Shown: positions 1 to 64,000 of the stretch, piece by piece
Position numbering within the stretch: the first letter of the stretch is position 1
How the letters are laid out: the number at the start of each line of letters is the position of its first letter
Origin: Cyanophora paradoxa CCMP329
Taxonomy: Eukaryota > Plantae > Glaucophyta
DNA: 64,000 nucleotides
Direction of reading: 5' to 3'
NCBI GenBank assembly: GCA_004431415.1
Contig: QPMI01000449.1
Location: forward strand, 62,001 to 126,000
The notes under the pieces: model-generated
What the model saw: the letters and a program-made list of their open reading frames with translations, nothing else
Told to the model about the DNA's origin: nothing
Database searches by the model: none
Program-made: the position numbers and the translations under genes

Positions 1-3000
1 TCCCGCCCCCACGGGTCCAGCTTCCTCCTCCTACCCGGGGGCACTTCGCCCCCCCTCTCGCCCTCCCCCCCCGCCTCGGTCGGGCCCCTCTGCGGCTGCG
101 GCGCGCCGATCCCCGCGGGCTCTACCCCCGCCGCCGCCGCCCTCGCCCCGTACGCCCCCGCCGCCATCTCCCTCGTCCCCGGTTCGGATTCACGTACCCC
201 CTCTTCGTCCGCTCTGCCCACGTACCCCGCAGAGTTTGCGGCCGGCGGCGATTGGCGTGAGACCGGCCTGCTTCTGACCAACAGCGCGTTCTGGACTAAC
301 CAGGTACCCCCCACCGCTTCGACGGGTACCCGTCCCCTCTGATGCCGGGTCTCCTCCGCCAGATTCGCACGGTCTACGTAGTCTTCGGTCCGCTACCCCT
401 TCCCTGTGCATCTCTGTACCCCCCGCGCATGTACTGAAGCCGGTACCCCCAGCCTCCTTTCCAGACATCGATGTCGGCACCCCCTCCTCGGCCAACGCCG
501 ACCGCTTCGGCGAGGTGCGTCGTACCCCCCTGGTCGACATATTCGTTAGCTAGCTGTACCCCCTGTCCTTTTCACTCCCAACCGCGTACCCGCAGGTGGC
601 GAGGTCGGTCCACGCCGCGGCGCAGCAGTACGGGGCCGCTGTCAACAAGCTCTGGCTGCACGTTACCCCCCCCCCCCCCCCCCCCCCGCCTTCGTTCTCA
701 CGCCTTCGCTCGCAGGGACGACAAGGGGGCGTCGGCGCTCCTCGGGTTCGGCCTGCCCGGCGGCTTCTCGCACGAGGACGACGCGAGCCGGGCCGTCCAG
801 GCGGCCCTCGCCCTCGAGGAGAGCTTCGCCGAGGAGGGCGCGCCCCTCGCCTGCGGCGTGCGCACCCGTACCCCCCCAAGCGGTCTTGTTTCTCCCCCCC
901 CTCTTCTAAGCTGCGGGGCAGGTCGCGGGGGGTAGGGCGTTCGTCGGCATCCTCGGCGCGCCCTGCCGGAAGGAGTACGCCGTCATTGGCGACTGCGTGG
1001 TCCGCCTGTACCCCAAAACATACCCCAAAAACGCCTGAACCCGGCCCGCTCAGATCCTTGCGGCGCGCCTCATGGGCGCCGCGAAGGCGGATTCGGGCAA
1101 GGGCGCGGAGGCGCGGAGGGTCCTCGTGGACGCTGGCGTCGTCGCCGCCGTGCAGGACGGGCGCCGCACGGCCGTGCGCGAGAAGCTGTACCCCCCCTTG
1201 CGTCCTCCTCGGAGCTCACCCTGTCCTGGCTGCAGACGGTGCGGTTCGAGGAGATGCCCGCCGTACACGCCAAGGGCTTCGACAAGCCAGTCCGGGTTCG
1301 AACCCGCGCAGGGCCGTATTATTTCTGTAGCCCCCGTCGCGATCGTTGTGTTCGCAGGTGTTCCGCCCCCAGCGGAAGGCGCCCGAGGAGGGTACAGCGG
1401 GCAGCGTCTCGGGGGACAGCGCCAGCTCCCGGCCCCACGTATGTACCCCCCTTCCCCTCCCCACTCACCCCTACCCCCGTGCTCCTTACGCGCGCCGCAG
1501 TCGTTCGAGTTCAGACGATCGTTCACCTCCGCCGCGGCGACGCCGGCGCCAGCGCCGGCGAGCATGGCCGTGCCTGTACCCCTCGTGGTCTCCGCGGCGG
1601 CGCCGCTGCCGCCCGCCTTCTCGTCGTCTTCGGCGGAGGGCTCGCCTCTGGCCCCGGGGACCCCAAAAGTCCTCTCCTCGCGCCTCCTGTCGCTGGGGCT
1701 GGGCCCCCACTCCAACAACTCCCCGTCCAACCGGTCCGCTACGATCCAACTAAGCTCAATCTAAGCTTTGCTCTCCCTACTCCAAGCTGCGCTAAGCTCG
1801 TCCCTCCTCCCAGGTCCCGAAAGGGCTCGCAGCACTCGCGGACGGCCTCCTTCCGCAGCCGCTCCCTCCGCGCCCCGCTCGTGGTCAGCGCGCCAGAGAG
1901 AAATCCGTCAAATTTCCAGCTTCTAGAGAGCTAGCTAGCCAGCCGCCCGGCCTCGCGCCAGCAACTTTCGCGTTTGTCTTCCCCTTCTAGACCCTCGTTC
2001 GCATCTGCCCCCTCCACCCGCTTCCAGCTTCTAGCTAGATATCGATAGCTAGTTCGCTCGCTCGCTCGCTGGCTTCCCCCGAGATTCCTGCTCACCCCGC
2101 TCCTCTCCACCCCTCGCCTCGCCCGATCTAGCTCCTCGTTTGGAGCTCCTCGTTTCTTCTAGCCTGCCTCCCGCTTTCGCCCCTCTTCTGGCCTCCTCCT
2201 GACCCCCCGCCCTCTCCCCTCCCTGGCAGGGGCGGGACGAGGAGCTGGGGGCGGCGATGGAGGCCGTCGCCGACCTCTGCGACCGCGCCCGCGGCACCAC
2301 CGTCGTCGTCGAGGGTGCCCCAGACCCCCCCTCGAAACCCGAATGCCACAGTAAATAAAGAAGCTCGAGCGTCTAGTGAGCTCTATTTACGTATATACTA
2401 AGCAAGCATGTGAGCTCCGTCTTCTCTCTTGTCGTCGAGGGTGCAAACCCCGCTTTCTTAGAGTCTTCTTAGAGAAAGCTTGAGCGTTTTCTTGACGCTT
2501 TCGAGGAAGGCGGGCTAGATTTAGATCCGATGATCTAGATCCAGGTTAATTGTAAGCTAGAGCTCCTAAGAAGCTTGAGCGTCTTCCTGGCGCTTGAGCT
2601 AAAGCCTTCAACCTCGGAACCGAACGAAAACACGAACACGCCCGCCCGCTGAAGCGACCTGACCCGGCGCGCCGCAGGGGAGGCTGGGGTGGGGAAGTCG
2701 GCGCTGGCGCGGGCCGTGCTGCGCGCCTGCTCGGCCCGCGGCGCCGCCGTCCTCCGCGGCGCAGCCGACCCCATCGAGGAGGTCTGCGCCCCTCCTCCCC
2801 GCCCCCTCCCCCGCCCGCCCTCCAAAGCCTCCGGCCGGGGCCCAAGAAACGCGGCCCCGCCAGCCATTTTCCTAGATCGCCGAGTCGGGGTCCGATGAGC
2901 TCGACCTTGACGGGCGGGGGCGCAGGGGACGCCGCTGTGGATCCTGCGCGGCGTCCTGGCCTCGGCCGGCGGCTCGCAGGTCCGTCCTCTACCTCCCCTC

Positions 3001-6000
3001 CACCCGTCTCTCACTTTCTCCCCTCACTTTCTCACCTCTTTAATCTCCCCCCTCCCCTTTTCCCTCCCCCACCCCTCCCCTCCCCGCAGGCGGAGCTGGT
3101 GGCGCGGGGCCTCCTCCCCCCCGACGACGCCGCCTTCCTGTACCCCGCCCTGGGCCTCGGCTCGGACGGCGGCGGCGGCGCCGCCGCCGCCCGCGGGCCC
3201 GCCGGCGCCTCCGGCCGCAGCTACCGCAGCGCGTGCGCCCGCGCCCCGCCTCCGTTCCTCTCTAACTTGTTCTCCGCTGAGTCTTCCCTTCGCGGCAGGT
3301 CGCGGCGGGCGCTGAAGAGCACGCTTGACATCATCGGCGTGCGGAGCCTCGGCGCCATCTCCGACATCCTCCAGCGGTGCCCCCGGCCCCGGCGATCTAT
3401 AGCTAGCCGCCAGCCGGCGATCCTGGCCTCTGTGCTAGGCCTAGTCCTAGGCCTGCACTGGACCGAACCGCCCTCTGACCTCGCCCGCCCCCGCGCCTCC
3501 GTCTCCGCCTCCGCGCCCGCCGACCCCGGCCCGGCCCCGCCTCAGGTTCATCGTGGCGGTGGAGGCGGAGGAGGCGGCGCGGCACGGCGGGCGCCGCCGG
3601 CCCGTGGCCCTCTTCCTCGAGGCCCGCCCCCCCTTAAGCTTTAAGAAGCTTTAAGATCTACAGCTTTAAGAAGCTCTAAGAAGCTTAGCTCTGAGGCCCG
3701 TGGCCCCGCCCCGCCCCGTCCCGAGAGTTTAAGCTTTAAGATCGTTAGCTCTAAGAGGCTCTAAGAAGCTTAGCGATGATCGAGACATTAGAAGCTTTAG
3801 CACGGCGGCCGCCGCAAGCCCGTCGCTCTGTTCCTCGAGGCCCGCCCCCCGCCTCGCCCGCACGGCTCAGCTTCGCGATGGTTTCTAGAGCGCATCGCAC
3901 TGCTCCGCGGTGGTTTCCAGGGGATCGGATAAGGCCCTACGAATTCGAATCCGGAACCCGCCTCCCCGACCCCGGACTAGATCGCAGCTCAGCTTCAGGC
4001 TTCCTTCCATCGGGGTCTGGCCGTCGAGGGGCGCTGAGGCGAGCTGGGGCCCGCAGGACGCGCACTGGTGCGACTCGGCGAGCTTCTACGTCCTCCGGCA
4101 CGTCCGCGAGGCTTGCCCCGGCATCCTCGTGCGCCCGCCCTGGCTGGCTGGCTGGCTGGATGGCTAGCGTTTCTCAGCTTTCTTAGCTGAGGAACGGAAA
4201 GCTAGACCCCCGCCCGGCCCCTTCCCGCCCTCGCCCCCGCCCCCGCTCACGGCGGGGCCCCGGGTCCAGATCTTCATCACGACGCGGCCGCTGCAGTCGC
4301 CCCCGCGCGACTTCGTCGCCCTCATCGGCGGGCCCCGCCGCTTGTGCGCCCCGCCCCGCCCCCCGATTTAGAGATTGGAGCGCCTGAGAGATTAGACCGA
4401 AGCTCTAGCAAGCTTTTTGTTCTGAACTCTTAGCTCCGACCGAGAGATTAGAAGCTAAAAGCTTAAAGAAGTCGAGGCTTCGGCCTCATCGGCGGGCCCC
4501 GCCGCGGCGCCGCCTGTGCTCTCTGCGCCCCGCCCAAGATCGCGACGACTTGATCGATTGCAACTGACCGGCTGGCTCGCGTCGCAGGTCGGGGTACGGG
4601 ATGGGCCACCGGAGGGCCTCAGCAATCTACCACACCCAGTCGCAGGCGCAGGCGCAGGCGCAGGCGCCGGTGCAGGTGCAGGCGCAGCCGGGCGCGTCGC
4701 CGCATGGCGCGGGGCAGGCGGACGCGTACGGCTCGCCGCGGCCCTCAAGGCTCCTCTCGGCGTCACAGGCATCCCTTGCGTCCGCCGCCGCCGCCGCGGT
4801 CGCCGCGGCATCCGCCGCCGGCACCGAGCCGCCCACACCGGGGCGCCACCAGCACCAGCAGCAGCAGACCTGGCGGCCCCTCCACATCGCGCTGGTACCC
4901 CGGACCGCTTCTTCCCCCCCGGCTCCGTTCGCGGAGGACTCAGGTTCGAATCCGGCAGGGACCTCTTTCGCGGGAGTCGTCCCGGGCCCTACTGGAGTCC
5001 CTCTCGTCCAGGCAGGGCACCTCCTGGGCGCCGGTGCGGCGCCAGCGCGGCTTGTACCGGCGCACAAACAAAACTTCTTCTCGCGGATTCGAACCCGAAC
5101 CCGCAGCAAGCGGTGGAGGCGGTCCTCGACAAGTCCGGGGGCGTACCCCTCTACCTCGTCGAGGTGAGCGACCCGTACCCCGCCCCCCTTTTTCTGCCGG
5201 CAATCGACGTACCCCCGCAGCTCTGCCTGCACGCTGGGACCCCGTCGCAGCAGACACCCGGCGGGATCCCCGACACGGTGCGGGGGGATACACGCGGACC
5301 TTTTTCCGCTTCAAAACCGACCCGCGCGGATTCGAGCGCAGGTCGGCCAGATCGTGCTCTCGAGAGTGGACCGCCTCTCGCCCTCCGCGCAGGCCGCCGC
5401 CCGCCTCGCCTCGGTGCGCCCGGCTGGCTGACAACCTTGCTCGCTCTGCACTGCAGCGAGCGACGCTAACTCCACCCCGCCCCCTCCCACCGGCCTCAGG
5501 TGATCGGAGCTGAGTTCACGCCTGCTGCGGTGGCGGCGGCCGACCCGTCGGGGATGGGCGACGCCGCCGTCGCCTCCGCGCTAAGGGAACTCTACACCGC
5601 CGGCCTCATCCGCGTGCGCCGCCGCGCCGCGAGGCGGTCGAGCTCGAGTCCAACGGGCGGGGCCGGGTGCAGGAGAAGGCGGGGGGCAGGGCGGGCGGGG
5701 AGGCCTTCGTGGCGTTCGAGGAGGCGGCGTGGCCGCCCCCCTCCGCCCGCTTCTGCTGGCACCACGCCCTCGTCCAGGCGAGTCCGCTCAAGGCTTCCAA
5801 AGTTCTCCTCTCTAAAGGCTTCCGAAGGCGAAAGGCTTCCAAAGTTCTCCTCTCTAAAGGCGCTCCTTAAGTCAGCGAAAGGACCTCTAGCGCCCTCGTC
5901 CAGGCGAGCTCGCTCTAAATCAGTCTCTAAAGGTCTCAAAATCAAAGCCTTCTAGAGGCTTCTAATGGCTTCTAAAGGCTTCTCCTCTACGCCCTCGTCC

Positions 6001-9000
6001 AGGCGAGTTCGCTCAAGGCTTCTCCTCTAAAGGCTTCTCCTCTGAAGGCTGCTCCTCTAATTATGAAGGCTTCCAAAGGCTCTAGCGCTCCTTAAGTCAG
6101 CGAAAGGACCTCTAGCGCCCTCGTCCAGGCGAGCACTAGTTCGCAAGTCAAATCAAAGCCTTCCGCGGCGCTCTAGTAGGCTTCTGTAGGCTTCAAGGCT
6201 TCTCCTCGAAAGTCTTCTGCGGCGTTTTGACAGCGCTCTAGTGCTCCGCGCCCCGCCCCGCCCCGCCGCGGCGCTGACGGCTTCCGTCCGTCCGCCCCCC
6301 TTCTCCTCTCCTCCTCCTCTTCTCCTCCTCTGACGGCTTCGTCTCGAATTGCCTCTGAAGGCTTCCCCTCTAAATGCTTCTTAATGCTTCCCCTCTCTCA
6401 AAGGCTTCTTCGTCGTCCTCGCAGGAGGCGCTGTACGGGTCGATGGCGCGGGCGCAGCGGCGCGACGTGCACGCCGCGCACGCGCGCTACCTCGAGGAGG
6501 CCCCCGGGCCCGACGCCGGCCCCACGCACCTCGCGTCCGCCCCGCCCCCGCCCCCGCCCCTCCCCGCTCCCGCCTCGCCCCCGCCTGACCGGCGCCCCCC
6601 TCGCCCTCCTCGCAGGCTGCACTGGCGGCAGGCGGAGGAGGCGGAGCGGGCGCTGCCGCACATGGAGGCCGCCGCCGCCGCCGCCGTCTCCCGCGGCGCC
6701 ATGCCCGAGGTCCGCCCCTAATAATCTTTGATATCCTTAGGTCCAGATCTCTAATACCTCTAATTCCTTCCGCGGCGCCATGCCCGAGGTCCGCCCCTAA
6801 TGACAATACCAGATCCATAGGAGCTTAGGAGCTTAGGTCCAGATTTCTTGTAACTCTAATACCTCTTATAAGACCAATATGGGTGCCCCGCCGCATGCAT
6901 GCGCCCCGCCGAGCCTTGATCGCGAGCGTTCGACGGCGAACGGGGGCGGAGCGGCGCCCTGATCCTTTAGATCTCAAATGCCTCGACTCGGCAAGATAGA
7001 CTCGAGAAGCTCCTGAGACGCCCCGCGCAGATCCTTAAGATGGGGGCAGATCCTTAAGATCTCTGTCTTTCCTTAAGATCTCTATCTTTCCTTAAGATAT
7101 GACGCACGAGAAGCTCCTGAGGCGCCCTGCCTCGCCTTGCTTCAGGCGCTTCTGCCCTGCTGAGAGGCCTCGCTTTGCCCGCAGGCGCGGCGCTTCTTCG
7201 CGGAGATGGTCATCACCATCGTGGGGCTCGACCTCGCCGCCCTCCCCGCCCGCCTGCCCCCGAGGCCCGCCCCGCCCCTCCCCCCTCGCGCCTTCGAGAA
7301 ACTGGAGCTTAGACGCGGGCTCTCATCTCGAGCTTCCCCGCCGCCTGCTTAGAAGCGCGCCCTCTGCGACTCTTGGCGAAAGCCCGCTTACCTCCGGGGA
7401 CAGGCTGGAGGCGGAGCTCGCGGCCTCGCGCTGGCTCCCCGACGCGAGCCCCCTGGCCCCGCGGCAGGGCCGGCCGGGGCCCGGGCACGACGACGACGAA
7501 GCCCACCGCTGGCGCCTCATGCTCGTCGAGAGCCTTAGGAACTGGGCCTTCGCCGAGTGAGCTCGATCTCTAGAACTCCTGTACCCCCACTCGAACCGCG
7601 GGTCGCGCCGTCGCTGACTAACATGAGCCAGGTTCATCCTGGGCGGCTCGAGTTCGCCCAGGAGCTCGCGGTAACCCCCCGTTTCCGTTTTCGCCCTCGT
7701 TCGCCGCGGCGGTTCTGTGCCCACTTCTTTTTCGCCGCAGCTTTTCGCGCTGGACTGCGCGGGAGAGGCAATACCCCCCTCGAAGCTCTCCGTCGGCACC
7801 GCCATCGGTCCCCCCCTCTTCTTCCCTCCTCCACCCGTGACGTCCTTCTCTGACGTCTTCCTCTTTTCTAGGCATCCTGAAGCAGATGCGGCGGATCCTG
7901 AAGCGATACGCCAGCGAGCCCCTCACGGCCGTCACCTCCCGCCGGGCCGCCAGCCCCGAGGAGGCCCGCCGCTCCCAGGCGAGCGCCCGCCGCTCGCTCG
8001 ACCCCTCCTCACCTCTATTATTCACCTCCTCTGTACCCCCGCCCCCATCAGATCCGATCGGCGGCGGCGAACTGCCTGATTCTGGTGGGGATGCTCCAGG
8101 CCAAGCTGGGGCGGGGCCTGAGGGCCCTCTTCGGCGCCAAGGCGAGCCCGCCCGCCCGCCCGCCCGTCCGCACGATCCCTAACAGACCGCTCGGCTCGCT
8201 GACTTTACGCTGAGAAGCTAATCTACGCCGATAAGAAGCTAATCTGAGCCGATTAGCTATTACTCTCATCCTATGATGCCCCGGCTTCAGCGCCCGCGGC
8301 GGCCCGCTCGCTCACTTCAAGGCTTCGTTCGCAGGTGGTGCGGGCGCTGGACATGCTGCAGGACCTGCCCTGGGAGGTGCGTGCCGTACCCCAGGGCGCC
8401 CCCGGCCCCCCCCCCCCCCCCCCCCCCCCCCCGTCGAGCAGATCCGTTTGTCCGGTCGGGCAGATCGCGGCGGTGAACCTGGCGCGGATCAGCGCCACCT
8501 TCTCTACCGTCCTCCTCCGTCCGCCCCGCCCGCCCCGCCCCGCTCCGCCCCATCCCAAAGATAGAAAGGCGGCCCGCCGCTGACGCGCCTCGGCGCCTCG
8601 GCCCCGGCAGTGATGGGGCGGGCGGGGGAGAGCCGGCGGGTGCTGGAGCGGGCCGAGGCCCTCGCCGAGCTCGTCGACGCCCCCGACGTGCGGCCCCCTC
8701 CCTCCCTCCCTCCCTCCCTCCCGACCAGACTTAGTCTCCTTAGCTTGTTACTTCTTTTATTACTTGATTTCTTCATTGAGCTTCTTAAAGGCCCTCGCCG
8801 AGCTCGTCGACTCCTTCCCCGGCCCTCCCCTCCGCCCCTCCGCCCCTCCGCCCTTCCCCTCCCGCCCCGCCCCGCCCCGCCGACTTCGCGCCTCCGCAGG
8901 CGCGGGCGGGGGTGCTGGGGCAGGCGGGCCTGCAGCGCTGCTTCCGGGCAGCTTCGTGGAGGCGACGTCCCTCTTCCGCCGCACCCTCGAGCTCGGCGGC

Positions 9001-11364
9001 TACTACGGTGCGCGAGCGCTATTTATAGCGCGCGCGGAGGCGAAGGTTGGGGGGCGGGAGATATATTTAGCCTAGTGGGGGAGCCAGCCTAGCGGCCTCG
9101 AGCTCGGCGGCAAGGGCACAAGAGCCGAAGGCTGTGTTCCTCTTCTGCCGCGTTCCCGACGCGCCTTCGTTCGCGCAGGCCCCTTCCAGACGGACTACGC
9201 GGTGACGTACCTCTGCTCCCTCCTCCTCACCGTGCGGCCCAAACCCCCCCCCTCCCCTCCCCCCTTCTTTCCTAGCCCCGGCGCCGCCCGGCGGCGCCCT
9301 TCTAGATATACCCCTCTCCTCCCTCTCTCCCCCCGCTCCCCCCCCCCCCCCTCCCTTCTCACGCCTCCGCGCAGGGGGAGCTCGCGGAGATGAAGCGCGT
9401 CGCCTTCGAGCTCGTCGGCCACTTCGGGTGCCCCCACCCCCCCCCCGCCCCGCCCCGCCCCCGCCCCGCCTCCGCTCAGATCTTAGGCTTCTCCGCCACA
9501 CTAAAGCTTGAGGGCTCTCCCGCGTCTCCGTTCTCACCCTGGGGCCCCGTCAGGCGGGTGGGAATCAACGCGTACGCGGCCGTCTGCGCCTCGCTCGCCA
9601 CCTTCGGCCTCACCATGAAGGTACCCCCCTTCCTTCCCCTCGCCCACACCCCACACCCTTCTCAGCTCACGCCGGCCGCCTCCCTCGCGCCCGCCCGCCC
9701 GCGCAGGACGACGACGAGGCGGCCGAGCAGCTCTCCGACCTCTTCGAGATCGTCCGCCCGCCCCCGCCCCGACCGCGCCCCGCCCCGCCCCCGGGCCCCC
9801 GCAACCCCCGGGACCCCACCCCGGCTCGCTTAGGCCCCGCTTAGGCTCTCTCACTCCTTCTCTCAGCGTGAGCTTTGCTGGGCTCCTCCCGCTGAGCTAA
9901 GGGCCCCGCTCTCTAGAGCTTAGATTCTCTTCACCAGCCCTCTTAGCGTGAGCTCCGCTGGGCCCCTCCCGCTGAGACCCCTTCCCGCCCCCCAGGAGGA
10001 GGAGCAGGAGCACGGCTGGCAGTGGATCGGCGTCGCCCGCGCCCTCGCCGAGGTACCCCCCCCCCCCCCCGATCCTCCAGAGAAGCTTTAAGCGAATCCT
10101 AGAGCGCATTCTGGAAAGCTATAGCTAGCTTCTAGCTCCTTTGGCGGCTGATTCTCTTGGCTGAAGCTTGGCTTGGCTGAAGCTTGCGCGTGGAATAACA
10201 ATTTCACAAGCGCCCAACTAAACACGGGCCGGCGCCGCGCGCAGAGCCTTCTGGAGTGGCGGGGGACGGGGCGGGCGGGGGCGATGGCGTCTTCGGCGGC
10301 CGGCGTCCTCGCGCTGGCCATCACCCAGGGCTCCCCCATCTGGATCTCCTTCCGTGCGCCCGCTCCGCAATCGCATTAAGAAGAAGAATAGAGAAGGCAG
10401 GGATAGTTAAAAAGAACAACTAAGAGCTCCAGCTTCTACCGTTTTGTCTGGACGACACCGCCTGTCCCGCTCACTTTCCCTCTCTCGCCAGCGGCGCTCG
10501 CGGTGGTGCTGGAGTACGCGGCCTGGCGCGAGGCGGAGGCCCACGCCGCCCTCTCCTCCTCGGGCCTGGGCGGCCCGCCCCGCGGCTCAAGCTTTGGCTT
10601 AAGCTTCTGCGGCTGCGGGCGGGGCTCGGCGGCCGTCGCGGCGAGCGAGTACGCCGCGGCGGAGGCGGGGCCGCCCAAGGGCGCGGCGGGGCCGGCGGCG
10701 GCGCCGGCTGCGTCCTCCCGCGAGGCCGCGAGGCGCGAGGCGCGGGAGGCCTCCGCCCTGGTCGACCGGGTGAGACGTTCAAACATCAACTTAGCTACAT
10801 AGCTTCTTGAATCTCTTATAGAAAGCAACTCTAACGCTTCAATCAGGTGGAGGGCGCGCTGAAGGCGATGCGCAAGAGCGAGCGGGTGGCGGAGCCGTTG
10901 CTGGAGCTGGCGCGGGCGGGGCGGCCCGGCCTCGGCCCCGAGCGCCGCCGGCGGCACCTGCAGGCCTCCAGGGACGCCTTCGCCCGGAGCGGCCTGCGCC
11001 CCTACGAGGCGAGTGACATTTCTATTTGCATTTGTTACGGGACCCCGCGTCTCCGGCTCGGCGCCTGAAATTAAGTTGATCGCGCCTGCGCCTGTGCAGG
11101 CTATGGCGTGCGTCCGCCTCGCCGCCGTCGAGCGCAGGTCCGCTAGCGCTGAGATGCTTGAGCGAATCCGCTTCAAATCAAATTTGATCTAGCTTAATCC
11201 GCGCGCGCGCGCGCAGGGCGGACCCGGCCGCCTCGGCGGCGGCCATCAACCGGGCCACGCGCATCGCGGAGGAGACGGGGATGCGCCTGCGGCCCCTCGA
11301 GCGGCTCCTCTCGGGGCCCGAGGACCCCACCTGGACCGCAAACTTCATACCCATGCTGGTCTAG
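1..11364 (+). CDS. Soluble adenylyl cyclase (ADCY10/sAC)-like protein: class III cyclase C2 domain + STAND/AAA P-loop NTPase + TPR-like helical C-terminus; multi-exon, 5'-truncated by the window edge
   Basis: Spliced exons give IRTVYVVF...QYGAAVNKLW..DDKGASALLGFGLPGGFSHEDDASRAVQAAL (~596-857), GRAFVGILGAPCRKEYAVIGDCV|ILAARLM and VHAKGFDKP (cyclase C2). The NTPase part reads GRDEEL...TTVVVEGEAGVGKSAL (Walker A ~2300-2706), PVALFLE|DAHWCDSAS (Walker B), IFITTRP, SGGVPLYLVE, FCWHHALVQ|EALYGSMARAQRRDVH and LHWRQAEEAERAL. Stop TAG at 11362-11364. Confidence 0.9.
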
Positions 11365-11710
11365 CTATATATAGCTCTAGATTAGAATATTATAGTTAGT
11401 GTGTGTATGACCGTGTCCTTTCATTTGTGTACGTGCTGAAGATAATCTGGACTTTCTTCTTTCACTGAGTTATAATTACAGAGAGTGTAGTGAGGCCCTT
11501 GAAAAGTGTATGCCTTGCCGCGGTGAGCTGTTCATTCGTGTACATGTATTCCCGTTACTTCTTGAGCTAGTCTGAGCGATATTTGTCAGTAGACTGTATT
11601 TTGTTTCGACCGTCCTGGTCAAACTTCGCAGGCAATCGTATAGCGAAGCTATGGTGGTACGGTACTTTACTTGGGCCCTGCTAGCTGGCCGAGTAAAACT
11701 TGAGAGTGGT

Positions 11711-11857
11711 GGGGTATACACCCCATTTTTTTTTGCAAAAGTGGACGTCGCGATCGCATTGATATATATACACCACGGCATGCGCAGTGTGACGGCACAT
11801 GTATCAATGTTCTACGTGACGCGCCCTTAAGCTTCCGACGGGGTATACACCCCATTT
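11711..11857. repeat. Direct repeat of the 18-bp near-palindrome GGGGTATACACCCCATTT (11711-11728, 11840-11857)
   Basis: Two exact copies 129 bp apart in intergenic DNA; resembles a transposon subterminal or protein-binding repeat. Confidence 0.6.
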
Positions 11858-12208
11858 CGACGCACAGTGCGCCGTACATGTACACTCCGAGCCTCATCAC
11901 ACGATTCTCGAGCTCGTACAGATGCACGTGCTCGTGATTCGTAAACAGCGCAACTTGAATTAATTCGAGCTAGCTTGTCGTCGCAGTCGCAGACTTGATC
12001 ATGAGCTTGCAGTATGTTGACAGTGACGTCGAGTTTACTTGACACTGTCGCAGTCGACACTGATCATGATCATGAGATTCATGACTTGACAGTGCATGTG
12101 AATGATATCGATGTTGAAGTGCCTTGTTCACTTTATAATGCGATTTACTTCAAATTTGAACAGAGGGCGGAATTCGGATCCCGGTCCCCGGAACGCCATT
12201 AAAAATTA

Positions 12209-12232
12209 CCAAAGAGCCGTTGGGGTACTGTA
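12209..12232. mobile_element. Solo right end of a Tc1/mariner-like element (...AGCCGTTGGGGTACTG|TA)
   Basis: Closely matches the right end of the MITE candidate at 17581-17604 (CCGAAAAAGCCGTCGGGTACTG|TA); no partner left end was found. Confidence 0.35.
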
Positions 12233-12293
12233 AAGTGCGCCGCTTCGAATTCGGAATTTTGCTGACAGAATCAATCATATCTTCGAGATTCAT

Positions 12294-14509
12294 GGAAGGG
12301 AGGGGGGTACGGAAAATTTGCGGTAGCGCGACGATTACGGCAGCGCGGCGGGCCAGGCTTCCCACCCGTGGGTGCCTGATAACGCCGCGTGTCAAGCTGC
12401 TCGGAAAGTCGCGCGCCAGCTCCACCCGACCCCCGTAGACCGACAACGCCAGCCAGCCCAGCCGAGCGCGAGCCGACAGCCGACGCGGGCACCTTACCGT
12501 CCAGCATCACTGCCGAAGCCGACAGCCCGCCCCCGGAGCGACGTGGAGCCCCGCCGACCTCGCCATGACGCCGACGCTTTTTGAATATCAAGGACCTTGC
12601 CCGCGCCCCGCGCGGGACATACGGATAGCGCGCTGCCACCCTAGATCTTCCGCATAGCGTCGCAGTCCTAAAGCGTGCGAGCGACCACCTCGACTTCGCC
12701 CGAGCTCCCGCCATCGCCGCCCGGCCACCCACACGCCGCCCGCCGCATAGCCGATGCCCGATGACCGCCAGCTCTCTAAGATGACGCACCCGCCGTCGAC
12801 GTCGCGCGCCGCCGCCACTAGTACTGTCCCTCGAATGCCGCCGTCATGCTGCAGGCGCCGCGCGCGCCGCCCCATCCTTACAGAACGTGCTCGCACGCCT
12901 GCAGATCTCGACCTGCATCTTGACCTCTCTCCTCCGCCTCGAGCTCGCCGCGCGACGGGGCCGTCGGCGCCGTCCGATGTACAACTACGGCGGGGTGCGC
13001 CCACGCCCAACTCCCTAGCGCCCCGCGCCGGTCCCTCCCCCGCCCAGAGCCCAGGCCCCGCGGGCCCACGCCCCCGCCCCCTCTCCCCCGGCCTGGGCCC
13101 AAAGGGCGCCCACCCGGACTCCTCCTCCCCGAGGCCGGTACAGAGACGTGTACGCTCGGTCCCCCCCCCCCCCCCCCCCCCCCGGGGCCAGACGAGGCTC
13201 GCCCAGACCCGGCCTCCAAACCGGCCCCTGCCGCCGGTGCCAGCGCCCCGCCCCCGCCCCCCGGCTCCAGCGCCCGCCCCCGCCCTCCGGCTCCAGCGCC
13301 CCGCCCCCGCCCCCGGCTCCAGCGCCCCGCCCCGCCCTCCGGCTCCAGCGCCCCGCCCCGCCCTCCGGCTCCAGCGCCCCGCCCCGCCCCCGGCTCCAGC
13401 GCCCCGCCCCCGCCCTCCGGCTCCAGCGCCCCGCCCCACCCTCCGGCTCCAGCGCCCCGCCCCGCCCTCCGGCTCCAGCGCCCCGCCCCCCCCCCGGCTC
13501 CAGCGCCCCGCCCCGCCCCCCGGCTCCAGCGCCCCGCCCCCGCCCCCCCGGCTCCAGCGCCCCGCCCCACCCTCCGGCTCCAGTGCTCCGCCCCCGCCCT
13601 CCGGCTCCAGCGCCCCGCCCCGCCCTCCGGCTCCAGCGCCCCGCCCCCCCCCTCCGGCTCCAGCGCCCCGTCCCCGCCCTCCGGCCCCCCAGCGCCCCGC
13701 CCCCGCCCTCCGGCTCCAGCGCCCCGCCCCGCCCCCGGCTCCAGCGCCCGCCCCCGCCCCCCGGCTCCAGCGCCCCGCCCCCACCCTCCGGCTCCAGTGC
13801 TCCGCCCCCGCCCTCCGGCTCCAGCGCCCCGCCCCGCCCTCCGGCTCCAGCGCCCCGCCCCCCCCCCTCCGGCTCCAGCGCCCCGTCCCCGCCCTCCGGC
13901 CCCCCAGCGCCCGCCCCCGCCCTCCGGCTCCAGCGCCCCGCCCCCGCCCTCCGGCTCCAGCGCCCCGCCCCCCCCCCTCCGGCTCCAGCGTCCGCCCCCG
14001 CCCTCCGGCCCCCCAGCGCCCCGCCCCCGCCGCCCCCAGCGCCCCGCCCCCGCCCTCCGGCTCCAGCGCCCTGCCCCGACCCTCAGCGCCCCGCCCCGCT
14101 CCCGGCCCGTCACCCTCCCCGCCCGCCCCGCCCCCGCCCGCCCCCAGCTCCCCGACCCCAGCGCCTCACCCCGCCACCCTCCAGCGCTCCGTGTACCCCA
14201 CTCCCTGCCCAGCGCTCCGCGTACTCCGTGTCCCCCTCCCTACGCCTCGCCCCCGCCGACCCCCAGCACCCCGTGCGCCTCGCCTCCCCCCTCCCCCCCT
14301 TTTTTCCACAGGGCCAAGGACACCAACGCATCAGGCCCTCCTAAAGCTGCAGATAGATAGCTCACAGCTAGGATAAGATAGCAGGACGTCTTCCTTCTAT
14401 GCCGCAGAGCATTTGCGCTAGCCTAGGTGCCCCCCCAGTCGATGGCTGCGACGGGGCGGCTGTTGTTGATCTTAATACGAACATTGCCCGGTTGGGCTTT
14501 TGCCAAAAA
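12294..14509 (+). mobile_element. Non-autonomous non-LTR retroposon candidate (~2.2 kb) with a central GC-rich VNTR
   Basis: Flanked by an exact 15-bp direct repeat ATCTTCGAGATTCAT (12279-12293 and 14510-14524). The 3' end is ...GGGCTTTTGCC followed by a short A run abutting the second repeat. No RT or endonuclease ORF. Confidence 0.7.
13240..14070. repeat. GC-rich minisatellite, unit ~CCGGCTCCAGCGCCCCGCCCCGCCCT (~24-28 bp, roughly 30 copies)
   Basis: Tandem reiteration of ccggctccagcgccccgcccc with variable C-run length; the long Pro- or Gly-rich ORFs here are artefacts of the repeat. Confidence 0.95.
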
Positions 14510-16875
14510 ATCTTCGAGATTCATATGCATTGTAAATCTGAACGAGTTCGTTTCAGAGGTTTTAACGGAGTTGCAAACTTGCAATTGCAACTTGCAACTT
14601 GCAAGTCCGACCTCCCGGAGTAGGGGTGCGGCTTGCCGGCCAAAAAGTCGGCTTAAGCCAAGCCAAGCCCCGGGATCTCGCGGTCAAGCCAAGCCAAGCC
14701 GGTCGACCGGCCGGCCCAAGGGCTTGGGCTCCCGGCGGGGTCAAGCCCTTGGCCGGGCTTGCGGCAAGCCTGAGGGGGGGTACCGTTTCGAAAGCCATTC
14801 GCACCGCAGCGAAATGCTTATATTTAGCTTCGAATTCACAAAGAAACGCATGTACATATACTCTTATCATCTTTTGCGCAATTGTAATTATAACGAGAAC
14901 GCGCGGCCGCGGCCGGCCGCGCGCGGCCGTGCCGCGCCGCGGCACGCGGACGGGCCGCGGCCGCGCGCGCGAGGGGTACCGGTACCGGTATACGTACTTA
15001 TACGCACGTGTGCGCGCGCGCGTCTGTTAATGCACGTTGCCGTCGCAGGCTTATAGCTTAAGCTTCTTATCAGCTTCGATTCGAATGCGCTGCAGGCGCG
15101 CAGCTGCGTCCGGCACCCCCCTCCGACGCCCTCCCCCCTCCCCCTCCAGGGCTTGAGCCGGCTTGAGCCAGTCGGCCTTGGGGGAGAGCGCAGGCACGCT
15201 GTGTCTGCGCACCATCAGCTGATGGGTCGGCGCTGCGCAGTGGCGCGGGGCGGGGCGACCGGCGGCGCTGCTGCGGGCGGACCATCAGATGCTGGTTTCC
15301 ATGGAACTGCGCGACGGCGACCGTCGAGGCGAGCGCAGAGGCCTTCAAACGACAGAGTGCGCACCAAAGGATGCGTAGGCTTCACGCGGAGGCAGCTGGG
15401 CGGCGCTGGAGCCCAGGGCGGCAAGAATGGTCAAGCCGACCTGTGGGTGGTGCTTCGCAGAGCGGGACAACGGCGCCGATCTGTGGGCCGCGACCGAGAC
15501 TGCAGCTTACAGGCGCAACCAAGCTTCGAAAGCGCCAAGCTTCAGGCGCGTAGGGGAGGGAGCAGAGAAGGCGATTCCGCTGGGGTACCCCCTTGCGGGC
15601 GATGCGCGCCGGTTCGCGTGACTCTACGAAGCGCCGTGTTCGCGCCGGTTGGGCAGAGCTAGCCGAGCCGGGGACCGGCCTCCCCGTCGGCTTGCTGGCC
15701 GGGCCGGCCCCCTAGATTTTCGAATATATATTTTCACCACCTGTCTCCAAATTTCGTGCACTTTTTACGCCTCTTTTTAACCTTTTTAGAGAAATATCCA
15801 AACTCGACGACCCATTCAGGCGACCAATCAAATCGTACCTCAAATAGGGGTACGGAGTAATACGCGCTGATTTTCGTTGTAAGACTGTTTCACCCGCTGG
15901 GCTCCGGTCCTCCGGAGTCCGGAGTCGACGTCCGGACTCCGGAGGCTCCGGTGACTCGGCGGTGACTCGCCGGTGAGTCGGTGACGCCCGGTCCAAGTTG
16001 GCTCCAAGCCTCCAACTCCGAGGCCAACTTTGGCAACTCTGGCGCCGGCCGGGCCAGTGGCCATCATGGGCCGATTCATGGCATGGGCAGCGATGGGCTC
16101 CGTTGTTCAACGGTTGTTGAAGACGTCCGTTCGCGACTCCGATTGCAATCATTGAATTGCAATTGCAATTGCAATCGCGATCGCGAGACTCCGGCCCAGT
16201 CTCCGGCCCAGACTCCGGGCCGGCCGCCGACGTCGCTCCGAGCTCGAGCCTCCGGATCCGCGGCCGACCGTCGGACTCGCGGCCGCGGAGAGCCGGCGGA
16301 GGCGGCGGCCTGCCAGTGGCGGCCGGACCGACGTCGACGTCCGGCCCGGCGGATCGGACCGTTTTGGACCGTATTGGACGGCGCGCGACTGGGCGACGGT
16401 ACTGCCAGGCTGGTAGCCTCAGGCCCTCAGCCTACTAGCCTGGCACCGCGGCCGGTTGACGAGTCGACGACGACGTCGACACTGACTCGACAGTCGAGTC
16501 TGAGTCGACTCGACGACGAGAGTCACGAGACGACGATGACTACGTATACTGGATATCGATGATCTCTGGATCGATGGAGTCTCATCATGGAGAGCTAGAA
16601 ATATTTAGTGGGCTGTATATTTATATATAGTACATATAATGTTAAATGTACGTTTTGTATGGGCGATCTACTAAATATTTCCCAACTGCTAAAGCCGAGA
16701 ATTTGTAGGGGTAGTCCCGCCGGGCCGTCTCCGCCATACAATTGCAAAATTTTAAAACCCCGCCGGCCCGGCCGGGCCGGCCCCCGCGAAGACTGACCTA
16801 CTAAAGATCTACCAGCTAAAAGTGGCAGTTTTAGCGAAGTTCTGATATTTTTCTGTACTAAATTAACTAGTTCTA

Positions 16876-17602
16876 CAGTAGTCGACGGACCCGGGAAGGC
16901 CTCGGATCCGGAAGGCCCGACAGAATAAGTTGGTGGCCTTCGGCCAAAAGTTCGGCGCAACCCGTTGTGGCTTGAGCTGTGAGCTTAAGCTTGAGCCACG
17001 AAGCTTGATGGGCTCGGCGTTGAGCTTGAGCTAAAGCTCAACGAGCTTCAATCGGAGCTTGAGCTAAAGCTCAACGAGCTTGAGCTATAGCTTAACGAGC
17101 TTGAGCTATAGCTCAACGAGCTTGAACGAGCTTGATCATCCAGCTGCGGCTTGAGCTTTAGTTAGTTCCGAGTTGAGTTTAGTACTGTACCCACCTTGTA
17201 TCACCCTGTACCCCACCCTCGCGATCGATGTCCGCGCTCCTCTCCTGGCGCGTGGGGGCGACTTTGATGATGTTGCCCATCAACTACATCCTCATTGGAC
17301 TCGCGAACATCGATATCGGAGTCCCCCGCTCTTCTGTATTGGGCGTCGTGTTGAGCGACACATTCGCGATCAGATTGGACTATGTGAGCATGCTGTTTTT
17401 GGAGCCGGAATCGCATTTCGACGGCGTCTTTTCAACTTCTGAGAAAAACGTCTGGAGATATGAGTCTTCTTCACCTTTTTAGCGTCTTTGCGGGGCGTGC
17501 GATACGTTCTTTGTGCAGCGAGACGTACGAACAGAAATTTGTATGAGAGCCAGGAACTTAGAATCAATTAACGGCTTGCGCCGAAAAAGCCGTCGGGTAC
17601 TG
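16876..17602. mobile_element. MITE / non-autonomous Tc1-mariner-type element candidate (~730 bp)
   Basis: TA|CAGTAGTCGACGG ... CCGTCGGGTACTG|TA forms an 11/13 inverted match with TA on both sides. A second inverted pair, TTCGGCGCAACCCGTT (16951-16966) and AACGGCTTGCGCCGAA (17570-17585), matches 15/16. Confidence 0.55.
17022..17133. repeat. Degenerate tandem repeat of a 21-bp unit GAGCTTGAGCTA(A/T)AGCTCAAC
   Basis: About 4-5 adjacent copies built from AGCT palindromes. Confidence 0.8.
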
Positions 17603-18191
17603 TAAAGGCTGCCTGGCTTCCCCTAGGCGTCGGCTTCCTAGGCTCCTAGCTATATAGGAATCCTAGCCCTCAGCTGCCTGCACTGTGCACTGCACTGCAG
17701 CAGCGACGCAGCGGCCGGGCGGCAGCCTGAGGCCCTGAGCACTCAGGCACTGCAGCAGCGTTTGGGACGTAGCCTCGCGCCACAGCCACAGCGCAGCGCG
17801 CCGCAGGCTAAGTTGCAGGCTTGCAGCATCGCGGCCGCCCGGACCGGCCGTGGCTTCAACCGCGCGCGCGCAGCGTCGGCGGCCGGACCGGAGGCGCGGC
17901 CACCGGGGCCTGACCTATAGCTCGGCCTGCACCGCGGCCAGCATCTGGGGCCAGCTGCAGGGAGCTTGCAACTAATCAACGGAGAAGCCCATTTCCAAGC
18001 TCAAGCTTATAATTAGCTACCGGAATAGGGAATCCGGGCTGTGGGCCCCGCCTCGCCGCGGCGCCGCAGCTGCTAGCGCATATATAGCGATGGGTGATGA
18101 CATACATAATCATAGGGATTCGCGGGCGGATGCCGCAGCTACGCAGCCTGCGCATGCATGTGCAGCTGCAGCTGCAGGCTTAGGGCAGCAG

Positions 18192-21100
18192 ATGCATATG
18201 CATGCATATGCGCAGCGGATTCGGAGGCCACCCCGGGTTCGCGTAAACAAGAGCGCCAGCTCCAACGAAAGCGCTCTGCTGGCCATCGGCCTTGTGCTGC
18301 TTTGCTGCAGGCTGCAGGCAACGGCGGCTCAGTCAATCACCTTCACCTCGCCCTCCATCTCTCTCAATGGCTCCGCCACCGCGCCTACCGCTCGTATGAC
18401 ACAGGTGCGAATCATTGAATCTCTTTCCATCTTTCCAAGAGGTTGCAACTGATCATGAGCTGCGGCTGGCGCAAGCTTTAATTTTTATAAGCTTCAGCTT
18501 AAGCCAGCTAGCTATAGACGCGAAGCTATCAGTAACTCGCTTGGTGCTCAGGGCGTCTCCATCGGAAGCACCCTGTATGTGATGGGAGGCCGATGCAACA
18601 ACGCCGGATCTCTTGGGACATGCTCAGACCCGTACTGGTCCTTCACGTGCAACACCAGCACCGGTGCGCTGCGCTGATGCAGCTCAGATCAAACACCGGT
18701 ACCGCAAGCCAATGCGCCGGCGCCGCGCAGATTGCAGCGCAATGACGGCGACGAAGCTCACCTTCACCGGCGGTTCGTCGGAAATCGAGAGGAGGGTGCG
18801 GCGCTCGCCGCGACGCGATTCAGCGATGCACGCAACACGGCGCCGTTGACGAGGACTGCCGCTGGCGCAGAGCAAGGCGGCGGTCGCGACGGACGGCTCC
18901 TCAACGATATGGAGTGCGCGTTGGCCGATGCTTCCCTATATATATATAGCTATATATCCGAATTCGAACAGCGCCGCGACTCAATAGCCGCCGCGTTCGT
19001 CGCAGCGCACGGTGGAACCGCGTCAGGCGTAGAGGCCGGGAACTTCGACAAATTCGGTCCGCTCCGGCCTCGGGCGTGGCCATGGGCCGCCAGCAGCCAC
19101 GCGCACGTGCGGCTGCGAGCCGACACCCCGCGGCCGCCCAGACATAAGCACGATGACGCGGACTGGCTTGACCGCAACAACCTACGCTCGCAACGCCCAT
19201 TGCATGGTCCGTCTCTAGATCTGTTAACGTTGCTGCCTTCCGGGATTCGGCGGCGCTCTGGAAAATCCATCGGCTGCCGCTCAGCTGCGCCGCAGGTGTA
19301 CTACTTGGGCGCGCTGTACGTCACCCTCGGCTGGGGGAACAGCACAAGTGCGCATTGCAATTGCACACGTCCCAGTTCGTGCCTCTCCCAACGTGTAACT
19401 CTCGTGCGCATGCGCTGCAGAGAGCAGCTCCGGCGGGTTCCAGAACGGTGCGCACGGCCGCGGAGCGCAGCGTCTCGCGCTTTCTGTCCTCTCGAGCTCA
19501 TCCAAACCGAGCAGACTTGTGGAAGTACACCATCTCTACCCAGACGTGGAACTACGCGCTGATCGAGACGGACTTTAGTCGCACTGCGCCGCGCCCGAAG
19601 GAGGGCGCCGTGTGCGCGGTGTTCGGCTCCGTCCTGTACACGTGGGGGTGAGCCTAGCCTCTAGATTTCGAAGGCCCCGGCCCCGTCTTGCGCTCGGCAC
19701 CAGTAAGTATATATATCTGACAAGCACTTTACAGCGGCCAGTTCGTCAGCCATGCATGGTCTTTTGCAACCGATAACACCCTTGCGTGCGCTGTGCACGT
19801 GTCTCCTTGCTTCTTTGTGTGTGCATCTGACGACGTTTTCGGTCGCAAGAACGGTTGATTTGAGCGCCTCTTCCCCCGCGTGGACGCTTGTCGCCACGCC
19901 CGCCGTCGCCCCGTCTGCGGCGGCCTTTGCATGGTGCTTATAATTAGGGCCCGAGAACCTCTTTAGAACTTTCCCAGCCCGATTGAAACCTGACAAGGGC
20001 TTGTCACTTTGTCGTCTACTCATGATCAGGAGCTGGGTGCGCAGCTTGCCCCAGTACCTCCTTCCCCTGCAATTTCGAATTTGCGCTAACGTTACCTACC
20101 GTGCCATGGATCGCAGGCGATATCTGCAAGCACGCTGGTACGCTCCGGGATCTCACAGCTGAAGCTTTGGCTCGCTCTTCAATTTGCGTTGCTGCTGAGA
20201 GCTCGTTTGTTTCGCCAGATCGTGGCATGGGGACAGGAGTCTTGGGCTCTGTCAACCAGTGCGCCCATATGCATTTCGTCCACGCTGCTCGTTCATGTCG
20301 ACTCTCCCCTCAGACTGCGTGTCGGAGGGCAAACACTGGGTCCGGCTGGCGGCATCGGGGGCACCCACCAGCTTCAGTGCGCCCTGCGTGCATGGGGACC
20401 CGCTGCTGTCACCGCGACGTCGACGTCTGACCCGTGCCGATTTTGCTTCGGCAGTGGGGGCGAATGCCCAGCGCTTACAGAGCGGCCCGGCTGGGATACT
20501 CTTTGGGGGTACGACCAGCGAGAATTCGGCGACGAGCGCCTTGGCCGCTTCCTACTCCGCAACCGGTGCAGAATTCGAACTTGCCCCTGATCGCGAGTGC
20601 ACGGGGCCATCGCCTTGCAATTGCTTGGAATCTGATCGCGAGGGTCACTGCGCCTCGCGCGGCGCGCAGTGACGGGGTACACGGAGACGTGCTCGGGCTC
20701 GCTCCCCGCGCTCGGGTTCAACTCTCGCACTGCTGCGCTCTCCGGCTCCAGCACGGCGCCTTCCGCTCGCGAGACTCAGGCACGGTTCTCGCGAGCTCGT
20801 GCATGCGTATATACGATCATGAGCACAAGTCTTTAAAATTGATGATCGCGCCTCGCTGATCCAGCCCTTCTCGCGTAGGGTGTCGGGATCGGAAGCACTT
20901 TCTACGTGATGGGAGGTCGATGCAACAACGCCGGAGTAATCGGGACCTGCACAGACCCGTTCTGGTCCTTCACGTGCAACACGGGTTCGCTGTGCCGACG
21001 CGGCTAAGACATCTCAAACACCGCAGGCCGATGCGCCGGCGCCGCGCAGATTGCAGCGCCTTGACGGGGACAAAGCTCAACTTCACTGGTGGCACTTCAG

Positions 21101-24100
21101 ACATCGAAAGCACGGTGTGCCGCTCGATGGTTTTTCAGCGATCATAATTTGCACGGCGCCGTTGACAAGAAATGGCGCAGAGCAAGGCGGCGGTCGCGAC
21201 AGACGGCTCCTCAACAATATGGAGTGCGCGTTGGCCGACGCTTCCCTGTCCGACAGCGGCGCATCTCAGACGCCGCCGCGTTCGCCGCAGCGCACGGCGG
21301 ATTTAAATCGACGGAGACCGCGAACTTTGATACCTTCGGTCCGCACATATATATGCATCTCGCGATCGGGCCGCCGGTCGCCGCGGAACCGAGCTGACCT
21401 CTTGATAGCCGTGAACGCTACGACGGTGGTGCGGACAGGCCTAACTGCAACGACGTATGTTCGCAACTCGCACTGCATGGTCCGGCTTTGCAGCTGCCTC
21501 CCGACCCCGCACGCCATTTGCTTCCGCCGACTCAGTGAGCGGCGCGCAGGTGTACTACTCGGGCGTGTTATATGTCGCCCTCGGATTCGGGACCAGCACG
21601 AGTACGGGGACCCGCCCCGCATGTGAACCATTGCGATTGCGTGTTCGCACATGCTGAACACCACATTTCTTTGCGCTACAGAGAGTGCCTCCAACGCGTT
21701 CCAGAACGGTACGCATGCTTGGCAGCGCTAGCTGCAGCGCCAGTTGCCGTGCACTCTTTGCCCTCTAACGATCATCCAAACCGAGCAGACCTGTGGAAGT
21801 ACAACGTGACCTCTCAAGTGTGGAACTACGCGCTGATCGAGACGGACTTTAGTCACACTGCGCCGCGCCCGAAGGAGGGCGCCGTGTGCGCGCTGTTCGG
21901 CTCTGTCCTGTACACGTGGGGGTGTGCATCCAGCTCTTGAAATTCAATCAATACATCTCTGTGCTTTAAATTTTCTGATGAGACTGTGCTGAAATGCCAC
22001 GTTAGGGGCCGATACAAGGTCACCGGATCTTCTTTGTACTCGTACGACGCAACCTTAGCGTGCGTTAACGTTGTGTCCTTCTGAATTCATTCCGTGTGTC
22101 AAACTGACTTGCGAGACGCCAGAACGGTCGATCTGAGCGCCTCTTCCCCCTCATGGACTGGCATCGCCACGCCCGCCGTCGCCCCGTCTGCGGCAGCCTA
22201 CGCGCGGTGAGCGTGGCCACGGCAACGCTTTGAAACTTTCCCAGCCTAGCCGAAACACTAACGCGAGATCGCCGTGCTGACCTTTCCGTCATTGCAGGAG
22301 CTGGGTGCGCAGCTCGCCCTGGTCCTGCCCGCCCGCGCTTTAATTTTCCGAATTCTCTCGTACACTTACTTTGCCTACCATACGGCGGAGCGCAGGCAAT
22401 TTCCGCAAGCACGCTGGTGGGCTCCCGTGGCTCAAGCTTTCGCTCAATCTTCTTACTTTAATTCGCGCTGATCACAAGGAATTGTTCGGTTTAATAGATT
22501 GTGGCGTTCGAGAGTGAGTCTTGGGCTCTGTCGACCAGTGCGCCCATTGTACTCTTAGTGCTCAAGGGGTGCCACTAGCGCTGGCCAATACTGAGGTCGA
22601 CCGCGCTCACACAGACTGCGTGTCGGAGGGCAAGCACTGGGTCCGGCTGACGGCGGCGGGGACCCCCAACACGATCAGTGCGCCTTGCCCGGACTCGCTG
22701 CTTTCACCCTGGCGTTGACTTGCATGCTTCCTGTGTTTCGCAGTGGGGGCGCAGGGATCTGTCTCTGTAACGGTTTCCCCTTCTCTCATCGTCTCCGCTG
22801 GGGTGCTTTTTGGGGGTACCACCCGCGAGAACTATCCGGCGAACGCCTCCGCTTCTTTCTATTACACGACCGGTGCGGCTTATGCCGACCAGTAGCTTTT
22901 GCCCGAATATATCCTGACTACGGGTACGGTCCGTGCTGCTTGTGGAATGCGCAGTGTCGGGGTACACAGAGACATGCGCCCCGTCGCTCTCTCTCTCGTC
23001 CAAACCGACTTCCGCCAGGCCGTCGTCGAGCCGTGCTTCACAGGTACGTTACTCTAGCTATATAGCTATATATAGCTTCGGCTATCGCAATTGAATATGC
23101 GATAGCCAAACCGTGGCTGACGTGGTCTGCGCATGCAGAGCATCACTCTCGGCGATGCAGTCTACATGATCGGAGGAGATTGCGGCGGCTCCGTCTGCTC
23201 TGACCCGTACTGGTCCTTCTCGTGCACGTCTGGTGCGCATTTGTGCGCGAGCGGTCGGCCGATTGCACGGACCGACACCATGTTGCGTTTTACAGGCTGC
23301 ACCTCCATCAACGCCACGCAGCTGACGTTCACTGGATCCGGAGGCACGTCGGACGTCGCCAAGAGGGTGCGGCGCCCGTGTCTCATTGGTTCTTGCAGTG
23401 ATTTGCACGTGCACGGTGCTTTTGACGAGAAGTGGCGCAGGGCAAGGCGGGCATTGCAACCGACGGGGTGAAGATGATATGGAGTGCGCAGACGCCACGG
23501 CTGCGCCTTGCATATATATATACAGGCGCTGCGCATGCTGCTCATTATCTGCTGCTGCTCAGCACACGGCGGAATTGTAGGCAATGACGAGGGAAAGCAG
23601 CTCGATAGCTTTGGTGCGCGGCCACCACAGGCGCCTCGCAGCTGCAGGATTGAGGGATTCGGAGCATAAACTTCCGGCAGACGTATCGACGAAAGTATGG
23701 ACGAATCTCGGCGTGACAAACTTTACTCGCAATTCCCACTGCATGGTCGGGCTCTGCAGCTGCCTGCCGGGATTCAGCTGCGCTCCATCGGCTGCCGCTT
23801 AACGGCACCACAGGTGTATTATTCGGGCGCGTTGTACATCGCGCTCGGTTACGGCACCGGTCCCTGTGCGCCTCACCTCATAATCATCCGATTCTGAGCC
23901 CACGTCCGCAATTCTCACACTGTGGGCGCAGGGAACCCAGCTGCTGCAGACCGGTCTTGGCAGAACGGTGCGCAAAACCCATGCGACGTGCCACGTGGCT
24001 CCCCGTCTCGATTTCAGCAAATAGATCTCTGCGCTGCGTGCAGACCTCTGGAAGTACACCATCTCTACCCAGACGTGGAACTACAAGCTGATCGAGACTG

Positions 24101-27100
24101 ACTTGAACCGCGCGGCGCCCCGTCCGAAAGAGGGCTCGACATGCGCGGTGTTCGGCTCTGTGATGTACACTTTCGGGTGCGCCGTTGCTACCAGGCTGGG
24201 AAACGAGCTTGGGCTCTATATAGAGGATGACTGGTCCACGGCATCGCACACGGTACCAGTAACTTGCGCGGTACAGAGGCAATTGGAAAAGTCCCGCATT
24301 GGACGAATGGTTTAAGTATGATTCGATGATAGCGTGCGTGCTTGCAATCATTCACGCATTCACGCGAGTGCTCGCAATGACAACACAACTCGACGGCAGG
24401 ACGGTGGACTTGAGCGCTTCATCGCCGTCATGGGCGGCGGTGGCAACGCCGTCCAACGGGCCGGCGCCTCGTACCTACTCTTGGTGCGCTCGAGCTCGCT
24501 TTTCCGCCCCACCAGGCGCGCTTTGCCGTCTCGTTGAATTCCGGTTGCAGGAGCTGGGTGCGTAACGAATCAGATCCTTCACATACAGACGATTCCTCTC
24601 GCCCCTGCTGTTCTAATCTAACCTTTGTCGCCCGTCCAGACCGTTTCCTCCAGCGCGATGGTTTGCTCTTAGCCATTTCAATTACATGCACGGCTTGAGC
24701 CATTAATATTGAACCGCGCCTCCTCAGGTTGTCCTCCAAGGGATTCACAGCAACGGCAAAGTGGCGGATGCGCCGAGTACAGCCAATGCATGGGTGTTCC
24801 GCCCGAGTTCGTTCTCTCTCTTGTAATTATAATTTCATAATTGTTCATCACAGCTCATGATCAAGCCTGCTGTAAGCTTAAGCCCGCGCTCAGACTGCAT
24901 ACCGAAGGGGACGCATTGGGAGCGTCTGTCGACCGTCGCGGTTCCAAGTAGATGGCGTGCGTGGCTTTGGCGCCGCCGCTCCATTTCCGCAGCATTAACG
25001 CAACTCTGCTTGCATGCAGACGGCTCCGAGGGATACCTCGCCAATGTTGGAACCGCCGTCGTCTTCTCTTCGAATTCGGATCGCAACTTCTATTCTTCCA
25101 CAAGTCTGCTTTGCCCCAATGATCCTAACGTTTCATTTCTTTCCCTGAGCGGTATCATCCAGCTGTGATCGCGAGCGGGTGTCCCGGCGACCCAACTCCC
25201 AGCCCGTCACCGAGCCCGTCACCAAGCCCGAGCCCGTCGCCGAGCCCGAGTCCGAGCCCGTCGCCAAGCCCAAGCCCCTCGCCGAGCCCGACGCCCCCGA
25301 GCTCTGCTCAATCCAATACCGGCGCCGCGACTTCACCGACGCCCTCGAGCTCCCCAACGTCCTCGAGTAACAGCAACGGCAACGCTCAGCCCACTGCCGC
25401 GCCCTCCCCCTCTCCGTCGCCGTCCGGCTCCAGCACAGCGGTTCGCAATTCCCGACCCCCTTCCCGGCCCGTACGCATGCGGCCCGGCTCAAAGTCGACC
25501 GTGCGACACGGCACCGGCACCGGCAGGCGACATCGACGGTGCCCGTGGAATACGCGACGCTGGAGCTCACGTTCGCCACGTCGGCGTGCTCCGCCTTTGT
25601 CGCCTCGTTCAACGCAGAGGCCGTGCGCGCGCCCGTCTCTCCATCGATTTCGAGCCTGCGTCGGCGCCGCTCATGATCACCCGCTTGCACACGCGCGCGC
25701 AGTGGCTCTTCGAGCTTTTCGCAAAGTCCTTCCCTGCAAGGTCTCCCACGGAGCGCGCCGCCATTGCTCTGCAGGTGGCCTCGCCCGACCCCGCTCGCCA
25801 TGTCGACGTCGACTACCCGCATCTCTCAAATTAAACTCGCCTCGCCCCCACAGACCAACCTTGGGACGCTCCGCTGTGGCTCAGTTATCGTTCCCGTGAC
25901 CCTCATCAGGTGCTATAGCTACCTGCGCCCGGCGCCGCTTTGGCCGCGTCCGTTGACGTCGGCGGGACCCTCGGGCAGCCCCGCCTCCGGCTCCTTGCAA
26001 TTGAACGGCCGCGCCTACGAGGCCCTTTCCTTCCTCGTTAGCGGGATCCAGGCGCGCGCGCCGTTTCCCATGGCCCAGGCCGTCATGCCATGCACGCGCT
26101 GATGCGTGCCGTAAACCGCAGAACAACATCAAAGCGGGCACCACAATCGCGGGCCTGTCCGCCACATCGGTCATGCAGGTGCAACCGACGAAGATGTCGT
26201 GATCGCGATCTGCGAGGCCGAGGGCTTCAATCATGAAGGCTTAACGCCGGCTTTCGCGCAGATCGCCTCTGGAAGCGCTGAGGCTTCCGTCGGTGCGCGC
26301 CGCCAGCACACGCCCAGTCACCCCTCTACCTTCATCGCGCTGACGCCGTCGCCAACGCCGCGCGTGCAGACGCGAGCGGGAAGCTGACTTTCGTCGCGGC
26401 CTCCACGACTGTCATGGGCACGGGCACGGGCACGGGATCGACCACTCCCGCACCGTCGCCCTCGCCCTCGTCGGATTCGACGGTCATCATCGCTGCGGTG
26501 GTCGGCGGCGTCGGGGGCGCCCTCCTCCTCGGCGGCCTTCTGGCCTTCTACTTTGCCTACTGGCGCCGCCGCTCGCGGGCGTCGCCGAGGGCCGTGGCTC
26601 CGGATCCCGTGCGCACGGACCGGCCCTCGCGATCGACGCGGCCGAGTCCGAGCAACCGCGTACGCTCTGCAGCTGTTGAAGCCGGTCGCGGCCGCGGATC
26701 CGGAGGCGGTAAAAGTGGAACCTGCCGCGGCAAAGGTGGAGACGGCAAAGGCGGAGCCTGGAAAGGTTGCGGATCCGGGTCCGGCAAATATAAAGGTGGA
26801 CGTGGACGGTGGCGGCGGGAGCGCGCCCGTTTCACACGGCGTGGTGCGACGGACGGACACCGTGTCTTCCATGGAGGACGGCGCGTTCAGCGACAAAACC
26901 AAGCTGCCGAGCGCCGATAAGGAGTGGGACGCTTTCGTGGTGCGCCCCGGCCCGCCGCCCTCCACATTACCAGTAATATTTTTTCGATGGGCCCCGGGGC
27001 TTTTTCCTGTCGCCGAGTCGGCGTGTTATCGATATCGATGGGCCGAGCTCGAGCCTGTCAACAGCTGACGCTAGCGCGGCCCCCCGCGCGCAGTCGTACT

Positions 27101-28507
27101 CGCACAGAGACTCCGAGCGCGTCTTCGCGTACGTGGACATCCTCGCCAAGAAGGGCCTCAAGATCTGGCGCGCCCCAGCGTATCGCGCGGCTCGGCGCGG
27201 CCTGCCACGATCCCGCCATCGCTGACGCCCCGCCCCCGCGCGCAGGATCGACCGCGAGCTGGCGACCCAGACGGGCTCCCGCTGGATGGAAGTGATCGGG
27301 GTGCGCTTACGCGTGGCGTGCGGCGCCCCCATAAATTTTGAGATTGCAGACGCGCTTCGAATTCGCTGCTCTTGGCTGACGCTGGACCGCAGCAAGCGAT
27401 GGAGGCGAGCGAGGTCTTCATCTGCTTCATGAGCAGAGTGCGTATGATCATGAGCGCGCGGGGTCGCTATTGGGGCTGCGGCTTGCGCAGCGCTTCCTAC
27501 TGGTTTCTATGACCAACGCTTGTTATGATTAGAGTCTTCATTGACCTGTGTTTGTTTCGCGGCCCGCGCAGAACTACTTCGCCTCCCAGAACTGCGACGA
27601 CGAGCTCCAGGTACGATCGCGACGCTCCGAGGCTCGCGCTCGCCAGCGCGCGCCCCGCCGACCTGCCCTGTACCGGTACCGATGCCAATGCATATGGCCA
27701 ATCGCGCGCAGTACGCGCACCACATCCTGCGCATCTCCAAGTTCCCCGTCTTCATCGAGGACCCGGCCACAGTCGACCTCCGCACAGACCACAAGGCGCG
27801 AGCCGTCCCCGGCCCGCAGTCTAGATCTAGATTCTGTCCAATCTTGTCTGACGGCCACTGCAGATGATGCTGACGGTGATTGCTATCTCGCGGCGCAATT
27901 GCAAGATCTAGAGGCAGGGTTGGCGCTCCCGATCGCGAACTGACGCGAGCCGCGCCGCAGAGCGTGAACTGGACGGTGCAGCCGAAGGGTACCCGGGAGG
28001 CCATCACAGAGTCGTGCGAAAAGCTGGTGCGACCTCAAATTTCCTTCATGGCCTCTTTGGATTTTCGCGCTGCACTGACGGGCGCGCCCCGCTCTTCGGC
28101 AGTCTGTGGCCTTGGCGGGGCAGATCAAGGCCAACAGGGAGAAGCGCGCGCGCGAGGCGGCGGCAGCGGCCCTGTCGCCCACGCAGAACGCCCCCCCAAG
28201 GGTGATGCCGCCGCACGGCGCTGCCATGACGGAACTCGATGCGTCGCGTGCGCACGACCCGGCGCCGGCGCCGGCGGGCGTCGTCGGCCCCGACCTGCGG
28301 CCGCGGGACGCGCACTCGGGCTGGGCGGATCGCATCGAGCAGGACGAAGAGGCGGTGTCTCTCGGCACGGCGCGCACGCCGGCGCCGCGGGCCCCCGCGG
28401 CCGTGGGCCCCGACTCGGACCTGCATCGGCGGGACGCGCGCGAGGGCTGGGCGGATCGCATTCTGCAGGACGAGGAGGCGGTGCCTCTCGTGGAGCCGGA
28501 TATCTAG
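18192..28507 (+). CDS. Single-pass membrane receptor: signal peptide - 3x Cys-rich Kelch-like module - (Ser-Pro)n stalk - SEA-like GSVIV segment - TM - TIR domain (>40 exons)
   Basis: Signal-like ALLAIGLVLLCCRLQATAA|QS. Each module has Kelch-type motifs: LYVMGG/FYVMGG/VYMIGG, YYxGxLYxxLGxG and DLWKYxxxxQxWNY...APRPKEGxxCAxFGSVxYTWG. Then PSPSPS (25195-25300), RCGSVIVP (25872-25895) and TM VIIAAVVGGVGGALLLGGLLAFYFAYW followed by RRRSR. The TIR domain reads WDAFV|SYSHRD...GLKIW|IDRE...GSRWMEVIG|QAMEASEVFICFMSR|NYFASQNCDDELQ|YAH...FPVFIE. Stop TAG at 28505-28507; start uncertain (18090/18192/18198). Confidence 0.88.
25195..25300 (+). repeat. Coding (Ser-Pro)n repeat, extensin/HRGP-like stalk
   Basis: agcccg/tcgccg/tcaccg reiterations translate as PSPSPS... 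with synonymous codon variation, consistent with coding constraint. Confidence 0.85.
26925..27770 (+). other. TIR domain (TIR_2 type) of the receptor, split over 6 exons
   Basis: Box-1 DAFVSYS, the W-x-D strand, GxxW, hhhhS-xx-Y-xx-S-xx-C-xx-EL with Glu at 27602-27604, and PVF. Confidence 0.9.
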
Positions 28508-29183
28508 AGCGCCGGCCTCGGATTCTCGGGTGCATCCGGATTCTCGGCATTAAGATCATGAGGAACCGAGCTCGCGCTCGAGGCAGCCAGCGTGACCATA
28601 TGCATACCTTTCGCGTGCTCATTCGAACTTCGAAATGCTGAATATTGTCAAAGTTGTTCATTTTATAATTAGGGCATAGCCGCTAGGCTACTAGGCTACG
28701 TGATATACGTTAACGTTTATCGTAGTAACAGCCATCCTCCCGGCCTTTGATCATGAGTATCCGTGGTTTTGTTTCGTGTCTTAGGCCAGCCGCTCAGCAT
28801 TTCTTGTATCATAGTCGCGCAGTCGAAAGTCTGAACTGATGAGTGAATAGATCACGAATATTACTTTGATGGCCAAGACCCGAATGCCGCTGTTTGGCCC
28901 AGCTAATTGAGGAGAGAGCTCGAGGATTCAAAGGGCGGATCGGACGTCGACGACTCGAATTTAAATCGGGGGAAACTAATTATAACTTATAATTAGTGAA
29001 GTAGCTAGGGGGAGAATTCGAATGGACTCTGGTCGAGGCCTGGAGATCTAGAGCTCGAGGGGATCGAGCTATATGTACTGGGGGCCGGTATAGTGGCTCT
29101 AGGGAATAAATGATAACTTAACTTGAGGCGACATGCAATTTGCATTTGTTTTAGTTCCTCCATTGCGCAACAGCCTGAGCACC

Positions 29184-30728
29184 ATGCAGACGATCGCGCC
29201 CGCCCTGCTGCCTCGCGCGGCCCCCGAGGCGAAGCTGAGTGCCCGTCGTCCTTCGCTGCAGGGCGCGCCGCCGCCAGTCCCCGCGCGCCCGCACCCCCAC
29301 ACCTGCACGGCGCGCTCTGCGCGCGATATATACGCACCTCTGACTCGGGCCGGGTGGCGCCGGCGCGTACGCGTCAGTATGGGACAAGGCGGCGCTGATG
29401 TACGCGAGGCACATCGCGCCGGTCACGAGGGAGTTCTGCGCGGACGCCCTGCCCCTTTTGCTGAAGAAGATCGAGCTCGGCAGCATCGATCGGCCCCTGC
29501 GCGCCCTCGACGTCGGCGCAGGGACCGGCGCGATGACGTTCCTGCTCGCCGAGGCGCGCGTCAAATTCTGACGGCGCGCAAGGAGTATTAATGCGCGCTG
29601 GCTGAGGTTTTTGATTTCGCAGGCCGGCCATGAAGTGGTCGCGACCGACATCTCGCCCGCATTCCTCTCCCGGCTGCGCGAAAATCTCTCTAGCCTGCAG
29701 CCGGAGGTCCGTGAGCGCGTCACCGTCGCCGACGCTCGCGACGGGCAGGTGCGGCCCTGATCAAATTCGAAGCCGTAGAAAATTTGAATTCAAAGTTTAC
29801 GCAGGACCTGGGGCCCCTCGCAAATGGCCGCTTCGACGTCGCGTCCGCCGCGTTCGTGTGCATGCACTACGAGAACCGCGTGAAGGGCATCCGCGAGCTC
29901 CTTCGCGCGCTCCGCCCCGGCGGCGGCGCGCTCTTCCTTTCGTGGATCTCCACGATCCCGCCGCCTCTTCTGATCCCCGACGCGTTCCGGCGGGCCTTTC
30001 CGGACCGCGAGCTGCCGTTGGGCGGCCCGGGCGCGCCCGCGCCGCTCTCGATGGCGAGCGTCGAGCAGACGGAGCGCGAAATTCGCGCGGCGGGCTTCGA
30101 AGACCTCGAGGCGAGCGTTTTCGCACGGAAGGCGATTTTCGCAGCCTCAATTCTTTCCCTGCGAAATCGTCGTCGCAGACACGGGTCTTCAAGCGGGCGG
30201 CGTCGTTCGGAAGCCGGGGCCAACTTGTGGGGAACGGGCACGGGACCGTTGCAGCTGGCGCCACGGGGCAGGCCTGCAGCATGCTCCGCAACTGCCCAAC
30301 CTACACATTCGTACGTCCCGCACGATCAATGCAGTCTCACGATCATCTGTTTTAAACTGAATTCTAATTAAATCTATTAATTATAAAGAAATTAAACGAG
30401 TCTGAAGAAAGCGCCTGAGCGTGCGCATATGCATGCGTGCGCAGGTGGCGGAGTCGCTGGCGGGGCCGGACGAGGAGGAGCGCCTCTGGGCCGCCGTCTG
30501 CCAGGCGCGTTAAGCAGCAAACCATAATAAGCTATAAGAACTATAAGTTTATGTTATATATACTTCTTATCAAAATTCGATCGAGCTCGGAGTTTTGATT
30601 CGCACATTTTATGAGTTCGGCTCGATCAGGAGCTGGAGGGGCGGTACCCCGAGGGCCCCTTCGAGACGCCCCTCGACGTCACCTGCGTCACCGCCCGCCG
30701 CCCCCTCGAGCTCGAGCCCTCGGTCTAG
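29184..30728 (+). CDS. Class I SAM-dependent methyltransferase (Methyltransf_11/25-like)
   Basis: Motif I LRALDVGAGTGAMT, then VVATDISPAFL, motif II RFDVASAAF and motif III IRELLRALRPGGGALF. Last exon ELEGRYPEGPFETPLDVTCVTARRP...V*. Start approximate. Confidence 0.88.
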
Positions 30729-31071
30729 GTCTAGCCGCGAGCTCGAGGCCGTCCTTGAGCTTGAGCTTGACTGCTAGCTATAGGAAGGCAGCTGCCCCTG
30801 ACTCGGTTTCCGACCCCGCATTTAATTTCCGCTCCCCGCCGCCGTTCCCGAGATCCAGCTGCAGGTAGCCGCCCCGTCTCTCCAGTTGACCGTGAGGCAG
30901 CGTTGTCTTCGTTCACATGTAAATAAGTTACATAATGCATGTGCAGTTACGACTGCAAAGCATATATAAAGCACGGCATCTACAACAAGAGATATGCGTA
31001 CGAACGCGTCATAGTAATACACCTTTGGAGCCGGACATATTGCAGGAAGGTAAATTGGCTTTTGGATGCGA

Positions 31072-34000
31072 CTATAGCCAGTTGTAAGAGTCAGAATTAT
31101 CGAGGAGCCAATCCTGCGAGATTAAATGTTCAGCAGCCGCGGCAGCCCATGTAAACCAAAGGATAGCGTAAATAGCATAAAGGAAGGGCACCATGGCGTT
31201 CTTGCACTTGGCGAGGAAGGGCTCGTAGGCCTTCTCGCAGGTCACGGGCCCCGCCGCCCACAGCTTCTGCGCCCGCGACACCAGCGCCGCCCGCGCGTCC
31301 TGCCCAATCGAAGGCGGTCAGCCTCAAGCTTAGCTTCGCTCTTAAGCTTAAGCTTAAGCTTCGCTGCGCACGGGGAGGGACAGGTTGGGGCCCAGCTGCT
31401 CCAGGCGCCACGCGAGGCCGCGGAGGAACTCGTCGCGCGCGCCGGCGTCGTAGAGCAGCGGGCCCGCCCGCTCCGCCGCCCGCACTTCGTCGATCAGCGC
31501 GTTCAAGGCCTCCTGCGATCGCGACACGGAATGGAAATGAAGGCGGAAAACGCGAAGACAGAGAACAGGTGGAAGCGCAACGCACAGCGTCCTCTTTGCG
31601 TAAAGCGGAGGCAGACACGCGCATCGCCCCGTCCTGCGGCACGCGCGCGGCTCAGCTTGTGGAGAGACACGGAGCGCGCCGTGGCGCCGGTCGCGGCCGC
31701 ACCAGGATGCCCCAGCACTCGTGCAGGAACGCGCGGCACTCCTCCGCCGACGCCGGCCCCGCCGCCAGCCGCTCCGCCCGCGCGACGAAGTACGTGCACA
31801 CGTCCTAATAATATGCATACACAGCATCAGCGAAATTTCAAAGCGGAGAGGGGCCGAAGCGCACCGGGGCGGGGCCGGGGAGGTCTGCGAGCGCGAGCAT
31901 GTCGGCGACGTGGCGGACGTTGCGGTGGCGGGCCTCGGGGAGCCACACGCGGGCCGCCCACGCCCCGCCCCGCCGCACGTCCTCCAGCACCGCCGCCAGC
32001 GGCCGCGCCTCCGCCGCCCTGCCCGCCTCGAACCCGGGGTACAGCGTGCCGATCATCGTCGCCTGGAAGTGGCGAGGCGCGTGGGCGGAACCGCGATGTC
32101 AGCACAAGGACGCATCGATATCGCGCACCTCGGCGTCCGCGGCACGCTGCACGGCCCGCGTTGCCGCACGCAGCTCCTGCAAACGAGTTGCCGTTGAGAG
32201 GCGCAGACGTACGGAGAAGCCGTACTCTAGATCCGCATGCGCACCTCAAGCTGGCGCGAGGTCGGAGTGGGCGGCCGCCGGGGCACCTGCAGAGGCCGAG
32301 TCCGTGAGCCGCGCCAACCGATTGAAAAGAAACGCGTGCCTCGGGTGCCAGCGGGCGTGCCTCGGGCGCCGGCGTTGGCGGCGGAGACAGAGGCGATGGG
32401 GAGCGGCGGAGGGCGGCGCCGGCGGGCGGCGGGCTGAGCCGAAGCAGTAACTCCTGCGGCGCAAAGAGGAGTAAGGCTTTCAGGCGCGCCGTCCGACATC
32501 GCAGCGCTGCGTTTGCGGACGGAGGCAATTGCGAGGGCCCACCTCCGGCTTCGGGTCGGGAGTGGGCGAGCGCCGCGGAGGGGGGATGAAGTCGGCGGGC
32601 GCCAGGGGCTGCCGGGCAGCGGTTCGGCATGAGCGGCGCGATCGGTCGCGCACTCGCGAAGGCGGGTATGTAGGACGGAAGGCGGTCTAAAACTAAGTAT
32701 GTGCATGCGAAATGCTGAGCGAAAGCGGCGGCGAGCCGCGGACCCGCAGAGTGAACTCCTTCGAATTCGAAGCCGTCTCCTCCTCCTTCTCCTCCTCCTC
32801 CTCCTCGAGGAAGGACGACGGCTCCGCGGCGACGGGCGCCTCCGGCTCCGGTTCGACCTGCAGCCGTGTTGTTTAGACGGAACAGACCCGGCAGCTCGCA
32901 GCTCGCAGCGGAGTCTGCACGCGCAGGACGCACCGTCGGCGGCGCTGCAGCGACGGGAAGGGCGACGGATCCTTCCAGAAGGCACGCCTGGACGTCGCGT
33001 GTGAGGCGGAGCGCGTACGGATCTAGAACTGTAAAGAGCGAGGCAGGGCGGAGGGCACCATGGCGTTGGTGCACTTGGCCAGGAAGGGCTCGTAGGCCTT
33101 CTCGCAGGTCACGGGCCCCGCCGCCCACAGCTTCTGCGCCCGCGACACCAGCGCCGCCCGCACGTCCTGCCCAATCGAAGGAGTTCAGCATTGAGCTTGG
33201 GCGCCACTTGTACAATCATTGAATGTTCGCGTGAGCGAAATTTAAACTGCGTAGCCGCGCACCGGAAGGGGAAGGTTCGGGGCGAGGTCGGAGAGGCGCT
33301 GCGCGAGGCCGAGGAGGACCGCCTCCCGAGCGCCCGGCTCCTGCAGCGCCGACGGGCTCCGCGCTGCCCGCCGCACTTCGTCGATCAGAGCGTTCAACGC
33401 CTTCTGCGACGACGCGCGCAGAAATCGGACACGACGCAAATAAGGATCTAGAGAGACACGGCGACATTGGCACACGGCGTCCTCTTTGCGCAGGACGGGC
33501 CCAGCGACGCGCATCGCCCCGTCCTGCGAGACGCGAGCGGCTCAGCTCGCGCAGGAACACGGAGTGTGCCGCGCAGCCGCCCGCACCAGAATGCCCCAGC
33601 ACTCGTGCAGGAACGCGCGGCACTCCTCCGCCGACGCCGGCCCCACCGCAAGCCGCTCCGCCCGCGCGACGAAGTACGTGCAAACGTCCTAACCACACAC
33701 AACGTCGGCGAAACTTCACAGCGGGGAGGAGGCGAGGCGGACCGGGGCGGGGCCGGGGAGGTCGGCAAGCGCGAGCATGTCGGCGACGTGGCGGACGTTG
33801 CGGTGGCGGGCCTCGGGGAGCCACACGCGCGCCGCCCACGCCCCGCCCCGCCGCACGTCCTCCAGCACCGCCGCCAGCGGCCGCGCCTCCGCCGCCCTGC
33901 CCGCCTCGAACCCGGGGTACAGCGTCCCGATCATCGTCGGCTGCACGGCGCGATGTTACTCCCGCGCGAGGCGGAGGCCGGGTCCTGGCCTCACCTGCAA

Positions 34001-37000
34001 GTCTGCCTGCTTGCGCACCGCTCTCTCCTCAAGCTCTGCGAAGTCGTCTGCACCGACGGCGGGAACCGAAGCCTGCGCGGCACGCGCGCAAAATCATGTC
34101 AGCGTTGTGAATCTTTAAAGAGATTGAGGAGTTGAATGTGAAGCGGACCTCCCGATCGAGGAGCTCGAGCTCAGGCGTCGAAGCGCGCTCCAACGGACGG
34201 GAGGCCTGCACCTGCTCCTGCCGCCGACCGTGAGCGAGACCCGCAGCGGACCGGACGAGCGCGGCGCGCTCGCGCACCCGCTCCGGAACGAGGCCGGCTC
34301 CGTCGCCGTTGCCGTCGCCGCCGTCTTCGCCCTTCGCGACCGTACGCGTCTCCGGCGCCGAGTCCAGCTCGTCGGCCGCGGGCCGCTCCGTAGCCTCGAG
34401 CGCTGCGTCGATGGCTTCCTCCTTTGCATCCGCCTCCGGATCCGCGGGCGCCAGCCCGCCCTGCTCCGCCACGTTTCCGCTGACTTCCGGCTCTAGATCC
34501 ACGTCGCGGAGCTCGCCAGTCGCCTTCGAAGAGGATATTATGAGGAGCCACGCGTGCAAAATCTAGAGGAACGGCCAACACAAAAGAACGCACCTGCTCA
34601 ACGCCAGCCTCGTCCGAAGCGTACTTGGGCGCCAGCTCGGCCTCCGCCGCCTCTGCCGCCGCGACCTCCGCGCCCTCGTCCGCCTCCTCTAGCTCGAGCT
34701 CGCCCCTGTCCTCCGCGCGCTTCGGCGGCGGGGCCACGATGCTGTTCTTCGCCGACGGGTCCGCCTTCCGCACCACTTCGACCTTCTCGTCACCCGAACT
34801 CTGACGCGGGAACAAGTTAGAGAGCTTGAGCTCAACATTGTAATTTCGCGAACGCGCACTTCGGTCCCGTCCTCGGCCCCCTCCTCGTCCTTGGGCAGGG
34901 GCACGATGCTGTTCTTGGCCAGTTCGCCCGGCCCGTCGGCGGGGAGCTTGGCCACCGGCGCCGCCTCCGCCCTGGGCGCCTGCGGTGGCGCCGGCGGTCG
35001 TGATCAGCCGTCTCCGCCTCGCCTGAATCCATGAGATTGTAAGCAGATGCGGCACCTGCTTGCCGCCCGAGCTCCCGCTCTTGCCCAGCTTCTTCTGCTT
35101 TGGCGCCGGAGCCTGTGCGTGCACGAAATTCTTAAATTCAGAGCGGGCGGCAGAGTTCGCTCGGCGCCCGCACCTCGGCGACGGCCGTCGGGGCTTTGGG
35201 CGCCGGCGGGGTCTGCTTCTTCGGCGCCGTGGCGGCACCCGCCCCCGTCGACTTCCGCTGCTCGAGATCAAGAAAATCAACCAAGAGAACGACCGCGAAA
35301 CGTAACCAAGAGAACGCACCTCGACGGAAACCGCGGCCTTGGGCGAAGGGGACTCCGTCTGCGCGGCCGCTCAGCGCGCGCTTCGCTTCGCGAATGCGAA
35401 ACGCGCGCGCGAGCGCACGGCGGGGCCCGCGGCGCTCGACCCGCCCTGCGTCCTGTCCAGCCACGCCTGCAACGAAACTGTAAGCAGAAGCGATCTTTGG
35501 CGACAGCTGCAGGGATAAGAACGGCTCGCTCGCCAGGGCGCGGGCGCATTCCTCGAGGAAGGGGACGTAGGCACGCTCGCAGGCGGCCGGCCCCGCCGCC
35601 GCCAGCGACTCGGCGCGAAGCAGCAGCGCCGCCCGCACGTCCTGCGAAATTAAACGACTCAGCGGAGATCTGGACGAAGACATGCAAAAGAAATGAAATG
35701 AATTAAAGATCAACTAAACTAACTTAGCGGAGATCTAGATCTAGACGAAGGCACGCAAATGGAATTCAACAAAACAAATGATTCTTCAAAGGGGCGCCGC
35801 GGCGGACCGGGAGGGGGGCGTCCGGGTCGAGGCGGGCGATGCGCCGCGAGAAGCCCCGGAAGAAGGCCGCCCGCGCCTGCGATCCGATCTTGTTAGTTCA
35901 AGGCAAGAATGCTGGGAGATCTCGCTAAAGTCTTGGCTTAAAGCTTGCACTCCAGGACTCTAAGCTATGGCATTTGCCTTGAGCAATAAATCTTCTTAAG
36001 CTTCGAATTCTATGAGGTCTTCGAGCTCGGGCGCCGAGCGTCAGTCAACGGGGCGGGCCTTGGTGTCGCCGAGGGCGGAGCGGGGCCGGGAGGCCTCCCA
36101 CGCCTCCTCCACCAGCTCCTCCAGCGCCGCCTAGGGGGACGCGTACAGTGAGAGCGAGCTCGAGGACATTGAGCTCAGGCACTTGATGAAAGAAGCTTAG
36201 AGGCTAAGAGCTTATCGTGCGTTCTGACGAGCGCGAGAGGAGGCCCGGGGCGGGGCGGGGCGGGCCGGGGCGGGGCGGGGCCGGGGGCGCACGGCGTCCT
36301 CGTGAGCAAGGTCCTCCCCCACGATCCGCAGCGACGCGTCCTGCCCGACCCCAGCCCGCGGGTGAGCCAGCGAGCTCGAGCGAGCGAGCGAGCAGAGGCG
36401 GGATGTTTTAAGGGGCCGGGCTGGACGGCGGCAGCGGCGGAGCAGTCCAGGGCAGCAGCTGGATGGAAGGCAGCAGCGGCCCCGATCGCGATCGCGAGCC
36501 GCGACATCGAGGAACTAGCGCGGCGGAGGGCCCGGGGCGGTCCACGGCAGAGGCGGGAGGGGGCTGGCTTCACGGCCTAGCTTCACGAGGGCCTAGCCCG
36601 GGGGTCTGCGTCGATGAACGCACCAGGACGCTGCCCCACTCGGTGAGGAAGGCGCGGCCCTCGCCGGCCGTCGCCGCCCCCAGGCGCCCCGCCCCGTCCA
36701 CCAGGTACGCCCGCATGTCCTGCCCGCGCGCACGCCGGTCAGACCAAGGCAATATAAATGCGAGAGGTCGAGATCTAGAAGCGGGAGGGCGGGGCGGGGC
36801 GGGGCGGGCGCACGGGGACAGGGCCCGGGATGTCGACCCACGCCAGCATCTCCGCCACGCAGCGCACCCCCTCGTGCCGCGCCTGCAAAAGCGGCACCGT
36901 CAAAAAGGCAGACTAGAAGGGCAGACACGGAGCAGAATATAAACGGACCTCGGGGGCCTGGGCGCTGGTCGACCACGAGTACGAGACCGCGTCCTGTTAA

Positions 37001-40000
37001 TGAAACGGAAAGGATAAATCTCATTGCTCACATAGAAGTTCTTAAGATAGAAGCCTTGGGTTATCGTACCCTGATGTCCTTGAGGACGGCGGCGAGGGGC
37101 CGGCCCTCGCGGGCGCGGCGCGGGTCGAAGCCGGGGTGCAGCGGCACGGCCGAAGCCGGGCTCGAGCTCTTGGCCTGCTGCGCGGGGCCGGGGCGATCGC
37201 GAGCGGCCATCTCGCCATCCTCGCCCTCCTCCTCGTCCTCCTCCTCCTCGGCTTCGTCCACGGAAAGTGATGAAGACTCGGCCGAGGCCGCCGACGCCGC
37301 CCCCTCGCCGGTCTGCATCATATGCACGAAGTTACTATGGGAGGAAGGCGCAGAGGCGGCGGCGAAGGAGAAGGAGCGGCACCTCGCCAGCGGCCAGCGC
37401 GGCGAGCCAGCCCTGCAGACGGCGCCGGCGTCAGGTGCGGATGAGCTCGGAAATCTGGAAATTCGGATCCGGCGCACCAGGGCGCCCTCGCACTCGGCGA
37501 GGAACCCGCCGTACGCCCTAAGCTTCCCGCTCGCCGCGGCGCCCTCGAGCTCGACCTCGAGCTCGCCCGCCAGCGACTCGGCCCGCAGCAGCAGCGCCGC
37601 GCGCACGTCCTGCAAAGCGAAACGAGTAAGGGGACGAAGAAGAAGAAACGCAAAAGTAAAGGGCGCGGACGAAGAGAGGCGCGTCGGGGTCCAGACGCGC
37701 GAGGCGGTTTGCGACGGAGGAGAGCAGCGCGGCGCGCGCCTGCGAGCCGGTCTTGTTGTTAAAGGCAAGTGCGGTCTTGTTTTAAGGTCCTTTGTACTTA
37801 AAGCTATACATGGAATCAGCTTCAAGCAGTAACTCTTGTCAAGCTTCGAATTCTATGAATTGTTAACTCTTGTCAAGCTTCGAATTCTATGAATTGTTAA
37901 CTCTTGTCAAGCTTCGAATTCTATGAATTGTTAACTCTTGTCAAGCTTCGAATTCTATGAATTGTTAACTCTTGTCAAGCTTCGAATTCTATGAATTGTT
38001 AACTCTTGTTAAGCTTCGAATTCTATGAATTTCTATGCAACGGATGCCAGCGGCGCGGCGCGCGCCTGCGAGCCGGTCTTGTTGTTAAAGGCAAGTACGG
38101 TCGTGGTTTAAGCTTAAGGCCTTTTGTTTTAAGCTTAAGGCCTTAAGGCCTGCTTAAAGCAGTAAATCTTGTTAAGCTTCGAATTCTATGAATTTCTATG
38201 CAACGGATGCCAGCAGCGCGGTGCGCGCCGTCGGATCCGCGAGCCGCTTCCGCCGCGCCGGCGCCGCCTCCCCCTGCATCTCGTCCACCAGCGCCTCGAG
38301 CAGGACCTGCAAGCGAATGCTTAGCTATAGAATGTCGAGGTGCAGTACAAAACCTAATGTAAAGGTAAAGATGAAGCGGTCTCTGTAACTATAAGATAGA
38401 TTTTAGAATGTAGTGGTGCAGCTCTGTAATTATAGGATATCGATACTATTTAGATTGTGGATCTAGATCTAGAGGTGCATGACAAGCTCTTTCGAATTCA
38501 GAGCTTGCATTCACCGCGTCGTTGTCGAGCATATCCTCGCCGACGATGCGGAAGGCGGCTCCCAGAGAGGCGCCCCACTCCGCGAGGAACGCGGAGCAGG
38601 CTTCGGCGTCGGTGCCGGCGGCGGCCCCCGAAGCGAGCTGGCCGGCCCGGGCGATGATGTAGGCGCGCATGTCCTGCGCCGAACAATGAGATCTTAGAAT
38701 AATAATACAAAGATGTAACGTTTAACGGCGCACCGGTGCAGGAGTCGGGAGGTCCACGCCCGCCAGCAGCTCCGCCACGCGGCGGACCCCCGCCGGCGCG
38801 TCGGCGTCCGATCCCGAGCCCGACGCCAGCTCCGCCCGCGCGCGCCGCACGCGTTGGAGGACCCCCTCCAGGCTGCCCTCGTCGGCCTCCTCCTCCTCCT
38901 CCTCTGCTTGCTCCGCGGCCGCGGCCGCGGCCTCCTGTTCCGCAGCGTCGGCGTCGGCGTCGGCGACGGCGCGCGGGGCCGCCCTTGCTTCCCCGGCCTC
39001 GTCCTCTTCCTCTTCCTCTTCCTCGCCGGCGTCGTCGCTGCGCTTGACGGACGGGACCTGCACACATGCGTCAGGGCGGAAGCTAAGGGACAAGGGGACG
39101 GCCGGGGCAGAGGGCCGAACCGCGAAGGCCTTGCCGCCGCCCTCCACGAGGCGCTCGTTCAACCACGTCTGCAAAGGCACGTTGGATTTCGATACGATAA
39201 GGATTAGCCGCGTCAATATCGCGCACGAGGGCGGCGGCGCAGTCGGCGAGGGCCGGGGTGTAGTGCTTCTTGGCGGCGGCGGGCCCCTCGGCCACCAGAT
39301 CCTCCAGGCGCCGCACGCAGACCTCCCGCACGTCCTGCGGGAGGGATGAAGGAAGTGTGAGAGGAGGAAGCGCTCCAGTGGGCCGGGGCCTCAGGTCACT
39401 AGCTCTCTAGATCTCCAAGTACTAGTAAATAATGAACAAGGATCATGTGGGGCGCACCGGGAGGGGCGCTGCGAGCTCGGCGTCGGCGAGGCGGGCGGCG
39501 AGGGCGCGGAGGGCGTCGCGGCGGCCCCGCGCCGTCCGGTTCGTCCCCGCCAGCCGCCCCGCCCCCCGCAGCTCCTCCACCACCGCCCCCACCGCCGCCT
39601 GCGCGCGGATCACATAAGTAGTCGTAACTGTGCGGCGCCGGCGCCAGGGCGCCAGGGTCACTGAGACAGGGCGCTGATCTAGAGTCACAGCTCTTAGAAT
39701 ATCATTTCATGAGGGGCGGCGGGGCGCACGGCGTCCGAGGCGGGGGCTAATAAGCTCTAATGAGATCTAATGAGATCTAATGAGATCTAATGAGATCTAA
39801 TGAGATCGTAGGCTTAGAGTGTCTCATACTAAGAAGGCGCACGGCGTTGGCGGCGGCGAGGCGGGGCCCGGCGAGGGCGAGGGCCGCCTCCAGCGCCGCC
39901 CCGCACTCCCCCAGCGCCGCCGCGTACCTGCGTGTGCCGCCCCCGCCGGAGACGTAAATGCGAGAGGCACGAACGAAATGTGAAGGATGAAAGGATAGAA

Positions 40001-42566
40001 TTCTAGAGACGACTAGTCGTTCTATATATGGAGGCTGGCCGAACAAAAATGCGAACGAACGAGACTAGTCGATGTGAGACGAGACTATTCGATGTGAGCG
40101 TCTAATTTTCTAATGTTGTAGCTTCTAGGATAATTCAAGACTAGCGCAGCTCGTTCGGTTGCATCTTATAATTAAGAAGTGGTCCCGGCGCACCTGGCGC
40201 GGCAGTCCTCGGGGGCGGCGGCGGCGAGGGCCTCCAGGCGGCCCCGCACGTACGCCCCGGCGTCCTGCGGGAGGCGGGGGCAGGGGGCGAGCGGAAGGCG
40301 GGCGGGCTAATTAGAATACGCTGCGGATATGGACGAAGGTAGCCGGGCGCACGGGGAGCGGGGCGGGGGCGGTCATGGAGCGGAGCATGGCGGCGACGCA
40401 TGCGAGGTTGGCGCGCCGCACGCGCCCCGAGAGCACCGAGCCCGTCCACCCCGCCACCGCTGCCGGCGCCGCGCGCGAGAGAGAGGTGAGATCAAGACGA
40501 CTTGGACCAAGATTAAGATATCAAGAAGACTAGATCTAGACTTCAGCGCGCGGGCACCGGTGACGTCGGCGAGGACGGCGGGGAGGGGCCGGGGGCGCCC
40601 CGCCCGCCCCGCCTCGAAGCGTGGGTGCAGGTCCGCCTCAACCTCCTTCCCCTGCACGGGGCCGATCAGGGCGGGGGGCTCAAGTAGGCTAGAGCATCGA
40701 TCATAGGGTATGGTAGAGGCCTAGAGGCCTCGGCGTTTGATATGATAGCTATAGAGGGCTGAAGCAGGTTTAAGCAGTATCTTGAGGCCTAGAGCCTTTA
40801 ATTTGTTAAAGGCGAAGATCTAGAAGGCTTTAGCTTGTGAGCAACATCACAGAGGGCTTAAGCTTAGGTTGGAGCGGCATTGAGAGGTTAAAAGCCTCGT
40901 GTGCACCTTGCTCTTCCCGCCGGGGGGCCCCTCGACGTCCGAATCCGTCTCGGGCTCCTCGGGCGCCGGCCCGGCCGCCGAAGGCGCCTGCGCCGCGCCG
41001 CGCCCCGCCCGCCCGTCAGCACGACGGCGCAGGAGCTCATGAGATCATGTTAGAGGGCCCTAGAGATCAGAGAGGGCCTAGAGCTAAGAGTCTACGCTTG
41101 ATATTAAGCTCAAGCTAAGGCGCAAAGTTCAGCGCCAGCGGGCCGGGCGCGCACCCCGAAGGCCTCGCCGCCGCCGGCCTCCAGGCTCTCTGACAGCCAC
41201 GACTGCGCCGAAACCGAAGTCAAGCGACGCCTTCGCAGACGTGGAGCCTTAAAGGCTTGAGCCTTCGCTTGGCCTTAAGCCTTAATCTTGAAGTCTTAAG
41301 CTTAAGTTTTAAGCCTTAAGCTTCGCTTTAAGGCGTGGAGCCTTAAAGGCTTGAGTCCTACACCCTTAAAGAACGTCGAAAGCATCGAGCGCACCAGGGC
41401 GTTCCCGCACTCGGAGAGCATGGTGGCGTACCCCTTCCGGCAGGCGGCCGGGCCCTCCGCCACCAGCTCCTCCACCCGCCGCACGCACACCGCCCGCAGC
41501 GCCTGCCGCGAGCAGTGTTAAGAGCGAGCGGCACTGGGCTCGAGATTCGATTCGCGAACCGGGAGGGGCTTGGCGAGGGCCAGTGCGGCGAATCGGGCCG
41601 CCAGCTCCTTCGCCTGCTCCTGCCGGGCCTTGCCCGCCCGCGTCCCGAACGCCTTCGCAGCAGCTCCTTCGATCTCCCCGATCAGCGCATCCACTGCCGC
41701 CTGCGGCCGCGCGCGCCGCGCGTCAGATCAGATCCGCCGCGCGGACTGAGAGCGGGGGCGAGAGGCGCGCCTTGTCCTTGGCGCCCATGCCCTTCCCGGC
41801 GACCGCTACCGCCGCCCTCTGCGCAGAAACCGCTGAGCTGTGCAAAGGGGCGGGCCGCTGCGCTCGAGCGCGAGCGCACCAGCACGCTCGTCGCCTCGGT
41901 GAGGAACGGGAGGTACCCGGAGCGAGAGCGACACTCGTCCGGCCGCGCCGCCAGCCGCTCCGCGCGCGACTGCAGGTACGCCCGCGCATCCTGCCGCCAC
42001 GCGAGCGCGCCGGTCAGGGGCTGGGCGCCGCGCGGCGCTGGCGCTGGCGCTGGCGCTCGCGCTGGCGGCGCTGCTCACCGGCTCGGGCGACGGGAGCTCA
42101 AGCGCCTTCAGCATCTCGGCGACGGCCTCCATCCGCTCGAGGCGCTCCTGGGGCTTCAGGACTGTGTTCGCGACCCACTGCGCCCGCCGCAGCACGACGG
42201 CGCCGACGTCCAGGGCCCGGCTCGCCTCCGCCTCCTTCGCATCGAAGCCAGGATGCAGCTTCTCAATCTGCGAGGCGCGGGGCCGTGCGGCGGACGTGAG
42301 GCTGAGCCGAGCGCTTCTAGATCTAGTTCGCCGCGCGCCGGCGACCCCGCGCCGCGCGCGAGGCCCACCGGTGCAAGGATCTTGGGGTCGAGCGAGGCGC
42401 AGAAGAAGCGCTCGCCGAATGGCTGGCCCGCGCCCCTCCGGCGCTGCTTTCGTCCTCCGAGTGCCAGTGCCGCGCCGCGCAGGGCGGCCGGACGCGGCTG
42501 CCATGCAGAGAAACGTCCCGCGATGTCCCCGCCGCGCACGGGCAGCGGGGGCGCCGCCGCGAACAT
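31072..42566 (-). CDS. Large uncharacterised protein with six copies of an alpha-helical module; putative plastid transit peptide
   Basis: N-terminus MFAAAPPLPVRGGDIAGRFSAWQPRPAALR...FFCAS. Recurrent exon motifs are L(H/Y)PxF(D/E)....L.AV..D, VAE(M/L)L..(L/V)DLP.P, D(M/V)RAY...RA..LA....RAFLxE(W/C), and DVRAAL..RA..L.A.GP..C.KAY..FL..C..A(L/M). Last exon DWLLDNSDSYNWL*. Confidence 0.75.
31190..33940. repeat. Intragenic duplication of a ~880-bp four-exon block (31190-32062 vs 33053-33938)
   Basis: Long near-identical stretches (e.g. 31864-32060 vs 33742-33938) with shared intron positions. Confidence 0.9.
37830..38030. repeat. Intronic 34-bp tandem repeat TAACTCTTGTCAAGCTTCGAATTCTATGAATTGT, ~6 copies
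   Basis: Five exact copies plus one variant, regularly spaced with no unique spacers, so not a CRISPR array. Confidence 0.95.
39757..39807. repeat. Intronic 10-bp tandem repeat (CTAATGAGAT)x5
   Basis: Exact tandem copies. Confidence 0.95.
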
Positions 42567-42609
42567 GATGATGAGGCGTTGACCTGGGGTACAAGATCCT
42601 CGGGTCCGG

Positions 42610-44911
42610 ATGAGGCAGGTCCGGCGGCTGAGCGCGGAGGCCCCCGAGCAGCCGCTGCCGCGTCGGCCCGATGACGGCGGGGCAATCGAGCGCTTTGAGG
42701 CCTGGCTGCGCGATCAGGGCGTCGAGTTGGACGGCCTGCGCCTCGTGGACTTCCCTGGCTTCGGCGTCGGCCTACAGACCACCCGCAAGATCGAGGCAAG
42801 CAGTAGCTAGCGCCCGCACGCGCCCGCTCGTGCAGGCAGGGCCAGACGGGCAGCCGACTCGCGAACTTTAGCTGCCGGCCCGCCCCGCTAGCCGGAGGAT
42901 GCGAGACACCGCCCGGCGCGCGCTCACGCTCCGCTGCAGAAGGGAGACAGGATCGGGACCGTCCCGCTCCGCCTTCTCATGACGAACCGCACGGCGCGAA
43001 CCTCGCGCCTCGGGCGGCTGCTGGAGGGCGCGCCCGCCGCGGCCGTCGACGACGCTTCTGTGATGGCGCTGCATGTCCTCTGCGAGGACGCGGACCCTTC
43101 CTCCTTCTGGAGGGCCTACCTGGGTCGGCCCCGGCCCCGCCCCGCAGCTCGGGCCGCCTGACCGGGCCGGGCCGGGCCGACGCAGACACGCTGCCGAAGA
43201 CCTTCACGACGCCGCTGTTCTTTTCGGAGGAGGAGATCGATCTGCTGCAGTGCCCGCGCGCAATGCGTGCGCGTGCGCTGCCCGCCGCGACCCGTACGGC
43301 GTTCTAAGGCGGCGCCCCCGCGGCTGCTCCTCTCCGCAGCCTCCGCCCGAAAGCAGCAGCGACGGCTCAAAGCCGCCTACGAATCCTGCCGCCCCCTTCT
43401 GGAGGCGAGATACCCCCCCCCCCCGCCCTCCCCAGCGCGCCTGACTCTGTACCCCCAGGACTCCTTCCCCCCCTCGCACCGTACCTTCGAAAAGTTTCGG
43501 TGGGCCTGGTCCGTCCTCTTCACTAGGGCCTACTGGCTTGAGCCCGACCTGTTCGGGAGGTGAGTGAGGCTCTGCGTACCCCCCCTGACCGCTCGACGGC
43601 GTACCCTGAGACCCCAATCCGCCGTAGCCAGTGGGGCCTCGTACCCTTCGCCGACGCGCTGAACCACTGCTGCGAAAAGGTCCGCTTCGGCATCTTCCGT
43701 GCCCGTACCCCCCGGGTCCCAGTCTGACACGTACCCCCCCAGAACGATTCTTACTACGACGAGGACGAGAAGGCGTACGTGTGCCTTGCGGGATCGAGCT
43801 TCGCGGCGGGAAAGCAGGTACCCCCCCCCCGCCACCGTACCCCCCTTTCGGCTCCCCTCACGTACCCCCCTTTCTCCACCCCCAACTGGTCAGGTCTTCG
43901 TGAACTACGGCCCGTACGACAACTGGCGCCTCCTGAAGTGGTACGGGTTCGTCGTACCCGGGAACCCCTCCGACCACGTGAAGGCGCGTCGCACCCTCTG
44001 CACCGCGCGACTTTTCGCGTACCCCTTCTGAACCGAATCGGCGTACCGGCAGTTCTCTCCCGAGGCGGCGCTGCTTGGCCCCATACAAAAGGAGGAAGAG
44101 GCGACGCCGAAGGACGCCGTGCAGGCTAGCTTGGAGAAGGAGAAGACGGGGGCGGACCAGGCGGCGCTCAAGCGCCGCATCTTGGAGGAAAACGGCATGC
44201 TGGGGTGCGGGCCAGCCCGGCCCGGCCCCGCCCGGCCCGAGCCCTCGCCGTTCGGCTCGGCCTGGCTGACTCACGGTGCCGCGGATGCGCGGCAGGGCTC
44301 TGGGGGTACGGGCGGACGGAAAGGCGACCCCGAACCTAAAGCGGTGCGATTAGATCCGCTCAGATGAGCGGCTGCGCCGCTCTGACGCGGCCCGGCCCCG
44401 CCCCGCAGCGGCCTGTGGCTTGCCTTCTCGAGGCGAGGGGAAGGCGAGACCGAGGCCGAGTGGGCCAAGAGGGCCGAGCGCCTGGCGGCAGGCGAGGCGC
44501 GTCTGCATCCGTGCCACCCTATCGCTCCTTCAAGCCTCCTGATCCTCGCCCGTGCAGGAGAAGGTGCGGGGCTCGGTCCACCGCCGCGCCTGGGCGCACC
44601 TCGCGGCGCTGTGCAAGGCGGCGCTGCGGGGGTACCCCACCACGGAGGCGGAGGACGAGACGGTGCTCGCGGGGGCGGGCGGGGGCGGGGTACCGCCGCC
44701 CGCGGCCGCGGCGCGCCTCGCGGTGCAGTGGCGGCTCGAGCAAAAGCGCATCCTGCGGCGCTTCGTGGAGGCCGCCGAGGCGGGCGGGGGCGGGGGCGGC
44801 CGGCCCAGGGCGAAACCGGCTTCGAATTCGAGGCGGAGCGGGGGCAACCCCGCCGCAGCCTCGGGCGGGGCCGGCGGTGGCCCCGCAGCCGCGGGACGTG
44901 CGCGGAACTAG
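42610..44911 (+). CDS. SET-domain methyltransferase, Rubisco-LSMT/SETD3/SETD4-like, with C-terminal substrate-binding domain
   Basis: FEAWLRDQGV...GFGVGLQTTRKIE|KGDRIGTVPLRLLMT, SSFWRAYL|DTLPKTFTTPLFFSEEEIDLLQ, FRWAWSVLFTRAY, LVPFADALNH, GKQ|VFVNYGPYDNWRLLKWYGFVVPGNPSD and YPTTEAEDE...AVQWRLEQKRIL. Confidence 0.92.
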
Positions 44912-45197
44912 CTAGGCGAAGCTAGCGGTAGCGTAGCGGGTAGGCAGAAGCTCCAGTTACCATAGATAGACAGTTCTGCAGTGAATCGGTGAACCAGCAG
45001 TGAATTCACAAAAAGCACCAGCATGAATTCAAAGCAAGAGTGAGTTGTGCCGGGTACGCTAATTGCCAAGCGCGTCACCCGAGCTGCGGCTGCGGCTCTT
45101 CTATCGCTGGTTTCAGAGCGTTCTCGGACCCTACATTCAGCCTTGCGTAGCGGAGGCAGCGGAAGCGCCGCCCCCGCGGCGCGGGTGCGACAGCGCG

Positions 45198-47276
45198 ATG
45201 CTCCCTTCGAGGCGGCAAGCGCAGGCGCTGGCCGCCGCAGCGGTGCTCGCGGTCCTCTTTGCAAAGCGCCGGAAGATCGTAGACCGGCTGGATCGGATCA
45301 TACACACGTGGGTGCGCAACGCCGCCCACGCCATCCGGGGCCACTCGACGCGGCCGCCGACCCCGCGCGCGCTCGCGCCGCAGTCTTTCTTAAACGACTC
45401 CCTGCTGCACGGGAGCCGCATAGGCGCAATCCTGCTTGAGGACATCAACCGCTTCCTCCTCCACCCGCACGGCCACGCCGAGGTCCGCCGTCTCTCTCCC
45501 TCCCTCCCGCGTCCGTGGGCCGAGCGAGCGTGCCCAGCAGGAGGCGCACAGCATCTCGGGGCTTCCGCAGAGCATCCGCCGCGTGGTCGCGCTCCTCTCC
45601 TCCGCCGAAGTCCACGCCGCCGTCCGCAATCTCGCCTCCGGGCTGACGCAGGGCGTTTCGGACGGCGCGCCCGCCCTCACCTAGCGCTGCGCCCGCTGCT
45701 GCGACCTGATTCTCCGGTTTCTGCGCAGGCATCTGGAGCACGGGACTGGAGGCCTTGCACGTCCCGGCCCCCGCCGCGGCGGCCGCCGCCGCGGCGGTCG
45801 GCTCCGCGGCGCGCGGCGCGCGGGAGGCGGCGGACGGCCTCAGCCGCGGGCACCAGCCCGGCTCCTGGGGCCTTTTCCTCGCCGTAGCCAGCCGCGCCCT
45901 CCAGGGCATCGCCCACCAGCTGGACTTGCGCGCAGGCTCAGCCGCCGCTTCCTCCTCCGCCTCCGCCTCCTCCTCCGCGCCGGCGCCGTCCAAGCCCGCA
46001 GGCGACGGGGCGCCCGGCAGCAGCGCGGCCGCTGAGACCGCGGCCGCCGTGCGCGCGGCGGCGGCCTCCGGGGAGGGTACAGCGGTCCTGGCCGCCATGC
46101 TGCGCGCCTCCCTCGTACCCGGGAGCCCCCTCCGCCGCTGCGGCGCCCCCGCCGGCTCCCGCCCCCCCCGGGGCCTCTTCTCCCCCCCGTCGACGCCTCC
46201 CCTCGTCCTCCGCCGGCTCGCCCCCCCCCTCCCCCCCGCACTCCCGCTCCGCCTCGCCCCTCCCGCGTACCCCCCTCGCCACGCCCCAGCGAACCTCCGC
46301 GCTCCAACTCCGAGCCGCGGGCACCCCGTCCGCGGCGGCGGCGCCGCTCCATCCCCCCCACCCCAGCGCCTCCCCCCCTCGCCCGGCACCGGTGAGCGCC
46401 GGCTCGCTGGCGGCCTCCCACGCGGCGGACCTGGTGCGGGCGACGGTCTGCGCTGTGCTGGGCGACACGCCCGAGCAGCGCGCCTCCGCCATCTCCGGCG
46501 CCGCGGCCGCAACGACCTCCGCCGCCGTCCGCGCCGCCGTCGAGGCCGGCTGCTCCGTCCTCCTCCCCCGCCTTCCTCCCTGCGCCGGCGGCGTCGGCGC
46601 CGCCCGCGGCGGCGGCGGCGGTGGCGCTCCGCGGGGCGGTCGCGATGGACGCGGCGCGGGCGGGGCGGCGCTGGTCGGGGAGACGGCGCGGTGCCCCGAG
46701 GCGCGGGCGCTGGTCCTCGAGCTCGCCGCGACGGTCGTCCGCGAGGCCGTCACCTCGTTCGTCGACGCGGCGCTCGGGAGGCACCTGCGTGGGCGCCCGC
46801 GCCCGAGGCCTCGGCCACCGGAGGCCGGGCTCGGCGAGGAGGAGGAGACCCTGGAGGAGATCGAGGGCGGGCCGAGGGGCCGGGGCGGGGTCGGGACCGG
46901 GGCGGGGGCGGGTGCGGGAGCTGGGGACGGCGGCTTCGGCTGCGGCGGCGGCTGCGGCGCGGCGGGCCGTCCAACTGCCGGCGGCGCTGGCGGCTGCCCT
47001 CTTCCCGGGGGCCGGCCCCGCGCTCGAGCGGCTCCGCGCCGGCGCCGCGGAGGGCAGGCGGCCATCACCCTCCCCCCGCTTCGTGCTGCTCCCCCTTGTC
47101 CCGTTCATGTAACACCAGCGAGTCATTGGGCCAGCGACTGGGTGAAACCTTCCCCCCTCTCCCTCCTGTGTCTGTCTGTCTCGGCGGGGGTCCGAGACCC
47201 CTCTGGTCCGAGACCCCTCTTTCTCTCGCGCGCCTTAAGCTTGATATATACTCTTTTCCGCGCCGCGGCGCTTTAA
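45198..47276 (+). CDS. Phloem protein 2-like A10 (PP2-A10)-related protein
   Basis: Hydrophobic N-terminal stretch followed by KRRK. The segments AILLEDINRFL...LPQSIRRVVALLSSAEVHAAVRNLASGLTQGV and ARCPEARALVLELAATVVREAVTSFV resemble, from memory, blocks of plant PP2-A10. 3' end uncertain. Confidence 0.55.
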
Positions 47277-48065
47277 GGGTATACATGGTTAGAATAATGT
47301 GGTCATATCGATCATGATAAGGCCGCGACACACCCCTATGCCTGATCATGAGAGGCTTAAGCTTAAGCTCAGGCTTAAGCTTAAGCCCGAAATTCAGTCG
47401 ACTGAATTTCGGGCCGGGTACTAGCTGTATAGCTATAGCTATAAGTTTTGCAATGCACGTAGTATATGGGCCACGATATTCGATCGCTGCACTGTACACC
47501 CGCGCGCACGCGCGGGGGGATCTGCGTATACTAGGCTAAGCTCTAGATCTGCCCAGGCCTGGGGCCCATCGCTGGCGCTAACATGAACCGAGGCGCTGGT
47601 CGAACTGCGGCACTCGGCTATAGCTACCGATCTGATCATGATCATGAGGGCTGTACATGTGGACTCGAGCGTTCTGAAGGCTGAAGCAGACGAAAGCAAA
47701 GAAGACGATGCGAAAACAGACTGCTCATATGATCATGGAAGAGGAGTGAAATAGATGAGCCTTCAACTTAGGCGCATCAAAGTAAAGTCGAGACGCACGA
47801 ATCTACAAGGACTAGGACTAGTACTGCGAGGCTCGGCAGCCGCATCACAGGATTGATTTTCAGCCGCTGCCAGGCTGAGCGAGCTCAAGCTTGTAAGACT
47901 AGATCCGCAGATCTAGATCTCAATCGCGAGCCTGCTGGGAGCGCTGCACGCATGCATCCGCGGCCAGAAGTTCGAGGCGTCGGCCACGGGCCCGCAGCTT
48001 GCCAGCTGCGGTCGCCGGCTCCGCTCTCCGCGCGAAGGCGCGCGGGCGCCGCGGGCGTCCGCGGG

Positions 48066-48900
48066 TCACGGGATGAAGGTGTACTGGGGCTCTTCTGGGT
48101 GCGCGACAGACTCTGCGCGGAGCGGGACGGGCGTCGCGGTCAGACTGGGCACAGCGCGCGGCACCCGGGCGCGGATCGGGGACCGGGCCGGGACCCGCTC
48201 GCTCACCCTTCAGGTGCTTTGCTTTCGACAGGCGGGTGGCGCTGTGGGATTTGATCTTGGTCCAGAAGGAAGGGTGCGAATTCGAAGCCGCCGGCGCCGG
48301 CGGCGCGGGGGCGGCCGCTGTACAGCAGCAGGGGGCGGGCGAAGGCCGCGGGCCGTCGCTCGCGCCGGCGTGAGCGGACGCCTGCGCATGCGCGTGTGCG
48401 CTCGCGTGAGATCGAGAGCAAGCAAACTTGAATGTCCCCGAGGCAGGCCCTAATCTAGAAGCTATAACTAGATGCTAAAGCTTCCTGATCCATTTACATT
48501 CCATGGCGCCGGCCATTATGCCGCAGCGCGGTCTAAGAAGCTAAGGCGCGCGCAATTGCAAGCGGCCGCAGGCCGAGGGCACGAATTCCGAATGCGCACC
48601 TTGTACGAGAAACTGTGAGGTAAGCTCGCCCTCCGTGCTCGCTCGTGGGCTCCCGGCTGCACTGTGTCGTAAACGCACGTACACTCGCTTTGACTGCTGC
48701 GCCCGTGACTGCAGTTTCGTTCCACCGACGCTAACGCCTGCACGGCGCCGGCGCGGCGCAAACGCAGTTAGATCTCGCCCGGCAAGCCGCCGAGGGCGCG
48801 AACAAGGAAGGCCCTCTAGCTATAGATCTGCGCTTACCGGCATAGATCGCCGCCTCGAGCTCCCGTTCGCGCCGTGCGCCTCTGCATACGCGCACGACAT
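48066..48900 (-). CDS. Small hypothetical protein (~140 aa, 4 exons)
   Basis: Three canonical GT-AG introns join in frame: MSCAYAEAHGANGSSRRRSMP|ALASVERN...RARRASLPHSFSYK|ASAHAG...FWTKIKSHSATRLSKAKHLK|ESVAHPEEPQYTFIP*. Confidence 0.5.
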
Positions 48901-49569
48901 CCTTGTCCAACTGCAACTTGCACGGTGCAGATCTGAAACATCAACAAGAAGAAGAGCGATGCGATCAGTCAGGCATCAGAAGTGAAGGGGTCTAGGGGGC
49001 GGCAACCTCGTGACAGATGTGCTCGGACAAGCGACGCACGGAGCTAATCTTGGCAGGCTCGACGCACGGTCCGCGATGCGAGTCCTTTCGTTCTTTGAAC
49101 GGCGCGGCGCGCGTCCGCTTGCCTTCGACGCTTGCCTATGGCTAGCTAGCTACTGCCGCTCTCTTACGCTTTCAGTTGCTCCCTGAAGGTTGCAGGGGAT
49201 GAGCTGCCAGAAAAGGCTGCAAGCTTAAGGGGTAAGCTGCCAGCTTGGCGGATCGTGGCCGTCACGACGTCACTACTGTACCCCGCAGTGCCCGCCGCGG
49301 CGCACGCGGTCGCGCACCCGGTGACCGTCGGACCGGCCGCGGCTCGAACCGCCGCGGACCGGCGCGGACCAGCCCAGCGCTACACCGCTAGCGTACACTG
49401 CGCCGCCGTATACGTACAGCCTGCTGCCTGCATGGCTGCAGGCTACAATTAATATTGCAACGCGTTGCTAGCGCTGTGCAATCCGCCGTCATGATCAGCA
49501 GATATCGATCCAAATTGGCGATACATATAGCTAGCTTCAGCTTTTCAGGGCGCCGACCTAGGTACCAAA

Positions 49570-52500
49570 TTAATTATAGAGGGCCTGCTCTATATTTTCG
49601 CGGCCGAGCTGGGCCGGCCGTGGCCATCGCCATGGACCGGGCTGCGCGCCGTGGCGGGGCTGGCGCCGCGGCCGCGGCCCCCCTTCGCGATCGGGGACGA
49701 CGCCTCGGCGCCCCCCGCAGCCCCCGCACCCGCACCCGCACCCGCACCCGCACCCGCCTCCCCTGCGACGCGCGCGCGCTCGTCGGTCAGAATCTCGAAA
49801 GGCGCGAAAGAGGAGGAGAGGGAGGAATTCGAAGCCGCGCACCGCGGCGGGGCTAGCGCCCTGGCCCGGGCTCGAGCCGACGCCGGGGCCGGGCCGGGGC
49901 CGGCGGCGCGGGCGCGGGGGCGGCGAGGCGGCGGAGGAGGGCCTTGGCCCCGCCGCGGGGCGCGCCTCGACGCCCAGCAGCTCCGCCCGCCCCGCCAGAG
50001 CCTGCAGGAACTCCAGCCTTGAGCAATTTCAGAGCTACCGCTCAGGCTAGGCTCTTCTTAAGCTTCTAGCAGCCGGCGCGGCGCGCGCTGCGGGCCGGGG
50101 GCCGGCCGAGCGGACCGGGTCCTCGGTGACGAGGAGGACGCGGGGGCGCCCGGGGCGCAGCGCCGCCCCCAGCGCCACCTGCAGCGCATCCCGCGCGTCC
50201 CGGCCCCGCCCCTGCGCGCGAAATTAATTCTAGGCGACCGAGCTCTATTCCTGAGATTTAGAATCTGCAATGGCAAGGGTGTATTAGTAAGGCTCTTTCT
50301 TATTTAATTATAGAGCCGCCAGGGCGCGGGCCGGGACGGGCGGGGGCACCAGCTCTGCCTCGGGGAAGGCGCCCGGGGCGTCCTCCAGGAACTCCCCCGC
50401 CGCCTCGCCCCGCGCCGCCTCCCGCCTCTCCCGCTGCGCATGCCGAGGAGAGCTCGGCGGTCGGGGGCAGGGGCAGGGCCCGATTCGAATTCCCCGGGCC
50501 CGGGGCCCGGGACCCGGACGCGGGGCGGGTTAGCTCGAGGAGATATCGATGGAGGGTGGGGGAGAGGAAAGGGGGGTGGGGCTGTCCTTGGGCGTGGAGG
50601 AGGACGGGATAGGCGTGGGGGAGGGGGAGGGGGAGGGGGAGAGATCTAGAGGGGGTGGTGGTGGAATGGAGCGGGCTAGACCTACGGATAGAACGTGCCG
50701 CCGGGCGGGCGCGCACGAATTCGCGCACGTGGGCGTGGACCGGGGGAAGGGGGGGAGAACGGGAGAGGGGGGAGAACGGGAGGAGGGGGGAGAACGGGAG
50801 AAGGGGGGAGCTCGAGGGGTGAGGGGGAGGGGGGGGGGGGGGGGGGGGGGGGGGCGGGAGCGGGCTAGACCTAGAACGGGCCGCCGGGCGCGCACGTATT
50901 CGGCGAGGGAGAGTGCGTCGTCGCCAGAGGCGCGCCGCAGCCGCCCCGCCCGCTCCGCCGCCGCCCACGCGTTCCTGCAGACGAGCGCGAGGCCAACAAA
51001 TCAAACAAAAATCTCTGCAATTGCAATCGGGACAGAGCTCTTAATTTATAAGCTTAAGCGGGCGCACCGGTCGCTGGGGTCGCGGAAGAAATCCGGCGTG
51101 GGACCTGCGCAGGAATATAGACGGGAAATCAGGAAATCGAAGCGCATGGACGACCGGCGCCGCGCGCAGTGCGCACCGTCGGAGGGGACGAGAACCTCCA
51201 GGACGGCCCCCTGCGCGGCGGATTCATATGCGCGCAGAAGCCGGATACGATCAGGGCGCGTCAATATTAATATATTCGTGGGTGTGCTTGAAGTTCAGAT
51301 CTCGATCTAGATCTAGAGCGATCTGTAGCTTTAATTTCCTGATCTGCGGGCGGGCGGAAGCCTAAGCGTACGGGGCTGCAGGCGGCGAGGAGGAGGCCGA
51401 CGCCGGGGCGGGACCACGCCGACGCCTCCAGCACCACCACCGCCTGCCTCTGCCGCGCGCCGGGGGAGAACGTTCACGCGGAGCGGATGAGAAGACGAAG
51501 TAATCGGAATTCGGATTAGATTTTGTACCGTTGGGGCGGAATGCTTTGGGCTGGCCTGCTTTGGGGTGCCCGGCGAGGCCGGTGCGGGCGGCGGGGCGGA
51601 GAGCGGACGGGCGCGGGCACCGCCGCCGCCGCCTCCGCTCGCGCGCGGGCGCTCCGGCGTGCGGCCCTCATCCGGCGCCGCGGCCTTCAGCATTGGGGAG
51701 CTCGAGGGGCGTTTGTGCGGGTGCACCCCTGTGGGCGTCGACGTCGGCGTCTGCTCGATACGCAATTATATACAAGACCAGGCCAGCTGACGATTTTCGC
51801 GCGCGCGCGCGCGCGAAAATCTCGCACCTTAAGCTTCTTCTCGGCTGTCGACGGCGTCCGCGGCTTCGCGGGGGTCTTCGCGGGGGTGCGGAGGGGGGCG
51901 GCGCCGGCCGCGGCGCCCGTCGACGTCTTTGCGTGATCGGGCGATGGCGCCGGCTCCGAGCCCTGTGAAAATTTAGTCCGTCACGTTCTGTTTCAGTTTT
52001 CGCGCTAATTATATTATATTAAATATGAGGGAATATTCAGAATGTTTGATCGAAATTGCGTTAACGTTCGAATTTCAGAATGAAATTAAAGCATACCGAC
52101 AACGATTTGCGAGCCGGTGTTTTGGCCGGGGTCCAGCGAGGCGACTGGGCGGCCGCGGCGCTGGCCCCTTCCACGCTCGCCCCAGCGCTCGATCTGTGCA
52201 ATTTTAATCTGCTACACTGCTTCGATGCGCGCGCGAGCAGACCGGCGGGGCAGGGGCGTCGTCGGCTTGGCCGGCGACGCGTCCTGTGCGTGTGCACGTG
52301 CCTGCGGCTGGGCGGGGCCGGTCCCAGGTGCCCCCGAGCTTGACCGGGGCCTGCCGCGCGTGCGCGCATGCGCAGCCGGTGAACCCGGGCGCAGGAGAAA
52401 TTGTTTATTCCGCAGCCGGCCGCGGGGGCGCTAGCATCAAGCTTAGCGTTCGATGTTCGTATATATACTTACGTACCGCCGAACTGCAGCGGTTTCAACG

Positions 52501-54147
52501 TGTGTTGCCGAGAGGCGGGGGGCGGCAGTCGCGGAGTAGGGCCGGACGGGGCGCCGAATTCGCCCCGTCGCTGCCGGCCCCGGGCCCGGGGCGCTCGCGG
52601 CCGGGGCGGCCGCGGGCGCGTGCTCAGAGGCATGCGCAGAGGCGGGAGTCGACTCATCCAGATGCATGCTGGTCTGCGAAATAATAAATTTAAAGAATCA
52701 TCACCGAATTCGGGGGTCGAATTCGGAACCTCGTGATCGCGCTCGTCCTGCTCCGGCTCCGGCGCGACCGCAGTTGCTGTCGATGTCGATATCACTGTCT
52801 CGCGGTCGGCCGAGAAGCTGAAGGCCGCCGGGGTCGCTTGCAGCTGGGCGGATTCGGAGCCCGGGGCGGGCTCGCGACCGGGCGCGGCCCCGGGGGCGCC
52901 GGCGGCGCCGGACGGCTTCGCGGCATGCACGACGGCCTCGATCGCCGTCTTTGCCACCGAGAGCTCCGCCCGGACGCTGCGAAAATTACGTTATCGCAAT
53001 AAAAGAATTGCGAAACTAGATTAATACTCAAAGCCCTAGCTTTAGCTGCGGAGAATGTTTGCGAGCTGCGGAGAATTTTCGCGCACGTGTCGGGGGCCAT
53101 GCGGGGCGCCGCCGCCGCGTCCGAGCTCTGCTCCGGCCCGGCCGCGGGCTTCTCTTCCTGCACGGGGGCCGCGCGGGCCGGGACGGTGACCTGGAGCTTC
53201 GACTTCGGGCTCTTCGCCTTCGCCTCCGCCCCGCGATCCGCGGACGTCTGCGGCGGCCTCAGCGCTTTTTCCTCAGCGTTCAACCTCGAGCGGTACCGAT
53301 GGCTCGCGATCGAGCTTCGCGAATCCGAACGAGGTTGGCGCTATATATAAATCACCGCCCCGGGCAGCCCGGCCCGGCCGGCCGGCCCCGGCGCACCTCG
53401 ATCTCGTCGAGCCTGCCGAGGTTGAGGGCGGGTACGGCCGGCGGGCGCGGCGGGCGCTGGTGCTGGCCCCACGCCGGCCGCTTCGTCTTCGCCTCCGCCG
53501 AGGGCGGCGTCGCCCCGTGGGCGCGCTTCCCGGCGCCGGCGCCGCCGCCGGCGCCGGCCGCGTGCGCGGGGCCCCGCTCGCGCGGCGAGGGGGTGGAAGG
53601 CTGCTGCTGCTCATGATCAGGACCAGGTTCCTGTGTGGACTCCTGCGATTTCGCTGGGGCCCTATCGAGATCGTCGCCGGCGCGGCGCCCCGCGGCCGGC
53701 CACACTGAGGCGCGGAGCGAATCATAGTAGGCCTTTCCCTGGTTGAAAATCGAAAGAGGTCAGAACAATGCTATATATACGTATATATACGTCTATATAT
53801 ACTAATTTTTTGAGCCCCGATCGGGAAAATCCGCACCCTCTGCCTGGCGGACTGCGCAACCTCGCCGATCTTGTTCCTTATTCCTCCGAGCGCTCCGGAC
53901 CAGGAGGAGGACCGCAGCGGCTCCTGAATGTCCGATCATGTCCGATTGCACACATCTCATTTTAAAGTGCGCGCCACGCGTACGAAGAAGCGAGAATTCG
54001 AATGCGAACCTTCGGCCGCGGCTGGCGGAGGTCCCCTTGAGACAGCCGGCCGCGGGCGCTCTTGAGCTTCCGCGGTCTCGCTGGGGCATTCTGCCTCGGA
54101 CTTGCTGTGTCCGCTTCGTTGTCGCCTCCCTGCAGATCTAGATCCAT
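49570..54147 (-). CDS. Low-complexity protein with a C-terminal degenerate PIN-like domain
   Basis: A chain of minus-strand exons with cag/gtgcgc junctions. Late exons read RQAVVVLEASAW..., AVLEVLVPSD, RDALQVALGAAL and RVLLVTEDP|AL..RAELLGVEA, the strand/helix order of PIN domains. Both ends are uncertain, with a possible 1-bp frame problem near 49990. Confidence 0.5.
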
Positions 54148-55892
54148 TTCCGTATTGCGGCTTGGCTCCAGATGGCGATCGGCGCGTCCCAGCTCCGGAG
54201 CGCTGCCGGGAGCCAAAGTGGCAGCGCTATAGCTAGGAGGCTCCTGCGCGCCCAGAATCACGTTTTCGCGAGCGCTAGCGCTGCCTATATGCACGGCTTG
54301 CAGCGCCCATGGCCAGCGCACCACGACTGCGGCCCCGCCGCGAGCCCCCGACTTTTCCTGCGCTCGCACGAACGTTAGCGCGCCCTGAAAGATGAATAAG
54401 ATCATTTTCGCGCGCTTTCGGCGGCGCCTTGACGAACTCCAGGGTCGTCGTCGTTTTTTCGCGCTGCCGGGCGCGCGGGGCGTGGGCGTCACGCAGCGGC
54501 GCTCGATGCGGCGCGCGGCCGATGCGGGGGGCTGCTGCAGCTGTCGCGCACCTGCAGCTGGAGCCTGTATTCGGCGTATGCGTGGGCGTCCATGCCTGCT
54601 AGCTAGCGCTATATAAGGCGCCTGATTAAGGGGGGTTCTAGCTTGGGGCCCGGACAGGGCCACGAGGGGAGAAGGGACGAAGAGAGGAAAAGTTAAGCGA
54701 AGGACACGAGGATATGTAGGGGGAGGGAACGAGGGGAGGGGAGAACGTAGAGGAGGGAGGAGGGCTCCGCGCCCCAGCCTTGGCCGTGCCCCGCGAAGGT
54801 GGTTCTGAGGTTTTTTATTGTTTTTGTGACTCGGCCTACGCCTGGAAAGCTAGAGTCCTACGTCAGTTCTGCGTCACATAGAGGCCCCTGCGAGGGGCCT
54901 GGGGCTAGCTGGCTGGCTAGCTCCTATTCGGCAGAACGAGTGGGGACTGCTCTCGACAGGCGCGGCTTCATGTCCGTGGGGGGGCTCGAAGGGCCCCAGA
55001 CACGAAAAGCTAGAAATGAGTACTGAGCCCGGGCGCTCAAGGGACAGGAGGCGGCCTACAAGGAAGAAAATCCGAGGCTGCCTCAACTAAAACCCGAACG
55101 CGGGGCCGACGCCCGTCAAACACACAAGCCCGTGGAAACAGAAACAGAGACACGCTGGACTCTGAAACGTCTCGGGAACTAGGACACGGGCTGTATGAAA
55201 GACGGGAGCCAAAAACCCAGGCGAGCGGCCTCGACTGCTACCGTACCGAAAGCAGGAGGCGGGGCTTGCCAAGGGCGGGTGGCGCGTAAAACGCCGTTGG
55301 GGCCGGACGGGCGCGCACGTGCAAATGCGCGCCGCCGGCTCATCGGAGGGCGGCGAAGGGGCTTCACGGGTCGGCTGGGCCGGCGCGGCGCCGAAAAAGA
55401 CGCAAGGGCGCCGCGCGGCGGACGCCGGACAATCAGCCCCGATCGCTGCTGCTGATGCTGGGGCTGCCGGGCGGGCGGGAGGGCGGCCGGAGGAGAAAGC
55501 GTGCTTGGAGGGTGGCTCTGCTTCTGCCGCGCTGTTCTGAACGCCGGGTCGACTGGGAGGGTCGGCGGTTGCCGAGCGCCGCGGGGCCGGTAGCCGCAGG
55601 ATGCGGCGGGCGGCCCGCGTCGGGCGGGATCCAGTCTCATGGTGGCGGGGCGGCGGGACGGGTGGGCAGGGAAACACGAAAGGAAAGGAGGACGGGAGGG
55701 GGGCGGGCAACGTCGGTCCGGAGAATCGGACCCGCGCACAAAAACACGGCGGGCGTCGATCCGAGAAGGGACGGCGACCGTCCGAGCCTCACGAGCTCGG
55801 GGGCACGAGGGACGGCGGCGGAGGGAGAAGGAGAAGAGGAAGGAGAGGGAGGGGAGGGAGGGAGGTCAAGGGGGACTAGTTAGCCCCCGCAC

Positions 55893-57364
55893 TTAGGAGA
55901 AGATGTTCAGCGCGGCCTTGAGGTCGCGCGTGAAGGCGGCGGCGAGGTCCGGGGCGGGACCGATGCCGACGCCAGCCATTATGTGGTGAGGAACGTAGGC
56001 CGCCGGGGGAGGCGGGTAGAAGGGGCTGCCGATGTGAAGGTGGTGGATCGGCTGCGGGATCGGGTGCCCGGGCATGGGGAGCTGGGCGCCGGCGGGAATC
56101 GGGGCGGGAGCGACGAGGCCGCCGTGGGTGGCGCTGAAGGCGGCCGGAGACGGGCCAAAGGGACGCGGCGAGTCCGCAGGAATCTGTGCGGCGGTTTGTG
56201 AGCGGCGCGCGGTTGGATCAAATGCGGATCAAACTGGGCTGACCTGTACAGGGGGCTGCGCCGGACCGGAAGAGACGGACCAATGGGCAGGCGGAGTGGG
56301 CAGCTTCTCAGGCGGCGGCGAGTTGGAAAACGCCGGGCCAGCCCAGCGAGCAATCTCGGGCCTCCGCGGCGACTCAGGTCGCATGGGAGACGTCTTTCCC
56401 GAGTTGGGCTTGGCAGGAGGAGCGGATCTACGGGCAAAGTAAGGTTTGACAGGTTATAGAAACGAGAGAAGGGCCGAGTGCGCACGACTTGGGCCGCGGG
56501 GTCTTGTCACTGTCACGCGCGTTCTTGGGCGGGCGGCGCGGGGTGTTCTGCGTCGCCGAAGCGCGCGCAGCCTCACTCGCGCCGGCTGGAGAGCCGTGGC
56601 GAGAGCTGGGAGTGCTGCGGCTGCCTTGCGTGACGGTGCTCTGTTCGAAGGCCCGATCGAATCGCGGCCAAACACGCGCGGGGAGTTACTGGCTTGCCTT
56701 CATCTGGTGGACGTCGAGCATCGTGGCGAGGTCCACGGCCCCGTTGCAAGAGTGACGGGTCATGGTGGGCTCCGGCAGACCAACGGAGCTGGTCGGCGAC
56801 GGAGGAAGGGAGCTGTGGCCATCCAGCGAAGAAAGCGCATTCTTCGGCTGAGCTTCCTTGGAGGAAGCCTTGCGCTGAGGAGTCTTTGCGGACTTCGGCT
56901 TGCGGGTGGCCTTCATAGGAGAGGACCTGCCACGCGTTGCCAGCCGTCAGTAATTGGCTTCAAAAACGGGCCGGGAGCGGCTTCTCGCTCTAGAATGCGA
57001 TAGAGCATAGATTGGAGAGGCTATACAGGAGCCGGGAGGAGCACTCACTCTTGTCCCGTTGCGGGGACCTGCTTCAGTTCGGTATTGATCTCTTGGACCT
57101 GCGACCCCAGGAAGCCAGGTCAGGAGAGGCAGAGCACACGAGCAATGGCCGAGAGCGCATAGATCGTGGCAGGGGAGGAGCCGGCGCAACCGCCCACTCA
57201 CATTCGAGTTGCATGCGAGGAAGTAGGGCACGAGCTGCCGCTCAACGACAGCACCCTTGCAATCCTTGCCATTCGCCATTTCACTTCACCTGCGCACGGG
57301 CGGTTGAGTTCGCGGACTTGATGACGTCTCGCATCAATATCGGCCCGGGCGGTTCCGGGCACAT
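55893..57364 (-). CDS. PNRC / Edc1-like proline-rich mRNA decapping activator
   Basis: Seven in-frame exons. Contains RWAGPAFSNSPPPEKLPTPPAHW (56280-56348), matching the PNRC motif (Y/W)AGxxFxxxPxPxxLPxPPxHW, and a C-terminal amphipathic helix FTRDLKAALNIFS*. Confidence 0.85.
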
Positions 57365-57877
57365 CCCGCACACGCAAGCCTGGAAAATCACTATACAAGT
57401 GTTCTAAAGAAGAAAGAAAGGGTCTAGGGCGGCGCCCCGCGACGGGAAGACGAGATCCTCTAAAAGGTACCGGACTGTGGCAACCTCCGCACCTCAAAAC
57501 AGATGCCTTCTGTAGGCTTGCGGGGCCTTGTGGAGCCACTCTGGGCGCACCTAACTCCTCCGCCCCTCCTCGCTCCGCCCAACACAGGCTTTCACGCTCT
57601 AGTTTTCTTATACTCCACTGGTCTGGGAGGGGGGAAGGAAGTGCGGCGGGTACAGGTGCTGGAGGGGGTTGCGCGCGTCCTGAAAGCTTCCCCACGCGCG
57701 CGCGGCGGTTGCGCTCGGACCTGCAGCCCCTCGAGATCTCTCTAGCGTCACGTTCGCCCCGGCCGCTGAGCTGGAAGGTTCTCGGCGAGACAGCCAAGGC
57801 GTGCTCGCACTTAGGACGTGCTGGCGTGCGTGTATTTAGATCGCTGAGGAAATAACCTTGCAGCCGACACGCAGCCC

Positions 57878-60087
57878 ATGGCGCCTCAGCCGCCGCTGGT
57901 GCGTTTGCGTCACCTTCGAGCAGCCGAGCCGTGCACGGCGTAACTTAAGCAGCGCCGTCACTCCTCGCCGAAGCCACCCAATCTCACGCCCTTGGCGCAG
58001 CCTGTTAAGCGCTCCGTGCCGCCGGAGCCGGAGTCTGGCCGGCCTGTCCGCATTGTAGATGCCAGAGACCTCGTGCTGGCTGACCTTATCGGGCCCGAGC
58101 CGATCCTTATCCGGGATCCTTCTCTTCCCACAGTCCTGCCCAAGCGCGACTGCCTGGTCCGCTAGCGCCGTCGAGGGCGCCCGATCAAATTCGCTGACTG
58201 GAGGCGCCCGCCCGCGCCGCCCGCCTGCGCAGCACACGGAGGACGGGATGGTCTGGGGGTACGGCATCGGGCAGAAGGACGCCGACGGGTTCGAGCCTTC
58301 CCTCTCCTGCCCCGTCGGAGAAGTCTTCGACGGTACCCCCCGCCCCGCCCCGCCCCGCCCCGCCCCGCCCCCGTGCGCCGCGCGGCTCGAGCCCACGCCT
58401 CGCCCCGCAAGCCTTCGAGCAAGGGCGCCCCATCGAGCCGTCGGAGCCGACCAGCAAAGGCATACCCATGAACATCGTGGACTTCCCCCTCCTTCCCCAC
58501 GAGGCGCGGCCCCGCCCGCGCGCCCGCGCGCCCGCCCTCCCACCCACCCGCCCCTCCGGCTGCGCTGTCTCTGAGTCTCGTTCCCGCGGCCCGCAGGATC
58601 ACGAGCGCACGATCCCCATCCCCGTGCGCCCCTTACGCCGTACCCCCCTTGCGCTTCGCTTCTGACTGCCGCTCGCCAGGCCTGCTTCCACCGCCTGGAC
58701 TGGATGCCCCACTCCCCCCGGTTCAAGGACCGCTGCCGCTCCCTCGTGCGCCGTACCCCGCTCCGCCTCCTCTTCTCTCTCGCGTGACTCAAACTTTTTT
58801 CCGGCGCAGGTCTGTACCCCGACGACGTTCTACACACGTGCGGCGCTCTCGCTTCGCTGTCGCCTCGCTCTGCGATTTGATCCGGCACGCGCGCCCGCCT
58901 GCGCAGCGTTGCACGCGGACATGGGCGGAGGCGCGGGGTGGATGTGCGTACCCCCTTTCCGCGCCCCGGGCCTCCGCCGCCCCCCTCTGATTTGATCTGA
59001 TCTGATCCCAGGTACCTCATCGAGGGCGAGAAGCACTGGTGAGGAACCGCCCCACCCGCCCGCCCGCCCGCCCGCCCGAGTCCCGCCGACCGCGTTTTTT
59101 TTATTTTTTGAATTCTCAGGGAGCTGTACCCCGCATACCTGAAGACTCTCTTCTATGACGAACTCTCCGCGGACTACCTGGACCCCGCCGTACGCCCGGG
59201 CCGCCCGCCCCGTACCCCTCCTTTCGGCGCAGCGGACCAGGCCCGCGCCGCAGACGAACCCCCCGCGGGACCCGGGCCTCGCGAAGCTCCTCTCGCAGCT
59301 GCCGCGGTGGACCTGTACCCTCAAGCCCGGCTACGTGCGCAGTACCCCTTAGCCCAAGCGTACCCCCACCGCCCCCGTCGCGTGACGCCGTATCCCAGAT
59401 CATGTGGATCCCACCGGGCTGGCTGCACCGCGTTTGGACCCGGACCAAGTCATTTGGATGCGGGGGGTGAGCGCGAGCTGGCCCTCCGGAGGGCGCGCCT
59501 GCGATCGGCCCGCCGACGCTCCTTCCCCCCGCAGGCAGGCGTACCCCTTCGGCTGCCTCGACGAGGCCGCGCATTTCGGACGGTTCGCGTACCCCTCCCG
59601 TCGCACTGCGACGTACGCCCAAGCATGCGCCGTAGGTGGGAGGAGCTGGTGCAGGGCTCCTGGATCACAAACACGCTCGTCGACATCGGGTGCGCGCGTC
59701 GTACCCCTTCCCCCCCCCCCCCAGTTCGCGCGTACACGTACTCAAACGTGGATCGGCAGCTGGCTCCTGGAAGACCTGACGAAAGCGTTCCCGCCCGGGG
59801 AGGAGGGCGAGGGCGAGGGCAGGGCGCGGGGCCTTCCGCCCACGGACGCCTACGGCCTCCCGACGCCGGTGCCGGACGCGGCGGCCCTGGCGGACCTGCG
59901 CCGCGCCGTCGAGTCCTTCGCCTCCTTCGCCAAGCGCGTCGAGGTCAAGCGCAAGTGCTTCGCCCCGGCGGAGCCGGAGGCGGAGGCGCAGGCGGAGGCT
60001 GCGGCGGAGTCGGCGGCCCCGGCCGAGGCGGAGGCGGGGCCGGTGGAGGGGGAGCCCTGCGGCTCAGCGTGCGCCTCCCCCGCTTGA
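57878..60087 (+). CDS. JmjC-domain 2-oxoglutarate/Fe(II) oxygenase (stand-alone, JMJD4/6/8-like)
   Basis: PVRIVDARDL..EPILIRD; FYTP|LHADMGGGAGW|MYLIEGEKHW (HxD at 58912-58920); TCTLKPG..IMWIPPGWLHRV (distal His 59426-59428). Stop at 60085-60087. Confidence 0.85.
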
Positions 60088-61396
60088 GAGGGCGGGCAGC
60101 TGCAGCCGCCGGGCGGCTGGCGCGAAGCTTGGAGCCTAGTCGGCATCCTGCGGCTCGGGCTTCTTTCTTTATCGTGGATTCCGTTTATGCATTCATATGC
60201 CATGTATGTGATCATGATCAGTTTCTCTGTTACTCTGCGTCGTGTTCGTGGTATCTCAGTATGCATCTCTTTTTGATTTTGGTGTCTTTGCTTTCAAGCA
60301 TTTTAGCCGATTATCTCGACGGCTGTTGCGTCGCTCCAGGCCTGCGTATGCAGCTGCACTCTGCTCGGCTAGCGCTAGCGCTTACAGTGCCAGCGTTTTC
60401 AAGTTTCTCACAGAGCAGTCAAGTCTTAATGCATAGGATATTCAGGCGTTTCAAGTAGTGCGCGCGAAATCGCCGCGAATTCCTTATAAATAATTATACG
60501 AAGGTCTTCGACGCGTACGCAGCAGTCACACAGAACGACGATCGCGAGGAGCACGCGGCCCGGCCGGGGGCTGGGGACGCACTGCGGCATGCGCATGCGT
60601 ATGCGCAGCCGGTGCGCTCGACGCCATGCATATGCCATGATGCCAGCAAATTAAATTCCGCAATTCCGCAAGCGTGTTCAACGGATGCTACTAACTTGCT
60701 AGCGAGCTCAGCGGCTTCAAGGGCTTGAGAAGCGCGAAGCGAATTCGAATTTCGAATTCGAAGCGCTATAGCTAGCCGCTGTCACCCGCTGTGCGTTTTT
60801 TTTTTGGTGAATTACCGCCCCAATTTACCGGCCACAGCCTCTAGTCTACTCCAGCACTGTGGGGGCGTATATACAGGCAAGGCTGAGCGTTGGGCCGGCG
60901 CCGCCGACTCGGCGACTCGCGTATATTACGTATACGTAATAACGAAGTCGAAGTTGGTTTTGAATTCCTATACCCGGCCCGAGTCGTCGCCCAATCGACG
61001 GCGGCGTCGGCGGGAACGAACCGGGTACCCTCGCTCTGCTTGAACTGCTGTCGTCTGCTTCGCCTATAGCTAGGCCTGAATCAGAGGCTGCATCGATATC
61101 AGCGTGCATGCGCGCCTCGCTAGCGCTGGCAGAGAGAGCTGCGACGTCTGGCGAGCTCGTCGAGTCGACCGTCGGACGTCGACAGCGACTTGGCAACGTT
61201 AACGCTGATCGCTGATACGTATGTACGAGCGTCGCGACTGCTGAGCTCGAGGTCACTTTATTCTTAGAATTAGAGCTGGTAGAGTCAACTAGGGGCACGC
61301 GCACATCTGCAGCGTCGACGTCAACGGAGCTGCAGCCGCGGCTAGCGCTGCAGGCACCGCAGGCGCGGCCGCCGGCCTCCATATGCATGCCCGCCT

Positions 61397-64000
61397 ATGG
61401 AGCTTTCGCTCCGCTTTTGCCCGGCGTGCGCTCTGGCCTGGAGCTGCGCGGCTAATCTTATCCTGGCCCATCTCACATGCACGTCAACGTCCAGGTCGGT
61501 CGTGAGGCACGCGGCGCGCGTGCGACGGCAGCAGGAACGGGCCCGGGCGGCCGCATCTGCGGATATCGATACGCATGCGGCGCTGCAGCGCGACCGTGAG
61601 AGCGCAGCCCGAGGGATCCAGCTGCAGGCGACCCGCACGACCGAACCAAGGGCGCTCGGCGGTGCCGCAGGGGCCAGCGCCGTCCGAGGCGTCATCGCCA
61701 TGTGCGCCCGCGCGCTCACATTGCGCACAATGGGACCGCCGGATAGACCGCCGGGCGCTGTAAGATGCTTGAGCATCAGCGCACTCTCTTAAGCTTTTAG
61801 TTTGCGGAGCGCCGCGAGTGCTTTTGCCGCGCCTCGAGCGCTGACCGCCGCGCGCCCGCACCTCCCGCTTGCCTCGCGGCCGTCGCCCCTCAGTCTGGAC
61901 ATCACCGGTGCAGCCCCGCTCCAGCCCTCGCAGCCCAGAAGCGCCCTGGATTTGACTCCGCCCTGGTCCGTGCGCAGGCTTCTCTGGTGCCGCGCCGACC
62001 CCCGCACGCGGCGGCAGCGACCCAGCTCTTCCCTCAGGCTCACCTCGGGCCGGGCCCGCGGCCTCGCGCGTGCAGGTCTCTGCGAGAAGGCCGCGACCAA
62101 CGACCAACTGATCGAGGAGCTGTGCAAGATCATCAACGGCGCATTCAGGCGAGGACTCGCACCCGCCGACCCGCGTACCCCTGCTGAGCGCGCTCCCGTA
62201 CCCCAGCAAGGAGATCGAAGTCGTCGAGAAGTACGGCGGCGAGGTCCTCTGCTTCCTGGTACCCCCCCTTTCGCCGCAGCATTTCATGTATCCCCCACTG
62301 GGCCACGCTGACTCCCGGCGGTCGCAGGGCGACGGTAGCTTCAGGGGGCGGGAGGGGGGGTAGGGTCGCCCCCGCGCGCTGCTAAGCCGCCCCGCTTCAG
62401 GCCTGCTGGTGTTCTGGCCAGACCTGGGCGGCGGCGAGGGCGGGGGTCCAGAGACGAGGGGGCATGCCCCGCCTGAGACTGGCAACCGGGGGGCGACTCC
62501 CGTCCCAGGCCCCGGCCTCGGGTCCGTCTAATCCCGACCTTAATCACGAGCCTGTACATGTGCAAGGGCCGTTGCGAATTCGAACTGGTCCGCCCGTCTG
62601 CAGGACGCAGGGTCCGCGTAGCCCCCCCGACCTTCATATGGCCTCCCGCGCGGCCGCTGCCGTCCTGTGCGCCCTCGAGATCCAGGAGGCGAGTACCCCC
62701 CGGGCTCACCCCCCCCCCCCAAATCTCCCGGCCGCTCAGCAGTGCTTCGCTTCGTTCGCACGCACAGGTCTTCTCGGAGGCGTGCACCGGGATGGGCGCT
62801 TCAGATCTGAGGCTCCGCGTCGCGGTCGCAGGTGCGGGCGGCCCTCGCCCCTCGTTCGATCGCGAACGATCGCGACCCGCGCTCGAATCCGCAGCGGGCG
62901 AGTTCCAGGAGTACTTCTGCGGGATCGGGGGCGTTACGAGCGCCGGGGGGTATGCGGCGCGCGGGGAGAGCGCCCTAGTGGACGAGGGGGGGCGAGTCGT
63001 TCCGGGGTGCGCCCCGCCCCCTTTCTTCCCCCCCCCCCGGCACCCATTTTCGGCGCAGGCGCATGGTTCACTTCATCGCGGGGCCGGCGGTCGAGGAGGC
63101 GGGCGGTGCGTTCCCTGCTCCAAAAAAGAAACAAAAAGAAAGATAGAGAGAAGGGCCCCCTCGAAAGAGCGAAATTGATCTCATAGGAAAACATTTGATC
63201 CGCAGCGGCCCTGGGGGCGATCAAGACAGGCGAGGTCGCAGTGTGTGCCTCGGCCGCTACGCACCTGCTCGGGTCCCCGCTGGGGCCCGGCCCAGGGACC
63301 GGCCCGGGGTCCGCCTCCGGTCGCGATACCCCGGCTGGTTTGGAGGGCGTCACCGCGTACACCCCCGGGCCCTCCCCGTCCGCCAAGGCGATCCCCTCGC
63401 GCAAGTTCAGCTTCCGATTGGATCCGCTGCGGTACCCCCGGGCCCTTCTTCCCCCCATAATAAAAGAAAAGTATGTAAGCCCCGCGCAGGCCCGTCGCGG
63501 TCCCTGTACCCGTTATGGGGCCCGCGCACGTGGTCGCCCCCCCATCGGTTCGGGGCCCCCTGGAGCGCTGGGCCAAACAGCTGCCCCCCGCCGCCGCCGG
63601 TGCGCACGGGTTACCCCCCCCTCGCCCCCCCTCCCCCCCCCTCATCCCCTGATGAAACGATGTGCTCCCCCCCCCCCCCCCCGGACAGCGCCGATGGACC
63701 CCGGGGAGTTGGGGCCGGACGAGCAGGACGCGGTAGCCCTCTACGTGTGAGCGCGATCGCCCCGGATTCACGTAGCCCCCGCATCCCGAAATTCACGTAC
63801 CCCCGCCCGCAGGCCGTACACGGTCCGCGCTCGCTTTCGGGACATGCGCGAATGGGCGGCGCTCTCCGGCGTTCGCGAGTTCGATCCGTGCGGGCCCCCA
63901 TTTAGTTTCCCCCTCCCCCTCCCCGCCCACCATCTGACCTGCCCCCCCAGCACGCGATTCCTGAGCGAGTTCCGCGTCGTATCTGTACTGGTACCCGGCT
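61397..64000 (+). CDS. Second soluble adenylyl cyclase-like gene (C1 domain and start of C2); 3'-truncated by the window edge
   Basis: Spliced: RGVIAI|LDITG|FSG|LCEKAATNDQLIEELCKIINGAFS|KEIEVVEKYGGEVLCFL|GDG|LLVFWP ... AAVLCALEIQE ... LRLRVAV ... FIAGPAVEE ... AIKTGEVAVC ... FLSEFRVVSVL. Start approximate. Confidence 0.88.

Follow-up and report, generated by a model that had tools for sequence, protein, structure and literature searches.

TIR-bearing membrane receptors have been described in animals, where their ectodomains consist of LRR or Ig domains, and the TIR proteins of plants and bacteria are mostly soluble enzymes. A survey of the full-text literature yielded no description of membrane receptors combining Kelch and TIR, nor of TIR genes in Cyanophora or other glaucophytes, in line with the suggestion in the preliminary description of this DNA that the Kelch-TM-TIR class is an undescribed one. 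Here we report that a segment of the genome of Cyanophora paradoxa, a glaucophyte rather than a green alga, spanning positions 18192-28507 on the plus strand of the 64,000-nucleotide stretch analyzed (the window), is, with a probability of about 0.6, a single gene for a type I membrane protein in which Kelch propellers are joined through a membrane helix to a TIR domain.

Overall structure of the candidate gene

In the proposed model, the candidate gene would comprise about 1450-1500 codons spread over some 55-60 small exons. The plus strand carries, in this order, a signal peptide, three Kelch modules, an (SP)n stalk, a helix, a basic RRRSR stretch, the exons assigned to TIR, and a stop codon. 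The pieces listed in the preliminary description and their order were thereby borne out, with the refinement that each module is a whole six-bladed propeller of about 370-400 aa and not a single Kelch repeat. The Kelch-stalk-helix-TIR order also remains the best gene model obtainable, to which we add about six small exons between stalk and helix and a 134-aa tail, neither of which had been listed.

Splicing was deduced from two public protein models together with GC3, the splice-site consensus and the agreement of phases. The introns are short and follow a GTGCGC...CTGAC...CGCAG consensus, and their phases are compatible from part to part, a point in favor of a single gene. Over its length, GTGCG[CT] occurs 34 times on the plus strand versus 9 on the minus strand, and CTGAC 22 times versus 2. 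The part from the stalk to the stop codon is interrupted by 14 introns (56-168 nt) with matching phases, their donors being mostly GTGCG[CT] and their acceptors [CT]GCAG or CACAG, and GC3 in the frames chosen for this part is 0.6-1.0. A dynamic-programming parse, trustworthy only where conservation or the public model P0001 backs the exons, runs open through 59 of 59 predicted exons. Two features of this parse, an intron within the last exon and the mini-exons that it places in the latter halves of the modules, were discarded as artefacts. Uncertain boundaries are those of exon 25979-26036, of E6 at its donor, and of the exons making up the latter half of every module.

P0001 (EukProt Cyanophora paradoxa tig00020693_g13025.t1) is the only model that public annotation offers for the locus; this 142-aa fragment ends at an unspliced donor and corresponds exactly to exons b-h of module 1, joined at GTGCG.../...GCAG sites. 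A homology search among proteins of 124-395 aa found no public model containing exon E1, the first of the cytosolic exons.

Predicted signal peptide and Kelch ectodomain

Exon 1 (18192..18404) supplies a start codon, a basic n-region, the hydrophobic core ALLAIGLVLLCC (Kyte-Doolittle 19-residue maximum 1.9), an A-x-A-like site and a GTGCGA donor; an alternative ATG is present at 18090. The exon ends in a leader, ...APTARMTQ, of the kind preceding a propeller, and its junction with exon a (between TQ and G) agrees with the continuous sequence of a paralogue, P0007. Three tandem modules, spaced by about 2.27 kb and similar to each other in their exons only, occupy the region from 18.5 to 25.0 kb: module 1 (18552..20806, about 14 small exons), module 2 (20879..23043) and module 3 (23139..25045), the last being the most diverged and having exons a and b fused as 23139-23366. 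Each module boundary is bridged by one exon, with the final exons of modules 1 and 2 extending into the leader of the next module.

Modules 1 and 2 share 80-85% amino-acid identity in their exons, while their introns have diverged. The dN/dS ratio is 0.26 for module 2 versus module 1 and 0.25-0.29 for module 3 versus the other two, at between-module dS of 0.45-1.3, by which point the introns are diverged beyond recognition; judging from this ratio of about 0.26, the module exons are under purifying selection.

In Pfam searches, P0001 matched Kelch_KLHDC2_KLHL20_DRC7 with E 2.5e-10 and 40.5 bits, under the cut-off of 50 because the fragment holds only about 2.5 blades, and exon h of module 3 yielded a Kelch match with E 5e-5. 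The fold was assessed by proxy on P0007, which is 39-50% identical to the exons of this gene and passes the Kelch threshold, scoring 53.5 bits on PF24681 against a cut-off of 50. Its AlphaFold2 model is all-beta (pTM 0.70, mean pLDDT 64), and the best Foldseek matches are KLHDC2, the LZTR1 Kelch domain, KLHDC3 and YjhT (E 1e-14 to 1e-13, TM 0.6-0.75), with the Keap1 Kelch domain also among the matches, all of which lie at E 1e-14 to 1e-11. By way of the paralogue, the predicted model shows that the modules of our gene would adopt the six-bladed Kelch fold, and the earlier view of them as beta-propellers is upheld through the same proxy. Pfam matches in the ectodomain exons were of Kelch type only, and neither the exons nor the open segments gave any LRR or Ig signal. 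P0007 retrieved itself alone in a search for homologous proteins, and in the ESM Atlas it retrieved generic Kelch clusters, none of which carried TIR.

RNA contigs from four RNA-type runs of this species gave only 21-30-nt low-complexity matches at the locus; such contigs can show the presence, not the absence, of transcripts. Since the locus lies outside the RNA contigs and the exons were scored one by one, we infer, rather than observe, both a single transcript across 18.2-28.5 kb and the TIR identity discussed below. The lack of the locus from the four runs, in which a TIR paralogue sharing one of its exon junctions is present, would also suit a silent or decaying copy whose working relatives reside elsewhere in the genome. 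We consider this improbable, as purifying selection is visible in the module exons after such divergence, the parse is open through every predicted exon and GC3 remains high; moreover, a receptor may be induced only upon challenge.

Stalk, juxtamembrane exons and membrane helix

The stalk exon (25163..25470; acceptor CAG, donor GTACGC), which occupies the position of exon n in modules 1 and 2, encodes a Cys ahead of about 16 Ser-Pro pairs and a region rich in Ser, Thr and Pro. Next comes a juxtamembrane, presumably extracellular part (25527..26292) of about six small exons at 25527-25622, 25703-25774, 25854-25909, 25979-26036 (the least certain), 26122-26178 and 26262-26292, all on the plus strand, with consensus splice sites, matching phases and GC3 of 0.6-0.88; searched exon by exon, they had no Pfam match. 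The membrane exon (26370..26608, GC3 0.86) contains a Thr/Gly and a Ser/Pro stretch, the helix at 26483-26563 (Kyte-Doolittle 2.3) and the basic RRRSR at 26564-26578. By the positive-inside rule, the protein would cross the membrane once, with the TIR side in the cytosol.

If the locus held two plus-strand genes, the break would fall in this region, separating a secreted or wall-bound three-propeller glycoprotein, which would end in or shortly after the stalk, from a small membrane TIR protein starting at ATG 26414. That ATG is situated just ahead of the helix and in frame with it, leaving only a short extracellular N-terminal stub; the chain is least secure at exon 25979-26036 and at the 25909 donor; the contigs of the four RNA runs do not bridge the Kelch and TIR parts, and public annotation already splits the locus into fragments. 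However, the 0.9 kb from stalk to helix contain six open exon-like pieces, which are flanked by consensus sites, have compatible phases and reach a GC3 of 0.88. The gaps measure at most 85 nt if exon 25979-26036 is counted, and the largest is 212-226 nt if it is not. The introns proposed there have a GC content of 0.59-0.73, as do the other introns of the gene, versus 0.57 in the upstream and 0.49 in the downstream flanking spacer, and the stalk frame, if continued unspliced, runs into a 140-aa Arg-rich tail. We therefore regard a pair of genes as unlikely, if somewhat less so than a silent copy.

Predicted cytosolic exons and the TIR assignment

The TIR domain would be distributed among 7-8 exons, each 13-31 codons long and too short to be matched singly in Pfam: searched one at a time with E up to 10, the exons gave no match to PF13676 (TIR_2) or PF01582 (TIR), and none was detected at any Pfam, PDB or HMMER threshold. 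E2 had no phmmer match among PDB sequences. A profile made from 120 TIR proteins, narrow in that all are TcpC-like, yielded no meaningful match when run with hmmsearch, filters off, against all six-frame open segments (E2 scored 0.8 bits), and tblastn with TcpC and a second CFT073 TIR protein found no match in the window. An unconstrained spliced scan, in which the TIR profile was run along both strands, was rejected for lack of power, background chains reaching 65-92 bits under the stricter rules; under the initial rules, it was swamped by one-residue matches. The TIR test consequently depends on exons set beforehand from splice sites.

E1 (26673..26939, donor GTGCGC) encodes a cytosolic linker of 82 aa rich in Ala, Lys, Glu and Pro and ends in KEWDAFV, the putative start of TIR strand A, these last seven residues having their best diagonal at profile positions 5-11 (10.3 bits). 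E2 (27094..27179; SYSHRD...KGLKIW) falls on positions 13-40 with 10.3 bits, the next best diagonal scoring 1.1, and hhalign against a TIR alignment placed it identically (P 0.0037). E3 (27246..27300), supported by phase and splice consensus, was placed by reading only and leaves a small gap relative to the TcpC profile. E4 (27393..27437; ...EVFICFMSR) covers positions 55-69 (6.5 bits), immediately ahead of E5 (27572..27610; NYFASQNCDDELQ) at 70-82 (7.1 bits). RNA contigs of the expressed TIR paralogue end E5 at the identical base and continue with FAHHQLRIAK, so that the E5-E6 junction is common to both. E6 (27712..27804; YAHHILRISKFPVFIEDP...) has a CGCAG acceptor and GC3 of 0.93 and resembles the paralogue transcript; its 3' end is uncertain, as only weak GTC donors are available at about 27751, 27793 and 27805. 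E7 (27961..28026; SVNWTV...ESCEKL), with a CGCAG acceptor, CTGAC upstream and a GTGCGA donor, aligns with positions 113-134 (5.4 bits). Comparisons of E4, E5, E6 and E7 by hhalign were uninformative, the one match of E4 being spurious. The last exon (28103..28507, GC3 0.89) encodes the 134-aa tail, which includes two 42-aa repeats (DNA repeat at 28235-28486), has no Pfam match and terminates in a stop codon at 28505-28507.

The TIR assignment is based on exon-by-exon collinearity (empirical p about 1e-3 or lower) and the one hhalign match of E2. Taken whole, exons E2-E7 chain collinearly on the TcpC-type profile with 23.0 bits, a score reached by none of 3000 sets of random window peptides (4.8 +/- 2.4 bits) and by 2 of 3000 sets of shuffled exons (9.1 +/- 3.0 bits), with other exons of the same gene attaining at most 9.8 bits. 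Adding the end of E1 raises the chain to 30.8 bits, which 0 of 2000 trials reached in each of two controls; overall, exon-wise TIR chains score 23-31 bits versus 5-11 for controls. In profile coordinates, E1 adjoins E2 and E4 adjoins E5, and three TIR motifs occur in their expected places: the DxF[IV]SY start, the G-x-x-I-W strand and the S-x-x-C-x-x-E-L helix.

It could be argued that the cytosolic part is something other than a TIR domain and that the resemblance of such short exons is due to chance or composition, given that no exon meets a curated threshold, that two shuffles did equal the chain, and that the free scan was non-specific. Of the alternatives considered this is the least probable, and we think it very improbable: four to five independently defined exons line up in native order with adjoining coordinates, E2 is put in its correct place by hhalign, the other exons of the gene fall far short of the score, and the Glu of NCDDELQ in E5 (codon 27602-27604) lands on profile position 80, which is E244 of TcpC. 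We infer that the cytosolic exons form a TIR domain of the TIR_2/bacterial type extending from strand A to helix E.

Possible mode of action

Residue 244 of TcpC, the product of which is named 'NAD(+) hydrolase' in RefSeq, is the catalytic glutamate, and the TIR part would accordingly retain a putative NADase glutamate in its helix C motif. From the N terminus, the predicted protein would consist of a signal peptide, a tandem of three six-bladed, disulfide-rich Kelch propellers, a Ser-Pro stalk that probably carries O-glycans, a small domain beside the membrane, one helix with a basic stop-transfer, the 82-aa linker, the TIR domain and the repeat-bearing tail. The propellers may bind a ligand, perhaps a glycan or some multivalent surface, that brings receptors together, whereupon the cytosolic TIR domains would self-associate and either cleave NAD+, generating a nucleotide signal or depleting NAD+, or recruit partners. 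The sensing or immune role proposed in the preliminary description is hypothetical.

It is conceivable, if doubtful, that glaucophytes assembled their own class of surface pattern receptors, in which Kelch propellers sense a ligand and activate a membrane-tethered TIR NADase, that this design is independent of animal Toll-like receptors, and that the present gene belongs to a large, shuffled Cyanophora TIR repertoire. A single-pass receptor with a glutamate-bearing TIR domain of bacterial type behind three extracellular Kelch propellers would show that the Toll-like layout was reinvented from other parts in a glaucophyte, an early branch of the plastid-bearing lineage, and that TIR signaling of the enzyme type can be wired straight to the cell surface. 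The gene would also offer a testable entry into environmental sensing in a unicellular alga, which is almost unstudied. Current annotation of Cyanophora breaks such genes into fragments, and their number is therefore probably underestimated.

Comparison with known systems

The closest counterpart of the cytosolic part is E. coli TcpC (TIR_2, PF13676), whose family profile the TIR exons follow collinearly between strand A and helix E, the Glu position being kept; TcpC, however, is secreted by bacteria as a soluble protein and lacks a receptor ectodomain, and the two share little identity, with small scores at the level of exons. Attractin and MEGF8 likewise carry an extracellular Kelch propeller in a single-pass membrane protein, and weak Pfam matches to Beta-prop_ATRN-LZTR1 were seen here, but they have one propeller, and attractin has no TIR, whereas the predicted protein has three propellers and a TIR domain. 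Pfam searches of exons and open segments revealed no CUB, EGF, PSI, C-type lectin or laminin-EGF modules. Members of the interleukin-1 receptor family share the combination of a non-LRR ectodomain with a membrane helix and TIR, although theirs is made of Ig domains, in contrast to the propellers found here, and the family is confined to animals.

The overall layout is that of animal Toll-like receptors, which also have a signal peptide, a large repeat-built ectodomain, one helix, a basic stop-transfer and a cytosolic TIR domain near the C terminus; a single helix followed by C-terminal TIR exons is present here with matching phases, the topology being assigned by the positive-inside rule. Toll-like receptors use an LRR solenoid, whereas this ectodomain would consist of three Kelch propellers and a Ser-Pro stalk, with no LRR in any exon, and its TIR part resembles the bacterial TcpC type, retains the NADase glutamate and has a 134-aa repeat tail behind it. 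We know of no MyD88-type partners in glaucophytes. The ligand-driven clustering of TIR domains would be the likely working principle shared by both.

Tandem Kelch modules and existing protein models

The best conserved of the repeated exons was made into a profile, and a search of 1.84 billion protein representatives with it returned 37 matches, among which only two, both EukProt proteins of Cyanophora paradoxa, are specific relatives. The DNA is thus assigned to a glaucophyte rather than to a green alga. The first, P0001 (142 aa, tig00020693_g13025.t1), is an exact splice of seven exons (b-h of module 1) at 18742-19648, while the second, P0007, is a 396-aa paralogue from another contig and spans one whole module. 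The present annotation of the locus is only a fragment, P0001 stopping at a TGA that lies within an unused GTGAGC donor where its last exon closes; multi-exon receptor genes of this kind are probably fragmented throughout the current Cyanophora annotation.

In the GC-rich window (58-74%), direct-repeat analysis found three copies with a spacing of ~2.27 kb between 18.5 and 25.0 kb (modules 1-3, at 18552-20806, 20879-23043 and 23139-25045 on the + strand), detectable in short blocks only. These blocks are the exons, which share 40-85% protein identity between modules, and the introns have diverged. Over eight exon pieces, dN/dS between modules is 0.25-0.29 (dS 0.45-1.3), indicating that the copies have been kept by selection in the proposed frames. 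Each module boundary is crossed by one exon, which joins the end of one module (…GYTETC…) to the leader of the next (…SARETQ); a leader of the same kind closes exon 1 (…ARMTQ), and in P0007 it runs unbroken into the first blade. In the second halves of the modules, the exon limits given are approximate.

Kelch matches of single exons in Pfam are weak. P0001 matches Kelch_KLHDC2_KLHL20_DRC7 with an E-value of 2.5e-10, and P0007 exceeds the curated cut-off of the same family (53.5 vs 50 bits). The AlphaFold2 model of P0007 (pTM 0.70, mean pLDDT 64) is all-beta, and Foldseek matched it to the six-bladed Kelch domains of KLHDC2, LZTR1, KLHDC3, YjhT and Keap1 (E-values 1e-14 to 1e-11, TM 0.6-0.75). 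Together, these Pfam and Foldseek matches indicate that every module is predicted to form one whole Kelch propeller, with the fold modelled on the paralogue. The preliminary description, which spoke of three Cys-rich Kelch-like modules, was correct in their number and type, each module now being read as an entire propeller. Read by eye, each module has roughly twelve conserved cysteines together with several N-x-S/T sites, in keeping with an extracellular location of the propellers.

From the stalk to the membrane helix

The Ser-Pro stalk proposed earlier lies in the exon at 25163-25470 (+ strand, as are all exons below), located where a module would have its last exon. The encoded residues are a cysteine, ~16 Ser-Pro pairs and a stretch rich in Ser, Thr and Pro. 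This exon is followed by a segment absent from the preliminary description, in which about six exons (25527-25622, 25703-25774, 25854-25909, 25979-26036, 26122-26178 and 26262-26292) would add ~100-120 Thr/Ser/Ala/Val-rich residues, predicted to be extracellular and having no Pfam match. All six are open exon-like pieces, and one of them, 25979-26036, comes from a computed exon parse and is the least certain: with it, all phases match, and when it is left out, phase can also be restored by using a donor at 25896. The membrane exon (26370-26608) bears out the single helix with a basic stop-transfer sequence, the helix being placed at 26483-26563 (Kyte-Doolittle 2.3) and followed by RRRSR.

Predicted cytosolic TIR exons and tail

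E1 (26673-26939) codes for an 82-aa linker, the last residues of which, KEWDAFV, begin the TIR-like region; it continues through E2 (27094-27179), E3 (27246-27300), E4 (27393-27437), E5 (27572-27610, carrying NCDDELQ), E6 (27712 to about 27800, its 3′ end being approximate) and E7 (27961-28026). As reference we used tcpC of E. coli CFT073, which encodes a natural TIR NAD+ hydrolase, and a 142-position profile built from 120 TcpC-like proteins, all with PF01582 and PF13676. In E. coli CFT073, the neighbours of tcpC are a macro-domain gene and another TIR-domain gene in convergent orientation (12764-15301 of the reference piece).

Exons were scored one by one in every ungapped placement on the profile. 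The end of E1 was best placed at positions 5-11, E2 at 13-40 and E7 at 113-134, and the placements of E4 (55-69) and E5 (70-82) abut exactly. Chained collinearly, the whole exons E2-E7 reach at best 23.0 bits, as compared with 4.8 +/- 2.4 for peptides of matching lengths drawn at random from the window (0/3000 reach the observed score), 9.1 +/- 3.0 for shuffled exons (2/3000), and a maximum of 9.8 for runs of six other exons of the same gene. With the end of E1 included, the chain reaches 30.8 bits, a score attained by 0/2000 in two controls and only by exon orders keeping the native order. The validity of the test depends on the exons having been defined in advance from splice sites, phase and GC3; an unconstrained spliced scan with the TIR profile had no power. 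In hhalign, E2 fell at the same profile spot (P 0.0037), and the other exons were uninformative. The glutamate of NCDDELQ aligns with TcpC residue 244. The proposed TIR domain is supported by the collinear chain and the hhalign placement of E2, and not by family searches, as Pfam, PDB phmmer and HMMER reported no TIR match for single cytosolic exons, which are too short.

RNA contigs from two runs (X5 and X8) match the last 24 nt of E5 (27587-27610) and then continue into a different E6-like sequence. This transcribed paralogue ends its E5-equivalent at the same base (27610) and proceeds with FAHHQLRIAK, vs YAHHILRISK in the present gene, which confirms the exon junction as well as the family: the TIR gene family has this intron position in common and is expressed.

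The last exon (28103-28507) encodes a tail in which a 42-aa unit of the type PD..R.RDA..GWADRI.QDEEAV.L occurs twice; no family was found for these repeats, which correspond to a tandem 126-nt duplication at 28235-28486 with 71% identity.

A single or a split gene

Between the stalk exon and the stop codon, the gene model has 14 introns, each 56-168 nt long, with mostly GTGCG[CT] donors, exclusively [CT]GCAG or CACAG acceptors, and often CTGAC 15-25 nt upstream; the splice sites used by P0001 are of the same kind. Counted across the whole gene, GTGCG[CT] is commoner on the + strand (34 occurrences, vs 9 on the - strand), as is CTGAC (22 vs 2). GC3 in the chosen frames is 0.6-1.0, and GC content is 0.56-0.80 in the proposed introns and 0.57 and 0.49 in the flanks. 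The short introns with consensus sites, the high GC3 and the difference in GC between introns and flanks argue against a separate small TM-TIR gene starting at the ATG at 26414, a possible arrangement that is favored by this ATG and by the contigs of four RNA-type runs, which match the locus only in 21-30-nt low-complexity pieces. On this exon model, no space is left between stalk and stop for a terminator followed by a promoter. We consider a single receptor gene occupying 18192-28507 to be the better reading, with a probability of roughly 60%.

Across 18192-28507, introns are short (mostly 56-230 nt) and their signal (GTGCG[CT] / CTGAC / [CT]GCAG) is unusually uniform, and could help to recognise genes and their strand in the Cyanophora genome. 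The next gene, also on the + strand, is represented by an open segment at 29398-29571 with the methyltransferase-like glycine motif LDVGAGTGAM.

Comparison with known receptors

In agreement with the initial impression that the architecture was unfamiliar, full-text literature searches yielded no description of membrane receptors combining Kelch and TIR, or of TIR genes in Cyanophora or other glaucophytes. Attractin and MEGF8 are single-pass proteins with extracellular Kelch propellers and without TIR. The layout would work like that of Toll-like and IL-1 receptors; however, the Cyanophora protein belongs to neither family, because it lacks LRR or Ig domains and its predicted TIR domain is of the bacterial, glutamate-bearing kind.
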